Assembly (NCBI GenBank): GCA_045546895.1
Contig: JAZQDS010000040.1
Span: forward strand, 9,396 to 73,395
Length of the DNA: 64,000 nucleotides
Direction: 5' to 3'
Source of the DNA: Eubacteriales bacterium
GTDB lineage: Bacteria > Bacillota > Clostridia > Oscillospirales > QAKW01
Positions 1-64,000 of the stretch are shown piece by piece (positions within the stretch are counted from its first letter, which is position 1; every line of letters starts with the position of its first letter). The notes under the pieces are model-generated. The model had not been told where the DNA came from, made no database searches, and saw nothing but the letters and a program-made list of their open reading frames with translations. The translations under genes and the position numbers were made by a program.

Positions 1-557
1 GAACGGGGAAGGGGTGGATTACAGCGGAGTACTCCATGCTTCCCCGCGCAACCGCAACCCGAAATAAAAGAGATATCAGCAAATTAAAGCAAGCTCCGCG
101 CAGCACAGAAATTCAGCGCCTGATCGGACGTTCCTTGCGCGGCGCGGTTGATTTAGCGGAGCTTGGCGAACGATCAATCATCATCGATTGCGATGTCATT
201 CAAGCCGATGGCGGTACGCGCTGCGCTTCTATTTGCGGTGGGTTTGTTGCATTATCGTTGGCGATCCGCAAACTGATGAATGAGGGGCTTTTGGAGAAGA
301 ATCCCATTGAAAAGCAGATTGCTGCAATCTCTGTTGGAATTCTTGATGGAACTCCGATTTTGGATCTTTGCTATCAGGAAGATAGCAAGGCTGATACTGA
401 TATGAATGTAATTATGACATCGAATGGTGGATTTATTGAGATTCAAGGAACTGCCGAAGGGGAAGAACTGAATAAAAAGCAGATGGACACCCTTTTAAAT
501 TATGCAGCAATCGGATGTCGTAAAATCTTTAAAGCTCAAAATAAGGTTTTGGAATAA
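1..557 (+). CDS. rph: Ribonuclease PH, 3' portion (5' end lies upstream of the window)
   Basis: The frame is open from the window edge (..[23 protein letters not shown]..). [11 protein letters not shown] and [12 protein letters not shown] motifs are typical of RNase PH. The ORF-track Met at 36 is internal. Confidence 0.9.
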
Positions 558-1156
558 TGGAAAAGAAATTTGTTATTGCAACCAATAATCCTCATAAGGT
601 GGTTGAATTTAAAAAAATTCTTGCCCCCCTTGGGATTGAATGTAGCTCATTGAAAGAAATGGGCATCGAATGTGATGCGGAAGAAACAGGGACAACTTTT
701 GCGGAAAATGCTTACATCAAGGCAAAGGCGGTATTTGATCTTTGCGGCCTGCCTACTGTTGCAGACGATAGCGGGATTTGCGTGGATGCGCTGGGCGGAG
801 CGCCCGGAGTATATTCGGCGCGCTATGGCGGCGAAGGCTTAAATGATGAGCAACGCTTATACCATCTTTTGGAGAATCTGAAAGAAGTAGATGATCGCAA
901 AGCACATTTTACCTCCTCCATTTGTTGTATTTTAGATCAGGATGTTGTTATAAAAGCAGAGGGCTATATATTTGGGACTCTTTTAAGGGAACCAAAGGGG
1001 GAGAATGGATTCGGCTATGATCCGATCTTCTTGCCGGATGGCTATGAGCTGACCACTGCCGAAATGGACGGCGAGGCTAAAAATGCAATCAGCCACCGCG
1101 GAAATGCTTTGCGAGAATTTGTGAAACAATTAAAGGAGTACTATGATGCTGAATAG
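557..1156 (+). CDS. rdgB: dITP/XTP pyrophosphatase (RdgB/HAM1 family)
   Basis: 199 aa with FVIATNNPHKVVEF, GFGYDPIF and ISHRG motifs. TAATG overlap with the rph stop. The rph-rdgB pairing is conserved. Confidence 0.9.
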   Translation: MEKKFVIATNNPHKVVEFKKILAPLGIECSSLKEMGIECDAEETGTTFAENAYIKAKAVFDLCGLPTVADDSGICVDALGGAPGVYSARYGGEGLNDEQRLYHLLENLKEVDDRKAHFTSSICCILDQDVVIKAEGYIFGTLLREPKGENGFGYDPIFLPDGYELTTAEMDGEAKNAISHRGNALREFVKQLKEYYDAE

Positions 1157-1430
1157 TAAGCAACGAGCCAAACTTCGAGGCTTGGCTTCCAAAGAAGATA
1201 CCATTTTTCAGCTTGGAAAAGAAGGAATTACAGAGAATTTCATTCGTTCTGTTGACACCGCCCTTGCTGCGCGGGAGTTGATCAAATTCAAGGTTCTTGA
1301 AAACGCAATGATTGACCGCCGCGAAGCAGCAGAGGAAATCGCGCGTCTTACCGATAGCGAGGTTGTTACCGTTATCGGGAGCAAGATTGTTTTGTATCGC
1401 GCTGCAGAAAAGCCGGTTATCGTCCTTTAA
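1143..1430 (+). CDS. yhbY: YhbY/CRM-domain RNA-binding protein
   Basis: 95 aa with KQRAKLRGLA..IFQLGKEGITENF..ELIKFKVL, typical of the CRS1/YhbY domain. AAGGAG sits upstream of ATGATG. It is in the yqeI position of the Bacillus yqe operon. Confidence 0.85.
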   Translation: MMLNSKQRAKLRGLASKEDTIFQLGKEGITENFIRSVDTALAARELIKFKVLENAMIDRREAAEEIARLTDSEVVTVIGSKIVLYRAAEKPVIVL

Positions 1431-1431
1431 T

Positions 1432-2538
1432 ATGGGAAATATATTAATATTTGGCGGAACCTTTGATCCGCCTCATAAAGGACATCGGCATTTGCTGAAT
1501 GCGGCCTTAAAAATGCAGGAGTTTGATCGGGTATTATTGATTCCCGCTTTTATCCCGCCCCATAAATCTCATCATCCTTCGCTTTCCTTTGAAATGCGCG
1601 AAGCTGTTTTGGCTGATTATTTCGGTGATATTGACGGACTTGAAGTTTTGGATGTCGAGGCTCGGCGTGGTGGAAAAAGTTATACCGTTGATACCATTGA
1701 GGAAATTAAAACCCTTTTCCCCGAGGATAATCTTCATTTATTAATCGGAACCGATATGTTTCGCAGTTTTGAAAGCTGGTTTTGTTTTGAGAAGCTTTTA
1801 GAAGAGGTTGTTTTGATTGTTGGTTCCCGAGAAATCGGAGATCGAGCGGAGCTTGAAGCATTAAAACATCAATTTGAGAAGCAATATAGCTGTAAAGGAA
1901 TTTTACTTTGCGACATGAAGCCGCTGGTATGTGCTTCCAGTGATTTGAGAGCAGAGGGCGGTGGACTTGCCGAACGCGCTTTGGCCCATATCAGTAGTAA
2001 TTTGGATCTTCAAAGAGCACGCCATACGATGCAGGTTGCAGAATATGCGCGCCTATTGGCGGAGCGTAATGGGGTTTCAGCTGAAAAGGCTTATCTTGCC
2101 GGACTTTTGCATGATTGCACAAAATGTTGCTCTCAAGATTGGCATTTGCAATATGCCAAAGATAATGGTGTATTTTTATCGGAGGATGATTTGGCATGTC
2201 CGCAGGTTTTGCATCAAATTACAGGTCGGATTTTTGCTGAAAATGAATTAGGTTGCGATGATCCTGAAATATTAGCAGCCATTGGATGCCACACTACCGG
2301 AAAGGTTGGGATGAGCAGGCTTGAACTTTTAATTTTCTTTGCCGACAGCTGTGAGCCGAGCCGCAATTATCCCGATGTTGAAGCGATTCGAAGGGTCGGC
2401 GAGGTCGATCTTGAAAAAGGAAGTCTAATGCTATTTGAGCATATCATAGCATTTTTAATCAATAATAATGCGCATCTGCATCCGCAATCTCTTGCGGCAC
2501 GGGATGCTTTGAAGAAGGAGCTTGAAAATAATGGATAA
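1432..2538 (+). CDS. nadD: Fusion protein: nicotinate-nucleotide adenylyltransferase (NadD) plus YqeK-type HD phosphohydrolase
   Basis: Start set at the Met of MGNILIFGGTFDPPHKGHRHLL (NadD HxGH motif). The C-terminal half has the HD-domain signature ..RARHTMQVAEYARLLA..AGLLHDCTK.. of YqeK. It is a single uninterrupted frame. The ORF-track start at 1312 overlaps yhbY and is an upstream extension. Confidence 0.85.
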   Translation: MGNILIFGGTFDPPHKGHRHLLNAALKMQEFDRVLLIPAFIPPHKSHHPSLSFEMREAVLADYFGDIDGLEVLDVEARRGGKSYTVDTIEEIKTLFPEDNLHLLIGTDMFRSFESWFCFEKLLEEVVLIVGSREIGDRAELEALKHQFEKQYSCKGILLCDMKPLVCASSDLRAEGGGLAERALAHISSNLDLQRARHTMQVAEYARLLAERNGVSAEKAYLAGLLHDCTKCCSQDWHLQYAKDNGVFLSEDDLACPQVLHQITGRIFAENELGCDDPEILAAIGCHTTGKVGMSRLELLIFFADSCEPSRNYPDVEAIRRVGEVDLEKGSLMLFEHIIAFLINNNAHLHPQSLAARDALKKELENNG

Positions 2539-2893
2539 TGCTGTTAAAATAGCAGTTAATGCACTCGATAGCAGAAAAGCAATGAATATTGAGGTGCTGC
2601 ATGTTGGTGATATTACCGTGATGGCGGAGTATTTTATAATCTGCTCCGGTTCTTCCAATACCCAGATTCGTACACTGGGCGATGAGGTTGAATTTCAATT
2701 GAAAGAAAAGCTGGAGCTTATGCCGCTTCATCGGGAGGGTCATCCGTCTTCCGGATGGGTTTTGCTGGATTACGGTTTTATGATTGTTCATGTTTTCCAT
2801 CAGGATTCCAGAGAGTTTTATAAATTAGAGCATCTTTGGGCAGACGCGGATCGCATTGAACCAGAAACATTGATAGAACAAGAGGGGGAATAA
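2531..2893 (+). CDS. rsfS: Ribosomal silencing factor RsfS (iojap family)
   Basis: ALDSRKAMNIEVLHVGDITVMAEYFIICSGSSNTQIRTL is typical of RsfS. The start is ambiguous: ATG at 2531 or TTG at 2522. Confidence 0.85.
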   Translation: MDNAVKIAVNALDSRKAMNIEVLHVGDITVMAEYFIICSGSSNTQIRTLGDEVEFQLKEKLELMPLHREGHPSSGWVLLDYGFMIVHVFHQDSREFYKLEHLWADADRIEPETLIEQEGE

Positions 2894-2896
2894 AAA

Positions 2897-5302
2897 ATGA
2901 AGTATGATTATAGCGCTATTGAGAAAAAATGGCAAAAGTATTGGGATGAGAATGAGAGCTATAAGGTTGAGATTGACCATAATAAGCCCAAATTCTATGC
3001 TTTGGTAGAATTTCCATATCCCTCCGGCCAGGGTTTGCATGTTGGACATCCTCGCTCCTATACGGCCTTGGATATCGTTAGCCGTAAAAAGAGAATGGAT
3101 GGTTATAATGTTCTTTATCCGATGGGCTGGGATGCTTTTGGCCTGCCTACCGAAAATTTTGCTATTAAGAATAAGATTCATCCGGCAATTGTGACTGAGC
3201 GGAATATTGCTCGTTTTAAGAGCCAGCTGAAATCTTTGGGCCTTTCCTTTGATTGGAGTCGCGAGGTTAATACTACTGATCCTAATTATTATAAATGGAC
3301 TCAATGGATTTTCCTGCAGCTTTTTAAGAAAGGCCTTGCCTATAAAAAAGAGATGAATGTTAACTGGTGTACCGGCTGCAAGGTCGTTTTGGCCAATGAA
3401 GAGGTCGTTAATGGCGTTTGCGAGCGTTGCGCCAGCCCTGTTGTTCATAAGGTTAAGAGCCAATGGATGCTTAAGATTACCGAATATGCCGAAAAGCTGA
3501 TCAATGGTTTGGACGATGTTGATTTTATCGATCGTGTTAAAACCCAGCAGCTGAATTGGATCGGGAAATCCACCGGCGCTACCGTTCGCTTTGGTACAAC
3601 TGTTGGTACGGAGCTGGAGGTTTATACAACCCGTCCTGACACCCTCTTTGGCGCTACTTATATGGTTATAGCTCCGGAGCATCCGATGATTGATGAATAT
3701 AAGGATCAGCTGAGCAATTATGATGAGGTTATCAATTATCGCAATACCGCTGCTGCCAAGAGCGATTTTGAGCGGACAGAGCTTGCGAAAGATAAAACCG
3801 GCGTAATGCTGAAGGGCATTAAGGGTATCAATCCTGTGAATGATCGGGAAATTCCCATTTTTGTTTCCGATTATGTTTTGATGTCTTATGGTACCGGCGC
3901 TATTATGGCGGTTCCTGCCCATGATACCAGAGACTATGAATTTGCCAAGGTCTTTGATCTGCCGATCATTCAGGTTGTTGCAGGCGGGGATATTTCAAAG
4001 GAAGCGTTTACTGATGTTGCAACCGGTGTTTTGGAAAACAGTGGCTTTTTGAATGGTCTCTCGGTAGAAGAAGCAAAAAAGAAGATTATTGAATATTTGA
4101 AAGAAACGGGGAAGGGTGAGCCTAAAACTAATTATAAATTGCGCGATTGGGTATTCTCTCGTCAGCGTTATTGGGGCGAGCCGATTCCGATTGTTCATTG
4201 CCCGGTTTGCGGCCCCGTTGCCCTGCCTGAGGATCAGCTTCCGCTACTTTTGCCTGAGGTTGAGAGCTATGAACCTACCGATAACGGAGAAAGCCCCTTG
4301 GCGGCAATGGATAGTTTCGTGAATACTACTTGCCCCCATTGCGGCGCTGCCGCCAAAAGAGAAACCGATACCATGCCTCAATGGGCGGGTTCTTCTTGGT
4401 ATTTTCTGCGCTATATGGATCCCCATAACGAGGATGCTCTGGCTTCCGATGAGGCGCTTTCCTATTGGGGCCCTGTGGATTGGTACAACGGCGGCATGGA
4501 GCATACAACCCTTCATTTGCTTTACAGCCGCTTCTGGCATAAGTTCCTTTATGATATCGGCGTTGTTAAAACTGCGGAACCCTACGCTAAGCGTACGTCC
4601 CATGGTATGATCTTAGGCGAAGGCGGAGAAAAGATGTCGAAATCCCGCGGGAATGTTGTGAATCCCGATGATATTGTTCGCGATTACGGCGCAGATACCC
4701 TCAGAACCTATGAGATGTTTATCGGCGACTTTGAAAAGAGCGCGCCTTGGAATACTGCCAGCATTAAGGGCTGCAAGCGTTTCCTTGAAAAATCTTATAG
4801 CTTGCTGGATATCTTGAGCGATGGGGATGAGATTTCTCCCGAGCTGGAGCGTTCATTCCATCTTGCCATCAAAAAGGTTGGCGATGATATCGAGCATCTT
4901 AAGATGAATACAGCTTTGGCCACCCTGATGAGCCTGATCAATGAGATCAGCGCCAAGGGGAGCATCAATCGCAAGGAATTTGAAATCTATGTTAAGATGC
5001 TTTATCCCTTTGCGCCTCATCTCGGCGAGGAGATGTGGAGCGCAGCAGGCTTCGAAGGGGATATGACCTATGCGGCATGGCCTCAATATGATGAGGCAAA
5101 AACCAAGGCTTCTGAGGTTGAAATTGCGGTTCAGATTTTGGGTAAGCTGAAGGGACGCGTTATGATCCCCGCTGAAGCAACTGAGGATGCAGTTATGGAG
5201 ATCGTTCGTTCCGATGAAAAATTGGCGGCATTGCTGGATGACAAGAATATCGTTAAGATTATTTATGTTAAGGGTAAGCTGATCAATTTGATTATTAAAT
5301 AA
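2897..5302 (+). CDS. leuS: Leucyl-tRNA synthetase
   Basis: 801 aa with a class I HIGH-type motif (HVGHPRSY) and KMSKS ([11 protein letters not shown]). It reads as LeuS along its full length. Confidence 0.97.
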
Positions 5303-5306
5303 CAGA

Positions 5307-5350
5307 AAGCAAGCATGCGGTAAGCTTTTGCCGTATGCTTGCTTTTATTT
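5307..5350 (+). terminator. Intrinsic terminator after leuS
   Basis: About 15-bp stem aaagcaagcatgcgg/ccgtatgcttgcttt (one G-U pair) with a 10-nt loop, followed by a T-rich tail. Confidence 0.75.
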
Positions 5351-5361
5351 TATAAAAGTGC

Positions 5362-5390
5362 TTGACATTGAGGGGCGAATGTGCTAATAT
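5362..5390 (+). promoter_or_regulatory. Sigma-A-like promoter for the tRNA pair
   Basis: TTGACA (5362-5367), 17-nt spacer, TAATAT (5385-5390). It lies about 15 nt upstream of the tRNA-Gly 5' end. Confidence 0.65.
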
Positions 5391-5405
5391 ATTTGAGCAA
5401 TCTTT

Positions 5406-5480
5406 GCGGGTGTAGCACATCGGCTAGTGCATCGGCCTTCCAAGCCGAGGAGGTGGGTTCGATTCCCATCACCCGCTCCA
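5406..5480 (+). tRNA. tRNA-Gly (anticodon UCC), CCA encoded
   Basis: Hand-folded cloverleaf. Acceptor GCGGGTG/CACCCGC, D stem GCAC/GTGC, anticodon stem TCGGC/GCCGA with loop CTTCCAA, T arm GTGGG-TTCGATT-CCCAT, terminal CCA. Confidence 0.9.
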
Positions 5481-5486
5481 AATAAT

Positions 5487-5563
5487 GCGCTTTTAGCTCA
5501 GCTGGATAGAGCAACTGCCTTCTAAGCAGTAGGTCGGGGGTTCGAGTCCCTCAAAGCGCGCCA
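5487..5563 (+). tRNA. tRNA-Arg (anticodon UCU), CCA encoded
   Basis: Hand-folded cloverleaf. Acceptor GCGCTTT/AAAGCGC, D arm GCTC-AGCTGGATA-GAGC, anticodon stem ACTGC/GCAGT with loop CTTCTAA, T arm GGGGG-TTCGAGT-CCCTC, terminal CCA. Confidence 0.9.
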
Positions 5564-5590
5564 GGGCGCCTCAAAGGCGCCCTTTTTATT
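5564..5590 (+). terminator. Intrinsic terminator after the tRNA pair
   Basis: GGGCGCC-tcaaa-GGCGCCC followed by TTTTT. Confidence 0.8.
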
Positions 5591-5624
5591 TGTAACTAAT
5601 GCGGGAATTTCGGAGGCGATATTT

Positions 5625-6860
5625 ATGAGTAAAAAACAATCAAATTGCCTGATATTTTTATGCTGGTTAATCTATGCATTTTCTTATCTCGGACGATATA
5701 ATTACTCCGCAACATTAGTTCGTATTGTTGATGTTTTGGAGGTCAGCCGCGCAGAAGCGGGGATGGTTGCATCATTTTTCTTTTTTGCTTATGCAGCGGG
5801 GCAGCTGTTTAACGGAATGATGAACCGCTATTATAAGCCGCGCTGGATTATCTCTGCGGCATTGCTGGCTTCCGCGGGTTTGAATCTTGCGATGCCGCTG
5901 GTTCATAATATTCATGTTATGAAGGTTTTATGGATGCTGAACGGCTTTTCCCTCAGCGTTTTATGGACAACCCTGATCCGCGTTCTCGGTCTTTATCTTG
6001 ATAGTAAAATGCTGAAAAAAGCGGTTTTGGTAATGGGAACTACTACCGCCAGCGGAACGGTTTTGAGCTATCTTTTCGGCGCTGTTTTTATTCGTTTTTT
6101 CGATTGGGAATGGGCTTTTTATTCTGCCACCATCTTTTTGATTGTAATTGCCTTGGTATGGTTCGTTTTCTATGGTTATGCTGTTAAGGACGCAACGCCT
6201 GTTGTTCAAGTTGCGATTGAAAAAGCAGGAGGCGTGCCGCAAAAGAAGCGATTTACAAAGCCGATGCTGATCCTTTTTGGAATTATTTTAATTTTTGGTG
6301 TGATTAATAATTTGATCAGAGACGGTCTTACAACCTGGACGCCCTCGATCTTTAATGATTTCTTCAAGTTGCCCCAATCCTATTCGATTTTACTTACAAT
6401 CGGCCTGCCGTTGCTCTCGGTATTTGGCGCATGGGTATGCGTTTTCGTTAATCGCTATGTTCGGGATCATGTTTTGCTTTGCGGCGTTTTTTATATTGCC
6501 GGAGGATTAACGCTTTTGGCTTTTATTTTACTGATGCCCTATCGCATTTGGTGGGTTTCCTTGATTTTGATTGCGATTGCGGCGTTGGCGATGTCTTCTG
6601 TTAATAATGTTATAACCAGCTTGATGCCATTGCAGATGCGCAATTTTGCAGATAGCGGGCGAATCGCGGGCCTGACCAATACCTTTTGCTATATCGGCGC
6701 CACCATCAGCTCTTATTCATTGGGAGCATTATCGGATTCCAAGGGCTGGGGCGGAGTATTTTATCTATTGTTTTTCCTCAGTGTGGCAGCAATATTGATC
6801 AGCGGAATCTATCAAATCTTTTGCGCAAAATATAACAAAACATCCTTTGGTAACTCTTGA
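5625..6860 (+). CDS. MFS transporter (organophosphate/sugar-phosphate antiporter-like)
   Basis: 411 aa with about 12 hydrophobic segments. The N-terminal pattern YLGRYNYSATL..AGMVASFFFFAYAAGQLFNG resembles the GlpT/UhpC-type MFS. GGAGG RBS. Confidence 0.75.
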   Translation: MSKKQSNCLIFLCWLIYAFSYLGRYNYSATLVRIVDVLEVSRAEAGMVASFFFFAYAAGQLFNGMMNRYYKPRWIISAALLASAGLNLAMPLVHNIHVMKVLWMLNGFSLSVLWTTLIRVLGLYLDSKMLKKAVLVMGTTTASGTVLSYLFGAVFIRFFDWEWAFYSATIFLIVIALVWFVFYGYAVKDATPVVQVAIEKAGGVPQKKRFTKPMLILFGIILIFGVINNLIRDGLTTWTPSIFNDFFKLPQSYSILLTIGLPLLSVFGAWVCVFVNRYVRDHVLLCGVFYIAGGLTLLAFILLMPYRIWWVSLILIAIAALAMSSVNNVITSLMPLQMRNFADSGRIAGLTNTFCYIGATISSYSLGALSDSKGWGGVFYLLFFLSVAAILISGIYQIFCAKYNKTSFGNS

Positions 6861-6885
6861 CAGCATTTGAAATTTATGGTAATAT
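6857..6885 (+). promoter_or_regulatory. Sigma-A-like promoter driving the riboswitch/ATPase transcript
   Basis: TTGACA (6857-6862, overlapping the MFS stop codon), 17-nt spacer, TAATAT (6880-6885). Confidence 0.65.
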
Positions 6886-6888
6886 CAA

Positions 6889-7015
6889 AATAAGTTAAGG
6901 GAGTAGTCGGCGCAAGTTGCGTAATAAAGCCAACATCCTGAGGGCAAAAGGCTTTCTGGTTTTGTTTTAAAACGACGAGACTTATCTGTTTTTTGCAGAT
7001 AAGTCTCTTTTTTTA
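6889..7015 (+). promoter_or_regulatory. Probable yybP-ykoY (Mn2+) riboswitch with terminator expression platform
   Basis: Conserved 5' core GGGAGUAG (6899-6906) and 3' core ACGAGAC (6975-6981). These are closed by a short P1 (UAAG/CUUA, or the alternative register AUAAGU/ACUUAU). Internal helices are AAAGCC/GGCUUU and GUUUU/AAAAC. The 3' P1 strand is shared with the terminator GAGACTTATCTG-ttttttg-CAGATAAGTCTC+T7 (6977-7014). Confidence 0.6.
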
Positions 7016-7059
7016 TATAAAATCGGGATAGACTACTATATAAATTAAATGGAGGTTAT

Positions 7060-9693
7060 ATGATGAAAGAATATCTGATGAGTGCAAAAGACGTGCTAAA
7101 TGAAAAGAAAAGCTCAGAAGCCGGACTTTTGAACACAGAGGCGCATGAGCGTCTTGCAAAGAACGGCCTCAATAAGCTTGCAGAGGGCAAAAAAACGCCG
7201 CTGTTTCTGCGTTTTTTGAAGGAATTATCCGATCCTATGATTTTGATCTTGATTGCGGCCGCGGTTGTTTCAGGAATTACGGCGGTTTATGCCAATGAAT
7301 CCTTTGCAGACGTTATTATTATTATGGCGGTTGTTTTGATCAACGCGGTTTTGGGCGTTTTTCAGGAAAGCAAGGCTGAAAAGGCAATTGAAGCATTAAA
7401 AGAAATCACCGCTGCAACATCGAAAGTATATCGTGATGGGCATTTATGCACGATTAAAAGCGAAGAACTTGTGATCGGTGATATCATTGCGCTGGAGGCG
7501 GGCGACGCAGTTCCTGCGGATGCGCGAATCATTGAAAATGCCAGCCTGAAGGTGGAAGAGGCGGCCCTTACAGGTGAATCGGTTCCGGTAGAAAAAACGG
7601 CGGAACTGATTGAATTAAATAACGAACACGATATTGCGCTGGGCGATCGGATAAATATGCTTTATATGGGCAGTACGGTTGTTTACGGACGCGGTGTTGC
7701 TGTTGTTGCCGAAACAGGCATGAATACCGAAATGGGGAAGATTGCCGATGCTTTAACGCAAGCGAAGGATGAATCAACTCCTCTGCAGCAAAAATTAAAT
7801 CAACTGAGCAAAATTTTGAGTTTCTTGGTGCTTGGTATATGCGCTGTTATTTTTCTGATTAATGTTTTGCGCAGCTACCCTGATGTAAACGGAGCTGTAC
7901 TCTTGGATACTTTTATGGTGGCGGTAAGTCTTGCGGTTGCGGCAATTCCGGAGGGGCTTGCGGCAGTAGTAACCATTGTTCTATCCATCGGTGTTACCAA
8001 TATGGCAAAGCGAAATGCGGTTATTCGCAAGCTGACAGCGGTTGAAACCCTTGGATGTACTCAAATTATTTGCTCCGATAAGACCGGCACTTTAACACAG
8101 AACAAAATGACGGTTGTTGACCGTGTAACAGATGATCGAGAGGCGCATATTCTTGCAATGGCGCTTTGCAGCGATGCCAGGCCCGATGAAAACGGGGAAG
8201 CAATCGGAGAGCCGACAGAATGTGCCTTGGTTAATGATGCTATTCAAGCGGGCTTGCTGGAGCGTGCGGCTGAATATCAGCGCATCGGCGAGGCACCCTT
8301 CGATTCGGATCGCAAGATGATGTCTACTGTTTGCAAAAATCAAGCGGGAGAAATTATTCAATTCACAAAAGGTGCGCCCGATGAGGTGTTAAATTGCTGT
8401 AAAACCATCTTGAAAGATGGAAAGGAAGTTTCCTTTACAGATGATCTTCGGCAAGAGGTGCTGGATTCCAATAAAGCCTTTGCTGATCAAGCTTTGCGCG
8501 TTTTGGCGGTGGCGCACCGCCGCTGGGAGGAGGCGCCTTCAAGCTATGAGCCCGAGAATTTGGAGCAGAATCTTTGCTTTATCGGTCTTTCAGGGATGAT
8601 CGATCCGATTCGCCCCGAGGTTAAGATTGCAATTGAAGAATGTAAATCGGCGGGGATTCGCCCAATTATGATTACAGGCGACCATAAGGATACGGCGATT
8701 GCCATTGCTCAGCAGCTTGGTATATTAGATGATGGGCAAGCGGCCATAACAGGCGCGGAGTTGAATCAGCTGGATGATGCAGCTTTGGAACAGCAAATCG
8801 AAAAATTTTCCGTTTATGCCCGTGTTCAGCCGGAGCATAAAGTGAGAATTGTTAACGCTTGGAAAAAACTTGGTAAAATTACCGCGATGACCGGCGATGG
8901 TGTCAATGATGCCCCTTCCATTAAATCGGCCGATATCGGTATTGGTATGGGGATTACCGGTACAGATGTTACCAAGAATGTTGCCGATATGGTTTTAGCA
9001 GATGATAACTTTGCAACGATTGTAAATGCTGTTGAAGAAGGGCGGCGAATTTATGATAATATTCGCAAATCCATTCAATTTTTGCTTTCTGCGAACCTCG
9101 CTGAAGTTTTGGCTATTTTCTTTGCAACAATGCTTGGCTTTACCATTTTAAAGCCGGTTCATCTTCTTTGGATTAATTTGATTACCGATACGTTTCCCGC
9201 TTTGGCTTTGGGGGCGGAAAAGAGCGAGCCTGATGTTATGAAGCGCGCGCCGCGCCGCACCGAAGAGGGCATATTTGCGGGTGGCTTGGGCTTTGATGTT
9301 GCGGTTCACGGTGTTATTATTACGATTTTGACGGTCGTTTCTTATTTTATCGGTCATTTCATGGAAGCAGGAGTATGGGAGATTGCCGATAGTGCTGATG
9401 GTATGACCATGGCATTTCTAACTCTTTCTTTGGTGGAAATTTTCCATTCGTTTAATATGCGCTCACGCAGAAAATCTCTTTTTTCGATTAAAAATCAAAA
9501 TAAACTTCTTTGGCTTTCCATGCTGTTCTCCGTTGTTATGACAACATCGGTGATTTATGTCCCGTTTCTTTCCAAAGCCTTTGGATTTGAGGTTATTTCC
9601 GCTGCGGAATATGGCATTGCTTTACTGCTTGCTTTCCTGATTTTGCCGATCATGGAGATATTAAAATTCATTCAACGTAAACTTAAAAAATAA
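7060..9693 (+). CDS. P-type ATPase, P2 (Ca2+/Mn2+-transporting, PMR1/YloB-like)
   Basis: 877 aa with DKTGTLT phosphorylation site, TGES, MITGDH, TGDGVNDAPS, the TM4 motif IPEGL and WINLITDTFPALALG. GGAGG RBS. The start could be 7060 or 7063. Confidence 0.92.
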   Translation: MMKEYLMSAKDVLNEKKSSEAGLLNTEAHERLAKNGLNKLAEGKKTPLFLRFLKELSDPMILILIAAAVVSGITAVYANESFADVIIIMAVVLINAVLGVFQESKAEKAIEALKEITAATSKVYRDGHLCTIKSEELVIGDIIALEAGDAVPADARIIENASLKVEEAALTGESVPVEKTAELIELNNEHDIALGDRINMLYMGSTVVYGRGVAVVAETGMNTEMGKIADALTQAKDESTPLQQKLNQLSKILSFLVLGICAVIFLINVLRSYPDVNGAVLLDTFMVAVSLAVAAIPEGLAAVVTIVLSIGVTNMAKRNAVIRKLTAVETLGCTQIICSDKTGTLTQNKMTVVDRVTDDREAHILAMALCSDARPDENGEAIGEPTECALVNDAIQAGLLERAAEYQRIGEAPFDSDRKMMSTVCKNQAGEIIQFTKGAPDEVLNCCKTILKDGKEVSFTDDLRQEVLDSNKAFADQALRVLAVAHRRWEEAPSSYEPENLEQNLCFIGLSGMIDPIRPEVKIAIEECKSAGIRPIMITGDHKDTAIAIAQQLGILDDGQAAITGAELNQLDDAALEQQIEKFSVYARVQPEHKVRIVNAWKKLGKITAMTGDGVNDAPSIKSADIGIGMGITGTDVTKNVADMVLADDNFATIVNAVEEGRRIYDNIRKSIQFLLSANLAEVLAIFFATMLGFTILKPVHLLWINLITDTFPALALGAEKSEPDVMKRAPRRTEEGIFAGGLGFDVAVHGVIITILTVVSYFIGHFMEAGVWEIADSADGMTMAFLTLSLVEIFHSFNMRSRRKSLFSIKNQNKLLWLSMLFSVVMTTSVIYVPFLSKAFGFEVISAAEYGIALLLAFLILPIMEILKFIQRKLKK

Positions 9694-9705
9694 AAAATAA
9701 AGAAT

Positions 9706-9738
9706 AAGAGGGTTTGACGGAAATCAAACCCTCTTTTC
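9706..9738. terminator. Bidirectional intrinsic terminator between convergent genes
   Basis: AAGAGGGTTTGA-cggaaa-TCAAACCCTCTT, flanked by an A-run upstream and a T-run downstream. Confidence 0.7.
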
Positions 9739-10373
9739 TATTGGATTTCTTTTAGTTGGCTCGGTGTTGCAATGATAAAATCGGCATTTTGAAGTTCCTT
9801 TTGATCGCCGTAGCCATATAAAACGCCCATTGCCTTAAGGCCGCATTGGTGCGCGCCGATAATATCATAGGAACGATCGCCTACCATAAGCGTTTCGTGC
9901 GGATCAAGATTGTTTTTCTCCATAACATAGCGAATAACCTCATCTTTCTCAGTTCTTGTTTCTTCCAAGGTGCTTCCGCCGATAAAGGAAAAATACAAAT
10001 CGAGATTGAAATGGGCCAAAATTTTTTTGGCATAGGGCTCCGGCTTGCTGGTGGCAAGATATAATTGATGTCCGCGCTCTTTAAGGTTCTTTAAGGAATC
10101 TTCGATATGAGGATAGACTGTATTTTCAAAAAGACCTTTATCGGAGAAGTATTCACGATAATAGGTTAACATAATTTTCGATTCATCAGCCGTAACCCCG
10201 AAATGCTTTTGAAATGAAGAGAGCAGCGGAGGACCGATGAAAACATAGAGCTCTTCGCGAGGAATCAGCGGCAGCTTGAATTTTTTCATTGCATAGAGGA
10301 TGGAGTTTGTTATCCCAAGGGCCGGATCGGTTAAGGTGCCGTCTAAATCAAATAAAATATTCTTAAATTCCAT
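9738..10373 (-). CDS. HAD-IA family hydrolase (phosphoglycolate phosphatase/PpaX-like)
   Basis: Start set at MEFKNILFDLDGTLTD (DxDGT motif I) with AAAGGAGG upstream. Motif IV is MVGDRSYDI. The ORF-track start at 10595 adds 74 low-complexity residues and is rejected. Confidence 0.85.
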   Translation of the reverse strand: MEFKNILFDLDGTLTDPALGITNSILYAMKKFKLPLIPREELYVFIGPPLLSSFQKHFGVTADESKIMLTYYREYFSDKGLFENTVYPHIEDSLKNLKERGHQLYLATSKPEPYAKKILAHFNLDLYFSFIGGSTLEETRTEKDEVIRYVMEKNNLDPHETLMVGDRSYDIIGAHQCGLKAMGVLYGYGDQKELQNADFIIATPSQLKEIQ

Positions 10374-10503
10374 ATTGAGCCTCCTTTTGCTTAATTCTAT
10401 CAGTTTTTTCTTTTGTTGGCAAGTATTAATAAATTTTATTGGAATGGAGAATAATGAAAAGAGAGTAATGTCGTTGAATGAGGAAGGATATTGGAGACTA
10501 AAG

Positions 10504-11937
10504 ATGGGATTGCAATCGAGTTTTGAAGAAAATTTAAATATGTTTCGGGATGCATTTGATCGGGACGATACCTTTAAGGTAAAACAAATTACCAATCCGA
10601 ATCATCCTGATGTTTCGATCGCAGTAATGCTGTCGGCTGCCATGGTCAGCGTTGATATTGCGGATCGCGATGTTATTATTTGCTTGGAATCGCAGCGTTA
10701 TGAACCTACGCCTCTTGGGGTTGTTGCAGGCGGGATCGGAAATTTTTCGGCCGAAATCACCAATGATTTTGAAAAGGCAGCAGATCAGATCGGAGCCGGT
10801 GATTGCGTTGTTTTGGTGGGGGACTATCCCTGCTGCATCATTGTTGATGCCAAGGGGATGCCGAAACGCGGAAATGCTGTGCCGGAAACGGAGATTTCCC
10901 TGCTTGGCCCGCAGGATGGTTTTAACGAAAATATTATGGCTAATATTGCGCTATTAAAAAAACGTATCGCAACGCCTGCGTTAAAAAGCGAATTTTTGGT
11001 TGTTGGTAAACGTTGCAAAAATAAGGCGGCAGTTTGCTATCTTGAAGGAGTTGCTCGCGCTGAGTTGGTGGCGCAGGTAAAAAAGAAGATCAATGCAATC
11101 AATATCGATTATGTTCCTGATGGAAATGTCTTGGCGGAGCTGATTGCCGATTGTCCGTATTCCTTTTTCAAAACGGTGGGAAAGACGGCACGCCCGGATG
11201 TTTTGGCCTCAAAATTAACCGAGGGGCGGATTGGCATTATTTTAGACGGATCTCCGATTGCAATTACCTTGCCCTATATCTTTGCAGAATGTTTTCAAAG
11301 TCCTGATGATTATTATCAAAGTTTTTTGTATGCAAATATTGGCCGCGTGTTGCGTTTTTTAGGGTTTTTAATTGCGGTATTTTTGCCCGGCTTTTATATT
11401 GCCATTGTGAATTTTAATCCCGGTGTTTTGCCTGCTCATTGGCTTTATACGGTTCTTGCCTCCTCTCGGGGCGTTCCTCTTCATAATGTTACCGAAATGC
11501 TGATTTTATTTTTTGCATTTGAAATTTTGCGGGAAACAGGCTCCAGAATGCCGGCGGGGCTGGGGCTTGCGTTGAATATTGTAGGTGCTGTTATTCTCGG
11601 AGATGCGGCAGTGAACAGCAATATTGTTTCCACACCGATGGTGATCATTGTTGCATTTTCCGGAGTGACCGGGCTGATGGTTCAAGAATTAAAAGGAGCC
11701 GTTTTTTATTTGCGGTTGGGAGGCATATTTAGTGGCGCAATTCTGGGATTGCCGGGCGTCACAAGCGTTGCAATTATCCTTTTGGTATCGCTGGCATCGA
11801 TGCATTCAATGGGAATCTCCTATCTTTATACGTTTGGAGAGCGAAACGGAAAGCAAGATACGCTGCTTCGGACCCCCTATTGGAAAATGAATGAGCGGCA
11901 ATGGAAATTTACTCAAAACAGGAGGCGCCAGGGATGA
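10504..11937 (+). CDS. Spore germination protein, GerA family A subunit
   Basis: Strong GerAA-like core (..ILDGSPIAITLPYIFAECFQSPDDYYQSF.., then C-terminal TM segments). The start is uncertain: ATG 10504 has GGAG 7 nt upstream, and 10444 or 10468 are alternatives. The ORF-track start 10300 is antisense to the HAD gene. Confidence 0.85.
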   Translation: MGLQSSFEENLNMFRDAFDRDDTFKVKQITNPNHPDVSIAVMLSAAMVSVDIADRDVIICLESQRYEPTPLGVVAGGIGNFSAEITNDFEKAADQIGAGDCVVLVGDYPCCIIVDAKGMPKRGNAVPETEISLLGPQDGFNENIMANIALLKKRIATPALKSEFLVVGKRCKNKAAVCYLEGVARAELVAQVKKKINAINIDYVPDGNVLAELIADCPYSFFKTVGKTARPDVLASKLTEGRIGIILDGSPIAITLPYIFAECFQSPDDYYQSFLYANIGRVLRFLGFLIAVFLPGFYIAIVNFNPGVLPAHWLYTVLASSRGVPLHNVTEMLILFFAFEILRETGSRMPAGLGLALNIVGAVILGDAAVNSNIVSTPMVIIVAFSGVTGLMVQELKGAVFYLRLGGIFSGAILGLPGVTSVAIILLVSLASMHSMGISYLYTFGERNGKQDTLLRTPYWKMNERQWKFTQNRRRQG

Positions 11938-12491
11938 GAAAGCCAATCAAAAAAGCGCTAATTGCTGTATTTATGATTTTTGCCGCCTTGGCGAGCTTTA
12001 TGATCCCGCGAAGAAATCCGAGGGCGACTGCGCAGGTTGCCGGGTTTGCATTGGATCTCCAAAAAAATGAAATCAAAGCGACATTTGAATTATATCGCCC
12101 TGAAAATGATCAGCCGATCGGCGCGAGCAGCGAAGTGATTCAATCAAATGGGAAAAGCATAGAGGAATGTATTCAGCAGGCGCTCAAAAGCTATGGAAAA
12201 GAGCTTTTTATCAATGATGCATCGGTTTTGATTCTCGGTGATGATAGACTTTTGAAGGATGTTTTGGCATATTATCGTTTGCAAAAAAATGATCATATGG
12301 ATCTCCCTGTATTTTTTGCCGAAAATCAAAATGCAGGAAAAATCTTTTCGGGAGAGGGAGGAGTTCTCTCGGATAACCTTGCAGAAAGTGCAAAAAGCTT
12401 GGGAAAAATTCAAACCATACGAGATTTGATGAACGAAAAAGGAAACAGAATTCGCATCAAAGGGGAGGGGAATTATGAAATTATTTCGTAA
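11934..12491 (+). CDS. Short Ger(x)C-like protein (N-terminal domain only, no lipobox Cys)
   Basis: 185 aa with an ATGA overlap with the A subunit. It has an N-terminal hydrophobic anchor. VAGFALDLQKNEIKATFELYRP and GKSIEECIQQAL..LFINDASVLILGDDRLLKDVLAYYRLQKNDHMDLPVFFAEN resemble the N-terminal half of GerAC-type proteins. Confidence 0.55.
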   Translation: MRKPIKKALIAVFMIFAALASFMIPRRNPRATAQVAGFALDLQKNEIKATFELYRPENDQPIGASSEVIQSNGKSIEECIQQALKSYGKELFINDASVLILGDDRLLKDVLAYYRLQKNDHMDLPVFFAENQNAGKIFSGEGGVLSDNLAESAKSLGKIQTIRDLMNEKGNRIRIKGEGNYEIIS

Positions 12492-13209
12492 TGCTTCGAT
12501 GCTGACCGCCTGCACTGCGGCCATTGGATGGTTTATGCTGAACGATCTTTCCTTTATCGGATTGCTGCCATTGATACCATTAGGGTTGGTTTATTGCTGC
12601 TTGATACGAAAGGGGTATCATTGCAAATGGCTGAATGGTATTCTTTGCTTGATCTCGTTATTTTTAACAGCAGCTACAGTCAGTCAGGGGATATTTGGCG
12701 GGAGGGGCTTCTGGTTATTAATTTTTCTTTTGATAGCACTTGGAATTTTGGGATGGGGCGCGCCAAGAAGAGAATTAATGCGGATATCGGGATGGTGGAC
12801 GATGGGATTTGTGTTGATTTTCTTTGTTATGCTGATTGCAACTTTTCTCGGTGTTCGCGAAATTAATGATGTTCCCGCCTTTGGTGATTGGAAAAAATAT
12901 CTGATTTTTTATGTGCTGGCATTTGCGGAGCCTTTGAGTCTGGGGCGAGATTATAAAACAGCGCCGCTGATTCTCGGCTTATTTCTGCTCCCCTTTGGGG
13001 CGGCAGCATATTATGCTTTAGGGAGCGGCGCATTTTCGATGGCGGAATTTCCTTATCTTTCGGTATGGTCGGGGGTTGATGTTTCGGCTTTTCATCACAC
13101 CGAGGGATTGATCCTTTCGCTCTATTTCGGAATGGGTGGATTGCGGCTCGCGCACTATGGCGCAGAATGCAAAAAAAGTGCTTGTAAAATCAGCGCCTAT
13201 ATGCTATAA
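12475..13209 (+). CDS. Polytopic membrane protein, truncated GerAB (spore permease)-like
   Basis: 244 aa with about 6-7 hydrophobic segments. The tail pattern ..LGSGAFSMAEFPYLSVWSGVDVSAFHHTEGL.. resembles the conserved YP..l.r.i.i..f.eR.E region of GerAB proteins. It overlaps the upstream gene by 17 nt and has an AGGGGAGGGG RBS. Confidence 0.5.
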   Translation: MKLFRNASMLTACTAAIGWFMLNDLSFIGLLPLIPLGLVYCCLIRKGYHCKWLNGILCLISLFLTAATVSQGIFGGRGFWLLIFLLIALGILGWGAPRRELMRISGWWTMGFVLIFFVMLIATFLGVREINDVPAFGDWKKYLIFYVLAFAEPLSLGRDYKTAPLILGLFLLPFGAAAYYALGSGAFSMAEFPYLSVWSGVDVSAFHHTEGLILSLYFGMGGLRLAHYGAECKKSACKISAYML

Positions 13210-13233
13210 TGCATAGTAAAATGAGGTGTTTTT

Positions 13234-14010
13234 ATGATTCGTGTTACGGTATGGAATGAATATTTGCATGAGAATCCGAATTTTGAGCGTTGCAAAGAAA
13301 ATGTAATTGATCTTCACCCCAACGGTTTGCACGAAACGATTGCTGAAATTGTTCGCGAGCTCGGTGAGGATCGGGTTTTGGTTCGTACCGCCTGGTTGAG
13401 ACAGCCGGAACACGGCTTGACGCAAGCACTTTTGGATGATACCGATGTTTTGATATGGTGGGGGCATCGGGCCCATGATGAAGTGTGCGATGAGATTGTG
13501 GAGCGCGTATATAATCGCGTGATGCAGGGAATGGGGCTGATCGCTCTTCATTCGGCGCATCATTCTAAGATTTTCAAAAAGTTAAATGGAACCACCTGTC
13601 ATTTGAAATGGTACGATGGTGCCTATGAGCGTATTTTCACAATCAACCCTACCCATCCGATTGCCGCGGGAATTCCTGAGCATTTTGAATTGGGAATAGA
13701 AGAATGCTACGGCGAATTTTTCGATATTGCAAAACCGGATGATGTGATTTTTACCGGTTGGTATGATATTGGCGAGATTTTTCGCAGTGGTTGCACATTT
13801 ACGCGCGGCTATGGAAAAATCTTTTATTTCCAGCCCGGTCATGAAAGCAATCATGCCTTTGAAAATCCGTATGTGCGGCGCATTATTCAAAATGCGGTGG
13901 AATGGTGCTGCAGCGAAAATCAGCGCCCTTATATGGTGGCACCGAGAATTCAAACAACGCTGGAAAGTTCTCGCTTAAATGATGAACAAGGCGAGTATCT
14001 TACGATGTAA
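13234..14010 (+). CDS. ThuA-domain protein (trehalose-utilisation-like)
   Basis: 258 aa. IRVTVWNEYLHE..., DVLIWWGHRAHDEV, LHSAHHSKIF and FYFQPGHE are typical of the ThuA family. Confidence 0.8.
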   Translation: MIRVTVWNEYLHENPNFERCKENVIDLHPNGLHETIAEIVRELGEDRVLVRTAWLRQPEHGLTQALLDDTDVLIWWGHRAHDEVCDEIVERVYNRVMQGMGLIALHSAHHSKIFKKLNGTTCHLKWYDGAYERIFTINPTHPIAAGIPEHFELGIEECYGEFFDIAKPDDVIFTGWYDIGEIFRSGCTFTRGYGKIFYFQPGHESNHAFENPYVRRIIQNAVEWCCSENQRPYMVAPRIQTTLESSRLNDEQGEYLTM

Positions 14011-14013
14011 AAA

Positions 14014-14048
14014 ACAAAGCGGCAGAATTTCTGCCGCTTTGTTTTTTT
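14014..14048 (+). terminator. Intrinsic terminator after the ThuA gene
   Basis: ACAAAGCGGCAG-aatt-CTGCCGCTTTGT followed by T7. Confidence 0.8.
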
Positions 14049-14082
14049 AACAGTTCATTTACAAGCGTTTCAAGAAAAAGAC

Positions 14083-14111
14083 TTGATTATTATTAATATA
14101 TTTAGTATAAT
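14083..14111 (+). promoter_or_regulatory. Sigma-A-like promoter upstream of lon
   Basis: TTGATT (14083-14088), 17-nt spacer, TATAAT (14106-14111). Confidence 0.55.
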
Positions 14112-14147
14112 AAATCTAAATATTTATTTAGCAAATTAGGAGAAATC

Positions 14148-16562
14148 ATGGCAGAAATCAATTTATTTGAAAATGAACATACATTACAGCAACATCCCTT
14201 GATTGCATCCAGAGGAATCGTTGTTATGCCCGATACGAATCTTTCCTTTGATGTTGTTCGGGAGTTTTCGGTTACCGCCATTGAAGCGGCAACTAAGCAT
14301 AGCGGAATTTTGTTACTTGCATCTCAAAAGGATTTTGCAGTTGAAAATCCCGATGTTCATGATCTTTGCAGCGTTGCAACGCTTGTTAAAATCAAGCAAG
14401 TAATTAAATTACCTGAGGGTGCTGTTCGGGTTGCGGTGCAAGGGATTTCCCGCGGGGACCTTCTGAGGGTTGAAAAGAAGCATGGAATGTTTATTGGCAT
14501 TGTTTATCCCATCGCCGAGATGGAGGCTCCCGCCGAAACGCCCGAGCGTGAAGCACTTTTACGCACCTTGAAGGAGAGTTTTGGTACCTATCTTACCCTT
14601 CTTCCAAAGGTAAATGATGAGCTTTCGCCCGAACTTTTTGCTGAGCGCGATCTTGGCCGCTGCGCAGATCAAATTGCAGCCCAATGCTTTTTCGCGCCCG
14701 AGCATAAGCAGGAGCTTTTGGAGCAGCTTGATCCCATTAAACGAAGCGAAAAGCTTCTGAATATCCTTACAAGAGAAATCGAAGTGCTCAAAATGGAGCA
14801 GGAAATTCATGCGCGGGTAAGAGAATCCATTGAAGCAAATCAGCGCGATTATTATCTGCATGAGCAAATGCGTGTAATTCAAGATGAGCTTGGCGAGAAT
14901 GAAAACGGCGATGATATCGGCGCTTATTATCAAAAGGTTGAAGCGCTGAATACAAGCGATGATATTAAAGAAAAGCTGCTGAAAGAGGTCGATCGCATGG
15001 CGAAAATGCCGCCGCTTTCCCATGAAGGGGCGGTAATTCGCAGTTATTTGGATCTGGTTTTGGAGGTTCCTTTCGGAATCTATACAGAAGAAAACCTTGA
15101 TATTAAAACCGCTCGAAAAATTCTGGAAGAAGATCATTACGGCCTATATGAAGTAAAGACGCGCGTTTTGGAATTCTTAGCGGTTCGCTCGCTCAATGCT
15201 GTTGGGGGGCAGATTCTTTGCTTGGTAGGCCCTCCGGGTGTTGGTAAAACTTCCATTGCTCGCAGCATTGCAACAGCAACCAATCGCAAATTGGCGCGCG
15301 TCAGCCTCGGCGGTGTTCATGATGAGGCGGAAATTCGCGGCCACCGTAAGACCTATATCGGCGCAATGCCCGGCAGAATTGCCGATGCCGTTATTAAAGC
15401 GGGCAGCAGCAATCCGTTGATTTTGCTGGATGAGGTTGACAAAATGTGTTCCGATTTGCGAGGGGATCCCGCTTCGGCATTGCTTGAGGTTTTGGATAGC
15501 GAGCAAAATTGTAATTATGTTGATCATTATATTGAAGTGCCGATGGATCTATCTCAGGCGTTCTTTATTATGACTGCCAATTCGCTTGATACCATTCCGC
15601 GCCCGCTCTTGGATCGGATGGAGGTCATTGAGCTTTCCTCTTATCTGGATGAGGAAAAATATCATATTGCCAAGCAATATCTTATTCCGAAGCAGCGGAA
15701 AATGCATGGGCTTAAGGGTACTCAGATTCGCATCAATGATGCGGCGATTCGCGCTTTGATTAATGGCTACACCCGTGAATCCGGCGTTCGCGAATTGGAG
15801 CGTTGTATCGGCAAGCTTATGCGGAAGGCGGCGCTGAAAATTGTTGAAGAAGGCAGCAAGAGTATAACGGTTGGCGCGGGTCAATTAGAGACCTTGCTTG
15901 GTCCCAAAAAATATAAAGCAGATCCTCTTTATGATGAAAAATGCCATGGAATTGTCAATGGGCTTGCTTGGACATCTGTCGGCGGTGAAATGCTTACGGT
16001 TGAGGTCTCTGTTTTGGAGGGCTCCGGAAAGCTTGAATTGACCGGCAGCCTCGGCGATGTTATGAAGGAGAGCGCGCGAACTGCCGTTTCTTATCTTCGC
16101 AGCGTTGCTGATCGGATGAATGTAAGCTACGATTTTTATAAAACCAAGGATCTTCATATCCATTTTCCGGAAGGAGCGGTGCCGAAGGACGGCCCCAGCG
16201 CGGGGATTACGATTGCTACCGCTGTTTGCTCCGCGCTTACAGGAATAGCGGCGAATAATCAAATTGCTATGACCGGAGAAATTACCCTGACAGGCAGGGT
16301 TTTGCCGATCGGCGGTTTGCGGGAAAAATCAATGGCTGCTTATAAGCATGGAATTAAGACGGTATTTATCCCTAAGGATAATGTACCTGATCTCGAAAAG
16401 GTAGAGCCGATTGTTCGGGAGAATATTCGGTTTATTGCAGTATCTCATGCGGATGAGGTTTTGCGCGAGGTGCTTGGAATCAGCGAAAAGAAGCGTAAAT
16501 CCTTTGTTTGCTCGCCGAAGGCGGCAGGCAATAAGGAGGTAGGAAAGGAAGTATGGGTTTAA
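14148..16562 (+). CDS. lon: ATP-dependent Lon protease (LonA type)
   Basis: 804 aa with an N-terminal LON domain, Walker A GPPGVGKTS, and the catalytic Ser motif PKDGPSAGIT. Confidence 0.95.
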   Translation: MAEINLFENEHTLQQHPLIASRGIVVMPDTNLSFDVVREFSVTAIEAATKHSGILLLASQKDFAVENPDVHDLCSVATLVKIKQVIKLPEGAVRVAVQGISRGDLLRVEKKHGMFIGIVYPIAEMEAPAETPEREALLRTLKESFGTYLTLLPKVNDELSPELFAERDLGRCADQIAAQCFFAPEHKQELLEQLDPIKRSEKLLNILTREIEVLKMEQEIHARVRESIEANQRDYYLHEQMRVIQDELGENENGDDIGAYYQKVEALNTSDDIKEKLLKEVDRMAKMPPLSHEGAVIRSYLDLVLEVPFGIYTEENLDIKTARKILEEDHYGLYEVKTRVLEFLAVRSLNAVGGQILCLVGPPGVGKTSIARSIATATNRKLARVSLGGVHDEAEIRGHRKTYIGAMPGRIADAVIKAGSSNPLILLDEVDKMCSDLRGDPASALLEVLDSEQNCNYVDHYIEVPMDLSQAFFIMTANSLDTIPRPLLDRMEVIELSSYLDEEKYHIAKQYLIPKQRKMHGLKGTQIRINDAAIRALINGYTRESGVRELERCIGKLMRKAALKIVEEGSKSITVGAGQLETLLGPKKYKADPLYDEKCHGIVNGLAWTSVGGEMLTVEVSVLEGSGKLELTGSLGDVMKESARTAVSYLRSVADRMNVSYDFYKTKDLHIHFPEGAVPKDGPSAGITIATAVCSALTGIAANNQIAMTGEITLTGRVLPIGGLREKSMAAYKHGIKTVFIPKDNVPDLEKVEPIVRENIRFIAVSHADEVLREVLGISEKKRKSFVCSPKAAGNKEVGKEVWV

Positions 16563-17155
16563 ATTTGAATAATGCCGCATTGCGGATCTCGGCTGTGCAT
16601 CCCCGCCAATTTCAGCAGGGTTTGCCGGAGATTATCTTCTGCGGCAGATCAAATGTTGGAAAAAGCTCCATGATTAATTGCTTGCTGGGGAGAAGGGCGC
16701 TTGCCCGAACCTCAGAAAAGCCCGGGAAGACTGCAACGATCAATTATTATGAAATCGATAAAAAACTTTTTCTTGTCGATTTGCCCGGCTATGGTTATGC
16801 GCGGGTATCGCAGGCTGAAAAGGATAAATGGGCGCGATTTATGCAGGCATATTTCAATAGCAACAGCGAAAAGCAACTTGCGATTTCTTTGGTTGATTTG
16901 CGTCATCCTCCTTCGGATGCGGATCTTGAAATGGCATCTTTTTTGGAGCAAATCGGGCTGCCCTATTGGATTGTTGCAACCAAGGCGGATAAGCTATCAA
17001 AGACCGCTGTTGCTGAAAATATGAAGCAATTAGAAGAGATCTATGCAGAATATGCTCCGGAGCGTATCATGGCTTTTTCCTCCAAGACCAAATTGGGACG
17101 TGAGGAATTGATCGCACAGATGGCATTGATTGCGGAAGGGGAGCAAGATGGATAA
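16553..17155 (+). CDS. engB: Ribosome-biogenesis GTPase EngB/YsxC
   Basis: G1 GRSNVGKSS, G3 DLPGYG, G4 TKADK. It overlaps the lon stop. The lon-ysxC adjacency matches Bacillus. Confidence 0.9.
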   Translation: MGLNLNNAALRISAVHPRQFQQGLPEIIFCGRSNVGKSSMINCLLGRRALARTSEKPGKTATINYYEIDKKLFLVDLPGYGYARVSQAEKDKWARFMQAYFNSNSEKQLAISLVDLRHPPSDADLEMASFLEQIGLPYWIVATKADKLSKTAVAENMKQLEEIYAEYAPERIMAFSSKTKLGREELIAQMALIAEGEQDG

Positions 17156-17804
17156 GGTGCTTTCGTTTATCGGAGATTATCTTTATTTAATTCCCGCCAT
17201 TATTGTTTCTTTAACGATCCATGAATTTTGCCATGCGTTGGTGGCTGCAAGATTAGGGGATCCTACCCCGAAGCAGGAGGGACGGCTTTCCTTAAATCCG
17301 CTGCGCCATATTGATCCGATCGGATTTATTGTTATGTTGCTGATTCATTTTGGATGGGCAAAGCCTGTTACGGTAAATCCTCTATATTTTAGAAATCCGC
17401 GCAAAGGAATGATGTTTACCGCGATCGCAGGCCCTATTTCAAATATTGCGATGTGTATTCTCTCTTCCTTGTTTTGGTTTTTATGCATCATTTTGAGGGC
17501 GCCTGAATTTTTAGGATTGTTCTTCTATTATATGACCGCAATTAATATTACTTTGGCAATATTTAATTTGATTCCCGTTCATCCGCTGGATGGGTCAAGG
17601 GTGGCAAGCTATTTCTTTCCGCGATTCGGCGTATTTATGGCGCGATACGGGAATATTGTTCAGGTTGTATTTATTGCGCTGCTTATTTTGCCGGGATATT
17701 TGCCGATACCCGATATTTTTGGATTCTTGATCGGTGGCGTTCAAAACGTTACCGTTAAGGGATTGATGTATTTTTGGTCGTTGATTTTCAGCGGCTTAAT
17801 GTGA
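17148..17804 (+). CDS. Site-2 protease family (peptidase M50) membrane metalloprotease
   Basis: HEFCHALVA (HExxH) and NLIPVHPLDGSRV motifs, with multiple TM segments. Start set at MDKVLSF, which has an AGGGGAG RBS. Confidence 0.8.
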   Translation: MDKVLSFIGDYLYLIPAIIVSLTIHEFCHALVAARLGDPTPKQEGRLSLNPLRHIDPIGFIVMLLIHFGWAKPVTVNPLYFRNPRKGMMFTAIAGPISNIAMCILSSLFWFLCIILRAPEFLGLFFYYMTAINITLAIFNLIPVHPLDGSRVASYFFPRFGVFMARYGNIVQVVFIALLILPGYLPIPDIFGFLIGGVQNVTVKGLMYFWSLIFSGLM

Positions 17805-17813
17805 GGGAGTAAT

Positions 17814-18527
17814 ATGGAAAAATTAAAGTTTTCTTTGGAGGTCTTTGATGGGCCGCTGGAGTTACTTTTACATTTGATTTCCAAAAACAAGGTTTCGATC
17901 TATGATATTCCGATTTCCTTGATTTTGGAGCAATATATGGAATATATCGAAGATCTGAAAAAAATGGACCTTGATGTTTCCAGCGAATTTATTGAAATGG
18001 CAGCTCATTTGATGCTGATTAAATCCAGAATGCTTCTTCCTAAAGCGGAGACCGAGGAGGATGACCCGCGGATGAGCCTTGCCGAAGCGTTGGCGGAGTA
18101 CAAGCGCTATAAGGCTGTTATAGAAAAAATGCGGGAGGAGCAAAAGAATGCGGGCATCACCTATGTTCGCAAAACAGAGCAGCTTGAGTTTGATAAAAAG
18201 CATCAATTGATTTATGAAAGTAATGTTCTTACCGAGGCGTATCGGAATGTTTTACGCAAAAATTCCCGCGCACTTCCGCCGCCGCTTAAGAGCTTTGCGG
18301 GGATTGTTGGCCATCCGATTGCAAGCGTGCCTGCTAAAATCATTGGTGTTTTGCGCACCTTGCGGCGAAAGATTACCTGCAGCTTCAAAAGTCTTTTCAA
18401 AGGCGCCAAAACGCGATCCGAGATTGTTGCCACCTTTTTGGCGGTGCTTGAGCTATCAAAATCAAGCCATGTTGAGATGGATCACAGAAGCGATGATCTC
18501 TATTTAACCTTTAAAAAGGAGAAATAA
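17814..18527 (+). CDS. scpA: Segregation and condensation protein A
   Basis: FDGPLELLLHLISKNKVSIYDIPISLILEQY is a typical ScpA N-terminus. It is followed directly by scpB. Confidence 0.9.
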   Translation: MEKLKFSLEVFDGPLELLLHLISKNKVSIYDIPISLILEQYMEYIEDLKKMDLDVSSEFIEMAAHLMLIKSRMLLPKAETEEDDPRMSLAEALAEYKRYKAVIEKMREEQKNAGITYVRKTEQLEFDKKHQLIYESNVLTEAYRNVLRKNSRALPPPLKSFAGIVGHPIASVPAKIIGVLRTLRRKITCSFKSLFKGAKTRSEIVATFLAVLELSKSSHVEMDHRSDDLYLTFKKEK

Positions 18528-18528
18528 A

Positions 18529-19125
18529 ATGGAATTGAATTATATGAGCGGTGCTGTTGAGTCCATCCTCTTTGCCAGCGGCGAGCCGATTGAACGGCGC
18601 AAGCTTGCGGAAGTGCTGGATATTGAAGCAGAACGCCTGGATCATATTATCGAGGAATTAAAGGAAAGTTATAAGGCGGAGAACCGCGGGATTGAAATTC
18701 TTACGCTGGATAATACCTATCAGATGTGTTCCTCACGTTATTATGGGGAAATTACTAAAAAAGCATTGGATCACCGAAGAAATACTCCGCTTTCCAATGC
18801 TGCGCTGGAAATTTTATCTATTGTTGCATATAATCAACCTGTAACCAAGGCATATATCGAGCAAATCCGCGGCGTTGATTGCTTTTACGGTATTAATGCG
18901 TTGGTTGAAAAGGGATTGATTGAGGAGAAGGGGCGGCTGGATGCGCCGGGGCGCCCCTGGCTTTATGGCACAACCGCTGATTTTCTGCGTTGCTTTGGCT
19001 TGCAAACCTTAGAGCAACTTCCGGAACTTCCGAAGTTGGAATTGCCCGGTGATGAGGTAGAGGGGCAGCAAACCTTTGATGATGTTATCAAGCCGGAAGA
19101 GGCAGAAAGCAATCCCGAAGAATAA
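18529..19125 (+). CDS. scpB: Segregation and condensation protein B
   Basis: ESILFASGEPI...LEILSIVAYNQPVTKAYIEQIRGV...GRLDAPGRPWLYGTT is typical of ScpB. Confidence 0.9.
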   Translation: MELNYMSGAVESILFASGEPIERRKLAEVLDIEAERLDHIIEELKESYKAENRGIEILTLDNTYQMCSSRYYGEITKKALDHRRNTPLSNAALEILSIVAYNQPVTKAYIEQIRGVDCFYGINALVEKGLIEEKGRLDAPGRPWLYGTTADFLRCFGLQTLEQLPELPKLELPGDEVEGQQTFDDVIKPEEAESNPEE

Positions 19126-19128
19126 ATA

Positions 19129-19157
19129 TTGATTTATTCATCTTTGTGTGGTATACT
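19129..19157 (+). promoter_or_regulatory. Sigma-A-like promoter upstream of ytfJ
   Basis: TTGATT (19129-19134), 17-nt spacer, TGgTATACT (extended -10, 19152-19157). The sporulation-sigma dependence known for Bacillus ytfJ cannot be judged here. Confidence 0.4.
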
Positions 19158-19190
19158 ATTACCAACGAGCAAGAAAGATAAAGGAGAAAA

Positions 19191-19580
19191 ATGATGGATA
19201 ATAAAGTGGAATCTGTTTTGCAGGGTGCATTGGGTGGAATGAAGAATTTGGTCGATACCGATACTGTCATCGGTGATCCCATTCGTGTTAGCCCCGAGAT
19301 TACTTTAATCCCCATCTCTAAAATCACCTGCGGATTTGCCAGCGGCGGAAGCGGCTTTGGCGGTAATCCTCAAAACGAGCATTTTGGCGGCGGTGCCGGC
19401 GGTTGCGTTAAGGTTACCCCCGTTTGTTTCTTGGTTGTTAAGGGCGATAATGTTCGTATGATGCCTGTTCTTGAATCGGAAACAGGGCTTGATAAGCTGA
19501 TGGATCTGATTCCTGAAATGGTTGATAAGGTAAATGATATGATTCAATCCTACCGTTCCGAGAAAAAAGAAATTTTATAA
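19191..19580 (+). CDS. ytfJ: Sporulation protein YtfJ/GerW family
   Basis: VIGDPIRVSPEITLIPISKITCGFASGGSGFGG....GGGAGGCVKVTPVCFLVV matches the YtfJ family pattern. Confidence 0.8.
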   Translation: MMDNKVESVLQGALGGMKNLVDTDTVIGDPIRVSPEITLIPISKITCGFASGGSGFGGNPQNEHFGGGAGGCVKVTPVCFLVVKGDNVRMMPVLESETGLDKLMDLIPEMVDKVNDMIQSYRSEKKEIL

Positions 19581-19595
19581 TTTTGCATATCGTTT

Positions 19596-19632
19596 AATCA
19601 CCCGCCTATATAATTAGGTGGGTGATTTTTTT
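19596..19632 (+). terminator. Intrinsic terminator after ytfJ, overlapping the dacB translation-initiation region
   Basis: AATCACCCGCC-tatataatta-GGTGGGTGATT (one G-U pair) followed by T7. Confidence 0.65.
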
Positions 19633-20725
19633 GAAACATTTTATATGCTTTTTAATTATTATTATGCTGTTCCTTTCCGTGCCGGTGGAAGCGCAGGGGG
19701 CGGGAGCTTTTTTGATTATGGACGGCAGATGCGGCGAAATTCTGGAAAGTGAAAATGCGGATATGAGGCTCCCAATGGCCAGCACAACCAAGGTGATGAC
19801 TGCGTTAGTTGCCCTGGAAAACGGCTCTCTTAAAGAGCAGATTAAAATTCCGGAAAGTGCGGTCGGGGTAGAAGGCTCCTCTCTTTATATAAAAGCGGGG
19901 GAATCTTATACATTAGAAGAACTCCTTTACGGCTTGATGCTGCGCTCAGCAAACGATTGCGCGGTGGCAATCGCTTGGCATATAGGCAAAGAAAAGCCTG
20001 ATTATTTTGTTAAGCTTATGAATCAAAAAGCGGCGGAGCTTGGATTGGAAGATACTTGCTTTAAAAACCCCAATGGCTTATCGGCGGAGGGGCATTATAC
20101 GACCGCCAAGGATTTGGCGTGTTTAATGGCGTATGCCTTGAAGAATGATTGTTTTTCAAAGATTGTTGCCACCAAAATGAAGGAGATCAAAGGAGAAAAG
20201 ATTTATAATCATAATCGCTTGCTATCAAGCTATCCTTATTGCATTGGCGGAAAAACAGGTTATACCATCGCTGCCGGAAGATGCCTTGTCAGCGCGGCGC
20301 GCCGCGATGGGGGGTTATTGATTTGCGTAACCTTGGGACGAAGAAACGATTGGGAAATCCATACGAATGCATATGAAAGATGGTTTGGAACGCTCGCCGC
20401 TGTAACCTTGGCGAAGAAGGGCTCCGTTCAATGCGCCATGAACATTGCAGGAGGCGGAAGCGTTTTTGCGGTAAATGCAGACGATGTAACTGCGCGCGTA
20501 TTTAAATGCAAAAAGCCGGAGCGGCACATTATTGCGGATAAAATCGTTTATGGAAATAAAGAGGCGGGAGATGTTGTCGGAAGCGTTGAATTCTATTGTT
20601 GCGGGAATAAAATCGGCGAGAGCCCTTTGGTGCTGGAGGAAGATATTACGGCAGTCGTAAAAAAAGAACTGTTTATCAGCCGAATATTTCGACTTTTTCG
20701 GCGATTATTCTTGAAAAATATATAA
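19631..20725 (+). CDS. dacB: D-alanyl-D-alanine carboxypeptidase (S11, DacB-like)
   Basis: SxxK motif ASTTKVMT, SAND (RSANDCA) and KTGYT. Starting at TTG 19631 gives the signal peptide MKHFICFLIIIMLFLSVPVEA/QG. GTG 19622 and ATG 19664 are alternatives. The scpAB..dacB..rluB synteny matches Bacillus. Confidence 0.85.
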   Translation: MKHFICFLIIIMLFLSVPVEAQGAGAFLIMDGRCGEILESENADMRLPMASTTKVMTALVALENGSLKEQIKIPESAVGVEGSSLYIKAGESYTLEELLYGLMLRSANDCAVAIAWHIGKEKPDYFVKLMNQKAAELGLEDTCFKNPNGLSAEGHYTTAKDLACLMAYALKNDCFSKIVATKMKEIKGEKIYNHNRLLSSYPYCIGGKTGYTIAAGRCLVSAARRDGGLLICVTLGRRNDWEIHTNAYERWFGTLAAVTLAKKGSVQCAMNIAGGGSVFAVNADDVTARVFKCKKPERHIIADKIVYGNKEAGDVVGSVEFYCCGNKIGESPLVLEEDITAVVKKELFISRIFRLFRRLFLKNI

Positions 20726-20767
20726 AAAGAAGGTACAATAATAAAAAAGCTACGAAAAGAGAAGAAT

Positions 20768-21502
20768 ATGCAAGAAAAAACAATCAGAATTCAGAAATAT
20801 ATTGCAGATTGCGGCATCTGTTCCCGTAGGGCGGCGGAGGCCTTGATCGAAGAGGGGCGCGTTACATTAAATGGTCGCCCTGTTCATCTCGGCGATAAAA
20901 CAGATGGCGCCAAAGACCTTGTACGGATCGATGGAAAGGTCATTAAACCTGTTCGGCGCGATAAGGTAACCATCATGCTTTATAAGCCCCGCGGATATGT
21001 TACAACGATGAGCGATGAGCAGGGGAGAAAATGCGTTGCCGATTTGATTGCCAAAGAAAAAATTCGCCTTTATCCGATTGGTAGATTAGATAAAGACAGC
21101 GAAGGGCTGTTGCTGCTTACAAACGATGGAGCATTGGCAAATAAACTGATGCACCCCGCCAACCATGTTCCCAAAACCTATCGGGTAATTGTAAAAGGCC
21201 AGATTCATCGGGAACATATCAAGGCTTTTGAAACCGGGATTTATATTGCCGAAGATGATTATACCACTCGCTCGGCTGAAATTGAGATTTTGGAAGCTAA
21301 AGAGGATCGGACAGTATTTTATCTCACTATTTATGAAGGAAAAAACCGTGAAATTCGTAAAATGTGTGAGGCGCTGGGGCTTGAGGTTTTGCGCTTGAAG
21401 CGTGATAAAATTGCCGATTTATCGATTGGTACGCTGCGCTCTGGCCAATATCGCGCTTTGACGCAAAAAGAAAGTGATTATCTTTATAGTTTGGTAAAAT
21501 AA
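20768..21502 (+). CDS. rluB: 23S rRNA pseudouridine synthase (RluB/RsuA family)
   Basis: N-terminal S4 domain (IRIQKYIADCGICSRRAAEALI) and the catalytic motif YPIGRLDKDSEGLLLLTNDG. Confidence 0.9.
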   Translation: MQEKTIRIQKYIADCGICSRRAAEALIEEGRVTLNGRPVHLGDKTDGAKDLVRIDGKVIKPVRRDKVTIMLYKPRGYVTTMSDEQGRKCVADLIAKEKIRLYPIGRLDKDSEGLLLLTNDGALANKLMHPANHVPKTYRVIVKGQIHREHIKAFETGIYIAEDDYTTRSAEIEILEAKEDRTVFYLTIYEGKNREIRKMCEALGLEVLRLKRDKIADLSIGTLRSGQYRALTQKESDYLYSLVK

Positions 21503-21514
21503 GAGATGGAGATA

Positions 21515-22147
21515 ATGATGAAGAGAATTATTGCTTTATTGATTATTTTGGGTTTGATGCTTTCGGTATGTTGCTCATGCTCCTTGCCGATTATCAGCGA
21601 TTTTATTAAGAGCGATGAAAGCCTTGGAAAAACAAACAATACGGCGGTTGCCATTGCGGCGGCAATGGATCAATATCTGATAAAAAAGAAAAAGGAATCC
21701 CTCTCGCTTTATGGGATGGAATTAATTCTTAATAGTGATGGTAATGGTACAGTAAAGCTTTATTACGCCGCAAAAGCGCCGCAGGATATTGAATATACAG
21801 ATCTTTATGTTGGCGTTGTTAATTCCAAAACCGGGCATGTTGAGCGTTTTTCAAAGGCAAAATTTGAAGATGATGGGATTTTGCCCTATGAGATGGTAAA
21901 AAGCGGAGTTCCTTTCTCGGCGGCCAATCTGCCGATTGATAGTGAAAAGGCGATTTCCGTCGGTTCGCGTAAATTCAGCGCAGATTCGGAATTTCATTAT
22001 GATTATGTTCAAATGAAGCTTTCTGCCCCAAATGGGCAGGAGCAATATGAAATTCAATATATCTCGATGCTCAATGATAAAATCTACCATTGCACCGTTG
22101 ATGCGGTAAGCGGCACGGCGCTGGCATCTTCGGTAACAAAGGAATAA
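21515..22147 (+). CDS. Hypothetical secreted/membrane-anchored protein (possible PepSY-like C-terminus)
   Basis: N-terminal hydrophobic segment MMKRIIALLIILGLMLSVCCSC. The C-terminal ..YHCTVDAVSGTAL.. is weakly PepSY-like. I recognise no other motif. Confidence 0.5.
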   Translation: MMKRIIALLIILGLMLSVCCSCSLPIISDFIKSDESLGKTNNTAVAIAAAMDQYLIKKKKESLSLYGMELILNSDGNGTVKLYYAAKAPQDIEYTDLYVGVVNSKTGHVERFSKAKFEDDGILPYEMVKSGVPFSAANLPIDSEKAISVGSRKFSADSEFHYDYVQMKLSAPNGQEQYEIQYISMLNDKIYHCTVDAVSGTALASSVTKE

Positions 22148-22159
22148 GGGGCTGTTGTA

Positions 22160-22606
22160 ATGAAAAAATGGAGTCTTTTAATAATTGCGGTTGTATTGCT
22201 GCTTTCAAGCGGATGCAGCATTTTCCGCGTTAAGAATCCCACCTTCAATATTCCGCGCGAATCGGTGCAATCGATTGAAATTCAACGGGAATATAAGGAA
22301 GATGGAAAAACAGATTTTCGAAGTAAAAAAGTGACTGAAGCCGAGGATGTCGAAATTCTTTGGGAAAAACTTCGATTTATAGAACTCAAGCGCGCAAAAA
22401 ACGATGAGCCACATGCGATTGAGCGCTATCCGCTTATTATAATTTTGCGCGGAAAAAAAGATCATCATCTGATTTTGGATGAAAAAATGGCGTTTTATGA
22501 TCAAGTTGCCTATGAATATACTGATAGTGGAGTATATGAGGCGTTCAATAATTTATATAGTGAATTGGATTATCCCGAAGCGAAAGCGGAAGCGGAGCCG
22601 TTCTGA
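22160..22606 (+). CDS. Hypothetical lipoprotein
   Basis: Signal peptide with lipobox: MKKWSLLIIAVVLLLSSGC. No recognisable domain. Confidence 0.55.
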   Translation: MKKWSLLIIAVVLLLSSGCSIFRVKNPTFNIPRESVQSIEIQREYKEDGKTDFRSKKVTEAEDVEILWEKLRFIELKRAKNDEPHAIERYPLIIILRGKKDHHLILDEKMAFYDQVAYEYTDSGVYEAFNNLYSELDYPEAKAEAEPF

Positions 22607-22610
22607 TGTA

Positions 22611-22641
22611 AAAAGTCTTATACATTTGTATAAGACTTTTT
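22611..22641 (+). terminator. Intrinsic terminator
   Basis: AAAAGTCTTATACA-tt-TGTATAAGACTTTT, with T-rich 3' side. Confidence 0.7.
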
Positions 22642-22746
22642 GCATAAATTGGGGTAAGGTACAAGAGTAAACCAAGCCTGTTTTGAAAAGGCTTCTCTCT
22701 GCTCTCTATGTGTTAAAATACTCGCCAATATTAAGGAGGCATTAAA

Positions 22747-25569
22747 ATGAAACGGATATTAATCATTTTTTTAATCGTTTTAGTATTGAGCTCGAATGCC
22801 TTTTTATTAGGCGGCTGTCAAGCGACTGAGGCTGCGGTGCCCGATGAAATGCGCGCCTGCTGGGTTTCAAGCGTTGGAAATTTGGATTTTCCCTCCAAGC
22901 AAGGGCTTTCGGCAGCGGAATTGCGTAAAGAGATCGATGCAATTATCGATACCTGCAGTTTGAGCGGATTGAATGCAATTTTTTTTCAGGTACGCCCCTG
23001 CGGAGATGCGCTTTATAAATCGGAGATTTTTCCTTGGAGCGCTTATTTAACCGGTAAACAGGGCGTGGCGCCGGAGAATGGTTTTGATCCGCTGGAATAT
23101 TTTATCAAAGCGGCCCACCGCAGCAAGATCGAATTGCATGCGTGGATCAATCCTTATCGAATTTCAACCGAATCGGATATGAAGCAACTTTCTAAGAATA
23201 ACCCTGCGCGGTTGAATGAAAGGCTTGCAATTTGCTCCGAGAATGGTATTTATTATGATCCCGCAAATCCGCTGGCACGGGAATTGATTTTGAGCGGAAT
23301 TGAAGAAATTATTACCCGCTATGATGTTGATGGGATCCATTTTGACGATTATTTTTATCCCTATGATTTGAGCGGCTTCGATGATCGCGAAAGTTATCAA
23401 AAATACGGAGCCGGGCGAACCTTGGCTGATTTCAGGCGCGATGCGGTAAATCAGTTGGTTTTCTCGGCCTATTCCTTGATTAAAGGGACCGATGCTCAAA
23501 TTAAATTTGGTATCAGCCCTTTCGGCATCTGGGCCAATCAATCGAGCGTTGAGGGCGGTAGCGCAACAAATGGAATGAGCGCTTATTCAGCAATTTATGC
23601 AGATAGCAAAAAATGGGTTGAGGAAGGTTGGCTGGATTATATTTGCCCCCAGCTTTATTGGAACTTTGAGCATACCGCTGCCCCTTACGATGTTTTGGTG
23701 GATTGGTGGGATTCTTTATGTTCTGCGTATAAAACAGATCTATACATAGGAATAGGTTTATATAAAATAGGCGGCGATGAAGCGGGGTGGGAGGATAGCT
23801 CTGTGGTTTTGCGTCAATTGAAATATGCCTGCAATAAAGCCTCCTATGCCGGCCATTGCTTTTTTCGTTATAAGAATATTGAGCAAAATATAGGAAGTAT
23901 CAAAGAAACGCTGAAAGAATACTATCATGGTACGGAAACTTCCGGCGGCCAAAAGGGAGTGTCTTTGAAAAACTCTGTTACATTAAATGAGGCAGAGGGG
24001 CTTACAATTCAATCGCCGCAGAACGGTGCGGTTTTGGATTCTAATCATATTTCAGTAAGCGGAACCGCACCGGCAGGGCAGGAAGTTTTGATAAACGGAT
24101 TGCGAGCGGTAATCGGAAATAAAGGCTTTTACAGCGGTTATATTCCGTTAAAATCGGGAAATAATGCAATTGAGGTTCAATCGGGTGACGAAACAAAAAC
24201 AATCTATGTTTATCGCCGCTCAAACAAAACTGATAATGCGCAGGATTTAACGGAAATTTATCCCCAAGGGGTTGTTGAGTGCGGGAGCGGTAATCAAATC
24301 CATTTTAGTGCCAAAGGGCCAAGCGAAGCGAAATTGATGCTAAAAAACGATTTGGTTGAAATTGAAATGAAGGAGATTTCAAACGGCTGCTATGAGGCGG
24401 AATGGACCCTGCCCGCCGCCCCGATGGAAGACAAGCTCTTGTTGAAAGATTTTGTTTATATCCTGAAAAAAGGCGGAGAGAAAAAAGAGTTTAAAGCGGA
24501 TTTGGAAATTCATTGCGCTTTTAAGGGGATTTCTGAGCCGATGTTTCTTACCGGAAGAACGCATATATTTGACGAAAGCCTTGATGGCTCTCAAATGGAT
24601 TATGATCCGATGGAGATGGGAAGTGCAGTCACTGTTTGCGGTAGGGAAAATGAACGCTCCTTTTTGAACAATGGATATTGGGTGCAAAATGATCGATTAT
24701 CAGCTAAAAAACAAGTGGCTTCTCCCATTGCTCGTTATGAATATGAATGGCTGAAGGTTTCTTCCGATTGCCCGATTGCTTATTCGACTGAGTGGAGCAA
24801 AAGTGCGTTGGGTGTTTCGCTTTTGATTTCGCGCAACAAGCGGTTTGAATTTGAAAAATCAAGTGAAGATTTGCGGATTGAAGCGGAAAACGGAAATTTT
24901 TTCAAGTTTTTAAAAATTCAATCCATAAGCATGCGAGAGATTGCCGGCTATGAAGTTTATCCCTGCGGGAATGAAATAACGATTTATCTGCGCTTTTATC
25001 AAAGGGGAATCGAAAATAAGGTAATCGCTCTTGATGCCGGACATGGAGGGGATGATGGCGGCGCCAATGGCCCCGGCGGCGATGGATTTCCCTGCGAAGC
25101 GGATCTGAACAGCCGCCTTACCTTACTATTGAAAAAAGAGCTTGAAAAACGCGGCGCCATCGTGTATCTAACCCGTACAAGAGAGGATTATCTTTCGTTG
25201 GAAGAGCGTGTTTGCCGTGCGGAGCAATATATGCCGGATCTTTTTGTTTCGATTCATCATAATTCGAGCGATATCGAATTTAATCAATCAAAAGCCTCAG
25301 GCGGGCTGGTTCTTTATTCTTCTCCTCTTTCTGAAGCAGCTGCAAGGAAGATCGCGGAATGTGCCTCGGCAGAAAAATGGAAGGCGGATGTTCGCCGCCA
25401 AAGCCTCCATGTTTGCCGCCAGACGCGCTATCCCGCGGTTTTGATCGAGGGCGGATATCTTTGCAATCCGATTGAATATGAGATGCTTTGCGAAGAGCAA
25501 ACCGCTTCGAAGATCGCAATGGAGCTTGCGCAAGGGATAGAATCATACTTTGTTACGGTTTGTTCATAA
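22747..25569 (+). CDS. Lipoprotein with an N-terminal GHL10 (YngK-like glycoside-hydrolase-like) domain and a C-terminal N-acetylmuramoyl-L-alanine amidase (Amidase_3) domain
   Basis: Lipobox LLGGC. GHL10 pattern MRACWVSSVGNLDFPS..LNAIFFQVRPCGDALYKSEIFPWS..FDPLEYFIKAAH..ELHAWINPYR. The C-terminal 183 aa (from about 25018) read VIALDAGHGGDDGGA...LFVSIHHNS...PAVLIEGGYLCN, which is Amidase_3. Confidence 0.8.
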   Translation: MKRILIIFLIVLVLSSNAFLLGGCQATEAAVPDEMRACWVSSVGNLDFPSKQGLSAAELRKEIDAIIDTCSLSGLNAIFFQVRPCGDALYKSEIFPWSAYLTGKQGVAPENGFDPLEYFIKAAHRSKIELHAWINPYRISTESDMKQLSKNNPARLNERLAICSENGIYYDPANPLARELILSGIEEIITRYDVDGIHFDDYFYPYDLSGFDDRESYQKYGAGRTLADFRRDAVNQLVFSAYSLIKGTDAQIKFGISPFGIWANQSSVEGGSATNGMSAYSAIYADSKKWVEEGWLDYICPQLYWNFEHTAAPYDVLVDWWDSLCSAYKTDLYIGIGLYKIGGDEAGWEDSSVVLRQLKYACNKASYAGHCFFRYKNIEQNIGSIKETLKEYYHGTETSGGQKGVSLKNSVTLNEAEGLTIQSPQNGAVLDSNHISVSGTAPAGQEVLINGLRAVIGNKGFYSGYIPLKSGNNAIEVQSGDETKTIYVYRRSNKTDNAQDLTEIYPQGVVECGSGNQIHFSAKGPSEAKLMLKNDLVEIEMKEISNGCYEAEWTLPAAPMEDKLLLKDFVYILKKGGEKKEFKADLEIHCAFKGISEPMFLTGRTHIFDESLDGSQMDYDPMEMGSAVTVCGRENERSFLNNGYWVQNDRLSAKKQVASPIARYEYEWLKVSSDCPIAYSTEWSKSALGVSLLISRNKRFEFEKSSEDLRIEAENGNFFKFLKIQSISMREIAGYEVYPCGNEITIYLRFYQRGIENKVIALDAGHGGDDGGANGPGGDGFPCEADLNSRLTLLLKKELEKRGAIVYLTRTREDYLSLEERVCRAEQYMPDLFVSIHHNSSDIEFNQSKASGGLVLYSSPLSEAAARKIAECASAEKWKADVRRQSLHVCRQTRYPAVLIEGGYLCNPIEYEMLCEEQTASKIAMELAQGIESYFVTVCS

Positions 25570-25646
25570 AATAAATTGATTTTTTTCTTTTCATTTTTCG
25601 TTATTCGTGATAGAATAATATTATAATATTATTAAGGAGCCGTTTT

Positions 25647-26909
25647 ATGGAATTTTATCAGCAAAGATTGCGCAAGGGAGTAGTTTGTAATTACGGAATT
25701 ACCGACCGATTTAAGACAAGCCTTATCTCGGTTGATTTTGCTTTGCCGCTTACCATCGAAAATGCGACCGGAATGTCGCTGCTTGCAGGCGTTATGTGCC
25801 GCGGATGCGAGGATTTTCCTGCTATTGATGTTATCAGCCGCTATCTTGCTAAAAATTATGGCGCCTCTTTTTCTGCCAGCGCAGTTAAAGTGGGGGAGAT
25901 GGAGCTTCTTACCTTCTCGGTTCGTTATCTCGATAATGAATATGCTATTGATGGGGAGGATGTTCAGGAGCGAATTTTGGTTTTGCTGGAAAAGATGATT
26001 TTTTCTCCATTGCTTGAAGGGGATGGCTTCCTTTCGGAATATGTTGAGCAGGAAAAAATCAATTTAATGGATAAAATTACCGGCTTATTCAATGATAAGA
26101 GAATCTATTCAATGGTTCGCTGTAAGGAGCTGATGTGTGCAGATGAGGCGTATGGTATTCATGATACCGGCTCTAAAGAAGCGGCGGCAAAATTTGATGC
26201 GAAATCCCTTTATGCCTTTTATCGCAAGATGCTGAATGAGGCGCAGGTTGCTTTGATCTATGTTGGTAAGGATCGCAAAAACCCGCTGAATAGGTTGGCG
26301 GAAAAATTTGAGGATCGTTCCGAAAAATTTCCCCAAACGCTGGTTAAATACGATTGCGAAAAAGCCAAAGAGATCATTGAAGAGATGGATCTGAATCAAA
26401 GCAAGCTGAATCTTGGCTTTCGATTGGGAAAAGCTGCGGCCGAAAATGGCGCTGCATGTAGATTATTTAATGTGCTTTATGGCGGCAGTGCAACATCTAA
26501 GCTGTTTATGAACGTAAGAGAGCGGCTTTCGCTTTGCTATTATTGTTCATCAAATATTGATCGTTTTAAAAATGTCATGTTTGTTTCCAGCGGTGTTGAA
26601 TTTTCGAAATATGATGATGCGCGCAATGAGATTGAGGCGCAGCTGGATTCTATTGTTAAAGGCGATTTTTCCGATGAAGAGCTGGAAAATGCGCGGGTTT
26701 ATCTGATCGATAGTATCCGCGGGCTTTATGATAGCCAAGGGGCCCTTTCCACATCGATGATCGCGGGGATTCTTCATGATGAAACAGCCACTCCCGAGCA
26801 GCAAATTGAGGAGATTTCTTCGGTATCGCGCGAGGACATTATGAAGGTTGCAGCGGGAATTCAGCTGGATACGGTTTATTTTTTGAAGGGAGTTCATAAC
26901 GAAGAATGA
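25647..26909 (+). CDS. M16-family (insulinase-like) protein, non-catalytic subunit
   Basis: 420 aa with M16-like length and pattern but no HxxEH motif. It overlaps the following catalytic M16 gene by 4 nt. Confidence 0.75.
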   Translation: MEFYQQRLRKGVVCNYGITDRFKTSLISVDFALPLTIENATGMSLLAGVMCRGCEDFPAIDVISRYLAKNYGASFSASAVKVGEMELLTFSVRYLDNEYAIDGEDVQERILVLLEKMIFSPLLEGDGFLSEYVEQEKINLMDKITGLFNDKRIYSMVRCKELMCADEAYGIHDTGSKEAAAKFDAKSLYAFYRKMLNEAQVALIYVGKDRKNPLNRLAEKFEDRSEKFPQTLVKYDCEKAKEIIEEMDLNQSKLNLGFRLGKAAAENGAACRLFNVLYGGSATSKLFMNVRERLSLCYYCSSNIDRFKNVMFVSSGVEFSKYDDARNEIEAQLDSIVKGDFSDEELENARVYLIDSIRGLYDSQGALSTSMIAGILHDETATPEQQIEEISSVSREDIMKVAAGIQLDTVYFLKGVHNEE

Positions 26910-28201
26910 TGAAAACAACCACATTCGAAAATAAAACAATTGGCGAAAGCTATGAAAAAATCATTCATCCCAGCGGATTGACGGTCTATTTTATGAGAAA
27001 AGAGGGAAAGACCAAAAAGGCTGCGATGATAGCTGCTAAATTCGGCTCCATTAATTATACCTTTAAGAGAAAAGATGGGATGCAGGTAACCGTTCCAAAC
27101 GGTACGGCGCACTTTTTGGAGCATAAACTTTTCGAGGGCGAGAATGGAAATGCATTTGATTTTTATGCCAAAACAGGTGCTAAAGCCAATGCCTATACTT
27201 CCTTTGATAAAACAGCTTATTATTATATTTGCAGCGATCGTTTTTATGAAAACCTCGATGTTTTGCTTTCCTTTGTGACGCACCCCTTTTTGACAGTAGA
27301 GAATGTTGAAAAAGAAAAAGGGATTATTGCGCAGGAAATCAGAATGTATGAGGACGAGCCCGGCTGGCAAGGATATTTCACAATGGTTCAGGGGCTTTAT
27401 CAAAATCATCCTATTCGAAGAGATATTGCCGGAACAGTTGAAGATATTTATTCGCTGAATCCGGAAATTCTTATGGATTGCTATAACACCTTTTATCATC
27501 CGAGCAATCTTGTTATGGCAATCGCCGGCGATGTTTCACGGGAGGAGGTCTTCAAGGCGATTGATCGCTATTTCCCCGGAAAAGAATTGCTGACCTTTGA
27601 GAAGATGCCGATTGAGGAGCCTCGCGAGGCGGGGTGTTCCTATACCGAAAAAGAAATGCTCGTTTCTAAGCCGATTTTTCATCTTGGCTTTAAGGATAGC
27701 GAAACGGATGTTTCCGGTTTTGCTCTTTCGAAAAAAGAAATGGAAATTGAGATCCTTTTAGAGTATTTATTCGGCAAATCCTCGCTGTTTTATAAAGAAC
27801 TTTATGAAAGCGGCTTGATCAATAACGAATTTGATTGCTGGTATGATTTAAATGATTATTGCTCCTTCTGCGTTATCAGCGGTGAGAGCGATCAGCCGAA
27901 AAAGGTAAGAGAGGCTGCGGAAAAGCACATTATGAATTTGCTGGAAAACGGCGTTGATGAAGACCATTTTAAAGAAATTCGAAATGGCCTATACGGCGCA
28001 TTGGTGATGGAAACGGATCATGCGTATGAGATGGCAAATCGTTTCATCGGCAATTATTTGAATGGTGCGGAAACCTTTGATGCCATTGATGCATTGCAGG
28101 AAATTACAGCCGCAGATATTGCCGCGCGCGCAAAAACTGTTTTTGCGGCGGAATGTAGTTGTCTTTCTGTTATCAACCCGATCAAGGAGGAAAAAGAATG
28201 A
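26906..28201 (+). CDS. M16-family zinc peptidase, catalytic subunit
   Basis: Inverted zinc motif GTAHFLEHKLFEG (HxxEH). 431 aa. Confidence 0.85.
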   Translation: MMKTTTFENKTIGESYEKIIHPSGLTVYFMRKEGKTKKAAMIAAKFGSINYTFKRKDGMQVTVPNGTAHFLEHKLFEGENGNAFDFYAKTGAKANAYTSFDKTAYYYICSDRFYENLDVLLSFVTHPFLTVENVEKEKGIIAQEIRMYEDEPGWQGYFTMVQGLYQNHPIRRDIAGTVEDIYSLNPEILMDCYNTFYHPSNLVMAIAGDVSREEVFKAIDRYFPGKELLTFEKMPIEEPREAGCSYTEKEMLVSKPIFHLGFKDSETDVSGFALSKKEMEIEILLEYLFGKSSLFYKELYESGLINNEFDCWYDLNDYCSFCVISGESDQPKKVREAAEKHIMNLLENGVDEDHFKEIRNGLYGALVMETDHAYEMANRFIGNYLNGAETFDAIDALQEITAADIAARAKTVFAAECSCLSVINPIKEEKE

Positions 28202-29145
28202 ATTATAATACCGTTTCATTTCCGGGACTCGGAATCGGCGAATTTACAATAAATCCGACAGCAATTCGGTTTTCGGATCATTTTACGATCGAATGGTATG
28301 CAATTATAATTTGCATCGCAATACTGTGCGCATATTTTTGCTGCGACCGTTTGGCAAAGCGTTTTTCCATTAAGGGGGAAGACATCCTTGATGTTTTGCT
28401 TTTTAGCTTGCCGATCGGCTTTATTGGCGCCCGTGTATGGTACATACTTGGTGATTTGCAAAGCTTTGATTCCTTTATGGATATGATCAGCGTATGGAAT
28501 GGCGGACTGGCCATTTACGGCGGAATTATTTTTAGTGTTGCAACCGCTTATTTTGTATGCCGCTATAAGAAGATCTCTTTTGCTAATATGGCGGATCTCG
28601 GGGCAATCGGTTTTATGATCGGGCAAATGATCGGAAGATGGGGGAATTTTGCCAATGTTGAGGTTTTCGGTGTTCATACCGAGCTTCCTTGGCGGATGGG
28701 CGTTGGTGTTGACTGCATTGCAGAATATGTTCATCCGTTGTTCCTCTACGAATCTCTTTGGAATTTGATCGGGCTTCTTGCCGTTCTTGCCTATATGGAT
28801 TCTCGTAAGTTTAAGGGTGAGCTGTTTTTGCTTTATTGCGGATGGTATGGAATCGGCCGCGCATGGATGGAAAGCTTGCGTGATACCAGCTATAATCTCC
28901 ATCTTTTTGGCCTGCGCATTAATTTGGTGCTGGCAATTGCTATTGCTGTAATTGCAATTGGTCTTTTGATCTTTTTGCATATCAAAAAGCCCTCCCGACT
29001 TTTGAGGGAAAAGGCTGCAGAAAAGATGGAAGCAGCGGATGCCTATCAGCCGCAATTTGATTATGTTGAGGAAGACGAATTGGCCGAAGAAGAGGCTTCT
29101 TCGGAGATAAATGATGAGGAGATCAAAGATGGCGAAGATTATTGA
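28198..29145 (+). CDS. lgt: Prolipoprotein diacylglyceryl transferase
   Basis: Start at [12 protein letters not shown] (ATGA overlap with the upstream stop). [10 protein letters not shown] and [10 protein letters not shown] motifs are present, followed by an acidic C-terminal tail. Confidence 0.9.
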
Positions 29146-29983
29146 TGGTAAAGTAATTGCGCAAGCGGTGCGCATGGAAATTGCAAGGGAAACGCAAAAA
29201 TTGATTGCCGAGGGGACAACCCCCGGCCTTGCTGTTATCATTGTTGGGGAAGACAGCGCCTCCAAAGTATATGTACGTAATAAGATTAAGGGCTGCGCAG
29301 AGGTCGGTTTTTATTCCGAAAATTATGAGCTTCCTGTTGAAACAAGCGAAAAAGAGCTGTTGGCTTTAATTGAGAAACTGAATGCTGATGATAAAATCCA
29401 TGGCATTTTGGTTCAGCTTCCGTTGCCGAAGCATTTGGATGAAAGTAAGGTGATTGAAGCGATTGATCCCCGCAAGGATGTGGATGCTTTTCATATACAA
29501 AATGTTGGAAAAATTATGCTGGGCCAATATGACTTCTTGCCCTGCACTCCTGCGGGCGTTATGAAATTGCTGGAATTCAGCAATATTGATGTTGCGGGAA
29601 AGGATTGCGTTGTTATTGGGCGAAGCAATATTGTTGGCAAGCCGCAGGCAATGCTCTTGCTTCATGCTAACGGAACCGTTCAGATCTGCCACTCCAAAAC
29701 AAAAGATCTGGCGGCAAAAACGTCTGCAGCTGATATTCTTGTTGTTGCAATCGGGCGGGCAAAATTTGTTACCGCCGATATGATTAAGCCGGGCGCTGTG
29801 GTAATTGATGTTGGAATGAATCGCGATGAGAACGGAAAGCTTTGCGGCGATGTTGATTTTGATGGTTGCTTTGAGAAGGCGGGATATATTACCCCTGTTC
29901 CCGGCGGGGTGGGGCCGATGACCATTACGATGTTGCTGCAAAATACCCTTACCGCAGCAAAAAAATATAAGGAGCAGAAATAA
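29129..29983 (+). CDS. folD: Bifunctional methylenetetrahydrofolate dehydrogenase/cyclohydrolase
   Basis: [12 protein letters not shown].., [19 protein letters not shown] and [10 protein letters not shown] motifs. Start set at 29129, overlapping the lgt 3' end. Confidence 0.95.
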
Positions 29984-29985
29984 GA

Positions 29986-30699
29986 ATGAATGTAATTTCA
30001 TTTATAACAAATAATCTTGGTGTTATTGCCTGCTCGCTTTTGCTTGGATTAATTGTGCCGGTTGGTGTTATAGTTGGTTTGATCTTTTCTCCTAAAAGAA
30101 AAGATGTTCCGTTTGTTGCGGCAGTATATGGCTTTGTCGTTTTCCTCGGCTCTCTTTTTGCTGTGGCCATTCTTTCGCTGTTAATTGCGCAAACCTTCCT
30201 GCCTTCGGTTACCTTGAATGCGGAAGGGGATGCGGATCGTTATATCTTTATCGGCGGCGGAATTGTTCTGAGCCTTTTCTATCTTTGCGCCGAGGGGGCA
30301 AAGCTCTTTATTTTCAGGCATTTAATGCGCGGTGAAAGAAATGCGTTGGTGGGGCTGCCTTATGGATGCGGTTTTATCTTTGCCCAAAATCTTTTGATAT
30401 TTGGCCTGATTTATGCGCAGGATATGGATCTTTCCCAAGCGCTTGCCTTTGGTATATTGATGCTGCTCAGCGGAATTATTTATATCTTAATTTCTTTGAT
30501 CGGTTATCAATTGATGGCGGATCGTTTCCGCTATATCGGTGCGGCGCTGGCATTAAGCTATTATTTGATGTTTGCGGTTATGCTCATCATTGCAAATGTA
30601 TATGTAACTTATAGCTTTATTGCGGTTGTATTGCTCTTTAATCTTATTATGGGCTATGCCTTGCTGCCCTTGAAATTCAAAAGGAGAAAAGCAGAATGA
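29986..30699 (+). CDS. Hypothetical polytopic membrane protein
   Basis: 237 aa with about 7 hydrophobic segments. No motif I can assign with confidence. Confidence 0.55.
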   Translation: MNVISFITNNLGVIACSLLLGLIVPVGVIVGLIFSPKRKDVPFVAAVYGFVVFLGSLFAVAILSLLIAQTFLPSVTLNAEGDADRYIFIGGGIVLSLFYLCAEGAKLFIFRHLMRGERNALVGLPYGCGFIFAQNLLIFGLIYAQDMDLSQALAFGILMLLSGIIYILISLIGYQLMADRFRYIGAALALSYYLMFAVMLIIANVYVTYSFIAVVLLFNLIMGYALLPLKFKRRKAE

Positions 30700-31490
30700 T
30701 CGGGATTTATTTATCTTATTTTTTTGCTGTTGCAATTGCGATATGTGCAATCATTATAGGCGTGACGTTCTTTAAAAAGCGGCTTCAAAGCAAGCTACAT
30801 TGGGGCGGATTTGCAATCGGCGTTGTTGCTTCCGTATTTTATGTTTTGCTGATTATGCTGCTTTATCGGGTTACATTTTCAAAAGAAGCCTATTTTAATA
30901 CGGTTGGCTTTAAAACAATTGTGGGGTTCGTTTATATCGCTCTTCTTGCAGCGATTCGTATGATTATTTTACGTATGGCGGCGTTTAATCGCTATAAGGA
31001 AGAGCAGGGACTCTCTTTTTGCTTTGGCCTTGGGGCGGCGCCGCTGGGCTTCCTCGCGATTTATTCCATTTTTATGTTTTGTTGCATTGCTTGGAATTCG
31101 ATTGTTCATCCGCCTTGCGTTATTGAAGCGGAGGGTTTTCTTTCCTTTGCGGATAATACGATTATCAGCATATTTCAGCCGATAATCGGCCATATCTCTT
31201 ATGCGATTTTGTTTGTCGCGCTGGCGGCAATTGTTGTTGCTTTCGGCTATCTGCTGAATATCATTGCAACGCGCCGCATTAAACCCTTGATTTCTGTAAT
31301 TTGGTTTATTGCAGTTGCTTTGCTGGAAGCGGGGGCATTATTGCCGGTATTTCTCGGCGCAATGTATCGTCTTAATCATTGGCAACCCGCTTTAATTGCC
31401 GTGATTAATGCGGTAATTGCTGTTTTAATGGTGCGCTTTATCCCGCTGCAGAAGGAAGAGCAAGAAGAATATATCAAGCAATTCGAATAA
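30696..31490 (+). CDS. Hypothetical polytopic membrane protein
   Basis: 264 aa with about 7-8 hydrophobic segments. ATGA overlap with the previous membrane protein. Confidence 0.55.
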   Translation: MIGIYLSYFFAVAIAICAIIIGVTFFKKRLQSKLHWGGFAIGVVASVFYVLLIMLLYRVTFSKEAYFNTVGFKTIVGFVYIALLAAIRMIILRMAAFNRYKEEQGLSFCFGLGAAPLGFLAIYSIFMFCCIAWNSIVHPPCVIEAEGFLSFADNTIISIFQPIIGHISYAILFVALAAIVVAFGYLLNIIATRRIKPLISVIWFIAVALLEAGALLPVFLGAMYRLNHWQPALIAVINAVIAVLMVRFIPLQKEEQEEYIKQFE

Positions 31491-32067
31491 TTTCGGGTAA
31501 AGCGCCGGAAAAGGTGATTCCATCCTCGTTCAGCGTTATTTGCTTATACGGAACTTCCAATAATTGATTTAGCGCACTGTATTCTTCGATATAATCAGAG
31601 GTTATTCCTGCGGGAATGGAGATATCGGAGATTTTAATGGTATCGGCGATGAAGCATCCGTTGCCGCTTTCGCTTTCGCCGATATGCCCTAATACCTCAA
31701 TCGTATTCCCCTCCAATGCCTCCAAAAAAGCGGAATAGGGGCGTAAAGGACGGCAAAGGGCAACAAGTCTTTGAGCATCTTTTAAATCGGCTGTAATGCA
31801 GTAACTGCCTTCTCCGCAGCCGCGAAAATGAATATTCTCAGCGAATTCATAAGGATTGAGCGTGTTTTCGATTAATTGGCCGAATGATTCATTGCTGAAA
31901 TAACCGCTGCGAGCTTCCGCTTTTGGTGCGTTGCTTTTAGTGGTTTCATTTTCGGAGATGGAATTCGGATTTAAAAAGCTTAATATCATGAATCCGGATG
32001 CTAATATAAACGCAGTTAAAAAGAATGCGGTCCATTTGATTTTATAATATGATGATGGGTATTTCAT
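31474..32067 (-). CDS. Hypothetical membrane-anchored protein
   Basis: 197 aa with a single N-terminal TM (WTAFFLTAFILASGFMILSF) and no recognisable domain. Its 3' end overlaps the convergent gene by 17 nt. Confidence 0.45.
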   Translation of the reverse strand: MKYPSSYYKIKWTAFFLTAFILASGFMILSFLNPNSISENETTKSNAPKAEARSGYFSNESFGQLIENTLNPYEFAENIHFRGCGEGSYCITADLKDAQRLVALCRPLRPYSAFLEALEGNTIEVLGHIGESESGNGCFIADTIKISDISIPAGITSDYIEEYSALNQLLEVPYKQITLNEDGITFSGALPEIIRIA

Positions 32068-32089
32068 ATAATGCCTTTCTGATAAGGAG

Positions 32090-33121
32090 ATGTTTGATTT
32101 GAAAAGATTTCATTTATTTTTGCTGGTTCTCTTCATTGTTTTGATTGCGATTGGCTCGATCTTTGCAATTCATTTTATTGGCGGATTCAATGAGCCAAAG
32201 GAGGATCCGAAGCCGCAAAGCCAAGAGGTTCAGCCTGAATCTGATGATCCTCAAGTTGAAAATGCGCAGGATGAAAATGATCCGGAGCCCGAAAGTAATG
32301 ATGAGCCCGAGAGACCCGAAACTCCCGAGCAAGAGGATACCAATAATCATCAAGATGAAACGGAACAGAGTGACAACTCTCTTGAAGAGGATGAAATTGA
32401 TTCAAGACCAAATTCAGAGGATTCTAATCAAAGCTCTTCCGGAAGCGTAAATGCGCCTATTGGGCTGCAGGGCGGCAAACTGAACCCCAACCCCAAAACA
32501 AAGGCAGAAATAGAAAAGGTCTTGAATGATCCTTATATGATGCTTGTTAATCGTGATCGTAGGCTTGATTCCGATTTTAAACCGGCCAATTTGGTTGATT
32601 TTAAGGGGTATCAATTGAATCAAACCTGCGCCGGCGCCCTGAGAAAATTGATGAACGCGGGAAAAGATGCGGGCTACACTTATACTATGTACTCCGGCTA
32701 CCGTACTTATTCTACGCAATACAATAAATACTATAATAAAATTGATTATTATAAAAATCAGGGCTATTCCGAGGAAAAAGCGATTCAACTTACGGATCAA
32801 TATTATGCTCCGCCGGGTGGAAGCGAGCATCATACCGGCCTGGCGGCAGATGTTTGTATTTCTTCTATTGTAAACAAATACGCTTGTTTGCATGAGAACT
32901 ATGATGCCACCGAAGAATTTGAGTGGTTTTCCGAAAATGCCCATAAATTTGGCTTTATTTTGCGCTATCCGAAAGGAAAGGAATCGATCACCGGCTATAA
33001 TTATGAGCCTTGGCATTATCGCTATGTCGGCGTTGATGTTGCAACATGGATCTATAATAATAACCTAACCTTTGAAGAATATATCGAAACCCTTGAAGCG
33101 CGTTTGGACGCTCTTTCTTGA
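32090..33121 (+). CDS. D-alanyl-D-alanine carboxypeptidase, VanY/M15B family, with N-terminal TM and an acidic disordered linker
   Basis: C-terminal motifs SEHHTGLAADV and YEPWHYRYVG (VanY zinc peptidase). N-terminal TM. Residues about 35-118 form a D/E/P/Q/S-rich linker. Confidence 0.85.
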   Translation: MFDLKRFHLFLLVLFIVLIAIGSIFAIHFIGGFNEPKEDPKPQSQEVQPESDDPQVENAQDENDPEPESNDEPERPETPEQEDTNNHQDETEQSDNSLEEDEIDSRPNSEDSNQSSSGSVNAPIGLQGGKLNPNPKTKAEIEKVLNDPYMMLVNRDRRLDSDFKPANLVDFKGYQLNQTCAGALRKLMNAGKDAGYTYTMYSGYRTYSTQYNKYYNKIDYYKNQGYSEEKAIQLTDQYYAPPGGSEHHTGLAADVCISSIVNKYACLHENYDATEEFEWFSENAHKFGFILRYPKGKESITGYNYEPWHYRYVGVDVATWIYNNNLTFEEYIETLEARLDALS

Positions 33122-33134
33122 ATATGATCGGTTT

Positions 33135-33168
33135 GCCGCTGCAACGATATCGTTGCAGCGGCTTTTTT
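33135..33168 (+). terminator. Intrinsic terminator after the VanY-like gene
   Basis: GCCGCTGCAACGA-ta-TCGTTGCAGCGGC followed by TTTTTT. Confidence 0.8.
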
Positions 33169-33218
33169 ATGGGTATAATCAATTTATATATCGTAAAAAA
33201 TAAGTCTGAGGTGATTCA

Positions 33219-33896
33219 ATGGGTATTAGTGTTTTGCGATGTATTATTCTATATATTTTTGTTGTCATTTCTGTACGAGTAATGGGGAAACGGCAGGTGG
33301 GGGAGCTGCAACCCTCGGAGTTTGTTATAACCATTATGATTTCCGAGCTTGCAGCGCTTCCTTTGCAGGATCTAAATATGCCCCTTTTATGGGGGATAAC
33401 GCCGATGTTCGTTGTTGTTGCTTTAGAATTGCTGATGTCTTTTTTTACAATGAAATCCATGCGTTTTCGGGCATTTTGCTATGGCAGACCTGTATTATTG
33501 ATTTATCAGGGAAAGATCGATCAAAAGGCATTATTAAGTTCAAGAGTTTCAATGGAGGATATTATGGAATCTATGCGGGATAAAGGATTATTGCGCGTTG
33601 AGGATATTCAGATTGCGGTATTGGAAACCAATGGTGTTGTTTCGATTATTCCAAAGCCGTATGCGGCGCCACCTTCCGCTAAAGACTTGAAAATGAAGCT
33701 GAAAGAAGCGGGAGGAATTCCTGAAATCGTAGTAATGGAGGGGAGTCTGATTCGAAAAAATATGAAGAAAAAATGCGTTGAGGAAACGGACATTAACGAT
33801 ATATTGAGCGGCTATCAAATTGACATCAAGGATGTATTCATGCTAACGATTGATGATGAGAAAAAAACTTTTTTAGTGCGGCGGGAGGGTATATGA
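33219..33896 (+). CDS. DUF421 (YetF-family) membrane protein
   Basis: ILYIFVVISVRVMGKRQVGELQPSEFVITIMISELA is the typical YetF/DUF421 N-terminus. Confidence 0.8.
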   Translation: MGISVLRCIILYIFVVISVRVMGKRQVGELQPSEFVITIMISELAALPLQDLNMPLLWGITPMFVVVALELLMSFFTMKSMRFRAFCYGRPVLLIYQGKIDQKALLSSRVSMEDIMESMRDKGLLRVEDIQIAVLETNGVVSIIPKPYAAPPSAKDLKMKLKEAGGIPEIVVMEGSLIRKNMKKKCVEETDINDILSGYQIDIKDVFMLTIDDEKKTFLVRREGI

Positions 33897-34279
33897 AAAG
33901 AATGGTTATACCGTTAATTATTATTATTGCATTGGTGGGTTTTATTGTTGCAGCCGATTTATGGTTTATTACCTCCTATGCCTCCGGCATGACCGAGCGG
34001 CTCGATGCTTTATCACAGGCACAGCCCGGCGAGCAAGCAGAGCAATGCCGAGAGATCATCCATTTTCATTTTGATAAAAAATTTTGGGTTCGCCGATTTA
34101 TTCCATCTGCTCGTTTGGATGAAATTGAAATGCTGCTGCATAAGCTGGATGCTTATGTTGAAGAGGGGGATCAAAATGAAATCGGAGCAACAACTGCAGA
34201 GGTTCGCGCAAGGGTGAATCGATTATTTTCGACCTTTCTTTATCATTGGTACCATCCTGAAGGGTATCGCATAAAATAG
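33893..34279 (+). CDS. DUF4363-like small membrane-anchored protein
   Basis: 128 aa with an N-terminal TM. ATGA overlap with the DUF421 gene. As far as I recall, DUF421-DUF4363 pairing is common in Firmicutes. Confidence 0.6.
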   Translation: MKRMVIPLIIIIALVGFIVAADLWFITSYASGMTERLDALSQAQPGEQAEQCREIIHFHFDKKFWVRRFIPSARLDEIEMLLHKLDAYVEEGDQNEIGATTAEVRARVNRLFSTFLYHWYHPEGYRIK

Positions 34280-34313
34280 GTTGAAGAGTATCGCGGAAGA
34301 GGAGGCGCGCCAA

Positions 34314-34469
34314 TTGAAAAAGAATTCATTGCTGAAATTAATCGGATGTATCTCTGCTGCAATCGCCTTTGGAATATTGATCCAAATCTTTCTTCCTGAT
34401 ATTCTGATTATTGCAATTTGCAGCGTCCTTGTCTTGATCATGGGGGTTGTAATTGCAAAATTTACATAA
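34314..34469 (+). CDS. Possible 51-aa two-TM small membrane protein
   Basis: TTG start preceded at 8 nt by GAGGAGG. Sequence (M)KKNSLLKLIGCISAAIAFGILIQIFLPDILIIAICSVLVLIMGVVIAKFT. No homology recognised. The ORF-track start at 34281 has no RBS. Confidence 0.35.
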   Translation: MKKNSLLKLIGCISAAIAFGILIQIFLPDILIIAICSVLVLIMGVVIAKFT

Positions 34470-34480
34470 GGAGTGGTAGT

Positions 34481-34561
34481 ATGCAAGTTGTTATTGTAAG
34501 CCCGCCGAAGTTTTTGCGCGGAATATTAAAGCGTATGTTTGGCATTCGAAGCAATAATTGA
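34481..34561 (+). CDS. spoVM: Stage V sporulation protein M (26 aa; below the ORF-track cutoff)
   Basis: AAGGAGTGG RBS, then MQVVIVSPPKFLRGILKRMFGIRSNN*. It has the same length and the core xxxPKFLxGIxxxMxG of B. subtilis SpoVM (MKFYTIKLPKFLGGIVRAMLGSFRKD, from memory). Confidence 0.8.
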   Translation: MQVVIVSPPKFLRGILKRMFGIRSNN

Positions 34562-34621
34562 TTTGGAATAATGGAGGGTCTCGGCTCATATATATTATAA
34601 AAAACAAAGGAGCCGAGGACT

Positions 34622-36142
34622 ATGGAATGTAATCAGAAACAGGCATCGGTCGCAGCAACCGGAACGCTGTATGAGAATTTTATTGAAGAAAAATGCGAGA
34701 GCGATATTTTGATTCCGGACTATTATCCGGCGGCAGAAAAAATTATTCAGTGTAATGCCATCGCAATTGTGAATCGCAAGGAAATCGCCGGCGAGCGATT
34801 GATGATTGAAGGCGTTTGTAAATTTTGCATCATCTATCAAGGGGAAGAGGGAGAAATCAAATCTCTTTCCGAAAATGTTCCGTTTTCGGAAAGCTTTTCG
34901 ATTAAGACGAATGAGGGGCTGCAGCGCGTTCAGATAATCAGCAGGGTCGGGGTTTGCGGATGTCGATTGCTGAATTCACGCAAAATCAATGCAGCAACGA
35001 CCGTTTCGATGGCAATTAAGGTGACCGAGCAAAAAGAAATGCCGATTATTGATTCGATTGCATGCGAAAAGGCGGAGAGCTTATTTCAATCGGTTATGGC
35101 ATATTCTGCCATTGAATATTTAGCGGATACCTGTAAAATTCAAGGGGAAATCGAGGCTCATACCGAAGTCCGCGATATTCTCAAAACAGATGGCAGAGTT
35201 TGCATCAAAGACAGCAAAATGATGGGCGGAAAGTTGGTTATTAAAGGGGTTTTGGATTTATTTATTTTATTTACACCCGAGCATGATCCAAATAGTGTTG
35301 AGTCGACTTCGACCGCAATCCCTTTTACACAAACAATGGATCGAAAAATTCCATCGGAAGATGGAATTGCAAATATGCATGCTTCTGTATTTAATCTGCG
35401 CACTGATGTGGAAACAGATAATGAAGGAAAAAACTGCATAATTTCCGCAACTGCAACAATTTTAAGCGAGGGCGAAATCTTTCAAAATAAAGAACAGCGC
35501 CTTTTGATCGATATATATTCCAATGATTATCCGCTGAGTTATAAACGGCAAACAATTAACCTTGAAAAAATGGTGGAACAATCGGTTATTACGGATCAGT
35601 TGACTTTTGAATTGCCGCAGGATGATGGTGAGGAATTAAATATTTTGCAGGCTTTGGCATATCCAATGATCCAAAGGATGGTGGGAAAAGGAAATACATT
35701 ATCGATCGAAGGAAATATGGGGCTTTCTGTTTTCTTCGGCTCCGATAATCTGTGGCGCGGTCACGACAAGTCTTTTTCCTTTACATTAAAGCATAATGTT
35801 TCTCATCTTGAGGGAAATATGAGATGCGAAGCTAAGCCCAATATTATGAGCGTTGATTGGGAAAGAAGCGGAGAAAAGACCGTAATTAAGGTGGAAATCG
35901 CTTGCAACATATTGATTTTTGAGCGTTGTAGCTATGAGGTTATTCAATCAATTGAAATCGATGAAGAGCATCCGCTTGAGTCACCGAAGCTCTCCTCGCT
36001 CATTGTTTATTTTGCCGATAAGGGGGAGCGGCTCTGGGATATTGCGCGCCATTTTGCAACAACGGTTGATTCGCTTCGTGAATTGAATCATATTGATACC
36101 GATATGGTGGAAGAAAAACAACTCATTTTAATTGGACGTTGA
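34622..36142 (+). CDS. DUF3794-repeat protein with C-terminal LysM domain (SipL/SpoVID-like spore-coat morphogenetic protein)
   Basis: 506 aa. It has repeated DUF3794-type segments (..ESDILIPDYYPAAEKIIQCNAIAIVNRKEIAGERLMIEGV..). The C-terminal LysM reads LIVYFADKGERLWDIARHFATTVDSLRELNHI..EEKQLILIG. It lies immediately downstream of spoVM. Confidence 0.65.
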   Translation: MECNQKQASVAATGTLYENFIEEKCESDILIPDYYPAAEKIIQCNAIAIVNRKEIAGERLMIEGVCKFCIIYQGEEGEIKSLSENVPFSESFSIKTNEGLQRVQIISRVGVCGCRLLNSRKINAATTVSMAIKVTEQKEMPIIDSIACEKAESLFQSVMAYSAIEYLADTCKIQGEIEAHTEVRDILKTDGRVCIKDSKMMGGKLVIKGVLDLFILFTPEHDPNSVESTSTAIPFTQTMDRKIPSEDGIANMHASVFNLRTDVETDNEGKNCIISATATILSEGEIFQNKEQRLLIDIYSNDYPLSYKRQTINLEKMVEQSVITDQLTFELPQDDGEELNILQALAYPMIQRMVGKGNTLSIEGNMGLSVFFGSDNLWRGHDKSFSFTLKHNVSHLEGNMRCEAKPNIMSVDWERSGEKTVIKVEIACNILIFERCSYEVIQSIEIDEEHPLESPKLSSLIVYFADKGERLWDIARHFATTVDSLRELNHIDTDMVEEKQLILIGR

Positions 36143-36164
36143 ATAAAGTATTTCAGTAAATTAT

Positions 36165-36200
36165 AAAGAGGTGTTTCTGAACAGAAACACCTCTTTAATT
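36165..36200 (+). terminator. Intrinsic terminator after the LysM protein gene
   Basis: AAAGAGGTGTTTCTG-aa-CAGAAACACCTCTTT, followed by a T/A-rich tail. Confidence 0.7.
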
Positions 36201-36217
36201 ATTTTATTATATTTTTG

Positions 36218-36246
36218 TTGCAAGTATTTAGATATAGTGATATAAT
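36218..36246 (+). promoter_or_regulatory. Sigma-A-like promoter upstream of recJ
   Basis: TTGCAA (36218-36223), 17-nt spacer, TATAAT (36241-36246). Confidence 0.6.
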
Positions 36247-36280
36247 ATATTATTATTTTAAGATGGAGGAGGTTTGCATA

Positions 36281-38332
36281 ATGCGTCAATGGAAAATCAA
36301 AAAGCAAGATGAGCATAGCGTTGCTGCATTATGCACGGCGTTGGGCTGCTCTTCCTTTTTTGCAAGACTGCTTTATAATAGGGGAATTTGCTCTGCTAAA
36401 GAGGCTGAAAGCTTTTTGGCTGCTGAGCCCTCGAGTTTGCTCGATCCCTATTTGTTTGCCGAGATGGGCAAGGTTGTTGAGAGGATTGTCGAGGCAATTC
36501 GCATGAACCAAAAAGTAACGGTTTATGGCGATTATGATGTTGATGGAATTACAGCAACGGCGCTTTTGGTAGAAGTATTGCGTGAGCTTGGGGGAGAGGC
36601 GGATTATTATATTCCAAGCCGTTTTTCCGAAGGATATGGCGTTAATGCGGAGGCATTGAAGTCTATTGCCGATAGCGGAACCAAGCTGGTAATTACCGTA
36701 GATACGGGGATTACCGCCGTTGAAGAAGTTGAATTTGCCAAAACCTTGGGGCTGGATATGATTATTACCGATCATCATGAATGTCATTCTGTTTTACCGG
36801 ATACTCTTGTTATCAATCCGAAGGCTCCCGAGAGTGGCTATCCTTATGCGGAGCTTGCGGGCGTAGGGGTGGTATATAAGCTTGCTTGCGCGCTGGATCA
36901 GGCTTATGGTAGCGGAGATGGAAAACTTCGTTATGCGCCGCTTGCTGCGGTGGGGACAGTTGCGGATATTATGCCTGTTAACGGTGAAAACCGCTTTATC
37001 GTCAAATCCGGCTTGAGTCGGCTAAAGAAAACCTCCAATATCGGCATGAGAAAATTGATTGAGCGTTGCCTTGGAGATCGACCGATGGATACTTCGGCAG
37101 TCGGCTTTGTTATTGCTCCGCGGATTAATGCGGCCGGGCGAATGGGGAATGCCACTTTGGGCGTTGATCTTTTAACTACCCGCGATCCTATGGTTGCTGA
37201 AGATTTGGTTGATGAACTCTGTCGCGAAAATAATCATCGGCAGGAAACAGAAAATAAAATTCTTTCCGAAGCAATCGAAATGCTGGAAAAGGATCCTAAG
37301 AGCAATAAACGCTCCGGCATTGTGCTTTGGAGTGAGAGATGGCACAACGGTGTAGTCGGTATCGTTGCATCTCGCTTAAAGGACCGCTATGGGAAGCCCT
37401 GCATCCTTTTTTCGGTTGCAGATCAATTTGCAAAAGGATCGGGAAGAAGTGTTCGCCCCTTCAATCTTTTCGAAGCCTTTGAGCAGCTATCGGATAAGGT
37501 TGTAAAGTTTGGTGGACATGCTTTTGCTGCAGGCACCTTGGTTGAAACCGCGCGGCTGGAAGAATTCCGCGATGCCTTTTGCGCAAAGATCGATACCTTT
37601 TTAGAGCAGGATAGTTTTGATAACAGCATTGAGATTGACTGTCAATTGGCCGGGGATGACCTTTCCTTGGAAAAGGTACAGGAGTTGGAGCGGCTTGCAC
37701 CCTTTGGCAGAGGCAATGAAACGCCTGTTTTTTGCATGAGAAATGTTCGCATTATCGAAGCGAGCCCTACTGCAAACGGAAATCATATGCGGCTTTCTTT
37801 AATGTGTGGCGAGCATCGGGTAACAGCGTTTTATTTTAATGTTGCTCCTGCTGCTTTTTGCTATTGCGCGGGTGAAACCGTTGATATCGTTTTTGAAGCG
37901 GATATTAATCAATTTAACGGTCGCCGCAACGTTCAGCTTTTGTTGAAAGATATGCGCTATAATTCCGCGCAAGGTGCGCAAATTCATAAGGATTTGCTGC
38001 GCCTGAAACGGATGCAACTCCGTTCATTGGATGTTCCTGAGCGAGATGATGCTGTGGTGGTTTATCGCTATCTGAAGCGGGCGCTCAAAAACGGAAGTCG
38101 TTCCTTTGATCTTCATACATTGCAGGAACGGATCTTTAAAAATTTCGAATGCAGAATTACGATTGGCAAGATTTATTTTTCTTTGGAAACAATGCGTGAT
38201 CTTGGTGTTTTGGAATATGATATAAATGATTTTATTCTTTCAAATTTAGTTATCAATTCCGAAAAGCGAGTCGATTTGAATGATTCGTTGTTCTTAAAGC
38301 AACTTATAAGAAAGGCAGGTGAGCGGTCGTAA
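36281..38332 (+). CDS. recJ: Single-stranded-DNA-specific exonuclease RecJ
   Basis: Start at MRQWKIKK, after GGAGGAGG. DHH-family motifs VYGDYDVDGIT, TVDTGI and ITDHHE, plus the DHHA1 motif GGHAFAAG. Confidence 0.93.
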   Translation: MRQWKIKKQDEHSVAALCTALGCSSFFARLLYNRGICSAKEAESFLAAEPSSLLDPYLFAEMGKVVERIVEAIRMNQKVTVYGDYDVDGITATALLVEVLRELGGEADYYIPSRFSEGYGVNAEALKSIADSGTKLVITVDTGITAVEEVEFAKTLGLDMIITDHHECHSVLPDTLVINPKAPESGYPYAELAGVGVVYKLACALDQAYGSGDGKLRYAPLAAVGTVADIMPVNGENRFIVKSGLSRLKKTSNIGMRKLIERCLGDRPMDTSAVGFVIAPRINAAGRMGNATLGVDLLTTRDPMVAEDLVDELCRENNHRQETENKILSEAIEMLEKDPKSNKRSGIVLWSERWHNGVVGIVASRLKDRYGKPCILFSVADQFAKGSGRSVRPFNLFEAFEQLSDKVVKFGGHAFAAGTLVETARLEEFRDAFCAKIDTFLEQDSFDNSIEIDCQLAGDDLSLEKVQELERLAPFGRGNETPVFCMRNVRIIEASPTANGNHMRLSLMCGEHRVTAFYFNVAPAAFCYCAGETVDIVFEADINQFNGRRNVQLLLKDMRYNSAQGAQIHKDLLRLKRMQLRSLDVPERDDAVVVYRYLKRALKNGSRSFDLHTLQERIFKNFECRITIGKIYFSLETMRDLGVLEYDINDFILSNLVINSEKRVDLNDSLFLKQLIRKAGERS

Positions 38333-40503
38333 TGTGTTTGGAAGAAAAGCTTTTTGGCGATCTCATTGCATTATTAGAGCAAGACGAGAAGAAATTTGAT
38401 CTTGAAAAGATTCGCCGCGCTTATCTGCTGGCAAAGGAACATCATAATGGGCAATTTCGCACCTCCGGAGAGGCTTATATTTGTCATCCCATCGAGGTTG
38501 CTAAATTGGTGTATGAATTCGGATTGGATACCGATTCAATCGCTGCAGCTTTTTTGCATGATACCATTGAGGATACCGATCTGAACTTTGAGGATATTAA
38601 GAAGGGCTTTGGCGAAGAATGCGCGGCGTTGGTAGATGGTGTAACAAAGCTGGGTCAGATTGTTTATACCTCGAAGGAAGAAGCACAAATTGAGTATCTT
38701 AGGAAGATGTTTTTGGCGATGGCCAAGGACATTCGTGTTATTTTGATTAAGCTGGCGGATCGTCTTCATAATGTTAGGACCCTCGGCGCTCGTCCGCGTG
38801 AAAAACAACTAAAAACTGCTTGGGAAACCCTTGAGATTTATGCACCGCTTGCGCATCGGCTCGGTATGCAAAAGGTAAAACAGGAAATGGAAGATATCTC
38901 GGTTTCCTATCTGGATCCTGATGGATGCCGTATGATCGAGGAAAAACTCGAAAATTTTGCCGAAAATGGGCATGATTTCATTGAGAACACCAAAAAGAAT
39001 ATCTGCGAAAAATTAAGCGGATATGATATTCCCTTTGAATTAACCTATCGCGTTAAGCATACTTACAGCATTTACCGTAAGCTTTTTACCCAGCAAAAGG
39101 ATTTTGAAGAGCTTTATGATATCTATGCTTTCCGCCTAATTGTCAATACTGTAAACGAATGCTATTATCTGCTTGGCGTGATTCATGATCTTTATAATCC
39201 TATTCCGGGACGCTTTAAGGATTATATTTCCACTCCGAAGCCAAATATGTATCAATCCCTGCATACAACGGTTATTGGGAAAGAGGGCATTCCTTTTGAA
39301 GTGCAGATCCGCACTTGGGATATGCATAATACTGCGGAATATGGTATTGCTGCCCATTGGAAATATAAAAACAAAATTCAGGAAAACAAGGCGGCGCTGG
39401 ATGATAAGCTGAAATGGGTGCGCACTCTTCTTGAAACGCAAGAAGAAGTGGCAGACACCGAAGATTTTATCAAGGCTTTGAAGATTGATCTTTTTGATGA
39501 TGAAATCTTCGTTTTCACCCCGCGCGGAGATGTTGTTAATCTTCCTGCCGGCTCAACTGTTATTGATTTTGCTTATGCGATCCATAGCGCGGTTGGCAAT
39601 AAAATGGTAGGTGCCAAGGTAAACGGTAAGATTGTAGGCTTGGAATATACCCCTCGCAATGGTGAAATCATTGAAATTCTTACAACTGCCTCGCCAAACC
39701 ACGGTCCTTCCAGAGATTGGCTCAAGATTGTTAAAACCAGTGAGGCAAAGAATAAAATCCGGCGCTGGATCAAATATGAGCGCCGTGACGAAAATATTGA
39801 AACCGGTATGGATGAGCTTGAGAAGGCGCTGCGTCGTAGCGGAATTCGCTTAACCAAGGATAACCGTGAAACAATATTGAAAACTGTTGCAGATCAGCTT
39901 CATGTAAACAGCGTTGAGGATCTTTATGCATCAATTGGCTATGGCGGAATTCCTGTTAGCAAGGTAGAGCGCAGGGTGCGTGATTATTGCGAGCAGATTG
40001 AAAAAGAAAACCGCCCGATTAAAATCGTCCCCGTCAGTAAACCGCGTGCAAGCGCAGGAGGTGTTATTGTTGAGGGCATTGATAATTGCTTGATTAAATT
40101 TGCCAAGTGTTGCAATCCGCTGCCCGGTGATTATATTTGCGGTTTTATTACAAGAGGATATGGTGTTTCTATCCATAAAACCGATTGCGTTAATGCTAAA
40201 AGCGGGATGGAGGAAGATCCGGAGCGTTGGCTGAAAGCCTCCTGGGATAATTCTCAGACCAATAGCTTTACTACCACCTTGATTTTGAGGGTAAAGGATT
40301 CGATTGGTGTTATGGCAGAGATTACAAGGATTCTTGCTGAATTGAAGGTAAATATTCGTAGCATTGCATCGCGTGAGGAAGAATCCGGTATTTCCAGCGT
40401 GATTTTAGGAATTGAGGTAAAGAGTCTTGATCATTTGAATTTTATCTCTTCCCGCATTCGTAAGGATTCGGCGGTAATCGACATTCAAAGAGCCAATCAA
40501 TAG
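38332..40503 (+). CDS. relA: Bifunctional (p)ppGpp synthetase/hydrolase (RelA/SpoT homologue)
   Basis: 723 aa with an HD hydrolase domain (HPIEVA..FLHDTIEDT), synthetase domain (YRSLHTTV-like QSLHTTVIG), and TGS and ACT regions. TAATG overlap with recJ. Confidence 0.95.
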   Translation: MCLEEKLFGDLIALLEQDEKKFDLEKIRRAYLLAKEHHNGQFRTSGEAYICHPIEVAKLVYEFGLDTDSIAAAFLHDTIEDTDLNFEDIKKGFGEECAALVDGVTKLGQIVYTSKEEAQIEYLRKMFLAMAKDIRVILIKLADRLHNVRTLGARPREKQLKTAWETLEIYAPLAHRLGMQKVKQEMEDISVSYLDPDGCRMIEEKLENFAENGHDFIENTKKNICEKLSGYDIPFELTYRVKHTYSIYRKLFTQQKDFEELYDIYAFRLIVNTVNECYYLLGVIHDLYNPIPGRFKDYISTPKPNMYQSLHTTVIGKEGIPFEVQIRTWDMHNTAEYGIAAHWKYKNKIQENKAALDDKLKWVRTLLETQEEVADTEDFIKALKIDLFDDEIFVFTPRGDVVNLPAGSTVIDFAYAIHSAVGNKMVGAKVNGKIVGLEYTPRNGEIIEILTTASPNHGPSRDWLKIVKTSEAKNKIRRWIKYERRDENIETGMDELEKALRRSGIRLTKDNRETILKTVADQLHVNSVEDLYASIGYGGIPVSKVERRVRDYCEQIEKENRPIKIVPVSKPRASAGGVIVEGIDNCLIKFAKCCNPLPGDYICGFITRGYGVSIHKTDCVNAKSGMEEDPERWLKASWDNSQTNSFTTTLILRVKDSIGVMAEITRILAELKVNIRSIASREEESGISSVILGIEVKSLDHLNFISSRIRKDSAVIDIQRANQ

Positions 40504-40516
40504 GAGGATTTTATAA

Positions 40517-40963
40517 ATGAGAACAATCAGCAGCGTTGTTGCCCATGCAACTTTACGGGTAGACGGCGAGATTATTTCCGAAATCGGAAGAGGAATGCTC
40601 GTTTTTTGCGGCTTTTCGGAAAATGATACCGAGGAAAATATCGAAAAGGCGCTTAAAAAGGTGGCGGGGCTTCGCGTTATGGATGATCCTGAGGGTAAGC
40701 TCAATTGCTCCTTGGCTGATGTTAATGGTGAAATGCTTTTCGTTTCGAATTTTACGTTATACGGAAATGTTCATAAGGGTTTTCGCCCCTCCTTTGATAC
40801 GAGCATGAAATATGAGCCTGCTCAAAAGTTATATGAATATGCATTGAACCGTCTGAAAGAGATGGGGGTTCGTGTTAAGGGCGGCGTTTTTGGCGGCGAT
40901 ATGAAAATTGATGCGCTGCATGACGGCCCAATCAATATTATCATTGATAGCGAGGCTTTATGA
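40517..40963 (+). CDS. dtd: D-aminoacyl-tRNA deacylase
   Basis: 148 aa. The ..LFVSNFTLYGN..KG.RPSF.. and C-terminal DGPINIIIDS pattern is typical of Dtd. The relA-dtd adjacency is conserved. Confidence 0.92.
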   Translation: MRTISSVVAHATLRVDGEIISEIGRGMLVFCGFSENDTEENIEKALKKVAGLRVMDDPEGKLNCSLADVNGEMLFVSNFTLYGNVHKGFRPSFDTSMKYEPAQKLYEYALNRLKEMGVRVKGGVFGGDMKIDALHDGPINIIIDSEAL

Positions 40964-41589
40964 TGAAAATTCGTTGTTTGACCTTTGGCGTATTGGGTTG
41001 TAATAATTATATTGTTGCTCGCGAGGGCGCTAAGGAGGGCGTTTTGATCGATTGCAGCGGTCGCGGAAACGGAATTTTGCAGGCGATCAGGGAAGAGGGA
41101 ATCGAAATCAAAGCGATTTTATTGACCCATGGCCATATTGATCATATTGAGGCGGTAGATCGGGTTGCAAAGGAATTCAATTGTCCTGTATATTTGCATC
41201 GGTTGGATCGCGATTTCTTTCATCGTTCGGACTATAATTGGTCGGAACGTCTATATATGGAGGCTTTGACGGTAGATACTGAGCCTTGCCTTCTGGAGGG
41301 CAATGAAATTCTTGAAATTGCGGGGATTTCTATTGAGGTATTGCATACTCCCGGCCATACCAACGGATCTGTTTGCTATTTGACCGATGATGCTGTTTTT
41401 ACGGGAGATACTTTGTTCTATGAATCGATCGGAGCGGATCTTCCTCCCTTTGGGAATACTAAAACAGAGATCCAATCAGTTCAAGAGGTTTTATTTGCGC
41501 TTAATGATCAGCTTCGATGCTATCCCGGACATAGCGTATTAACGTCGATCGGCCATGAGCGTAAAAATAATTTGTATTGTAAGTTGTAA
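40960..41589 (+). CDS. MBL-fold metallo-hydrolase
   Basis: LLTHGHIDHI (HxHxDH) and HTPGHTNGS motifs. ATGA-type overlap with dtd. Confidence 0.8.
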   Translation: MMKIRCLTFGVLGCNNYIVAREGAKEGVLIDCSGRGNGILQAIREEGIEIKAILLTHGHIDHIEAVDRVAKEFNCPVYLHRLDRDFFHRSDYNWSERLYMEALTVDTEPCLLEGNEILEIAGISIEVLHTPGHTNGSVCYLTDDAVFTGDTLFYESIGADLPPFGNTKTEIQSVQEVLFALNDQLRCYPGHSVLTSIGHERKNNLYCKL

Positions 41590-41595
41590 AGTTTT

Positions 41596-46468
<4,873 letters not shown>

Positions 46469-46526
46469 TGAAAAAGGCAAGGGGGAAAGCTTGATTTTCC
46501 CCTTGCCAAAAAAATGAAAAAAATCC

Positions 46527-46555
46527 TTGACTATGAAGAAATGGTATGGTATAAT
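46527..46555 (+). promoter_or_regulatory. Sigma-A-like promoter for rpmG-secE-nusG
   Basis: TTGACT (46527-46532), 17-nt spacer, TATAAT (46550-46555). Confidence 0.7.
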
Positions 46556-46648
46556 CTTTTATACCTGCCGTAGGGCTTATTTTTTTGTGCAAAAAAATAT
46601 CCACCTATAATTTAAGCAGGGAGGCCAAAATAACAGGAGGTGCCGCAA

Positions 46649-46798
46649 ATGAGAGTCAAGATTACGCTGGCTTGCACTGAGTGCAAACAAAGAAATTATG
46701 ACACAATGAAGAACAAGAAAAATGACCCCGACAGACTTGAAATGAACAAGTACTGCAAGTTCTGCAAAAAGCATACCTTGCATAGAGAAACCAAGTAA
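46649..46798 (+). CDS. rpmG: 50S ribosomal protein L33 (49 aa; below the ORF-track cutoff)
   Basis: AGGAGG RBS, then [49 protein letters not shown]. Both CxxC pairs are present (zinc-ribbon form). It is in the canonical position before secE-nusG. Confidence 0.92.
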
Positions 46799-46830
46799 GT
46801 TTCCTAATTCAAAAAGAGGAGGACAAGATT

Positions 46831-47070
46831 ATGGCAGAAAGCGCTAAAAAGAAAAAGTCCATCTTATCCAGAATAGGCGGTTGGTTTCGCGAGGTTCGCA
46901 TTGAAATGACAAAGAGAATTATTTGGCCTTCTTTTAAGCAAGTGCTGAATAATACCATCGTTGTTATTGTATGCGTTGTTGTTGTCGGAGCTTTTATCTG
47001 GCTGTTCGACTGGCTTTTCTTTACAGGAATCCAAGGCTTAACCAATTGGTTGGGCGGTTTGTTAGGCTAA
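46831..47070 (+). CDS. secE: Preprotein translocase subunit SecE
   Basis: 79 aa. Basic N-terminus, then ..FREVRIEMTKRIIWPSFKQVLNNTIVVIV.. and a single TM. Confidence 0.88.
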   Translation: MAESAKKKKSILSRIGGWFREVRIEMTKRIIWPSFKQVLNNTIVVIVCVVVVGAFIWLFDWLFFTGIQGLTNWLGGLLG

Positions 47071-47091
47071 TTTTAGGAAGGAAAATGTTTT

Positions 47092-47613
47092 ATGGCTGAT
47101 AAGGCGAAATGGTATGCAATCCATACTTATTCTGCATATGAAAATAAGGTTGCAACCAACCTGCGCAGAATTATTGAAAATCGCAAGCTGGAAGAGGTCA
47201 TTCAAGACATTTCTGTTCCAACTGAAACCGTTGTTGAAACGACCGAAAAAGGTCAAAAGGAATACGAACGCAAAGTTTTCCCCGGATATGTATTGGTAAA
47301 GATGGTTATGACCGATGAAACATGGTATATCGTTCGCAATATTCAGGGCGTTACCGGTTTTGTTGGCTCAACATCTGAGCCTCTTCCGCTTACTCAGGCT
47401 GAGATTGAAAAGCTCGGCGTTGAAAAGCGCGTGGTTCATACCGATTATAAGAAGGGCGATTCCGTTCGATTTGTGTCTTCCAACATGAGCGGTTTTGTTG
47501 GTGTGGTAGAAGAGGTATATCCTGAATCTGCCAAGCTGAAAGTGGTTGTATCCATGTTCGGTCGCGAAACTTCCGTTGAAGTTGCTTTCGATCAGGTTGC
47601 ACCCGTAGAATAA
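47092..47613 (+). CDS. nusG: Transcription termination/antitermination factor NusG
   Basis: KWYAIHTYSAYENKV.., FPGYVLVKM, and a C-terminal KOW (GDSVRFVSSNMSGFVGVVEEV). Confidence 0.95.
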   Translation: MADKAKWYAIHTYSAYENKVATNLRRIIENRKLEEVIQDISVPTETVVETTEKGQKEYERKVFPGYVLVKMVMTDETWYIVRNIQGVTGFVGSTSEPLPLTQAEIEKLGVEKRVVHTDYKKGDSVRFVSSNMSGFVGVVEEVYPESAKLKVVVSMFGRETSVEVAFDQVAPVE

Positions 47614-47716
47614 GGCTAAATCGTACATTATATGTGCGTTTTCGCGAGTGGGAGGAGAGTACTTTTAATCTTTCCGCTATATTACCACATTGAAACACGA
47701 GGGAGGTGTTTGTAAA

Positions 47717-48142
47717 ATGGCTCAAAAAGTAACAGGGTTCATTAAACTTCAGATTCCGGCAGGAAAGGCAACTCCGGCGCCCCCGGTTGGTCCTGCATTG
47801 GGTCAGCATGGCGTTAACATCATGGCGTTTGCTAAGGAATTCAACGAGAGAACAAAGAACGATATCGGGTATATCATCCCGGTTGTTATTACGGTTTATG
47901 CCGATCATTCTTTCACTTTTGTTACCAAGACTCCGCCGGCAGCAGTCCTGATCAAAAAGGCAGCTGGCATTGAGAGCGGTTCCGGTGTTCCGAACAAGAC
48001 CAAGGTTGCTTCTCTTACCAAGGAGCAGGTCAAGAAGATCGCCGAGCAGAAGATGCCCGATCTGAATGCAGTTGATATTGAAGCTGCTATGAGCATGATC
48101 GCAGGTACTGCGAGAAGTATGGGTATTACCGTAGAAGAGTAA
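47717..48142 (+). CDS. rplK: 50S ribosomal protein L11
   Basis: Start at [34 protein letters not shown], after GAGGGAGG. The ORF-track start at 47690 is an upstream extension. Confidence 0.97.
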
Positions 48143-48197
48143 ACCCGAAAATCTGTGGGAGGAAAATTCCGTAATACCACAAAGGAGGATTAATTAG

Positions 48198-48890
48198 GTG
48201 AAAAGAGGAAAGTCTTATATTGAAAGCGCCAAGCTGATCGACTCTGCAAAGCTGTATGATGTTGAAGAGGCTATGGAGGCTGTTACCAAGGCTGCGCGTG
48301 CAAAGTTTGATGAAACTGTTGAAATCCACGTTAAGCTTGGTGTTGATTCCCGTCATGCGGATCAGCAGGTTCGTGGTGCAGTTGTTCTGCCCCATGGTAC
48401 CGGTAAAACTACTCGCGTTTTGGTATTCGCCAAGAACGCTAAGGCAGATGAGGCTCAGGCAGCCGGTGCAGATTTTGTTGGCGGCGAAGAGCTGATTCCC
48501 AAGATTCAGAATGAAAACTGGTTTGAATATGATGTTGTTGTTGCCACCCCTGATATGATGGGTGTTGTTGGCCGCTTGGGTCGTGTTCTTGGTCCTAAGG
48601 GTTTGATGCCGAACCCCAAGGCCGGCACCGTTACCATGGATGTTGCTAAGGCAATCGCTGAAATCAAAGCCGGTAAGATCGAGTATCGTTTGGATAAGAC
48701 CAATATTATCCATTGCCCCATTGGTAAAGTTTCCTTTGGTCAGGAAAAGCTGACAGAGAACTTCAACACCCTTATGGGCGCGATTCTCAAGGCCAGACCT
48801 GCCGCTGCTAAGGGTCAGTATGTAAGAAGCTGCACTGTTGCTTCTACCATGGGCCCCGGTGTTAAGGTAAATCAGGCTAAATTTATGTAA
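48198..48890 (+). CDS. rplA: 50S ribosomal protein L1
   Basis: GTG start after [29 protein letters not shown] and [10 protein letters not shown] motifs. Confidence 0.97.
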
Positions 48891-48895
48891 AATGC

Positions 48896-48924
48896 TTGAC
48901 AATTCATATCCAATGTGATATGAT
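48896..48924 (+). promoter_or_regulatory. Sigma-A-like promoter for rplJ-rplL
   Basis: TTGACA (48896-48901), 17-nt spacer, TATGAT (48919-48924). Confidence 0.7.
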
Positions 48925-48929
48925 TATCA

Positions 48930-49061
48930 GGTCAAAAAAATATGCTTCGCAGACAGCTGGTGCCGCAAGGCTCAATATCCCGCCGAGGAGTGCTACCGTT
49001 TTCAAATAGGTAATTATGCTCCCAAGCGTGTTCTGCGTGTTTGGGAGCATTTTTTTAAATT
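48930..49061 (+). promoter_or_regulatory. Probable ribosomal protein L10 leader (autoregulatory 5' UTR with attenuator hairpin)
   Basis: About 130-nt structured UTR between the promoter and the rplJ RBS. It ends in ATGCTCCCAA-gcgtgttctgcgtgt-TTGGGAGCAT+T7 (49020-49061). Its position and architecture match the Firmicute L10 leader. Confidence 0.6.
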
Positions 49062-49082
49062 CTAATGGAGGTAAATCAATTC

Positions 49083-49592
49083 ATGGCAAGTGAAAAGATC
49101 ATTGCTCAGAAACAAGCAGTCGTTGCCGAACTGAAGGAAAAACTTCAGAATGCAGTGACCGGCGTTTTGGTAGATTACAGCGGAATTAATGTTGCCGATG
49201 ATACTGCTCTTCGCGTTAAGCTGAGAGAAGCCGGCGTAGATTATGCCGTTGTTAAGAACACCTTGACCCGTTTTGCTGCCAAGGAAGTTGGTCTGGAAGA
49301 TCTTTCCGATCTGCTTAATGGCAATACAGCGCTGGCCGTTTCCAATGATGATGTTATTGCTCCTGCTAAGGTTCTTTATGAATTCAGCAAGGATCATGAT
49401 TATTTCACCATCAAAGGCGGTTTTGTTGAAGGTAAGGTTGTTTCTGTTGCAGAACTCGAAAAGCTGGCTACTATGCCCAGCAAGGAAGGCCTGCTCTGCA
49501 TGCTGCTTTATGCCCTCAACGGAAATGTTTCCGGTTTGGCTCGCGCTTTGCAAGCGGTTGTCGATCAGAAAAACGAAGCTACCCCTGCATAA
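49083..49592 (+). CDS. rplJ: 50S ribosomal protein L10
   Basis: Start at MASEKIIAQKQAVV, after GGAGG. The L10 pattern GINVADDTALRVKLREAGVDYAVVKNTL is present. Confidence 0.95.
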   Translation: MASEKIIAQKQAVVAELKEKLQNAVTGVLVDYSGINVADDTALRVKLREAGVDYAVVKNTLTRFAAKEVGLEDLSDLLNGNTALAVSNDDVIAPAKVLYEFSKDHDYFTIKGGFVEGKVVSVAELEKLATMPSKEGLLCMLLYALNGNVSGLARALQAVVDQKNEATPA

Positions 49593-49625
49593 TTTTTAAT
49601 TTAATTTTTTTGGAGGAATTTAGAA

Positions 49626-49997
49626 ATGGCTGATATTAAGAATATCGTTGAAGAAATTAAAACACTGAGCGTTATGGAACTGGCTGACCTGGTTCACGCT
49701 ATTGAAGAGGAGTTCGGCGTTTCTGCTGCTGCTCCCGTTGCTGTTGCTGCTGCTCCCGGTGCTGCCGGTGGTGCTGCTGAAGAGAAGAGCGAGTTTGATG
49801 TTGTTCTGGCTAGTGCCGGCGCTTCCAAGATCAATGTTATTAAGGTTGTTAAGGAAATCACCGGTCTGGGCCTGAAGGAAGCTAAGGAACTCGTTGATGG
49901 CGCTCCCAAGACCATCAAGGAAGCTGTATCCAAGGATGAGGCTGAAGAGATTAAGAACAAGCTGACCGAAGCCGGCGCAACTGTTGAGCTGAAGTAA
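49626..49997 (+). CDS. rplL: 50S ribosomal protein L7/L12
   Basis: 123 aa with an Ala-rich hinge ([20 protein letters not shown]) and C-terminal [23 protein letters not shown].. Confidence 0.97.
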
Positions 49998-50010
49998 TTT
50001 TGTTTTAATC

Positions 50011-50045
50011 AACCGGTCGGCGTATGCCGACCGGTTTTTCTTTTT
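50011..50045 (+). terminator. Intrinsic terminator after rplL
   Basis: AACCGGTCGGC-gtat-GCCGACCGGTT followed by a T-run. Confidence 0.8.
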
Positions 50046-50054
50046 GGAGGCTTT

Positions 50055-51026
50055 ATGGCTGAGAAGTTTAATCCCAAAAAATTAATAGGCTTGGCTCCTA
50101 TGGCCGGCCCCGGCGATAGCGGTTTTCGCAGAATTTGTCGAGAATGCGGTGCGGATTATACTGTTACTGAAATGATCAGCGCGAAAGCAATTTGCTATGG
50201 TAATGATAAAACTATGCTTTTGGCGCGTCATAAACAAGATGAGAAACCGATTCTTATTCAACTTTTTGGTCGAGAGAAAGAAGCAATCGCTTATGCTACC
50301 GCTTTGATTTCCGAGCAATTTCAGCCTGTCGGTATTGATTTAAACATGGGCTGTCCTGCCCCTAAAATTTTTAATAATGGCGATGGCAGTGCTTTATTAA
50401 AAGATCCGAAACTTGCTGCAAGGTTAGTGTCTGCTGCTGTTGGAGCAACATCGCTTCCGGTAAGTGTAAAAATGAGAATTGGGATAGATTCAATTGATCC
50501 TGATATTGTTGAATTTGCTCGCGCGATTCAGGATGCCGGTGCGTCTTTCATTACTGTTCATGGGCGAACGCGCGAGCAGTTTTATTCAGGGAATGCTGAA
50601 TATTCAGCTATTCGGCGGATCAAAGAAGCTTTGAGTATTCCGATTATTGCCAATGGGGATGTAACGGATGGTATTACTGCTGATAAAATCTTAAAAGAAA
50701 CCGGTGCAGACGGGATTATGCTTGCGCGCGGTGCTTTGGGGCGACCCTATGTTTTTGAAGAAATAAAACAATGGATTGCCGAGGGGAAAACGGATAAAAT
50801 GACTGCGGAGCAGCATTTTTCTTATTGCATGAAGCAGCTGGATTATACCATCGAAGATAAGGGCGAAGAAAAAGGCTGCATTGAATTTCGAAAGCATTTG
50901 CTTTGGTATCTAAAGGGCTTTCATGGTTGCTCTGAATTTAAGGTTAAAGCGGGGCATATTTTAAGCCGAAATGATTGCGAACATTTAATTTCTGAAGTTT
51001 TGGCGCAAATTAAAAACCACTTTTGA
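50055..51026 (+). CDS. dusB: tRNA-dihydrouridine synthase
   Basis: LAPMAGPGDSGFRRICRECGADYTVTEM.., DLNMGCPAPK, VKMRIG and ITVHGRTREQ motifs of the Dus family. Confidence 0.9.
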   Translation: MAEKFNPKKLIGLAPMAGPGDSGFRRICRECGADYTVTEMISAKAICYGNDKTMLLARHKQDEKPILIQLFGREKEAIAYATALISEQFQPVGIDLNMGCPAPKIFNNGDGSALLKDPKLAARLVSAAVGATSLPVSVKMRIGIDSIDPDIVEFARAIQDAGASFITVHGRTREQFYSGNAEYSAIRRIKEALSIPIIANGDVTDGITADKILKETGADGIMLARGALGRPYVFEEIKQWIAEGKTDKMTAEQHFSYCMKQLDYTIEDKGEEKGCIEFRKHLLWYLKGFHGCSEFKVKAGHILSRNDCEHLISEVLAQIKNHF

Positions 51027-51050
51027 TTCAATCAAAAGTGGTTTTTATAT
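51012..51050. terminator. Bidirectional terminator between convergent dusB and serA
   Basis: AAAAACCACTTTTGATT-ca-AATCAAAAGTGGTTTTT. It overlaps the dusB stop codon. Confidence 0.7.
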
Positions 51051-51063
51051 TTTAGCGTTAAAA

Positions 51064-52218
51064 TTACTTGATGCAGCGAACCTTTAATACGCCATCAACA
51101 GCCTTCAAGGCCTCCTTAACACGATCGGAAACATCGTTATTACAATCGATAATCGTATAAGCATAGTCGCCTTTGGATTTGTTCAAAAGATTTTCGATGT
51201 TAACACCAACCGCGGAAACGATGGTGGAGAGGGTAGAGAGCATATTAGGAATGTTGCGATGGCAGATGCAGATCCGCAGCGCAGAAGCGAAGGGGGTAGA
51301 AACATTGGGGTAATTAACAGAATTGGTGATGTTACCATTTTCAAGATAGTCTCGAAGTTCCTTTGCAGCCATAACAGCGCAATTATCTTCGCTTTCAGGA
51401 GTAGAGGCCCCGAGATGGGGGATGGGAACAACGTTCTTCATTGCCAGCGTTTTTGCATTGGGAAAGTCGGTAACATATTTAGCAACCTTGCCGCTTTCGA
51501 GCGCTTCGGCGATATCTTCATCGTTTACCAGATCGGCGCGGGAAAGATTCAAGATGCGAACGCCGTCTTTCATGGTGGCGATGGTATCTTTGTTGACGCA
51601 ATGTCTGGTTTCATCGGTTAAGGGAGCATGGATGCAGATATAATCGCAAACGCTGAAGATTTCTTCGATGTTTGCGGCTTTGATAACATGATGGTTCAGG
51701 TTCCATGCGGATTGCAGGGAAATATAGGGATCATAGCCATAAACCTTCATGCCGAGATGCTGAGCAGCATTTGCAACTTGAACGCCGATGGCGCCAAGGC
51801 CGATAATACCGAGCTTTTTGCCCAAAATTTCAGGACCGACAAACTGGGATTTACCTTTCTCAACCTGTTTTGCAACATCATCACCTGAAAGGGTCTTTGC
51901 CCATTCGACACCGCCGATGATATCGCGGGAGGCCAGAAGCAGAGCGGCAATCGCCAATTCTTTAACTGCGTTTGCATTTGCGCCGGGAGTATTGAATACA
52001 ACGATACCTTTTTCGGCACAGGTGTCCAAAGGAATATTGTTTACACCCGCACCGGCTCTTGCGATGGCGTTCAGAGAGGCGGGAAACTCCATATCGTGGA
52101 GAGAGGCGCTGCGAACTAAAATGCCATCAGGGGCATCGCAGGTATCGCAGATTTCATAATTGGAATCAAAGCCTTCAAGGCCGATTTTTGCGATTTTATT
52201 CAGAGTTTGGATTTTCAT
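51064..52218 (-). CDS. serA: D-3-phosphoglycerate dehydrogenase (with C-terminal ACT domain)
   Basis: 384 aa with the NAD-binding motif GIIGLGAIG, a 2-hydroxyacid dehydrogenase core and a C-terminal ACT-like region. It is adjacent to serC. Confidence 0.9.
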   Translation of the reverse strand: MKIQTLNKIAKIGLEGFDSNYEICDTCDAPDGILVRSASLHDMEFPASLNAIARAGAGVNNIPLDTCAEKGIVVFNTPGANANAVKELAIAALLLASRDIIGGVEWAKTLSGDDVAKQVEKGKSQFVGPEILGKKLGIIGLGAIGVQVANAAQHLGMKVYGYDPYISLQSAWNLNHHVIKAANIEEIFSVCDYICIHAPLTDETRHCVNKDTIATMKDGVRILNLSRADLVNDEDIAEALESGKVAKYVTDFPNAKTLAMKNVVPIPHLGASTPESEDNCAVMAAKELRDYLENGNITNSVNYPNVSTPFASALRICICHRNIPNMLSTLSTIVSAVGVNIENLLNKSKGDYAYTIIDCNNDVSDRVKEALKAVDGVLKVRCIK

Positions 52219-52219
52219 T

Positions 52220-53299
52220 TTATTTATTTTCCTCTTCGAATTTCTTCATAAAGTTCACAAGCGCTTCAACGCCTTCATAGGGCATTGCATTATAAATGCT
52301 TGCGCGCATGCCGCCAACAGAACGATGGCCTTTGATGTTAACAAAACCATTTTTGGTGCATTCTGCAATGAATTTCTTATCCAGCTCATCGTTGCCGGTA
52401 ACAAAGGGAACGTTCATTAAAGAGCGGGAAGCGCCCATAACAGTGGGGTGGAACATTTCGGATTGATCCAGGAAATCATAGAGAAGAGCGGCCTTTTTCT
52501 TATTGTTTTCTTCCAGAACCTTGATGCCGCCGAGGTTTTCGATCCATTCCAAAACCAATTTCAGCATATAGATTGCATAGGTCGGAGGAGTATTAAACAT
52601 AGATGCATTTTCAGAATGGGTCTTATAAGCAAACATGGTGGGCGTAATCTCTTGGGGCTCGCCGATCAGGTCTTCGCGGATAATAACAACGGTAAGGCCT
52701 GCAGGACCCATATTCTTTTGGGCGCCGGCATAGATCATTCCGTATTTGCTGACATCAACTTCCTCGCTCAGGATGGAGGAAGACATATCGGCAATCAAAG
52801 GCACATTGCCGGTTTCAGGCAGCTTATAATACTTTGTACCATAGATAGTGTTATTGTAGCAAATATGGCAATAATCCGCGTCTTTATCGAAATCAAGGCC
52901 ATCCAACTCGGGAATATAGGAGAAGGTCTTATCTTCGCTGGAAGCAACCGCGCGGCAGTTCCCGTAGCGCGAACCTTCCTTAAATGCTTTCTTGGCCCAT
53001 TGACCTGTAATGATGTAATCTGCTTTTCCGTTTTTGGTCATCAAATTCAGGGGAACCATTGCAAATTGGCTGGAGGCGCCGCCCTGAAGGAAAAGGACTT
53101 TATAATTATCGGGGATGGAGAGTACTTTACGAAGTAAAGCTTCCGCAGATTCGATGATTGCGCCATATTCCTTTGAACGATGGCTCATCTCCATAACTGA
53201 TTGACCGGAAGTGCCATACTCGGTCATTTCGCTTGCGGCCTTTTCTAAAACTTCCAAAGGAAGCATGGAGGGACCTGCGGAAAAATTGTAAACTCTCAT
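52220..53299 (-). CDS. serC: Phosphoserine aminotransferase
   Basis: Start at MRVYNFSAGPSMLP, with AAAGGTG 7 nt upstream. The ORF-track start at 53308 is a GTG inside the RBS. Confidence 0.93.
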   Translation of the reverse strand: MRVYNFSAGPSMLPLEVLEKAASEMTEYGTSGQSVMEMSHRSKEYGAIIESAEALLRKVLSIPDNYKVLFLQGGASSQFAMVPLNLMTKNGKADYIITGQWAKKAFKEGSRYGNCRAVASSEDKTFSYIPELDGLDFDKDADYCHICYNNTIYGTKYYKLPETGNVPLIADMSSSILSEEVDVSKYGMIYAGAQKNMGPAGLTVVIIREDLIGEPQEITPTMFAYKTHSENASMFNTPPTYAIYMLKLVLEWIENLGGIKVLEENNKKKAALLYDFLDQSEMFHPTVMGASRSLMNVPFVTGNDELDKKFIAECTKNGFVNIKGHRSVGGMRASIYNAMPYEGVEALVNFMKKFEEENK

Positions 53300-53335
53300 T
53301 AAAAACACCTTTCTTTCAATAATTTATAATATATT

Positions 53336-53364
53336 ATTATAAATTAGCTATTTATAAAAGTCAA
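53336..53364 (-). promoter_or_regulatory. Sigma-A-like promoter for serC-serA
   Basis: On the minus strand: TTGACT (53364-53359), 17-nt spacer, TATAAT (53341-53336). It lies about 37 nt upstream of the serC ATG. Confidence 0.6.
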
Positions 53365-53387
53365 CTTCTTTTTCAAAAATATCATAC

Positions 53388-53416
53388 TTGCTTATAAAAA
53401 TATATTATGATATAAT
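53388..53416 (+). promoter_or_regulatory. Sigma-A-like promoter for the DRTGG/GHKL/HydS-like cassette
   Basis: TTGCTT (53388-53393), 17-nt spacer ending in TGa, TATAAT (53411-53416). Confidence 0.6.
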
Positions 53417-53461
53417 AATCAATGGAATATTATATATTTTCTCAATAAAAGGAGTAAAAAA

Positions 53462-53818
53462 ATGAAGATTTCCGAGGTAAAAGAATTATTGGATGCTGAT
53501 GTGCTTTGCTGCGAAGAGGGGTTGGCTTATGAAGCTAAAAGTGCCTGCGGCTCCGATATGATGAGTGATGTTCTTGCTTTTGTTAAGGATCAGGGCATTT
53601 TATTGACCGGCTTGGTCAATCTTCAAACGATTCGTACCGCTCAAATGATGGATATGAAATGCATTGTTTTTGTTCGCGGTAAGCGTCCGGATGAGTCAGT
53701 TGTTTCTTTGGCTGAAACCAATGGGATTACTTTGCTTGCAACAGATTTTCGAATGTATACTGCCTGTGGAATTCTCTATCATAACGGATTATTGAGCGAA
53801 GGGGTTGACAAAGTATGA
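53462..53818 (+). CDS. DRTGG-domain protein (copy 1)
   Basis: 118 aa. ..GSDMMSDVLAFVKDQGILLTGLVNLQTIRTAQMMDMKCIVFVRGKRPDESVV..A..NGITLLATDF.MY.ACG matches the small stand-alone DRTGG proteins I recall next to clostridial hydrogenase operons. Confidence 0.65.
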   Translation: MKISEVKELLDADVLCCEEGLAYEAKSACGSDMMSDVLAFVKDQGILLTGLVNLQTIRTAQMMDMKCIVFVRGKRPDESVVSLAETNGITLLATDFRMYTACGILYHNGLLSEGVDKV

Positions 53819-54237
53819 CAGAACCGATCGTATTAAAATATCGAGTTGATGGTGATGATTTCAGCATGGCTGGCGAAGCCTCCAGCGATGTAAAAAAAGT
53901 TTTGAAGCAGCTTGGATTTTCGCCTGATGTCATCCGCCGCGTTTCAATTTCCATGTATGAGGCGGAAATCAATATGGTAATTCATGCTGAGGGTGGAGAG
54001 ATTACTGTTGAAATTTTTCAAGACAATATTCATATTGTTCTTGCGGACCATGGTCCCGGCATAAAGGATGTTGAATTGGCGATGCAAGAAGGCTATTCTA
54101 CCGCACCGGAGGAGGTGCGGAATCTTGGCTTTGGCGCCGGTATGGGTTTACCGAATATAAAGCGTTACTCCGATAATCTGGCCATTGATACCGTTATCGG
54201 AAGCGGAACAACATTAACCATTGACATACATACTTGA
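53815..54237 (+). CDS. GHKL ATPase, anti-sigma-factor/Ser-Thr-kinase-like (RsbW/SpoIIAB size class)
   Basis: 140 aa with N-box EAEINMVIHA, G1 DHGPGI and G2 GFGAGMGLPN. No HisKA domain. 4-nt overlap with the upstream gene. Confidence 0.7.
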   Translation: MTEPIVLKYRVDGDDFSMAGEASSDVKKVLKQLGFSPDVIRRVSISMYEAEINMVIHAEGGEITVEIFQDNIHIVLADHGPGIKDVELAMQEGYSTAPEEVRNLGFGAGMGLPNIKRYSDNLAIDTVIGSGTTLTIDIHT

Positions 54238-54247
54238 GGTGATTAAT

Positions 54248-55504
54248 TTGGATTATTTCCATTCTGTTACATTAGACGCATCCCGATGTCGCGGATGTAC
54301 CACCTGCGTTAAACGTTGTCCAACCGAAGCAATTCGAGTAAAAGAAGGAAAGGCAACAATTATCAAGGAGCGCTGTATTGATTGCGGCGAATGTATTCGT
54401 GTTTGCCCGCATCGCGCTAAAAAGGCAGTTTACGATAGGCTGGATGCATTGGAAAAATTTGAATATAATGTTGCAATTCCCGCACCCGCATTATATGGAC
54501 AATTCAACAACCTTGATAATGCCGATTATGTATTAACAGGCTTGCTGGAGCTGGGATTTGATGATGTTTTTGAGGTATCAAGAGCGGCTGAGCTGGTTTC
54601 GGAATTTACCCGTAAGGAATTGGAAAACCCTGATCTGCCGCGCCCGCTGATTTCAACCGCCTGCCCTGCAATTGTGCGCTTAATTCGGGTTCGTTTTCCG
54701 AAGCTGATCCCGCACCTGCTTTCTCTTCGCGCGCCGATTGAAATTGCGGCAGAGATCGCCCGCAGGGAAGCGATTAGAAAGAGCGGCTTGCCCAGCGAAA
54801 AAATCGGCGTATTCTTTATCTCGCCATGTCCTGCCAAGGTTACTGCTGTTCGCCAGCCGTTGGGGACAGATACTACCTGTATAGATGGTGTTTTGGCTAT
54901 TTCCGATATTTATAAGCCGCTGCTTTCGAAAATGAATAAAATTACTCAGCCGAAGCCCCTTTGCGAAAGCGGGCTCACAGGAATTTCATGGGCTTATACC
55001 GGCGGTGAAGCAACCGCCTTGCTGCGTACAAAATATCTTGCGGCAGACGGGGTCGAGAATGTGCTGAAAATCCTTGAGGAAATCGAGGATGAAAAGCTGG
55101 AGGATCTTGATTTTGTTGAGCTCGGGGCTTGCGTTTCCGGCTGTGTTGGCGGCTGCCTTACGATCGAAAATCCTTATATTGCTCGGACGCGGGTTCGTCA
55201 GCTGCGTAAATATATGCCTGTTTCCGCGAATAAGATGAAGGATTTTGATCTCAAGCCCGAGGAATACCATTGGTATAATCCAATAGAATATGATCCGATT
55301 ATGCAGCTGGACTCCGATCTTGCTGTTGCGATGCAAAAAATGCAGAAAATACGCGAAATTGAAAGCGAACTACCGGGGATAGATTGCTCTGCCTGCGGCG
55401 CGCCGACCTGCCATGCCTTGGCGGTGGATGTCGTTAACGGAACAGCTAAGTTTTCCGATTGCTTGATCGTTTTAAAAAATCGTTTGAAGGATATTATGGA
55501 ATGA
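54248..55504 (+). CDS. HydS-like (putative sensory) [FeFe]-hydrogenase homologue: 2x[4Fe-4S] ferredoxin domain, H-cluster domain, C-terminal Cx2Cx4Cx16C motif, no PAS
   Basis: CRGCTTCVKRCP and CIDCGECIRVCP are followed by H-domain motifs ISTACPAIV (L1-like), ISPCPAKVTA (L2-like) and ELGACVSGCVGGC (L3-like). The C-terminus has CSACGAPTCH-x15-C. Start set at TTG 54248, which has GAGGTG 6 nt upstream. TTG 54221 is the alternative. Confidence 0.8.
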   Translation: MDYFHSVTLDASRCRGCTTCVKRCPTEAIRVKEGKATIIKERCIDCGECIRVCPHRAKKAVYDRLDALEKFEYNVAIPAPALYGQFNNLDNADYVLTGLLELGFDDVFEVSRAAELVSEFTRKELENPDLPRPLISTACPAIVRLIRVRFPKLIPHLLSLRAPIEIAAEIARREAIRKSGLPSEKIGVFFISPCPAKVTAVRQPLGTDTTCIDGVLAISDIYKPLLSKMNKITQPKPLCESGLTGISWAYTGGEATALLRTKYLAADGVENVLKILEEIEDEKLEDLDFVELGACVSGCVGGCLTIENPYIARTRVRQLRKYMPVSANKMKDFDLKPEEYHWYNPIEYDPIMQLDSDLAVAMQKMQKIREIESELPGIDCSACGAPTCHALAVDVVNGTAKFSDCLIVLKNRLKDIME

Positions 55505-55839
55505 TGAATGTTCATGAGCTTGCTGCTTCTTGCGGCTTTACCTATTTTAATGGCGATGACATTGATGGGCGCGATGTTTCCGGGGCCTATTGCTGCGATT
55601 TACTTTCCTGGGTAATCGGCCGAGCCGAGGCGGGCGATGCTTTGGTCACTGTTATGTCGAATGCTAATGTTATGGCGGTTGCAGTTATGGCGGATCTGCC
55701 CTGCGTTATTTTAAGCGAAGGGGTTCGTCCTGATGAAAATGCCCTGAATAAAGCAATTGAAAATGATATTATTGTATTATCTTCGGCCGCGCCGACTTAT
55801 CAGACGGCGGTAATGATTCATGAGGCGTTGAACGTGTGA
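55501..55839 (+). CDS. DRTGG-domain protein (copy 2)
   Basis: 112 aa. ..AYCCDLLSWVIGRAEAGDALVTVMSNANVMAVAVMADLPCVILSEGVRPDENAL..A.ENDIIVLSS parallels copy 1. ATGA overlap with the upstream gene. Confidence 0.6.
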   Translation: MMNVHELAASCGFTYFNGDDIDGRDVSGAYCCDLLSWVIGRAEAGDALVTVMSNANVMAVAVMADLPCVILSEGVRPDENALNKAIENDIIVLSSAAPTYQTAVMIHEALNV

Positions 55840-56564
55840 TGAAAGTTCACTACGACCTTCATATACATTCGGCACTTTCGCCCTGCGGGGATCCGGATAT
55901 GACGCCTAATAATATCGTAAATATGGCGATGATATGCGGGCTGGATATGATCGCTGTTGCCGATCATAACACGACAGGAAATGTTGAGGCTGTTATGGCG
56001 GTAGCTGAAAAAGCAGGGATAACTGTTGTTCCTGCAATGGAACTTGAAACGGCGGAAGAAATCCATGTTTTATGTCTATTTCCGGATCTTAAAGCCGCAC
56101 GACTTTTTGAAGAAGAAAAGGTGGCACCCGCGTTGCCACCCATTGAAAACCGAGCAGAAATCTTTGGCGAGCAATGGTTGATGGATCAGGAGGATCGGAT
56201 TATTGGCCATGAACCGCGGTACCTGATAAATGCAACATCAATCTCTATTGATGACATTGCTGTAATGATCCGGCCTTATGGAGGAGTTGCTGTTCCTGCT
56301 CATATCGATAAGCAGACCAAAAGCTTGGTGGGAAATTTTGGTATGGTAGGGGATTATCTGGGATTTACTACCTTTGAACTCTCCAAAAATGTTACCGATT
56401 ATTTTCTCGATGCCACGCCCGGCTTGGGAGCGCGCCCCTATCGTTATATTCATAATTCCGATGCTCATTATCTTCAGGATATCGGCGAGCATTCCGGGGA
56501 AAATCTTTTGGAATTGGAAGAAAATTCCGCCCATGCATTAATTCGTTTGTTTTGCCAGATTTAA
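55839..56564 (+). CDS. PHP-domain phosphoesterase
   Basis: YDLHIHSALSPCGD and IAVADHNT motifs, with further His/Asp ligands (PAHID, HNSDAH). Start at ATG 55839 or GTG 55836, overlapping the upstream stop. Confidence 0.8.
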   Translation: MKVHYDLHIHSALSPCGDPDMTPNNIVNMAMICGLDMIAVADHNTTGNVEAVMAVAEKAGITVVPAMELETAEEIHVLCLFPDLKAARLFEEEKVAPALPPIENRAEIFGEQWLMDQEDRIIGHEPRYLINATSISIDDIAVMIRPYGGVAVPAHIDKQTKSLVGNFGMVGDYLGFTTFELSKNVTDYFLDATPGLGARPYRYIHNSDAHYLQDIGEHSGENLLELEENSAHALIRLFCQI

Positions 56565-56600
56565 TTTGGTTTATTTTATTGAAAAAAATCGAAAAATGTG

Positions 56601-56629
56601 TGGAAATAAATTATTTCTTATGCTATAAT
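56601..56629 (+). promoter_or_regulatory. Sigma-A-like promoter (extended -10) for the hydrogenase structural operon
   Basis: Weak -35 TGGAAA (56601-56606), 17-nt spacer, TGcTATAAT (56621-56629). Confidence 0.5.
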
Positions 56630-56689
56630 ATAAATGTTTGTATTATGGAATTTACTGCTAAGCAGTTTCAATACTAAGGAGGACAAAAA

Positions 56690-57184
56690 ATGAGCAACAA
56701 AAGCCCCGTTCCTTTCAAGGGAACAAAAGAGCAAGAGAAGCAGCTCCTTGAAGTTATTGCAAAGCACAAAGATCAAGATGGTCCTTTGATGCCCGTACTT
56801 CAGGAAGCTCAGGAAATCTATGGTTATCTGCCCATCGAAGTGCAGAAAATCATTTCCGAAGGTCTGGATATCTCTTTAGAGCATATCTATGGAGTTGTTA
56901 CCTTCTATGCGCAGTTTTCGCTGGCCCCCAAGGGTGAGTATAAGATCGGCGTATGCTTGGGTACCGCCTGCTATGTTAAGGGATCCGGCGATATTTTGAA
57001 TAAGATCAAGGAAATCATCGGTATCGATGTTGGCGAATGCACCCCCGATGGTAAGTTCTCCCTTGAGGCTACCCGCTGCATCGGTGCTTGCGGTTTGGCG
57101 CCTGTTATGACAATCAACGAGGATGTTTACGGCCGCTTGGTTGTTGGTGATATTCCCGATATTTTGAAAAAGTATATGGACTAA
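56690..57184 (+). CDS. hydC: NuoE-like [2Fe-2S] subunit of bifurcating-type [FeFe]-hydrogenase (HydC)
   Basis: 164 aa. CLGTACYVKG ... CIGACGLAPVM is the thioredoxin-like 2Fe-2S motif. AAGGAGG RBS. Confidence 0.9.
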   Translation: MSNKSPVPFKGTKEQEKQLLEVIAKHKDQDGPLMPVLQEAQEIYGYLPIEVQKIISEGLDISLEHIYGVVTFYAQFSLAPKGEYKIGVCLGTACYVKGSGDILNKIKEIIGIDVGECTPDGKFSLEATRCIGACGLAPVMTINEDVYGRLVVGDIPDILKKYMD

Positions 57185-57190
57185 TTGTCC

Positions 57191-57742
57191 ATGAAAGAAT
57201 TATCACTTAATATTCTGGATATCACCTATAATTCCATCAAAGCGCAAGCAACGCGTATTGAAATATCAATAAGCGAATGCAAAGCGAAAAATTTGGTGGA
57301 AATAAAAATCACGGATGATGGCTGCGGAATGGACGAAAAATTTTTGCAGCAGGTAACAGATCCTTTTGTTACCACCCGAACAACCCGAAAAGTAGGTCTT
57401 GGAATTCCGCTTTTTAAGCAAAGCGCGGAGGATACCGGCGGTGAATTTATAATCGCATCAAAAGTAGGGGAGGGGACATCCGTTTATGCATCCTTTGGCC
57501 TTGATCATTTGGATCGTGCGCCGATCGGCGATATGAGCAGTACGCTGATCAGCTTGATTCAGGCAAATGATGGAATTCGCTTCATCTATCGCCATAAAAC
57601 AGATCGAGGAGAATTTATATTGGATACAGATGAGCTGCATGCTCAATTGGGGGATATTCCTCTTTCAGAGCCGGCTGTTTTGGGCTGGATATCTGAATAT
57701 ATTAATGAAAATCTGGACGAAATACAAGGAGGAAAAATATAA
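57191..57742 (+). CDS. Stand-alone GHKL (histidine-kinase-like) ATPase embedded in the hydrogenase operon
   Basis: N-box LNILDITYNSIKA, G1 DDGCGM, G2 GLGIPL..GG.F...S..GEGT. No HisKA, sensor or TM domain. It is followed by about 75 aa of unknown function. Start at ATG 57191 (TTG 57185 is the alternative). Confidence 0.7.
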   Translation: MKELSLNILDITYNSIKAQATRIEISISECKAKNLVEIKITDDGCGMDEKFLQQVTDPFVTTRTTRKVGLGIPLFKQSAEDTGGEFIIASKVGEGTSVYASFGLDHLDRAPIGDMSSTLISLIQANDGIRFIYRHKTDRGEFILDTDELHAQLGDIPLSEPAVLGWISEYINENLDEIQGGKI

Positions 57743-58116
57743 TGAAATCTTTAGCTGAATTGCAAGCAATTAAAGAAAAAATGCAGAACAAGGTAAATCT
57801 GCGTGCTTCCGATGATGAAAATACAATTCGCGTTGTTGTTGGTATGGCGACCTGCGGTATCGCTGCCGGCGCTCGCCCCGTTCTCAATGCTTTTTTGAAG
57901 GAAATTGAGGATCGCCGCCTTGCAAATGTTATCTGCACTCAGACCGGCTGTATCGGTATTTGCCAATATGAGCCTGTTGTTGAAATCCATACTCCCAATG
58001 GTGAGAAGGTTACTTATGTAAAGATGGATGAAGACAAGGTTGCAAAGGTCGTTACCGAGCATTTGGTTAACGGCAAGGTGGTTGAGGACTTTACCATCGG
58101 CGCTTATCAGAAATAA
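57742..58116 (+). CDS. Thioredoxin-like [2Fe-2S] ferredoxin-domain protein (HydD-like)
   Basis: 124 aa. ..VVVGMATCGIAAGA.. and ..QTGCIGICQYEPVV.. are 2Fe-2S Cys pairs. TAATG overlap with the upstream gene. Confidence 0.8.
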   Translation: MKSLAELQAIKEKMQNKVNLRASDDENTIRVVVGMATCGIAAGARPVLNAFLKEIEDRRLANVICTQTGCIGICQYEPVVEIHTPNGEKVTYVKMDEDKVAKVVTEHLVNGKVVEDFTIGAYQK

Positions 58117-58130
58117 GGGGGAAATAAAAA

Positions 58131-59924
58131 ATGATTAGAAACCATATTTTGATCTGTGGTGGTACCGGTTGTACCTCTTCCGGTTCCTTATCCATCATGG
58201 AGGCTTTTAATACTGAACTGGAAAAGAATAATCTTCAGGATGAAGTAAAGGTTGTTATGACCGGTTGCTTTGGTCTTTGCGCACTTGGTCCTATCGTTAT
58301 TGTTTATCCCGAAGGCTCCTTTTATAGCCGCATCGATGCTGATGCAGTTACTGAAATCGTTTCTGAACATATTATTAAGGGCCGTATTGTTAAGAAATAT
58401 CTTTACAGTGAAGTGGCTGCTATGGAAGAGCAGGGTGTTCATGCTTCCTTGAACGATACCAACTTCTATAAAAAGCAAAAGCGTGTTGCCCTGCGCAATT
58501 GCGGTGTTATCAATCCTGAATTGATCGATGAATATATCGCTTATGATGGTTATCAGGCATTGGGTAAGGTACTTACCGAGATGACTCCTGCTGATGTTAT
58601 TCAGTGCATTAAGGATTCCGGCTTGCGCGGTCGTGGCGGCGGCGGTTTCCCCACCGGCCTGAAATGGGATCTCGCATCCCGCACCAAGGCGGATGTTAAG
58701 TATGTTTGCTGCAACGCCGATGAAGGGGATCCGGGCGCATTTATGGATCGTTCCATCCTTGAGGGTGATCCCCATGCTGTTATCGAAGCTATGGCGATTG
58801 CTGCTTATGCGGTTGGCGCTTGCAAAGGCTTTGTTTACATTCGTGCGGAGTATCCTATCGCAGTTCGCCGCTTGCAGATTGCAATTGATCAGGCGCGTGA
58901 ATACGGGCTTTTGGGCGATAACATTTTTGATACCGGCTTTAAATTTGATATGGAAATCCGTTTGGGAGCAGGCGCATTCGTTTGCGGCGAGGAAACTGCT
59001 TTGATGACTTCTATCGAAGGCAATCGCGGCGAACCCCGTCCTCGTCCTCCTTTCCCCTCCGAGAAAGGTATTTTCGGCATTCCTACCATGAACTGCAATG
59101 TTGAAACCTATGCCAATATTCCTCAGATCCTGCTGAATGGTGCTGAATGGTTTAGCTCCATGGGTACTGAGAAATCCAAGGGTACCAAGGTATTTGCTTT
59201 GGGCGGTAAGATTACCAATACCGGTCTTGTTGAGATTCCTATGGGTACTACTCTGCGTGAGGTTATCGAGGATATCGGCGGTGGCATTCCCAACGGTAAG
59301 AAATTCAAGGCTGCGCAGACCGGCGGTCCTTCCGGCGGCTGTATCCCCGCATCCTTAATTGATACTCCGATCGACTATGATAATTTGATTGCTATTGGTT
59401 CTATGATGGGCTCCGGTGGTCTGATTGTTATGGACGAAGATAACTGCATGGTTGATATCGCCAAGTTCTTCTTGGAGTTTACGGTTGATGAATCCTGCGG
59501 TAAGTGTACTCCCTGCCGTATCGGTACCAAGAGAATGCTGGAGTATTTGGATAAGATTACTTCCGGCAAGGCTACTCTGAAGGATCTTGATGAATTGGAA
59601 GAGCTCTGCTATTATATCAAAGCAAACTCTCTTTGCGGTCTGGGCCAGACTGCACCGAACCCTGTTCTTTCCACCTTGCGTTATTTCAGAGATGAATATG
59701 AGGCTCACGTTGATGAGAAGCGTTGCCCCGCAGGCGTATGTAAGGATCTGATGCGTTATGAAATTACCGATGCATGTAAAGGCTGCACCCTTTGCGCTCG
59801 TAATTGCCCCGTTAATGCGATTGAAGGTACTGTTAAGAACCTGCATACCATCGATCAGGATAAGTGCATTAAGTGCGGCGTATGTATCAGCAAGTGTAAG
59901 TTTAATGCGATCGTACGGAAGTAA
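58131..59924 (+). CDS. hydB: NuoF-like FMN/NAD(H)-binding subunit of bifurcating-type [FeFe]-hydrogenase (HydB)
   Basis: 597 aa with N-terminal 2Fe-2S (CGGTGC..GCFGLCALGP), GRGGGGFPTG (FMN), ESCGKCTPCRIG (N3-type 4Fe-4S), and a C-terminal 2x[4Fe-4S] (CKGCTLCARNCP, CIKCGVCISKC). Confidence 0.93.
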   Translation: MIRNHILICGGTGCTSSGSLSIMEAFNTELEKNNLQDEVKVVMTGCFGLCALGPIVIVYPEGSFYSRIDADAVTEIVSEHIIKGRIVKKYLYSEVAAMEEQGVHASLNDTNFYKKQKRVALRNCGVINPELIDEYIAYDGYQALGKVLTEMTPADVIQCIKDSGLRGRGGGGFPTGLKWDLASRTKADVKYVCCNADEGDPGAFMDRSILEGDPHAVIEAMAIAAYAVGACKGFVYIRAEYPIAVRRLQIAIDQAREYGLLGDNIFDTGFKFDMEIRLGAGAFVCGEETALMTSIEGNRGEPRPRPPFPSEKGIFGIPTMNCNVETYANIPQILLNGAEWFSSMGTEKSKGTKVFALGGKITNTGLVEIPMGTTLREVIEDIGGGIPNGKKFKAAQTGGPSGGCIPASLIDTPIDYDNLIAIGSMMGSGGLIVMDEDNCMVDIAKFFLEFTVDESCGKCTPCRIGTKRMLEYLDKITSGKATLKDLDELEELCYYIKANSLCGLGQTAPNPVLSTLRYFRDEYEAHVDEKRCPAGVCKDLMRYEITDACKGCTLCARNCPVNAIEGTVKNLHTIDQDKCIKCGVCISKCKFNAIVRK

Positions 59925-59938
59925 GGGAGGATATTAAA

Positions 59939-61696
59939 ATGCAAATGGTTAATTTAAAAATTGATGGCACTCCGATCAGCGTACCTGCCGGTACTACGAT
60001 TTTGGAAGCTGCCAGACAACTGAATATTGATATTCCTACTCTCTGCTATATGAAAGAAATCAATGCAATCGGCGCTTGCCGTATCTGTGTTGTTGAAAAC
60101 AGAGTAAACGGCGCAGGTCGCTTGGTTGCAGGCTGCGTCTTCCCTGTTGCAGAGGGAATGGAAATTTATACCCATAGCCCTATGGTTTTGAAGGCGAGAA
60201 AGCAGACCTTGGAATTGATTCTTTCCAATCATGATAAGAAGTGCTTGTCTTGCGTTCGTTCCGGTGATTGCGAGCTGCAGCGTCTTTGCAACGAATATGG
60301 CGTTGATAAGGAAGATGCTTTTGACGGTGAAATGAATCATTATGATATTGATTATTCCGCGGCTCATATGTATCGCGATAATAATAAGTGCATTCTTTGC
60401 CGTCGTTGCGTTGCAGTTTGCGAAAAACTGCAGGGTGTGTCTGTTTTGGGCGCAAACGAAAGAGGTTTCGCTACTCATATCGGATCTGCCTTTGATGATG
60501 GGCTTGCGCTGACCTCCTGCGTATCTTGCGGTCAGTGTATTGTTGCTTGCCCCACCGGCGCATTGTCTGAAAAGGATGATACCGATAAGGTTTGGGAGGC
60601 CCTTGCTGATCCTACCAAGCATGTTGTTGTTCAGGTTGCTCCTTCTATCCGTGTTACTTTGGGTGAGGCATTTGATATGCCGATCGGCACCAATGTTGAA
60701 GGCAAGATGATTACCGCGCTGAAGAAATTGGGCTTTGATAAGGTATTTGACACTAATTTTGCTGCTGACCTTACCATTATGGAAGAATCTAATGAGTTAA
60801 TTGAGCGTGTTCAAAATGGCGGCGCGCTGCCGATGATCACTTCTTGCTCTCCCGGCTGGATCAAATTCTGCGAATATAATTTCCCTGATATGATCCCGCA
60901 TCTCTCTTCCTGCAAGTCTCCTCAGCAGATGTTTGGTGCTTTGGTTAAGACCTACTATGCCGAGAAGAATAATATTGATCCCAAGGACATTGTTAGCGTA
61001 TCTGTTATGCCCTGTACTGCTAAGAAGTTTGAGATCGGCCGCGATGATCAGGCTGCTGCCGGCGTTGCTGATGTTGATATTGCAATCACAACGCGTGAGC
61101 TTGCAAGAATGATCAAGAGAGCGGGCTTGTTCTTCACCAAGCTGGAAGATGGCGAATTTGATACCCCGCTGGGCATCGGCTCCGGTGCAGGCTTGATCTT
61201 CGGTGCTACCGGCGGTGTTATGGAGGCTGCGCTTCGTACTGCGGTTGAGAAGCTGACCGGCGAGGAACTCGGTAAGTTGGAATTTACCGATGTTCGCGGT
61301 ACTGAAGGCATCAAAGAAGCTGCTTATAAGGTTGGCGATCTTGAGGTTAAGGTTGCGGTTTGCTCCGGCCTCGCAAATGCGAAGGAGCTGCTTAAGAAGG
61401 TTCAGGCCGGCGAAGCGGATTATACCTTCATCGAGATCATGGGTTGCCCCGGCGGCTGCGTAAACGGCGGTGGCCAGCCCCATCAGCCCGCATCTGTTCG
61501 CAATTTTGAGGATCTGCGTGCTATGCGTGCAAAGGCTCTTTATGATACCGATGCTGCTATGGAACTGCGTAAGTCCCATGAAAATCCGATGATCAAGAAG
61601 CTCTACGATGAGTATCTTGAAAAGCCCGGTAGCCATAAGGCTCATAAATTGCTGCATACCTCTTATGTTGCAAGAAATCGTTTCGGCGATCAGTAA
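59939..61696 (+). CDS. hydA: [FeFe]-hydrogenase catalytic subunit (M3 architecture, HydA)
   Basis: 585 aa with N-terminal 2Fe-2S, a His-ligated 4Fe-4S region (HDKKCLSCVRSGDCELQ) and 2x[4Fe-4S]. H-cluster motifs are ITSCSPGW (variant L1), VMPCTAKKFE (L2) and EIMGCPGGCVNGGGQP (L3). Confidence 0.95.
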   Translation: MQMVNLKIDGTPISVPAGTTILEAARQLNIDIPTLCYMKEINAIGACRICVVENRVNGAGRLVAGCVFPVAEGMEIYTHSPMVLKARKQTLELILSNHDKKCLSCVRSGDCELQRLCNEYGVDKEDAFDGEMNHYDIDYSAAHMYRDNNKCILCRRCVAVCEKLQGVSVLGANERGFATHIGSAFDDGLALTSCVSCGQCIVACPTGALSEKDDTDKVWEALADPTKHVVVQVAPSIRVTLGEAFDMPIGTNVEGKMITALKKLGFDKVFDTNFAADLTIMEESNELIERVQNGGALPMITSCSPGWIKFCEYNFPDMIPHLSSCKSPQQMFGALVKTYYAEKNNIDPKDIVSVSVMPCTAKKFEIGRDDQAAAGVADVDIAITTRELARMIKRAGLFFTKLEDGEFDTPLGIGSGAGLIFGATGGVMEAALRTAVEKLTGEELGKLEFTDVRGTEGIKEAAYKVGDLEVKVAVCSGLANAKELLKKVQAGEADYTFIEIMGCPGGCVNGGGQPHQPASVRNFEDLRAMRAKALYDTDAAMELRKSHENPMIKKLYDEYLEKPGSHKAHKLLHTSYVARNRFGDQ

Positions 61697-61706
61697 TTGA
61701 TAGATA

Positions 61707-61750
61707 CCCCTGCAATGCTTGCATTGCAGGGGTTATTTACAGTTTTTTTA
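61707..61750 (+). terminator. Intrinsic terminator after hydA
   Basis: CCCCTGCAATGC-tt-GCATTGCAGGGG followed by a T-rich tail. Confidence 0.7.
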
Positions 61751-61827
61751 CGAAATAGATATTCACAAACTGTTGTTTATAGTGTATAATATATTCATTG
61801 TAAAATATATATGGAGGTTCTTATCCT

Positions 61828-63369
61828 ATGGGAAAAGGTCAAAGGGTGCGTGCAGGGCGTGCCGCAGAAAAAGAAGCTAAGAAGGTAGCTGCCGCTAAAG
61901 CTGCTCAAAAGCAAAAAGTAACCAGACTCATTGCGTTGGTTTCCGTTATCGTTGTTGCGATCGGTATTGTTGGCGGATTTGCATTTACCAATATTCGGAG
62001 TGCCGCTATCAAGCGTGGAGATCCGCAAAGAAAAACAATTGTTTTGGAATCGGATAATTATAAGGTCGATGCTGCAATGATGTCTTATTATTTCTATTCG
62101 CAGTATAATAACTTTGCCAATACCTATTCCTCTATGCTTTCATCGCTCGGTTTGGATACTTCCAAGAGCTTGAAATCGCAGGAATGTGCAATTCAAAGCG
62201 GCTTGACATGGTATGATTATTTTGCCGATATGGCCGGTGAGTCCGCAAAGGAATATCTGTATCTTGCTGAAAATGCAGTAAAAGCCGGCTTGAAGCTGGA
62301 TGATAAAGATCAGGAAAATATTGATAAAACCATTGATAGCTATGAAGAAGTTGCTAAAGAGCAAAAAATGAAATTGAAGGATTTCATTCCTGCTGCCTTC
62401 GGCACCGGTGTAAATGAAGGCGATGTTCGTAAATGTTTAGAGCTTGCAACAATTTCTGATAAGTATTATCAAAAGTTTTATGATGAGCTAAAATATACCG
62501 ATAAGGATATCGATGCTTTTTATAAGAAGAATATTGATACCTATCGTTATGTTGACTATTATTCCTATAGTGTAGCTGCTGAGGATACGGAGGATAAGGC
62601 AACCTATGCCGATGCCAAGAAGGCGGCTGAAAAGCTTGCTGCTGTAAGCAGCACAAAGGCCTTTGAAAATTGGGTGGCTGAGGATGTTGAGAGCAATGCC
62701 TCTATTACCAAGGATTATACCGAGAAGGATTTGGAAGAGGATATTGACGAAGCGGTTGATTCCGCAAAATATACCAATATGACCTTTACCGAAGGGAATA
62801 AGGCCTCCGAATGGTTGTTTGAAAAGGCAAAGGTTGGTGACACCTATATTGATGACGACGGCAAGGGTACCTATACGGTTTATTACTGCACCGCAACGCC
62901 TCATCGCGATGAGAGCCTTACCAGAACGATCCGAAATATCGTTTTAACCAACGAAAGTCATGAAGATAAAGAAACCTGCAAGAAAACAGCGGTAAATCTT
63001 TTGGCCGAAATGAAGAAGGCGGGCCTGACCGAGGAAACCTTCAATAAATATGCGCTTGAATACAGCGAGAATACCGCCAATTATACCGATGGCGGTCTTT
63101 GCGAAAACTATAAGCAGAGCGCTTTTGAGGAGCATATGGGCGAATGGGCATACGATGATGAGCGTAAGGCCGGCGATTTTGAGGTTGTTGAATATGATGA
63201 CGGCTATGCCCTTTGCTACTATATTGGTGAAGGGATTGCTGCTTGGAAATCCGATTGTATTGCGGATAAAAAAGCGGAAGACTATGCAGCCGCTGCTGAG
63301 AAATGGAAAAAAGATATTGCCGTTACTGAAAACGAAAATGGCTATAAGAAAATTCCCGATATTCGCTGA
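61828..63369 (+). CDS. Membrane-anchored PrsA/SurA-like protein with a degenerate parvulin-type PPIase-like C-terminal domain
   Basis: 513 aa with a basic N-terminus plus a single TM (LIALVSVIVVAIGIVGGFAF). The C-terminal ..IRNIVLTNE..LLAEMKKAGLTEETFNKYALEYSENT..DGGL..EHMGEWAY...GDFEVVEYDDGYALCYY has parvulin-like spacing. The assignment is tentative. Confidence 0.45.
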   Translation: MGKGQRVRAGRAAEKEAKKVAAAKAAQKQKVTRLIALVSVIVVAIGIVGGFAFTNIRSAAIKRGDPQRKTIVLESDNYKVDAAMMSYYFYSQYNNFANTYSSMLSSLGLDTSKSLKSQECAIQSGLTWYDYFADMAGESAKEYLYLAENAVKAGLKLDDKDQENIDKTIDSYEEVAKEQKMKLKDFIPAAFGTGVNEGDVRKCLELATISDKYYQKFYDELKYTDKDIDAFYKKNIDTYRYVDYYSYSVAAEDTEDKATYADAKKAAEKLAAVSSTKAFENWVAEDVESNASITKDYTEKDLEEDIDEAVDSAKYTNMTFTEGNKASEWLFEKAKVGDTYIDDDGKGTYTVYYCTATPHRDESLTRTIRNIVLTNESHEDKETCKKTAVNLLAEMKKAGLTEETFNKYALEYSENTANYTDGGLCENYKQSAFEEHMGEWAYDDERKAGDFEVVEYDDGYALCYYIGEGIAAWKSDCIADKKAEDYAAAAEKWKKDIAVTENENGYKKIPDIR

Positions 63370-63373
63370 AAAT

Positions 63374-63403
63374 AAAAAAATCCCCCTGATGGGGGATTTT
63401 TTT
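63374..63403. terminator. Bidirectional terminator between convergent genes
   Basis: AAAAAAATCCCCC-tgat-GGGGGATTTTTTT. Confidence 0.8.
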
Positions 63404-64000
63404 ATTTTTCCATCTGCCATTTGAGTTGGCGAACTAATGCGGGAGATTGGCAATCGTCATGGGAATAAAATACGGTTGCAAGGGTTCCGTCATTTAATTC
63501 AACGGTACAAGGATAACCAATATCCTCGGAAACATCGGATAAATGCAGGCAATGGTCAATATCCCAAGTTTCGCCCAGATCGTTGCTAAACATGGCATAA
63601 ATGCCGATGGGATCGTGGCGGCGGGCATAGCTGCAAATGAGCGTTCCGGAGGAATGAACTAAAAGATGGGCAGGAGCGCCGCCCAAATTATCTAAAATCT
63701 GAACCGGTTTGCTCCAAGTAACGCCGTTATCATAAGAACGAGATTGATAAAGGGTGAAAAGTTTAGAGGAGAGATCCCCTCCACGCTGAGCACGAATATG
63801 GCAAAGGATACTGCCATCGCTTAATTGAACAGCATGCGGTTCGCAAACTCCAATTTCATTATCGGTCAAAAAATTTGTGTCAATTTTTCCTTGTGGCGCC
63901 ATTTCGCCGCTTTGAGGATCAATGGTATAGCAAAGTATTTCTTGCACTTCATCGCAATAGTTTAAATGTTTTGCTCCAACCCAAAGGATGGTACCATCCT
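63402..64000 (-). CDS. BNR/Asp-box repeat (sialidase-like beta-propeller) protein, C-terminal part (5' end beyond the window)
   Basis: Asp-box motifs SYDNGVTWS and SNDLGETWD. The frame stays open upstream of the ORF-track GTG at 63947 to the window end (..DGTILWVGAKHLNYCDEV..). Confidence 0.7.
   Translation of the reverse strand, partial: DGTILWVGAKHLNYCDEVQEILCYTIDPQSGEMAPQGKIDTNFLTDNEIGVCEPHAVQLSDGSILCHIRAQRGGDLSSKLFTLYQSRSYDNGVTWSKPVQILDNLGGAPAHLLVHSSGTLICSYARRHDPIGIYAMFSNDLGETWDIDHCLHLSDVSEDIGYPCTVELNDGTLATVFYSHDDCQSPALVRQLKWQMEK

Follow-up and report, generated by a model that had tools for sequence, protein, structure and literature searches.

The question raised by this locus is what role is played by an [FeFe]-hydrogenase-like protein that keeps the residues around the H-cluster, has lost the relay cysteine of Group A enzymes and ends in an additional cluster site with no PAS domain. 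Its gene lies in a 64,000-nucleotide stretch of DNA (hereafter the window) from a mesophilic, gut-type uncultured Clostridia lineage. A sequence-only reading, which had numbered the protein from 54221, listed A147/C148, C203/K206/A209, C304/C308 and C389/C392/C397/C414 among its residues; all of these are correct in that numbering, but the actual start is likely TTG 54248, with GAGGTG before it, and the 418-aa product from this codon is an exact match to one NCBI protein. We count residues from 54248, and the same positions become A138/C139, C194/K197/A200, C295/C299 and C380/C383/C388/C405. The name given to the product in the sources is just "4Fe-4S binding protein".

Domain layout and assignment to Group D

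The gene and the domains of its product, hereafter HydS, are the following.

54248–55504, + strand: hydS, predicted Group D (M2e) [FeFe]-hydrogenase of 418 aa; GAGGTG followed by the start codon TTG
54287–54409, + strand: two ferredoxin-type CxxCxxCxxxCP motifs (C14–P25 and C43–P54), N-terminal F-domain, Pfam Fer4
54470–55153, + strand: H-domain, Pfam Fe_hyd_lg_C, aa 75–302
55385–55462, + strand: C380-x2-C383-x4-C388-x16-C405 [4Fe-4S] site, PF04060 "FeS", aa 375–406

These motifs are not due to chance; the Pfam matches have E values of 1e-28 for Fe_hyd_lg_C, 1e-11 for PF04060 and ~1e-10 for Fer4. The two N-terminal motifs, which had been recognized from the letters, keep all eight cysteines in the 89 homologues with alignment over them (residue counts in this report refer to 92 homologues, or to 89–90 where the alignment misses the position). 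For the C-terminal motif, the previously given range was confirmed to the nucleotide, and the protein stops 13 residues past C405. The absence of a PAS domain also held: no Pfam match to PAS was found in HydS, and there is no PAS entry among the 120 homologue matches listed (417–454 aa). The C-terminal site, in which D379 and D404 adjoin the first and last cysteines, can be aligned cysteine by cysteine with the [4Fe-4S] sites in the N terminus of RnfB and in the large subunit of CFeSP (PF04060), which are solved cluster sites with the same C-x2-C-x4-C-x16-C spacing as the C-terminal 40 residues of HydS. Unlike in these proteins, the PF04060 domain is fused in HydS to the C terminus of a hydrogenase H-domain. 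The AF2 model of HydS is confident (pLDDT 84.9, pTM 0.83), and its best 50 PDB matches in Foldseek are all [FeFe]-hydrogenases, with no Group C or D structure among them. HydS scores under every curated cut-off of the NCBIfam hydrogenase models, the best being TIGR04105 (145 bits versus 450).

Judged from its sequence, HydS is almost certainly orthologous to the Group D (M2e) HydS proteins. This group, which was named by 2010–2012 and listed by comparative genomics by 2012, has a characterized representative in TamHydS from Thermoanaerobacter mathranii, for which biochemistry and spectroscopy have been available since 2019–2020. Group D proteins have no PAS domain and are encoded near kinases, upstream of bifurcating hydrogenases; they carry a C-terminal Cx2Cx4Cx16C cluster, have lost the relay cysteine (mostly to Ala) and have been proposed to be sensory (PMC8163306, PMC3561251). 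A criterion for the group is the replacement of CpI M353 by a hydroxyl residue, Ser or Thr (PMC8163306). Our placement rests on signatures, synteny, the structure model and identity, the last being 50% to TamHydS versus 23% (BLASTP) to the Group A HydA encoded in the same window. The TamHydS sequence was rebuilt from the codon-optimized CDS in the supplement of PMC13104023, its reading frames being stitched across PDF-reading indels, and the resulting 435-aa protein fits 20 out of 20 residue labels of published papers. HydS aligns with it over the full length (50% identity, 73% positives, E=1e-158). The Group D signatures (C299 to Ala, M353 to Ser/Thr, E252/E289/D265/S249 and D378/D403) are present in HydS and conserved in the 92 homologues, and hydS precedes the genes of a trimeric bifurcating Group A hydrogenase and adjoins a kinase-like gene.

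TamHydS and HydS share domain order and a near-equal length (435 versus 418 aa), the Ala at the relay position, the Ser at the M353 position, the proton path of two Glu, one Asp and a hydroxyl residue, the Cx2Cx4Cx16C site with an Asp adjoining its first and last cysteines, and the N-terminal residues R30, K35, R42 and K58. The differences are limited. The M497 position is Gly in HydS and Leu in TamHydS; E122/K126 of TamHydS, remnants of CpI E282/R286, are K123/N127; E392 of TamHydS, which has been proposed to make an interdomain contact, is replaced by V393, whereas D393 is kept as D394; and the C-terminal tail of HydS is 17 residues shorter. The host of TamHydS is a thermophile, unlike the lineage of the window.

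Group C (M2f), which includes the HydS of Thermotoga maritima and R. albus, resembles HydS in its two N-terminal [4Fe-4S] motifs and in the Ala replacing the relay cysteine. It also has the same C-terminal Cx2Cx4Cx16C site, as noted earlier for the Thermotoga protein, and genes near those of bifurcating hydrogenases (PMC3561251, PMC8163306). However, a PAS domain follows the C-terminal cluster in Group C, and we rejected membership of this group because HydS has none. Group C further differs in having Gly at the M353 position instead of the Ser/Thr of Group D (PMC8163306) and in lacking the Group D-specific E252/D265/S249 path (PMC10407848).

H-cluster site and proposed proton path

The residues around the H-cluster and along the predicted proton path are encoded as follows.

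54653–54667, + strand: L1-like motif S136-T-A138-C139-P140, in which A138 corresponds to CpI C299 and C139 to the cubane ligand C300
54821–54847, + strand: L2-like motif S192-P-C194-P-A-K197-V-T-A200, in which S192, C194 and K197 correspond to CpI M353, C355 and K358
55124–55144, + strand: L3-like motif G293-A-C295-V-S-G-C299, in which C295 and C299 correspond to CpI C499 and C503 and G293 to the M497 position
54998–55120, + strand: alternative proton path T251, E254, D267 and E291, corresponding by pairwise alignment to TamHydS S249, E252, D265 and E289

Ligands were mapped by HMMER alignment against T. kivui HydA1 and DdH, by BLASTP against the window HydA and by profile alignment against CpI 223–364. 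Three alignments agree that the cubane ligands and the CN-contacting lysine are retained, as had been read from the motifs, C139, C194, C295, C299 and K197 being equivalent to CpI C300, C355, C499, C503 and K358. These residues and A138 are invariant in each homologue covering the position (90–92 of 92), with counts of 90/90 for A138 and C139 and of 92/92 for C194, K197, C295 and C299. Around them, the S192 position is Ser in 50 and Thr in 42 homologues, residue 293 is N in 77, L in 10, S in 3 and G in 2, and the third cysteine of GCVGGC (C303) is found in only 8 of the 92 and is not a family feature.

Comparison with Group A (CpI and the window HydA) highlights the same H-domain fold with four cysteines and a lysine around the H-cluster. 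HydS is distinguished by its additional C-terminal RnfB-type cluster and, in Pfam searches, by the absence of the Fe_hyd_SSU-like C-terminal segment and of the 2Fe-2S and NuoG-type N-terminal domains of Group A. The two window HydA motifs against which HydS had been compared, MPCTAKKFE and MGCPGGCVNGGGQP, are both present. The L1 motif reads STACP in HydS versus the canonical TSCCP, and the window HydA itself has the variant TSCSPGW. A full-text literature search for "TSCSP" as a HydA motif returned nothing relevant; an explanation of the variant was found in the A. woodii structure paper.

In Group A enzymes, the proton pathway begins with the relay cysteine C299 and leads on to E279, S319, E282 and R286, and E361, the Glu of the KxxE motif, is not known to be part of it. 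The sequence-only reading had pointed to Ala at both the relay and the KxxE positions. Both alanines are there. A138 is constant, whereas several residues occur at the A200 position among the 92 homologues (A 38, D 18, E 17, S 13 and Y 6), which is not known to belong to the relay. Profile alignment against CpI shows that the Group A relay is broken, with C299 replaced by A138 and S319 by L158. The helix with CpI E279, E282 and R286 aligns ambiguously, the CpI profile and the mapping in PMC10407848 differing there. A path exclusive to Group D has been proposed for TamHydS, consisting of E252, E289, D265 and S249 (PMC10407848). In HydS, E254, D267 and E291 are each found in 92/92 homologues, and position 251 is Ser in 78 and Thr in 6 (84/92). 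The earlier claim that the proton-transfer pathway is lost stands for the Group A relay; the residues of the replacement path proposed for Group D are conserved.

Could HydS instead be an Fe-S protein without a [2Fe] subcluster, similar to Nar1/NARF, serving as a sensor of redox or Fe-S status or as a scaffold? Its scores below all NCBIfam hydrogenase cut-offs, its generic name in the sources and the absence of H-cluster maturase genes within the 64-kb window would be consistent with this. However, TamHydS, which is 50% identical, incorporates [2Fe]adt, displays H-cluster EPR/FTIR states and turns over H2 (PMC8163306), and no homologue departs from the ligand cysteines, K197 or the Ser/Thr of the pocket; on these grounds we rejected both a Nar1/NARF-like protein and a generic ferredoxin, and consider the chance of such a role to be close to negligible. 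Moreover, the same operon encodes an H-cluster-dependent HydA, which implies synthesis of the cofactor by the cell. A radical-SAM gene at 41596–43044, considered as a candidate HydG, is HemZ.

Gene neighbourhood and the five-gene cassette

On either side of hydS, the locus contains nine further genes.

53462–53818, + strand: DRTGG-domain protein 1, 118 aa, at the head of the cassette (Pfam DRTGG, E=8e-7)
53815–54237, + strand: SpoIIAB/RsbW-like serine-kinase/anti-sigma-type ATPase, 140 aa (HATPase_c_2; SpoIIAB structures, 3e-7)
55501–55839, + strand: DRTGG-domain protein 2, 112 aa, whose ATG at 55501 overlaps the hydS stop as ATGA
55836–56564, + strand: PHP-family metal phosphoesterase, 242 aa, TrpH/YciV-like, whose GTG start overlaps the preceding stop
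56690–57184, + strand: hydC, NuoE-like [2Fe-2S] subunit (domain models)
57185–57742, + strand: histidine-kinase-like ATPase domain protein (orphan), 185 aa, encoded within the hydABC cluster
57742–58116, + strand: small [2Fe-2S] ferredoxin-like protein, 124 aa (fdxn_Clost 5e-12, below cut-off)
58131–59924, + strand: hydB, NuoF-like FMN/NAD subunit (domain models)
59939–61696, + strand: hydA, Group A bifurcating-type [FeFe]-hydrogenase (NCBIfam NF040763, 907 bits, cut-off 765)

The resulting order of ten genes (DRTGG, SpoIIAB-like kinase, HydS, DRTGG, PHP, HydC, HK-like ATPase, ferredoxin, HydB and HydA) is identical in Thermoanaerobacter-type loci that are 69–96% identical to TamHydS. C. thermocellum (Cthe_0333–0342, with hydS as Cthe_0335) and C. 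bescii (Athe_1290–1299, with hydS as Athe_1292) also have this cluster. Within it, the first five genes form a cassette. They are translationally coupled by 4-nt overlaps or a 10-nt gap, the stop of the first DRTGG gene overlapping the following start by 4 nt, and the partners are kept to a similar extent: the first DRTGG gene upstream of hydS, the SpoIIAB-like gene and the second DRTGG gene each in 78/80 loci and the PHP gene in 77/80. The 185-aa HK-like ATPase gene accompanies hydC, hydB and hydA in 47 loci, and the ferredoxin-like gene is found in 46.

Among 73 relatives whose flanks are long enough, 71 have the whole cassette around hydS. Its genes stay together more strictly than the cassette stays beside hydABC: of 36 fully flanked loci, only 19 have hydABC at a distance of 8 kb or less. 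The other 17 have the cassette apart from hydABC, and in 7 loci it is oriented divergently, which leaves the kinase-like, DRTGG and PHP genes as the tightest partners of HydS. This separation bears on the view that HydS is an extra, loosely bound HydABC subunit tuning bifurcation by direct electron exchange, with no cascade. The presence of hydS in the hydABC cluster of the window and of about half of the relatives speaks for it, as do its three accessory clusters, for which docking to HydA or HydB is conceivable. Nevertheless, no subunit beyond A, B and C is found in the HydABC complexes solved for T. kivui, A. woodii and T. maritima, which, together with the 17 separated loci, makes this arrangement very improbable.

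The nature of the kinase-like partner calls for some caution. Its match to TIGR01925 (1.6e-14, 53.9 bits versus a cut-off of 135) is below the family score, and no STAS-domain antagonist or sigma factor gene is present in the hydS cluster; it is related to SpoIIAB/RsbW by sequence and fold, but is not a demonstrated member. Nor does the cassette contain any DNA-binding protein, and no paper dealing with DRTGG, PHP and hydrogenase together was returned by a full-text literature search. A scan of 53200–62000 for promoters and terminators gave counts no higher than in shuffled sequence. A promoter-like site at 56601–56629, in the gap between the PHP gene and hydC, is a consensus match only. The flanks of a relative without adjacent hydABC have the same serA/serC-like neighbours as the window, giving no clue to a regulatory target.

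Predicted function of HydS

What HydS does in the cell is best approached from TamHydS, which takes up [2Fe]adt spontaneously and is a slow bidirectional H2 catalyst (PMC8163306), with a low Km for H2, a stabilized Hred state, CO tolerance and a reported change in secondary structure upon H2 exposure. By analogy with this biochemistry, HydS would bind a normal H-cluster, react with H2 at fairly high affinity, turn over very slowly in both directions and stabilize a reduced state of the H-cluster. From gene context, the four co-translated partners (the SpoIIAB/RsbW-like kinase ATPase, the two DRTGG proteins and the PHP protein) may then read the state of HydS and adjust the expression or activity of the adjacent bifurcating HydABC to the H2 level. 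We regard this picture as a whole, a Group D HydS orthologue whose H2 state is read out by cassette partners to adjust HydABC, as probable. For the physiological role taken separately, we lean towards H2 sensing or regulation. Points that weigh against the picture are the loci in which hydABC lies further off, a cassette with no DNA-binding protein, sigma factor or STAS-type antagonist, and a window with no maturase genes. A sensory role is putative for every Group D enzyme, TamHydS included, and that such proteins are sensors and not catalysts is, for the field, a hypothesis. The H2-binding sensor suggested for HydS from its sequence alone agrees with the published Group D/M2e proposal, but it shares this hypothetical standing, TamHydS being a catalyst, if a slow one. 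The accompanying suggestion of signalling by way of partner proteins is a reasonable one, in keeping with the conserved kinase-like neighbours.

The C-terminal cluster is a less likely carrier of the signal. In TamHydS, the equivalent site (C379...C404) holds a [4Fe-4S] cluster with a potential too low for reduction by H2 (PMC13104023), which removes one obvious signalling route. The same observation would suit a hydrogenase that works in metabolism, either slowly or after activation in vivo by a partner, in which the Group D Glu/Asp path would supply protons and three accessory clusters would link to a redox partner. TamHydS both evolves and oxidizes H2, mutation of E252 or E289 lowers both activities, the equivalents of these residues are invariant in the family (92/92), and a 2024 survey still terms Group D "functionally undefined" (PMC11216029). 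Yet the activity of TamHydS is ~0.1 μmol H2 per mg per min, compared with turnover rates of 10^4–10^5 per s for Group A; the genes nearly always co-transcribed with hydS encode a SpoIIAB-like kinase, a pair of DRTGG proteins and a PHP protein, not redox partners; and the cluster also encodes a high-activity HydA. We therefore find a metabolic role unlikely.

How the partners of a sensory HydS might work can be sketched tentatively. The five coupled genes could possibly form a self-contained, uncharacterized H2-responsive signalling module similar to partner switching, with HydS as input, the DRTGG proteins as substrates for the kinase or as antagonists, and the PHP protein as a reset phosphoesterase or nucleotide-signal hydrolase. 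In such a scheme, HydS would take the place of the PAS-based input found in Group C sensors.

The hydS product is an ordinary member of a family already described, and the hydrogenase itself is nothing new; as one more orthologue from uncultured gut Clostridia, it matters little by itself. The one useful lead of this locus is the cassette around HydS. How a HydS without a PAS domain relays an H2 signal is a question for the field, and the authors of the TamHydS studies noted that its native complex and interaction partners were still to be identified. The conserved cassette names concrete candidate partners.

HydS as a Group D hydrogenase

The first finding of this analysis is that HydS, encoded at 54248-55504 (+), is almost certainly an ordinary member of the known and widespread Group D (M2e) family of [FeFe]-hydrogenases. 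The probable start of the gene is a TTG at 54248 with GAGGTG just 5' of it, giving a 418-aa product, and an NCBI protein of identical sequence and length has already been deposited. The sequence-only reading counted from the ORF-track start (54221); once 9 is subtracted from its residue numbers, to count from the TTG, all the residues and motifs it described are present where it placed them:

Motifs of HydS
N-terminal motifs: two CxxCxxCxxxCP, at C14 and C43
L1-like motif: S-T-A138-C139-P
L2-like motif: S192-P-C194-P-A-K197-V-T-A200
L3-like motif: G-A-C295-V-S-G-C299
C-terminal motif: C380-x2-C383-x4-C388-x16-C405 (DNA 55385-55462)

Pfam assigns Fer4 families to the N terminus, Fe_hyd_lg_C to aa 75-302 (E=1e-28), and PF04060 (the "FeS" domain) to aa 375-406 (E=1e-11). 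The claim that there is no PAS domain also holds, since the Pfam scan of the protein finds none and the stop codon lies 13 residues past C405. This motif and domain content is far above chance.

HydS residues were mapped by HMMER against solved hydrogenases, by BLASTP against the HydA of the window, and by aligning a profile of 53 homologues to residues 223-364 of CpI, the Group A reference; the three alignments are concordant on the H-cluster positions. C139, C194, K197, and C295/C299 correspond to C300, C355, K358, and C499/C503 in CpI, which bears out the prediction that the cubane-ligand cysteines and the CN-contacting Lys are kept; A138 replaces the relay Cys (C299), as also predicted, L158 replaces S319, and S192 replaces M353. 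The helix carrying E279, E282, and R286 in CpI is ambiguous: hhalign pairs E119 with E279 and the invariant R122 with E282, and the model in the literature for TamHydS, the characterised Group D enzyme of Thermoanaerobacter mathranii, equates E282 with E122 and R286 with K126, positions occupied by K123 and N127 in the window protein. Under either alignment, C299 and S319 are lost.

An AlphaFold2 model built with 53 homologues is confident (mean pLDDT 84.9, pTM 0.83) and falls below pLDDT 50 only at residues 300-321. Its best 50 PDB matches in Foldseek are all [FeFe]-hydrogenases (50/50; query-normalised TM-scores 0.58-0.68), and the part they leave uncovered is the C-terminal domain, which is missing from the matched structures. 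The last 40 residues match, Cys for Cys, the N-terminal [4Fe-4S] site of RnfB and the site in the large subunit of the corrinoid/Fe-S protein. By its sequence, HydS has the whole H-cluster site plus three sites for accessory clusters. The rival reading as a Nar1-like protein that lacks the [2Fe] subcluster is not favoured. Two residues of HydS are unusual among the 92 homologues, which come from 80 species genomes and 12 metagenome loci. G293 (55124-55126), at the position of CpI M497, is Gly in 2/92, relatives having mostly Asn, or Leu in the Thermoanaerobacter type. An extra Cys four residues past the bridging one, C303 (55154-55156), occurs in only 8 and falls in exactly the low-confidence stretch of the model.

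Group D is marked by a pair of N-terminal clusters, loss of the relay Cys from the H-domain, a Cx2Cx4Cx16C site at the C terminus, and lack of a PAS domain (PMC8163306). Land et al. 2020, who named TamHydS, also described the change of M353 to Ser/Thr in M2e enzymes (PMC8163306). Carere et al. 2012 had listed Cthe_0335, TTE0887, and Athe_1292 among "D M2e" hydrogenases and classed these as sensory, describing them as PAS-less, with protein kinases encoded nearby and a trimeric bifurcating hydrogenase downstream (PMC3561251). Cabotaje et al. 2023 proposed a Group D-specific proton path, E252-E289-S249-D265 (PMC10407848), and Schumann et al. 2026 found a [4Fe-4S] cluster in the C-terminal site of TamHydS that is not reduced by H2 (PMC13104023). 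The earlier interpretation of HydS agrees with these published proposals. For comparison, TamHydS was rebuilt from the coding sequence in the supplement of PMC13104023, with reading frames stitched across PDF-reading indels; the result has 435 aa, as the paper states, and fits 20/20 published residue labels. HydS aligns with it end to end (50% identity, 73% positives, three gaps, E=1e-158; BLASTP), against 23% identity with the Group A HydA of the window.

Equivalent residues in TamHydS and window HydS
A137: A138
E252, E289, D265, S249: E254, E291, D267, T251
D378-C379: D379-C380
D403-C404: D404-C405
R30, K35, R42, K58: identical

In the 92 homologues, the ligand cysteines, A138, K197, E254, D267, and E291 are invariant, and position 192 is Ser or Thr throughout. 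The Group A relay is broken in the sequence, whose Group D path of Glu and Asp is conserved. The replacement of the "Glu of KxxE" by Ala, also put forward from the sequence, is true of the window protein (A200) but is not a family trait, since the homologues vary there between Ala (38), Asp (18), Glu (17), Ser (13), and Tyr (6); this Glu is not known to belong to the canonical proton pathway.

The family is widespread. A protein search gave at least 8000 candidates at E <= 0.001, the best 120 all sharing the same architecture (417-454 aa, 120/120), and at least 581 relatives are encoded in the species-representative genome set (581/600 pattern matches). Among the matches listed, the closest (81% identical) is from a Clostridia MAG from roe-deer colon, and other genomes are from Oscillospiraceae, Acutalibacteraceae, and Ruminococcaceae.

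A conserved cassette beside hydABC

HydS is encoded within a cluster at 53462-61696 (+):

53462-53818, +, DRTGG protein 1
53815-54237, +, SpoIIAB/RsbW-like ATPase
54248-55504, +, HydS
55501-55839, +, DRTGG protein 2
55836-56564, +, PHP phosphoesterase
56690-57184, +, HydC (NuoE-like)
57185-57742, +, orphan HK-like ATPase
57742-58116, +, small 2Fe-2S ferredoxin
58131-59924, +, HydB (NuoF-like)
59939-61696, +, HydA

In the first five genes (53462-56564), which we call the cassette, each junction is either a 4-nt overlap or a 10-nt gap, an arrangement indicative of translational coupling; the PHP gene and hydC are 125 nt apart. All ten genes recur in this order in loci 69-96% identical to TamHydS, which makes the locus in the window syntenic with the one that encodes the characterised enzyme. 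In 71/73 loci with enough flank, all four cassette neighbours are found no more than 3 kb from hydS and in its orientation. Of 36 fully flanked loci, 19 have HydABC no more than 8 kb away: in 11 it is downstream and shares the strand of hydS, in 7 it is upstream and divergent, and 1 is arranged otherwise. The cassette is thus more tightly conserved than its linkage to hydABC, the bifurcating hydrogenase genes; that HydS is an extra subunit of HydABC, as their adjacency in the window might suggest, is not favoured.

Upstream of the cassette (51064-53308, -) are a serA-like gene for a 2-hydroxyacid dehydrogenase and a serC-like gene for a class V aminotransferase, and a PpiC-type isomerase gene lies downstream of the cluster. 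Similar serA/serC-like genes precede the cassette in a relative's locus without adjacent hydABC (L006, 4664-6954), and the cassette therefore stayed put while hydABC moved. The maturase genes hydE, hydF, and hydG are absent within the 64-kb window, the remainder of which (1-53300, 61828-63369) looks like an ordinary spore-forming Clostridia chromosome with housekeeping genes (LeuRS, P-type ATPase, GerA, Lon, SipL, RecJ, RelA, HemZ, LigA, GatB, NusG, and ribosomal proteins L1/L10/L12).

The adjoining HydA has a Ser at the cubane-ligand position of CpI C300, its L1 reading T-S-C-S-P-G-W (60839-60859, HydA aa 301-307). TSCSPGW is kept in 39/39 HydA orthologues adjoining hydS (35 genome loci and 4 Thermoanaerobacter-type loci), the variant being invariably beside a Group D hydS in these loci. 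The solved HydA1 of A. woodii has the same natural ligand (Ser301), which is reported to leave the spectra of the H-cluster apparently unaffected (PMC10021017). The Ser is a known variant and not a sequencing error. T. kivui HydA1 has TSCCP.

Possible partners of HydS

TamHydS takes up the H-cluster spontaneously, has a Km for H2 of ~0.1 mM, turns over very slowly in both directions with an overpotential, stabilises a reduced state, and changes secondary structure upon H2 exposure (PMC8163306, PMC10407848, PMC13104023). The potential of its C-terminal cluster is too low for reduction by H2 (PMC13104023). By analogy, the window protein would take up an H-cluster, turn over slowly, and adopt an H2-dependent reduced state. 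Such turnover would also suit a genuine slow metabolic hydrogenase, a reading that is not favoured; we prefer a sensory role, in which, as gene context suggests, the H2-dependent state of HydS would be read by the proteins translated along with it (kinase-like, DRTGG, and PHP), and these would control HydABC. The five-gene cassette contains no DNA-binding protein or sigma factor. The kinase-like protein (53815-54237) matches SpoIIAB structures (E=3e-7). The PHP protein is nearest to TrpH/YciV-type enzymes (3',5'-nucleoside bisphosphate phosphatase) and RNase AM (PDB 3e0f, 7ug9, 2yb1), a resemblance suggestive of action on nucleotides or RNA; a phosphoprotein substrate is also conceivable. Between hydC and the small ferredoxin gene, 57185-57742 encodes a 185-aa histidine-kinase-type ATPase domain alone, in which no DHp/His domain was detected; it accompanies its hydC/ferredoxin neighbours in 47 related loci and might offer signalling a second connection with the bifurcating hydrogenase.

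A search of a full-text library found no paper bringing together DRTGG, PHP, and hydrogenase, the only two with DRTGG and hydrogenase dealing with unrelated subjects, and the authors of the TamHydS work state that its interaction partners are not known (PMC13104023). The remaining value of this locus is in the cassette, not in the hydrogenase.
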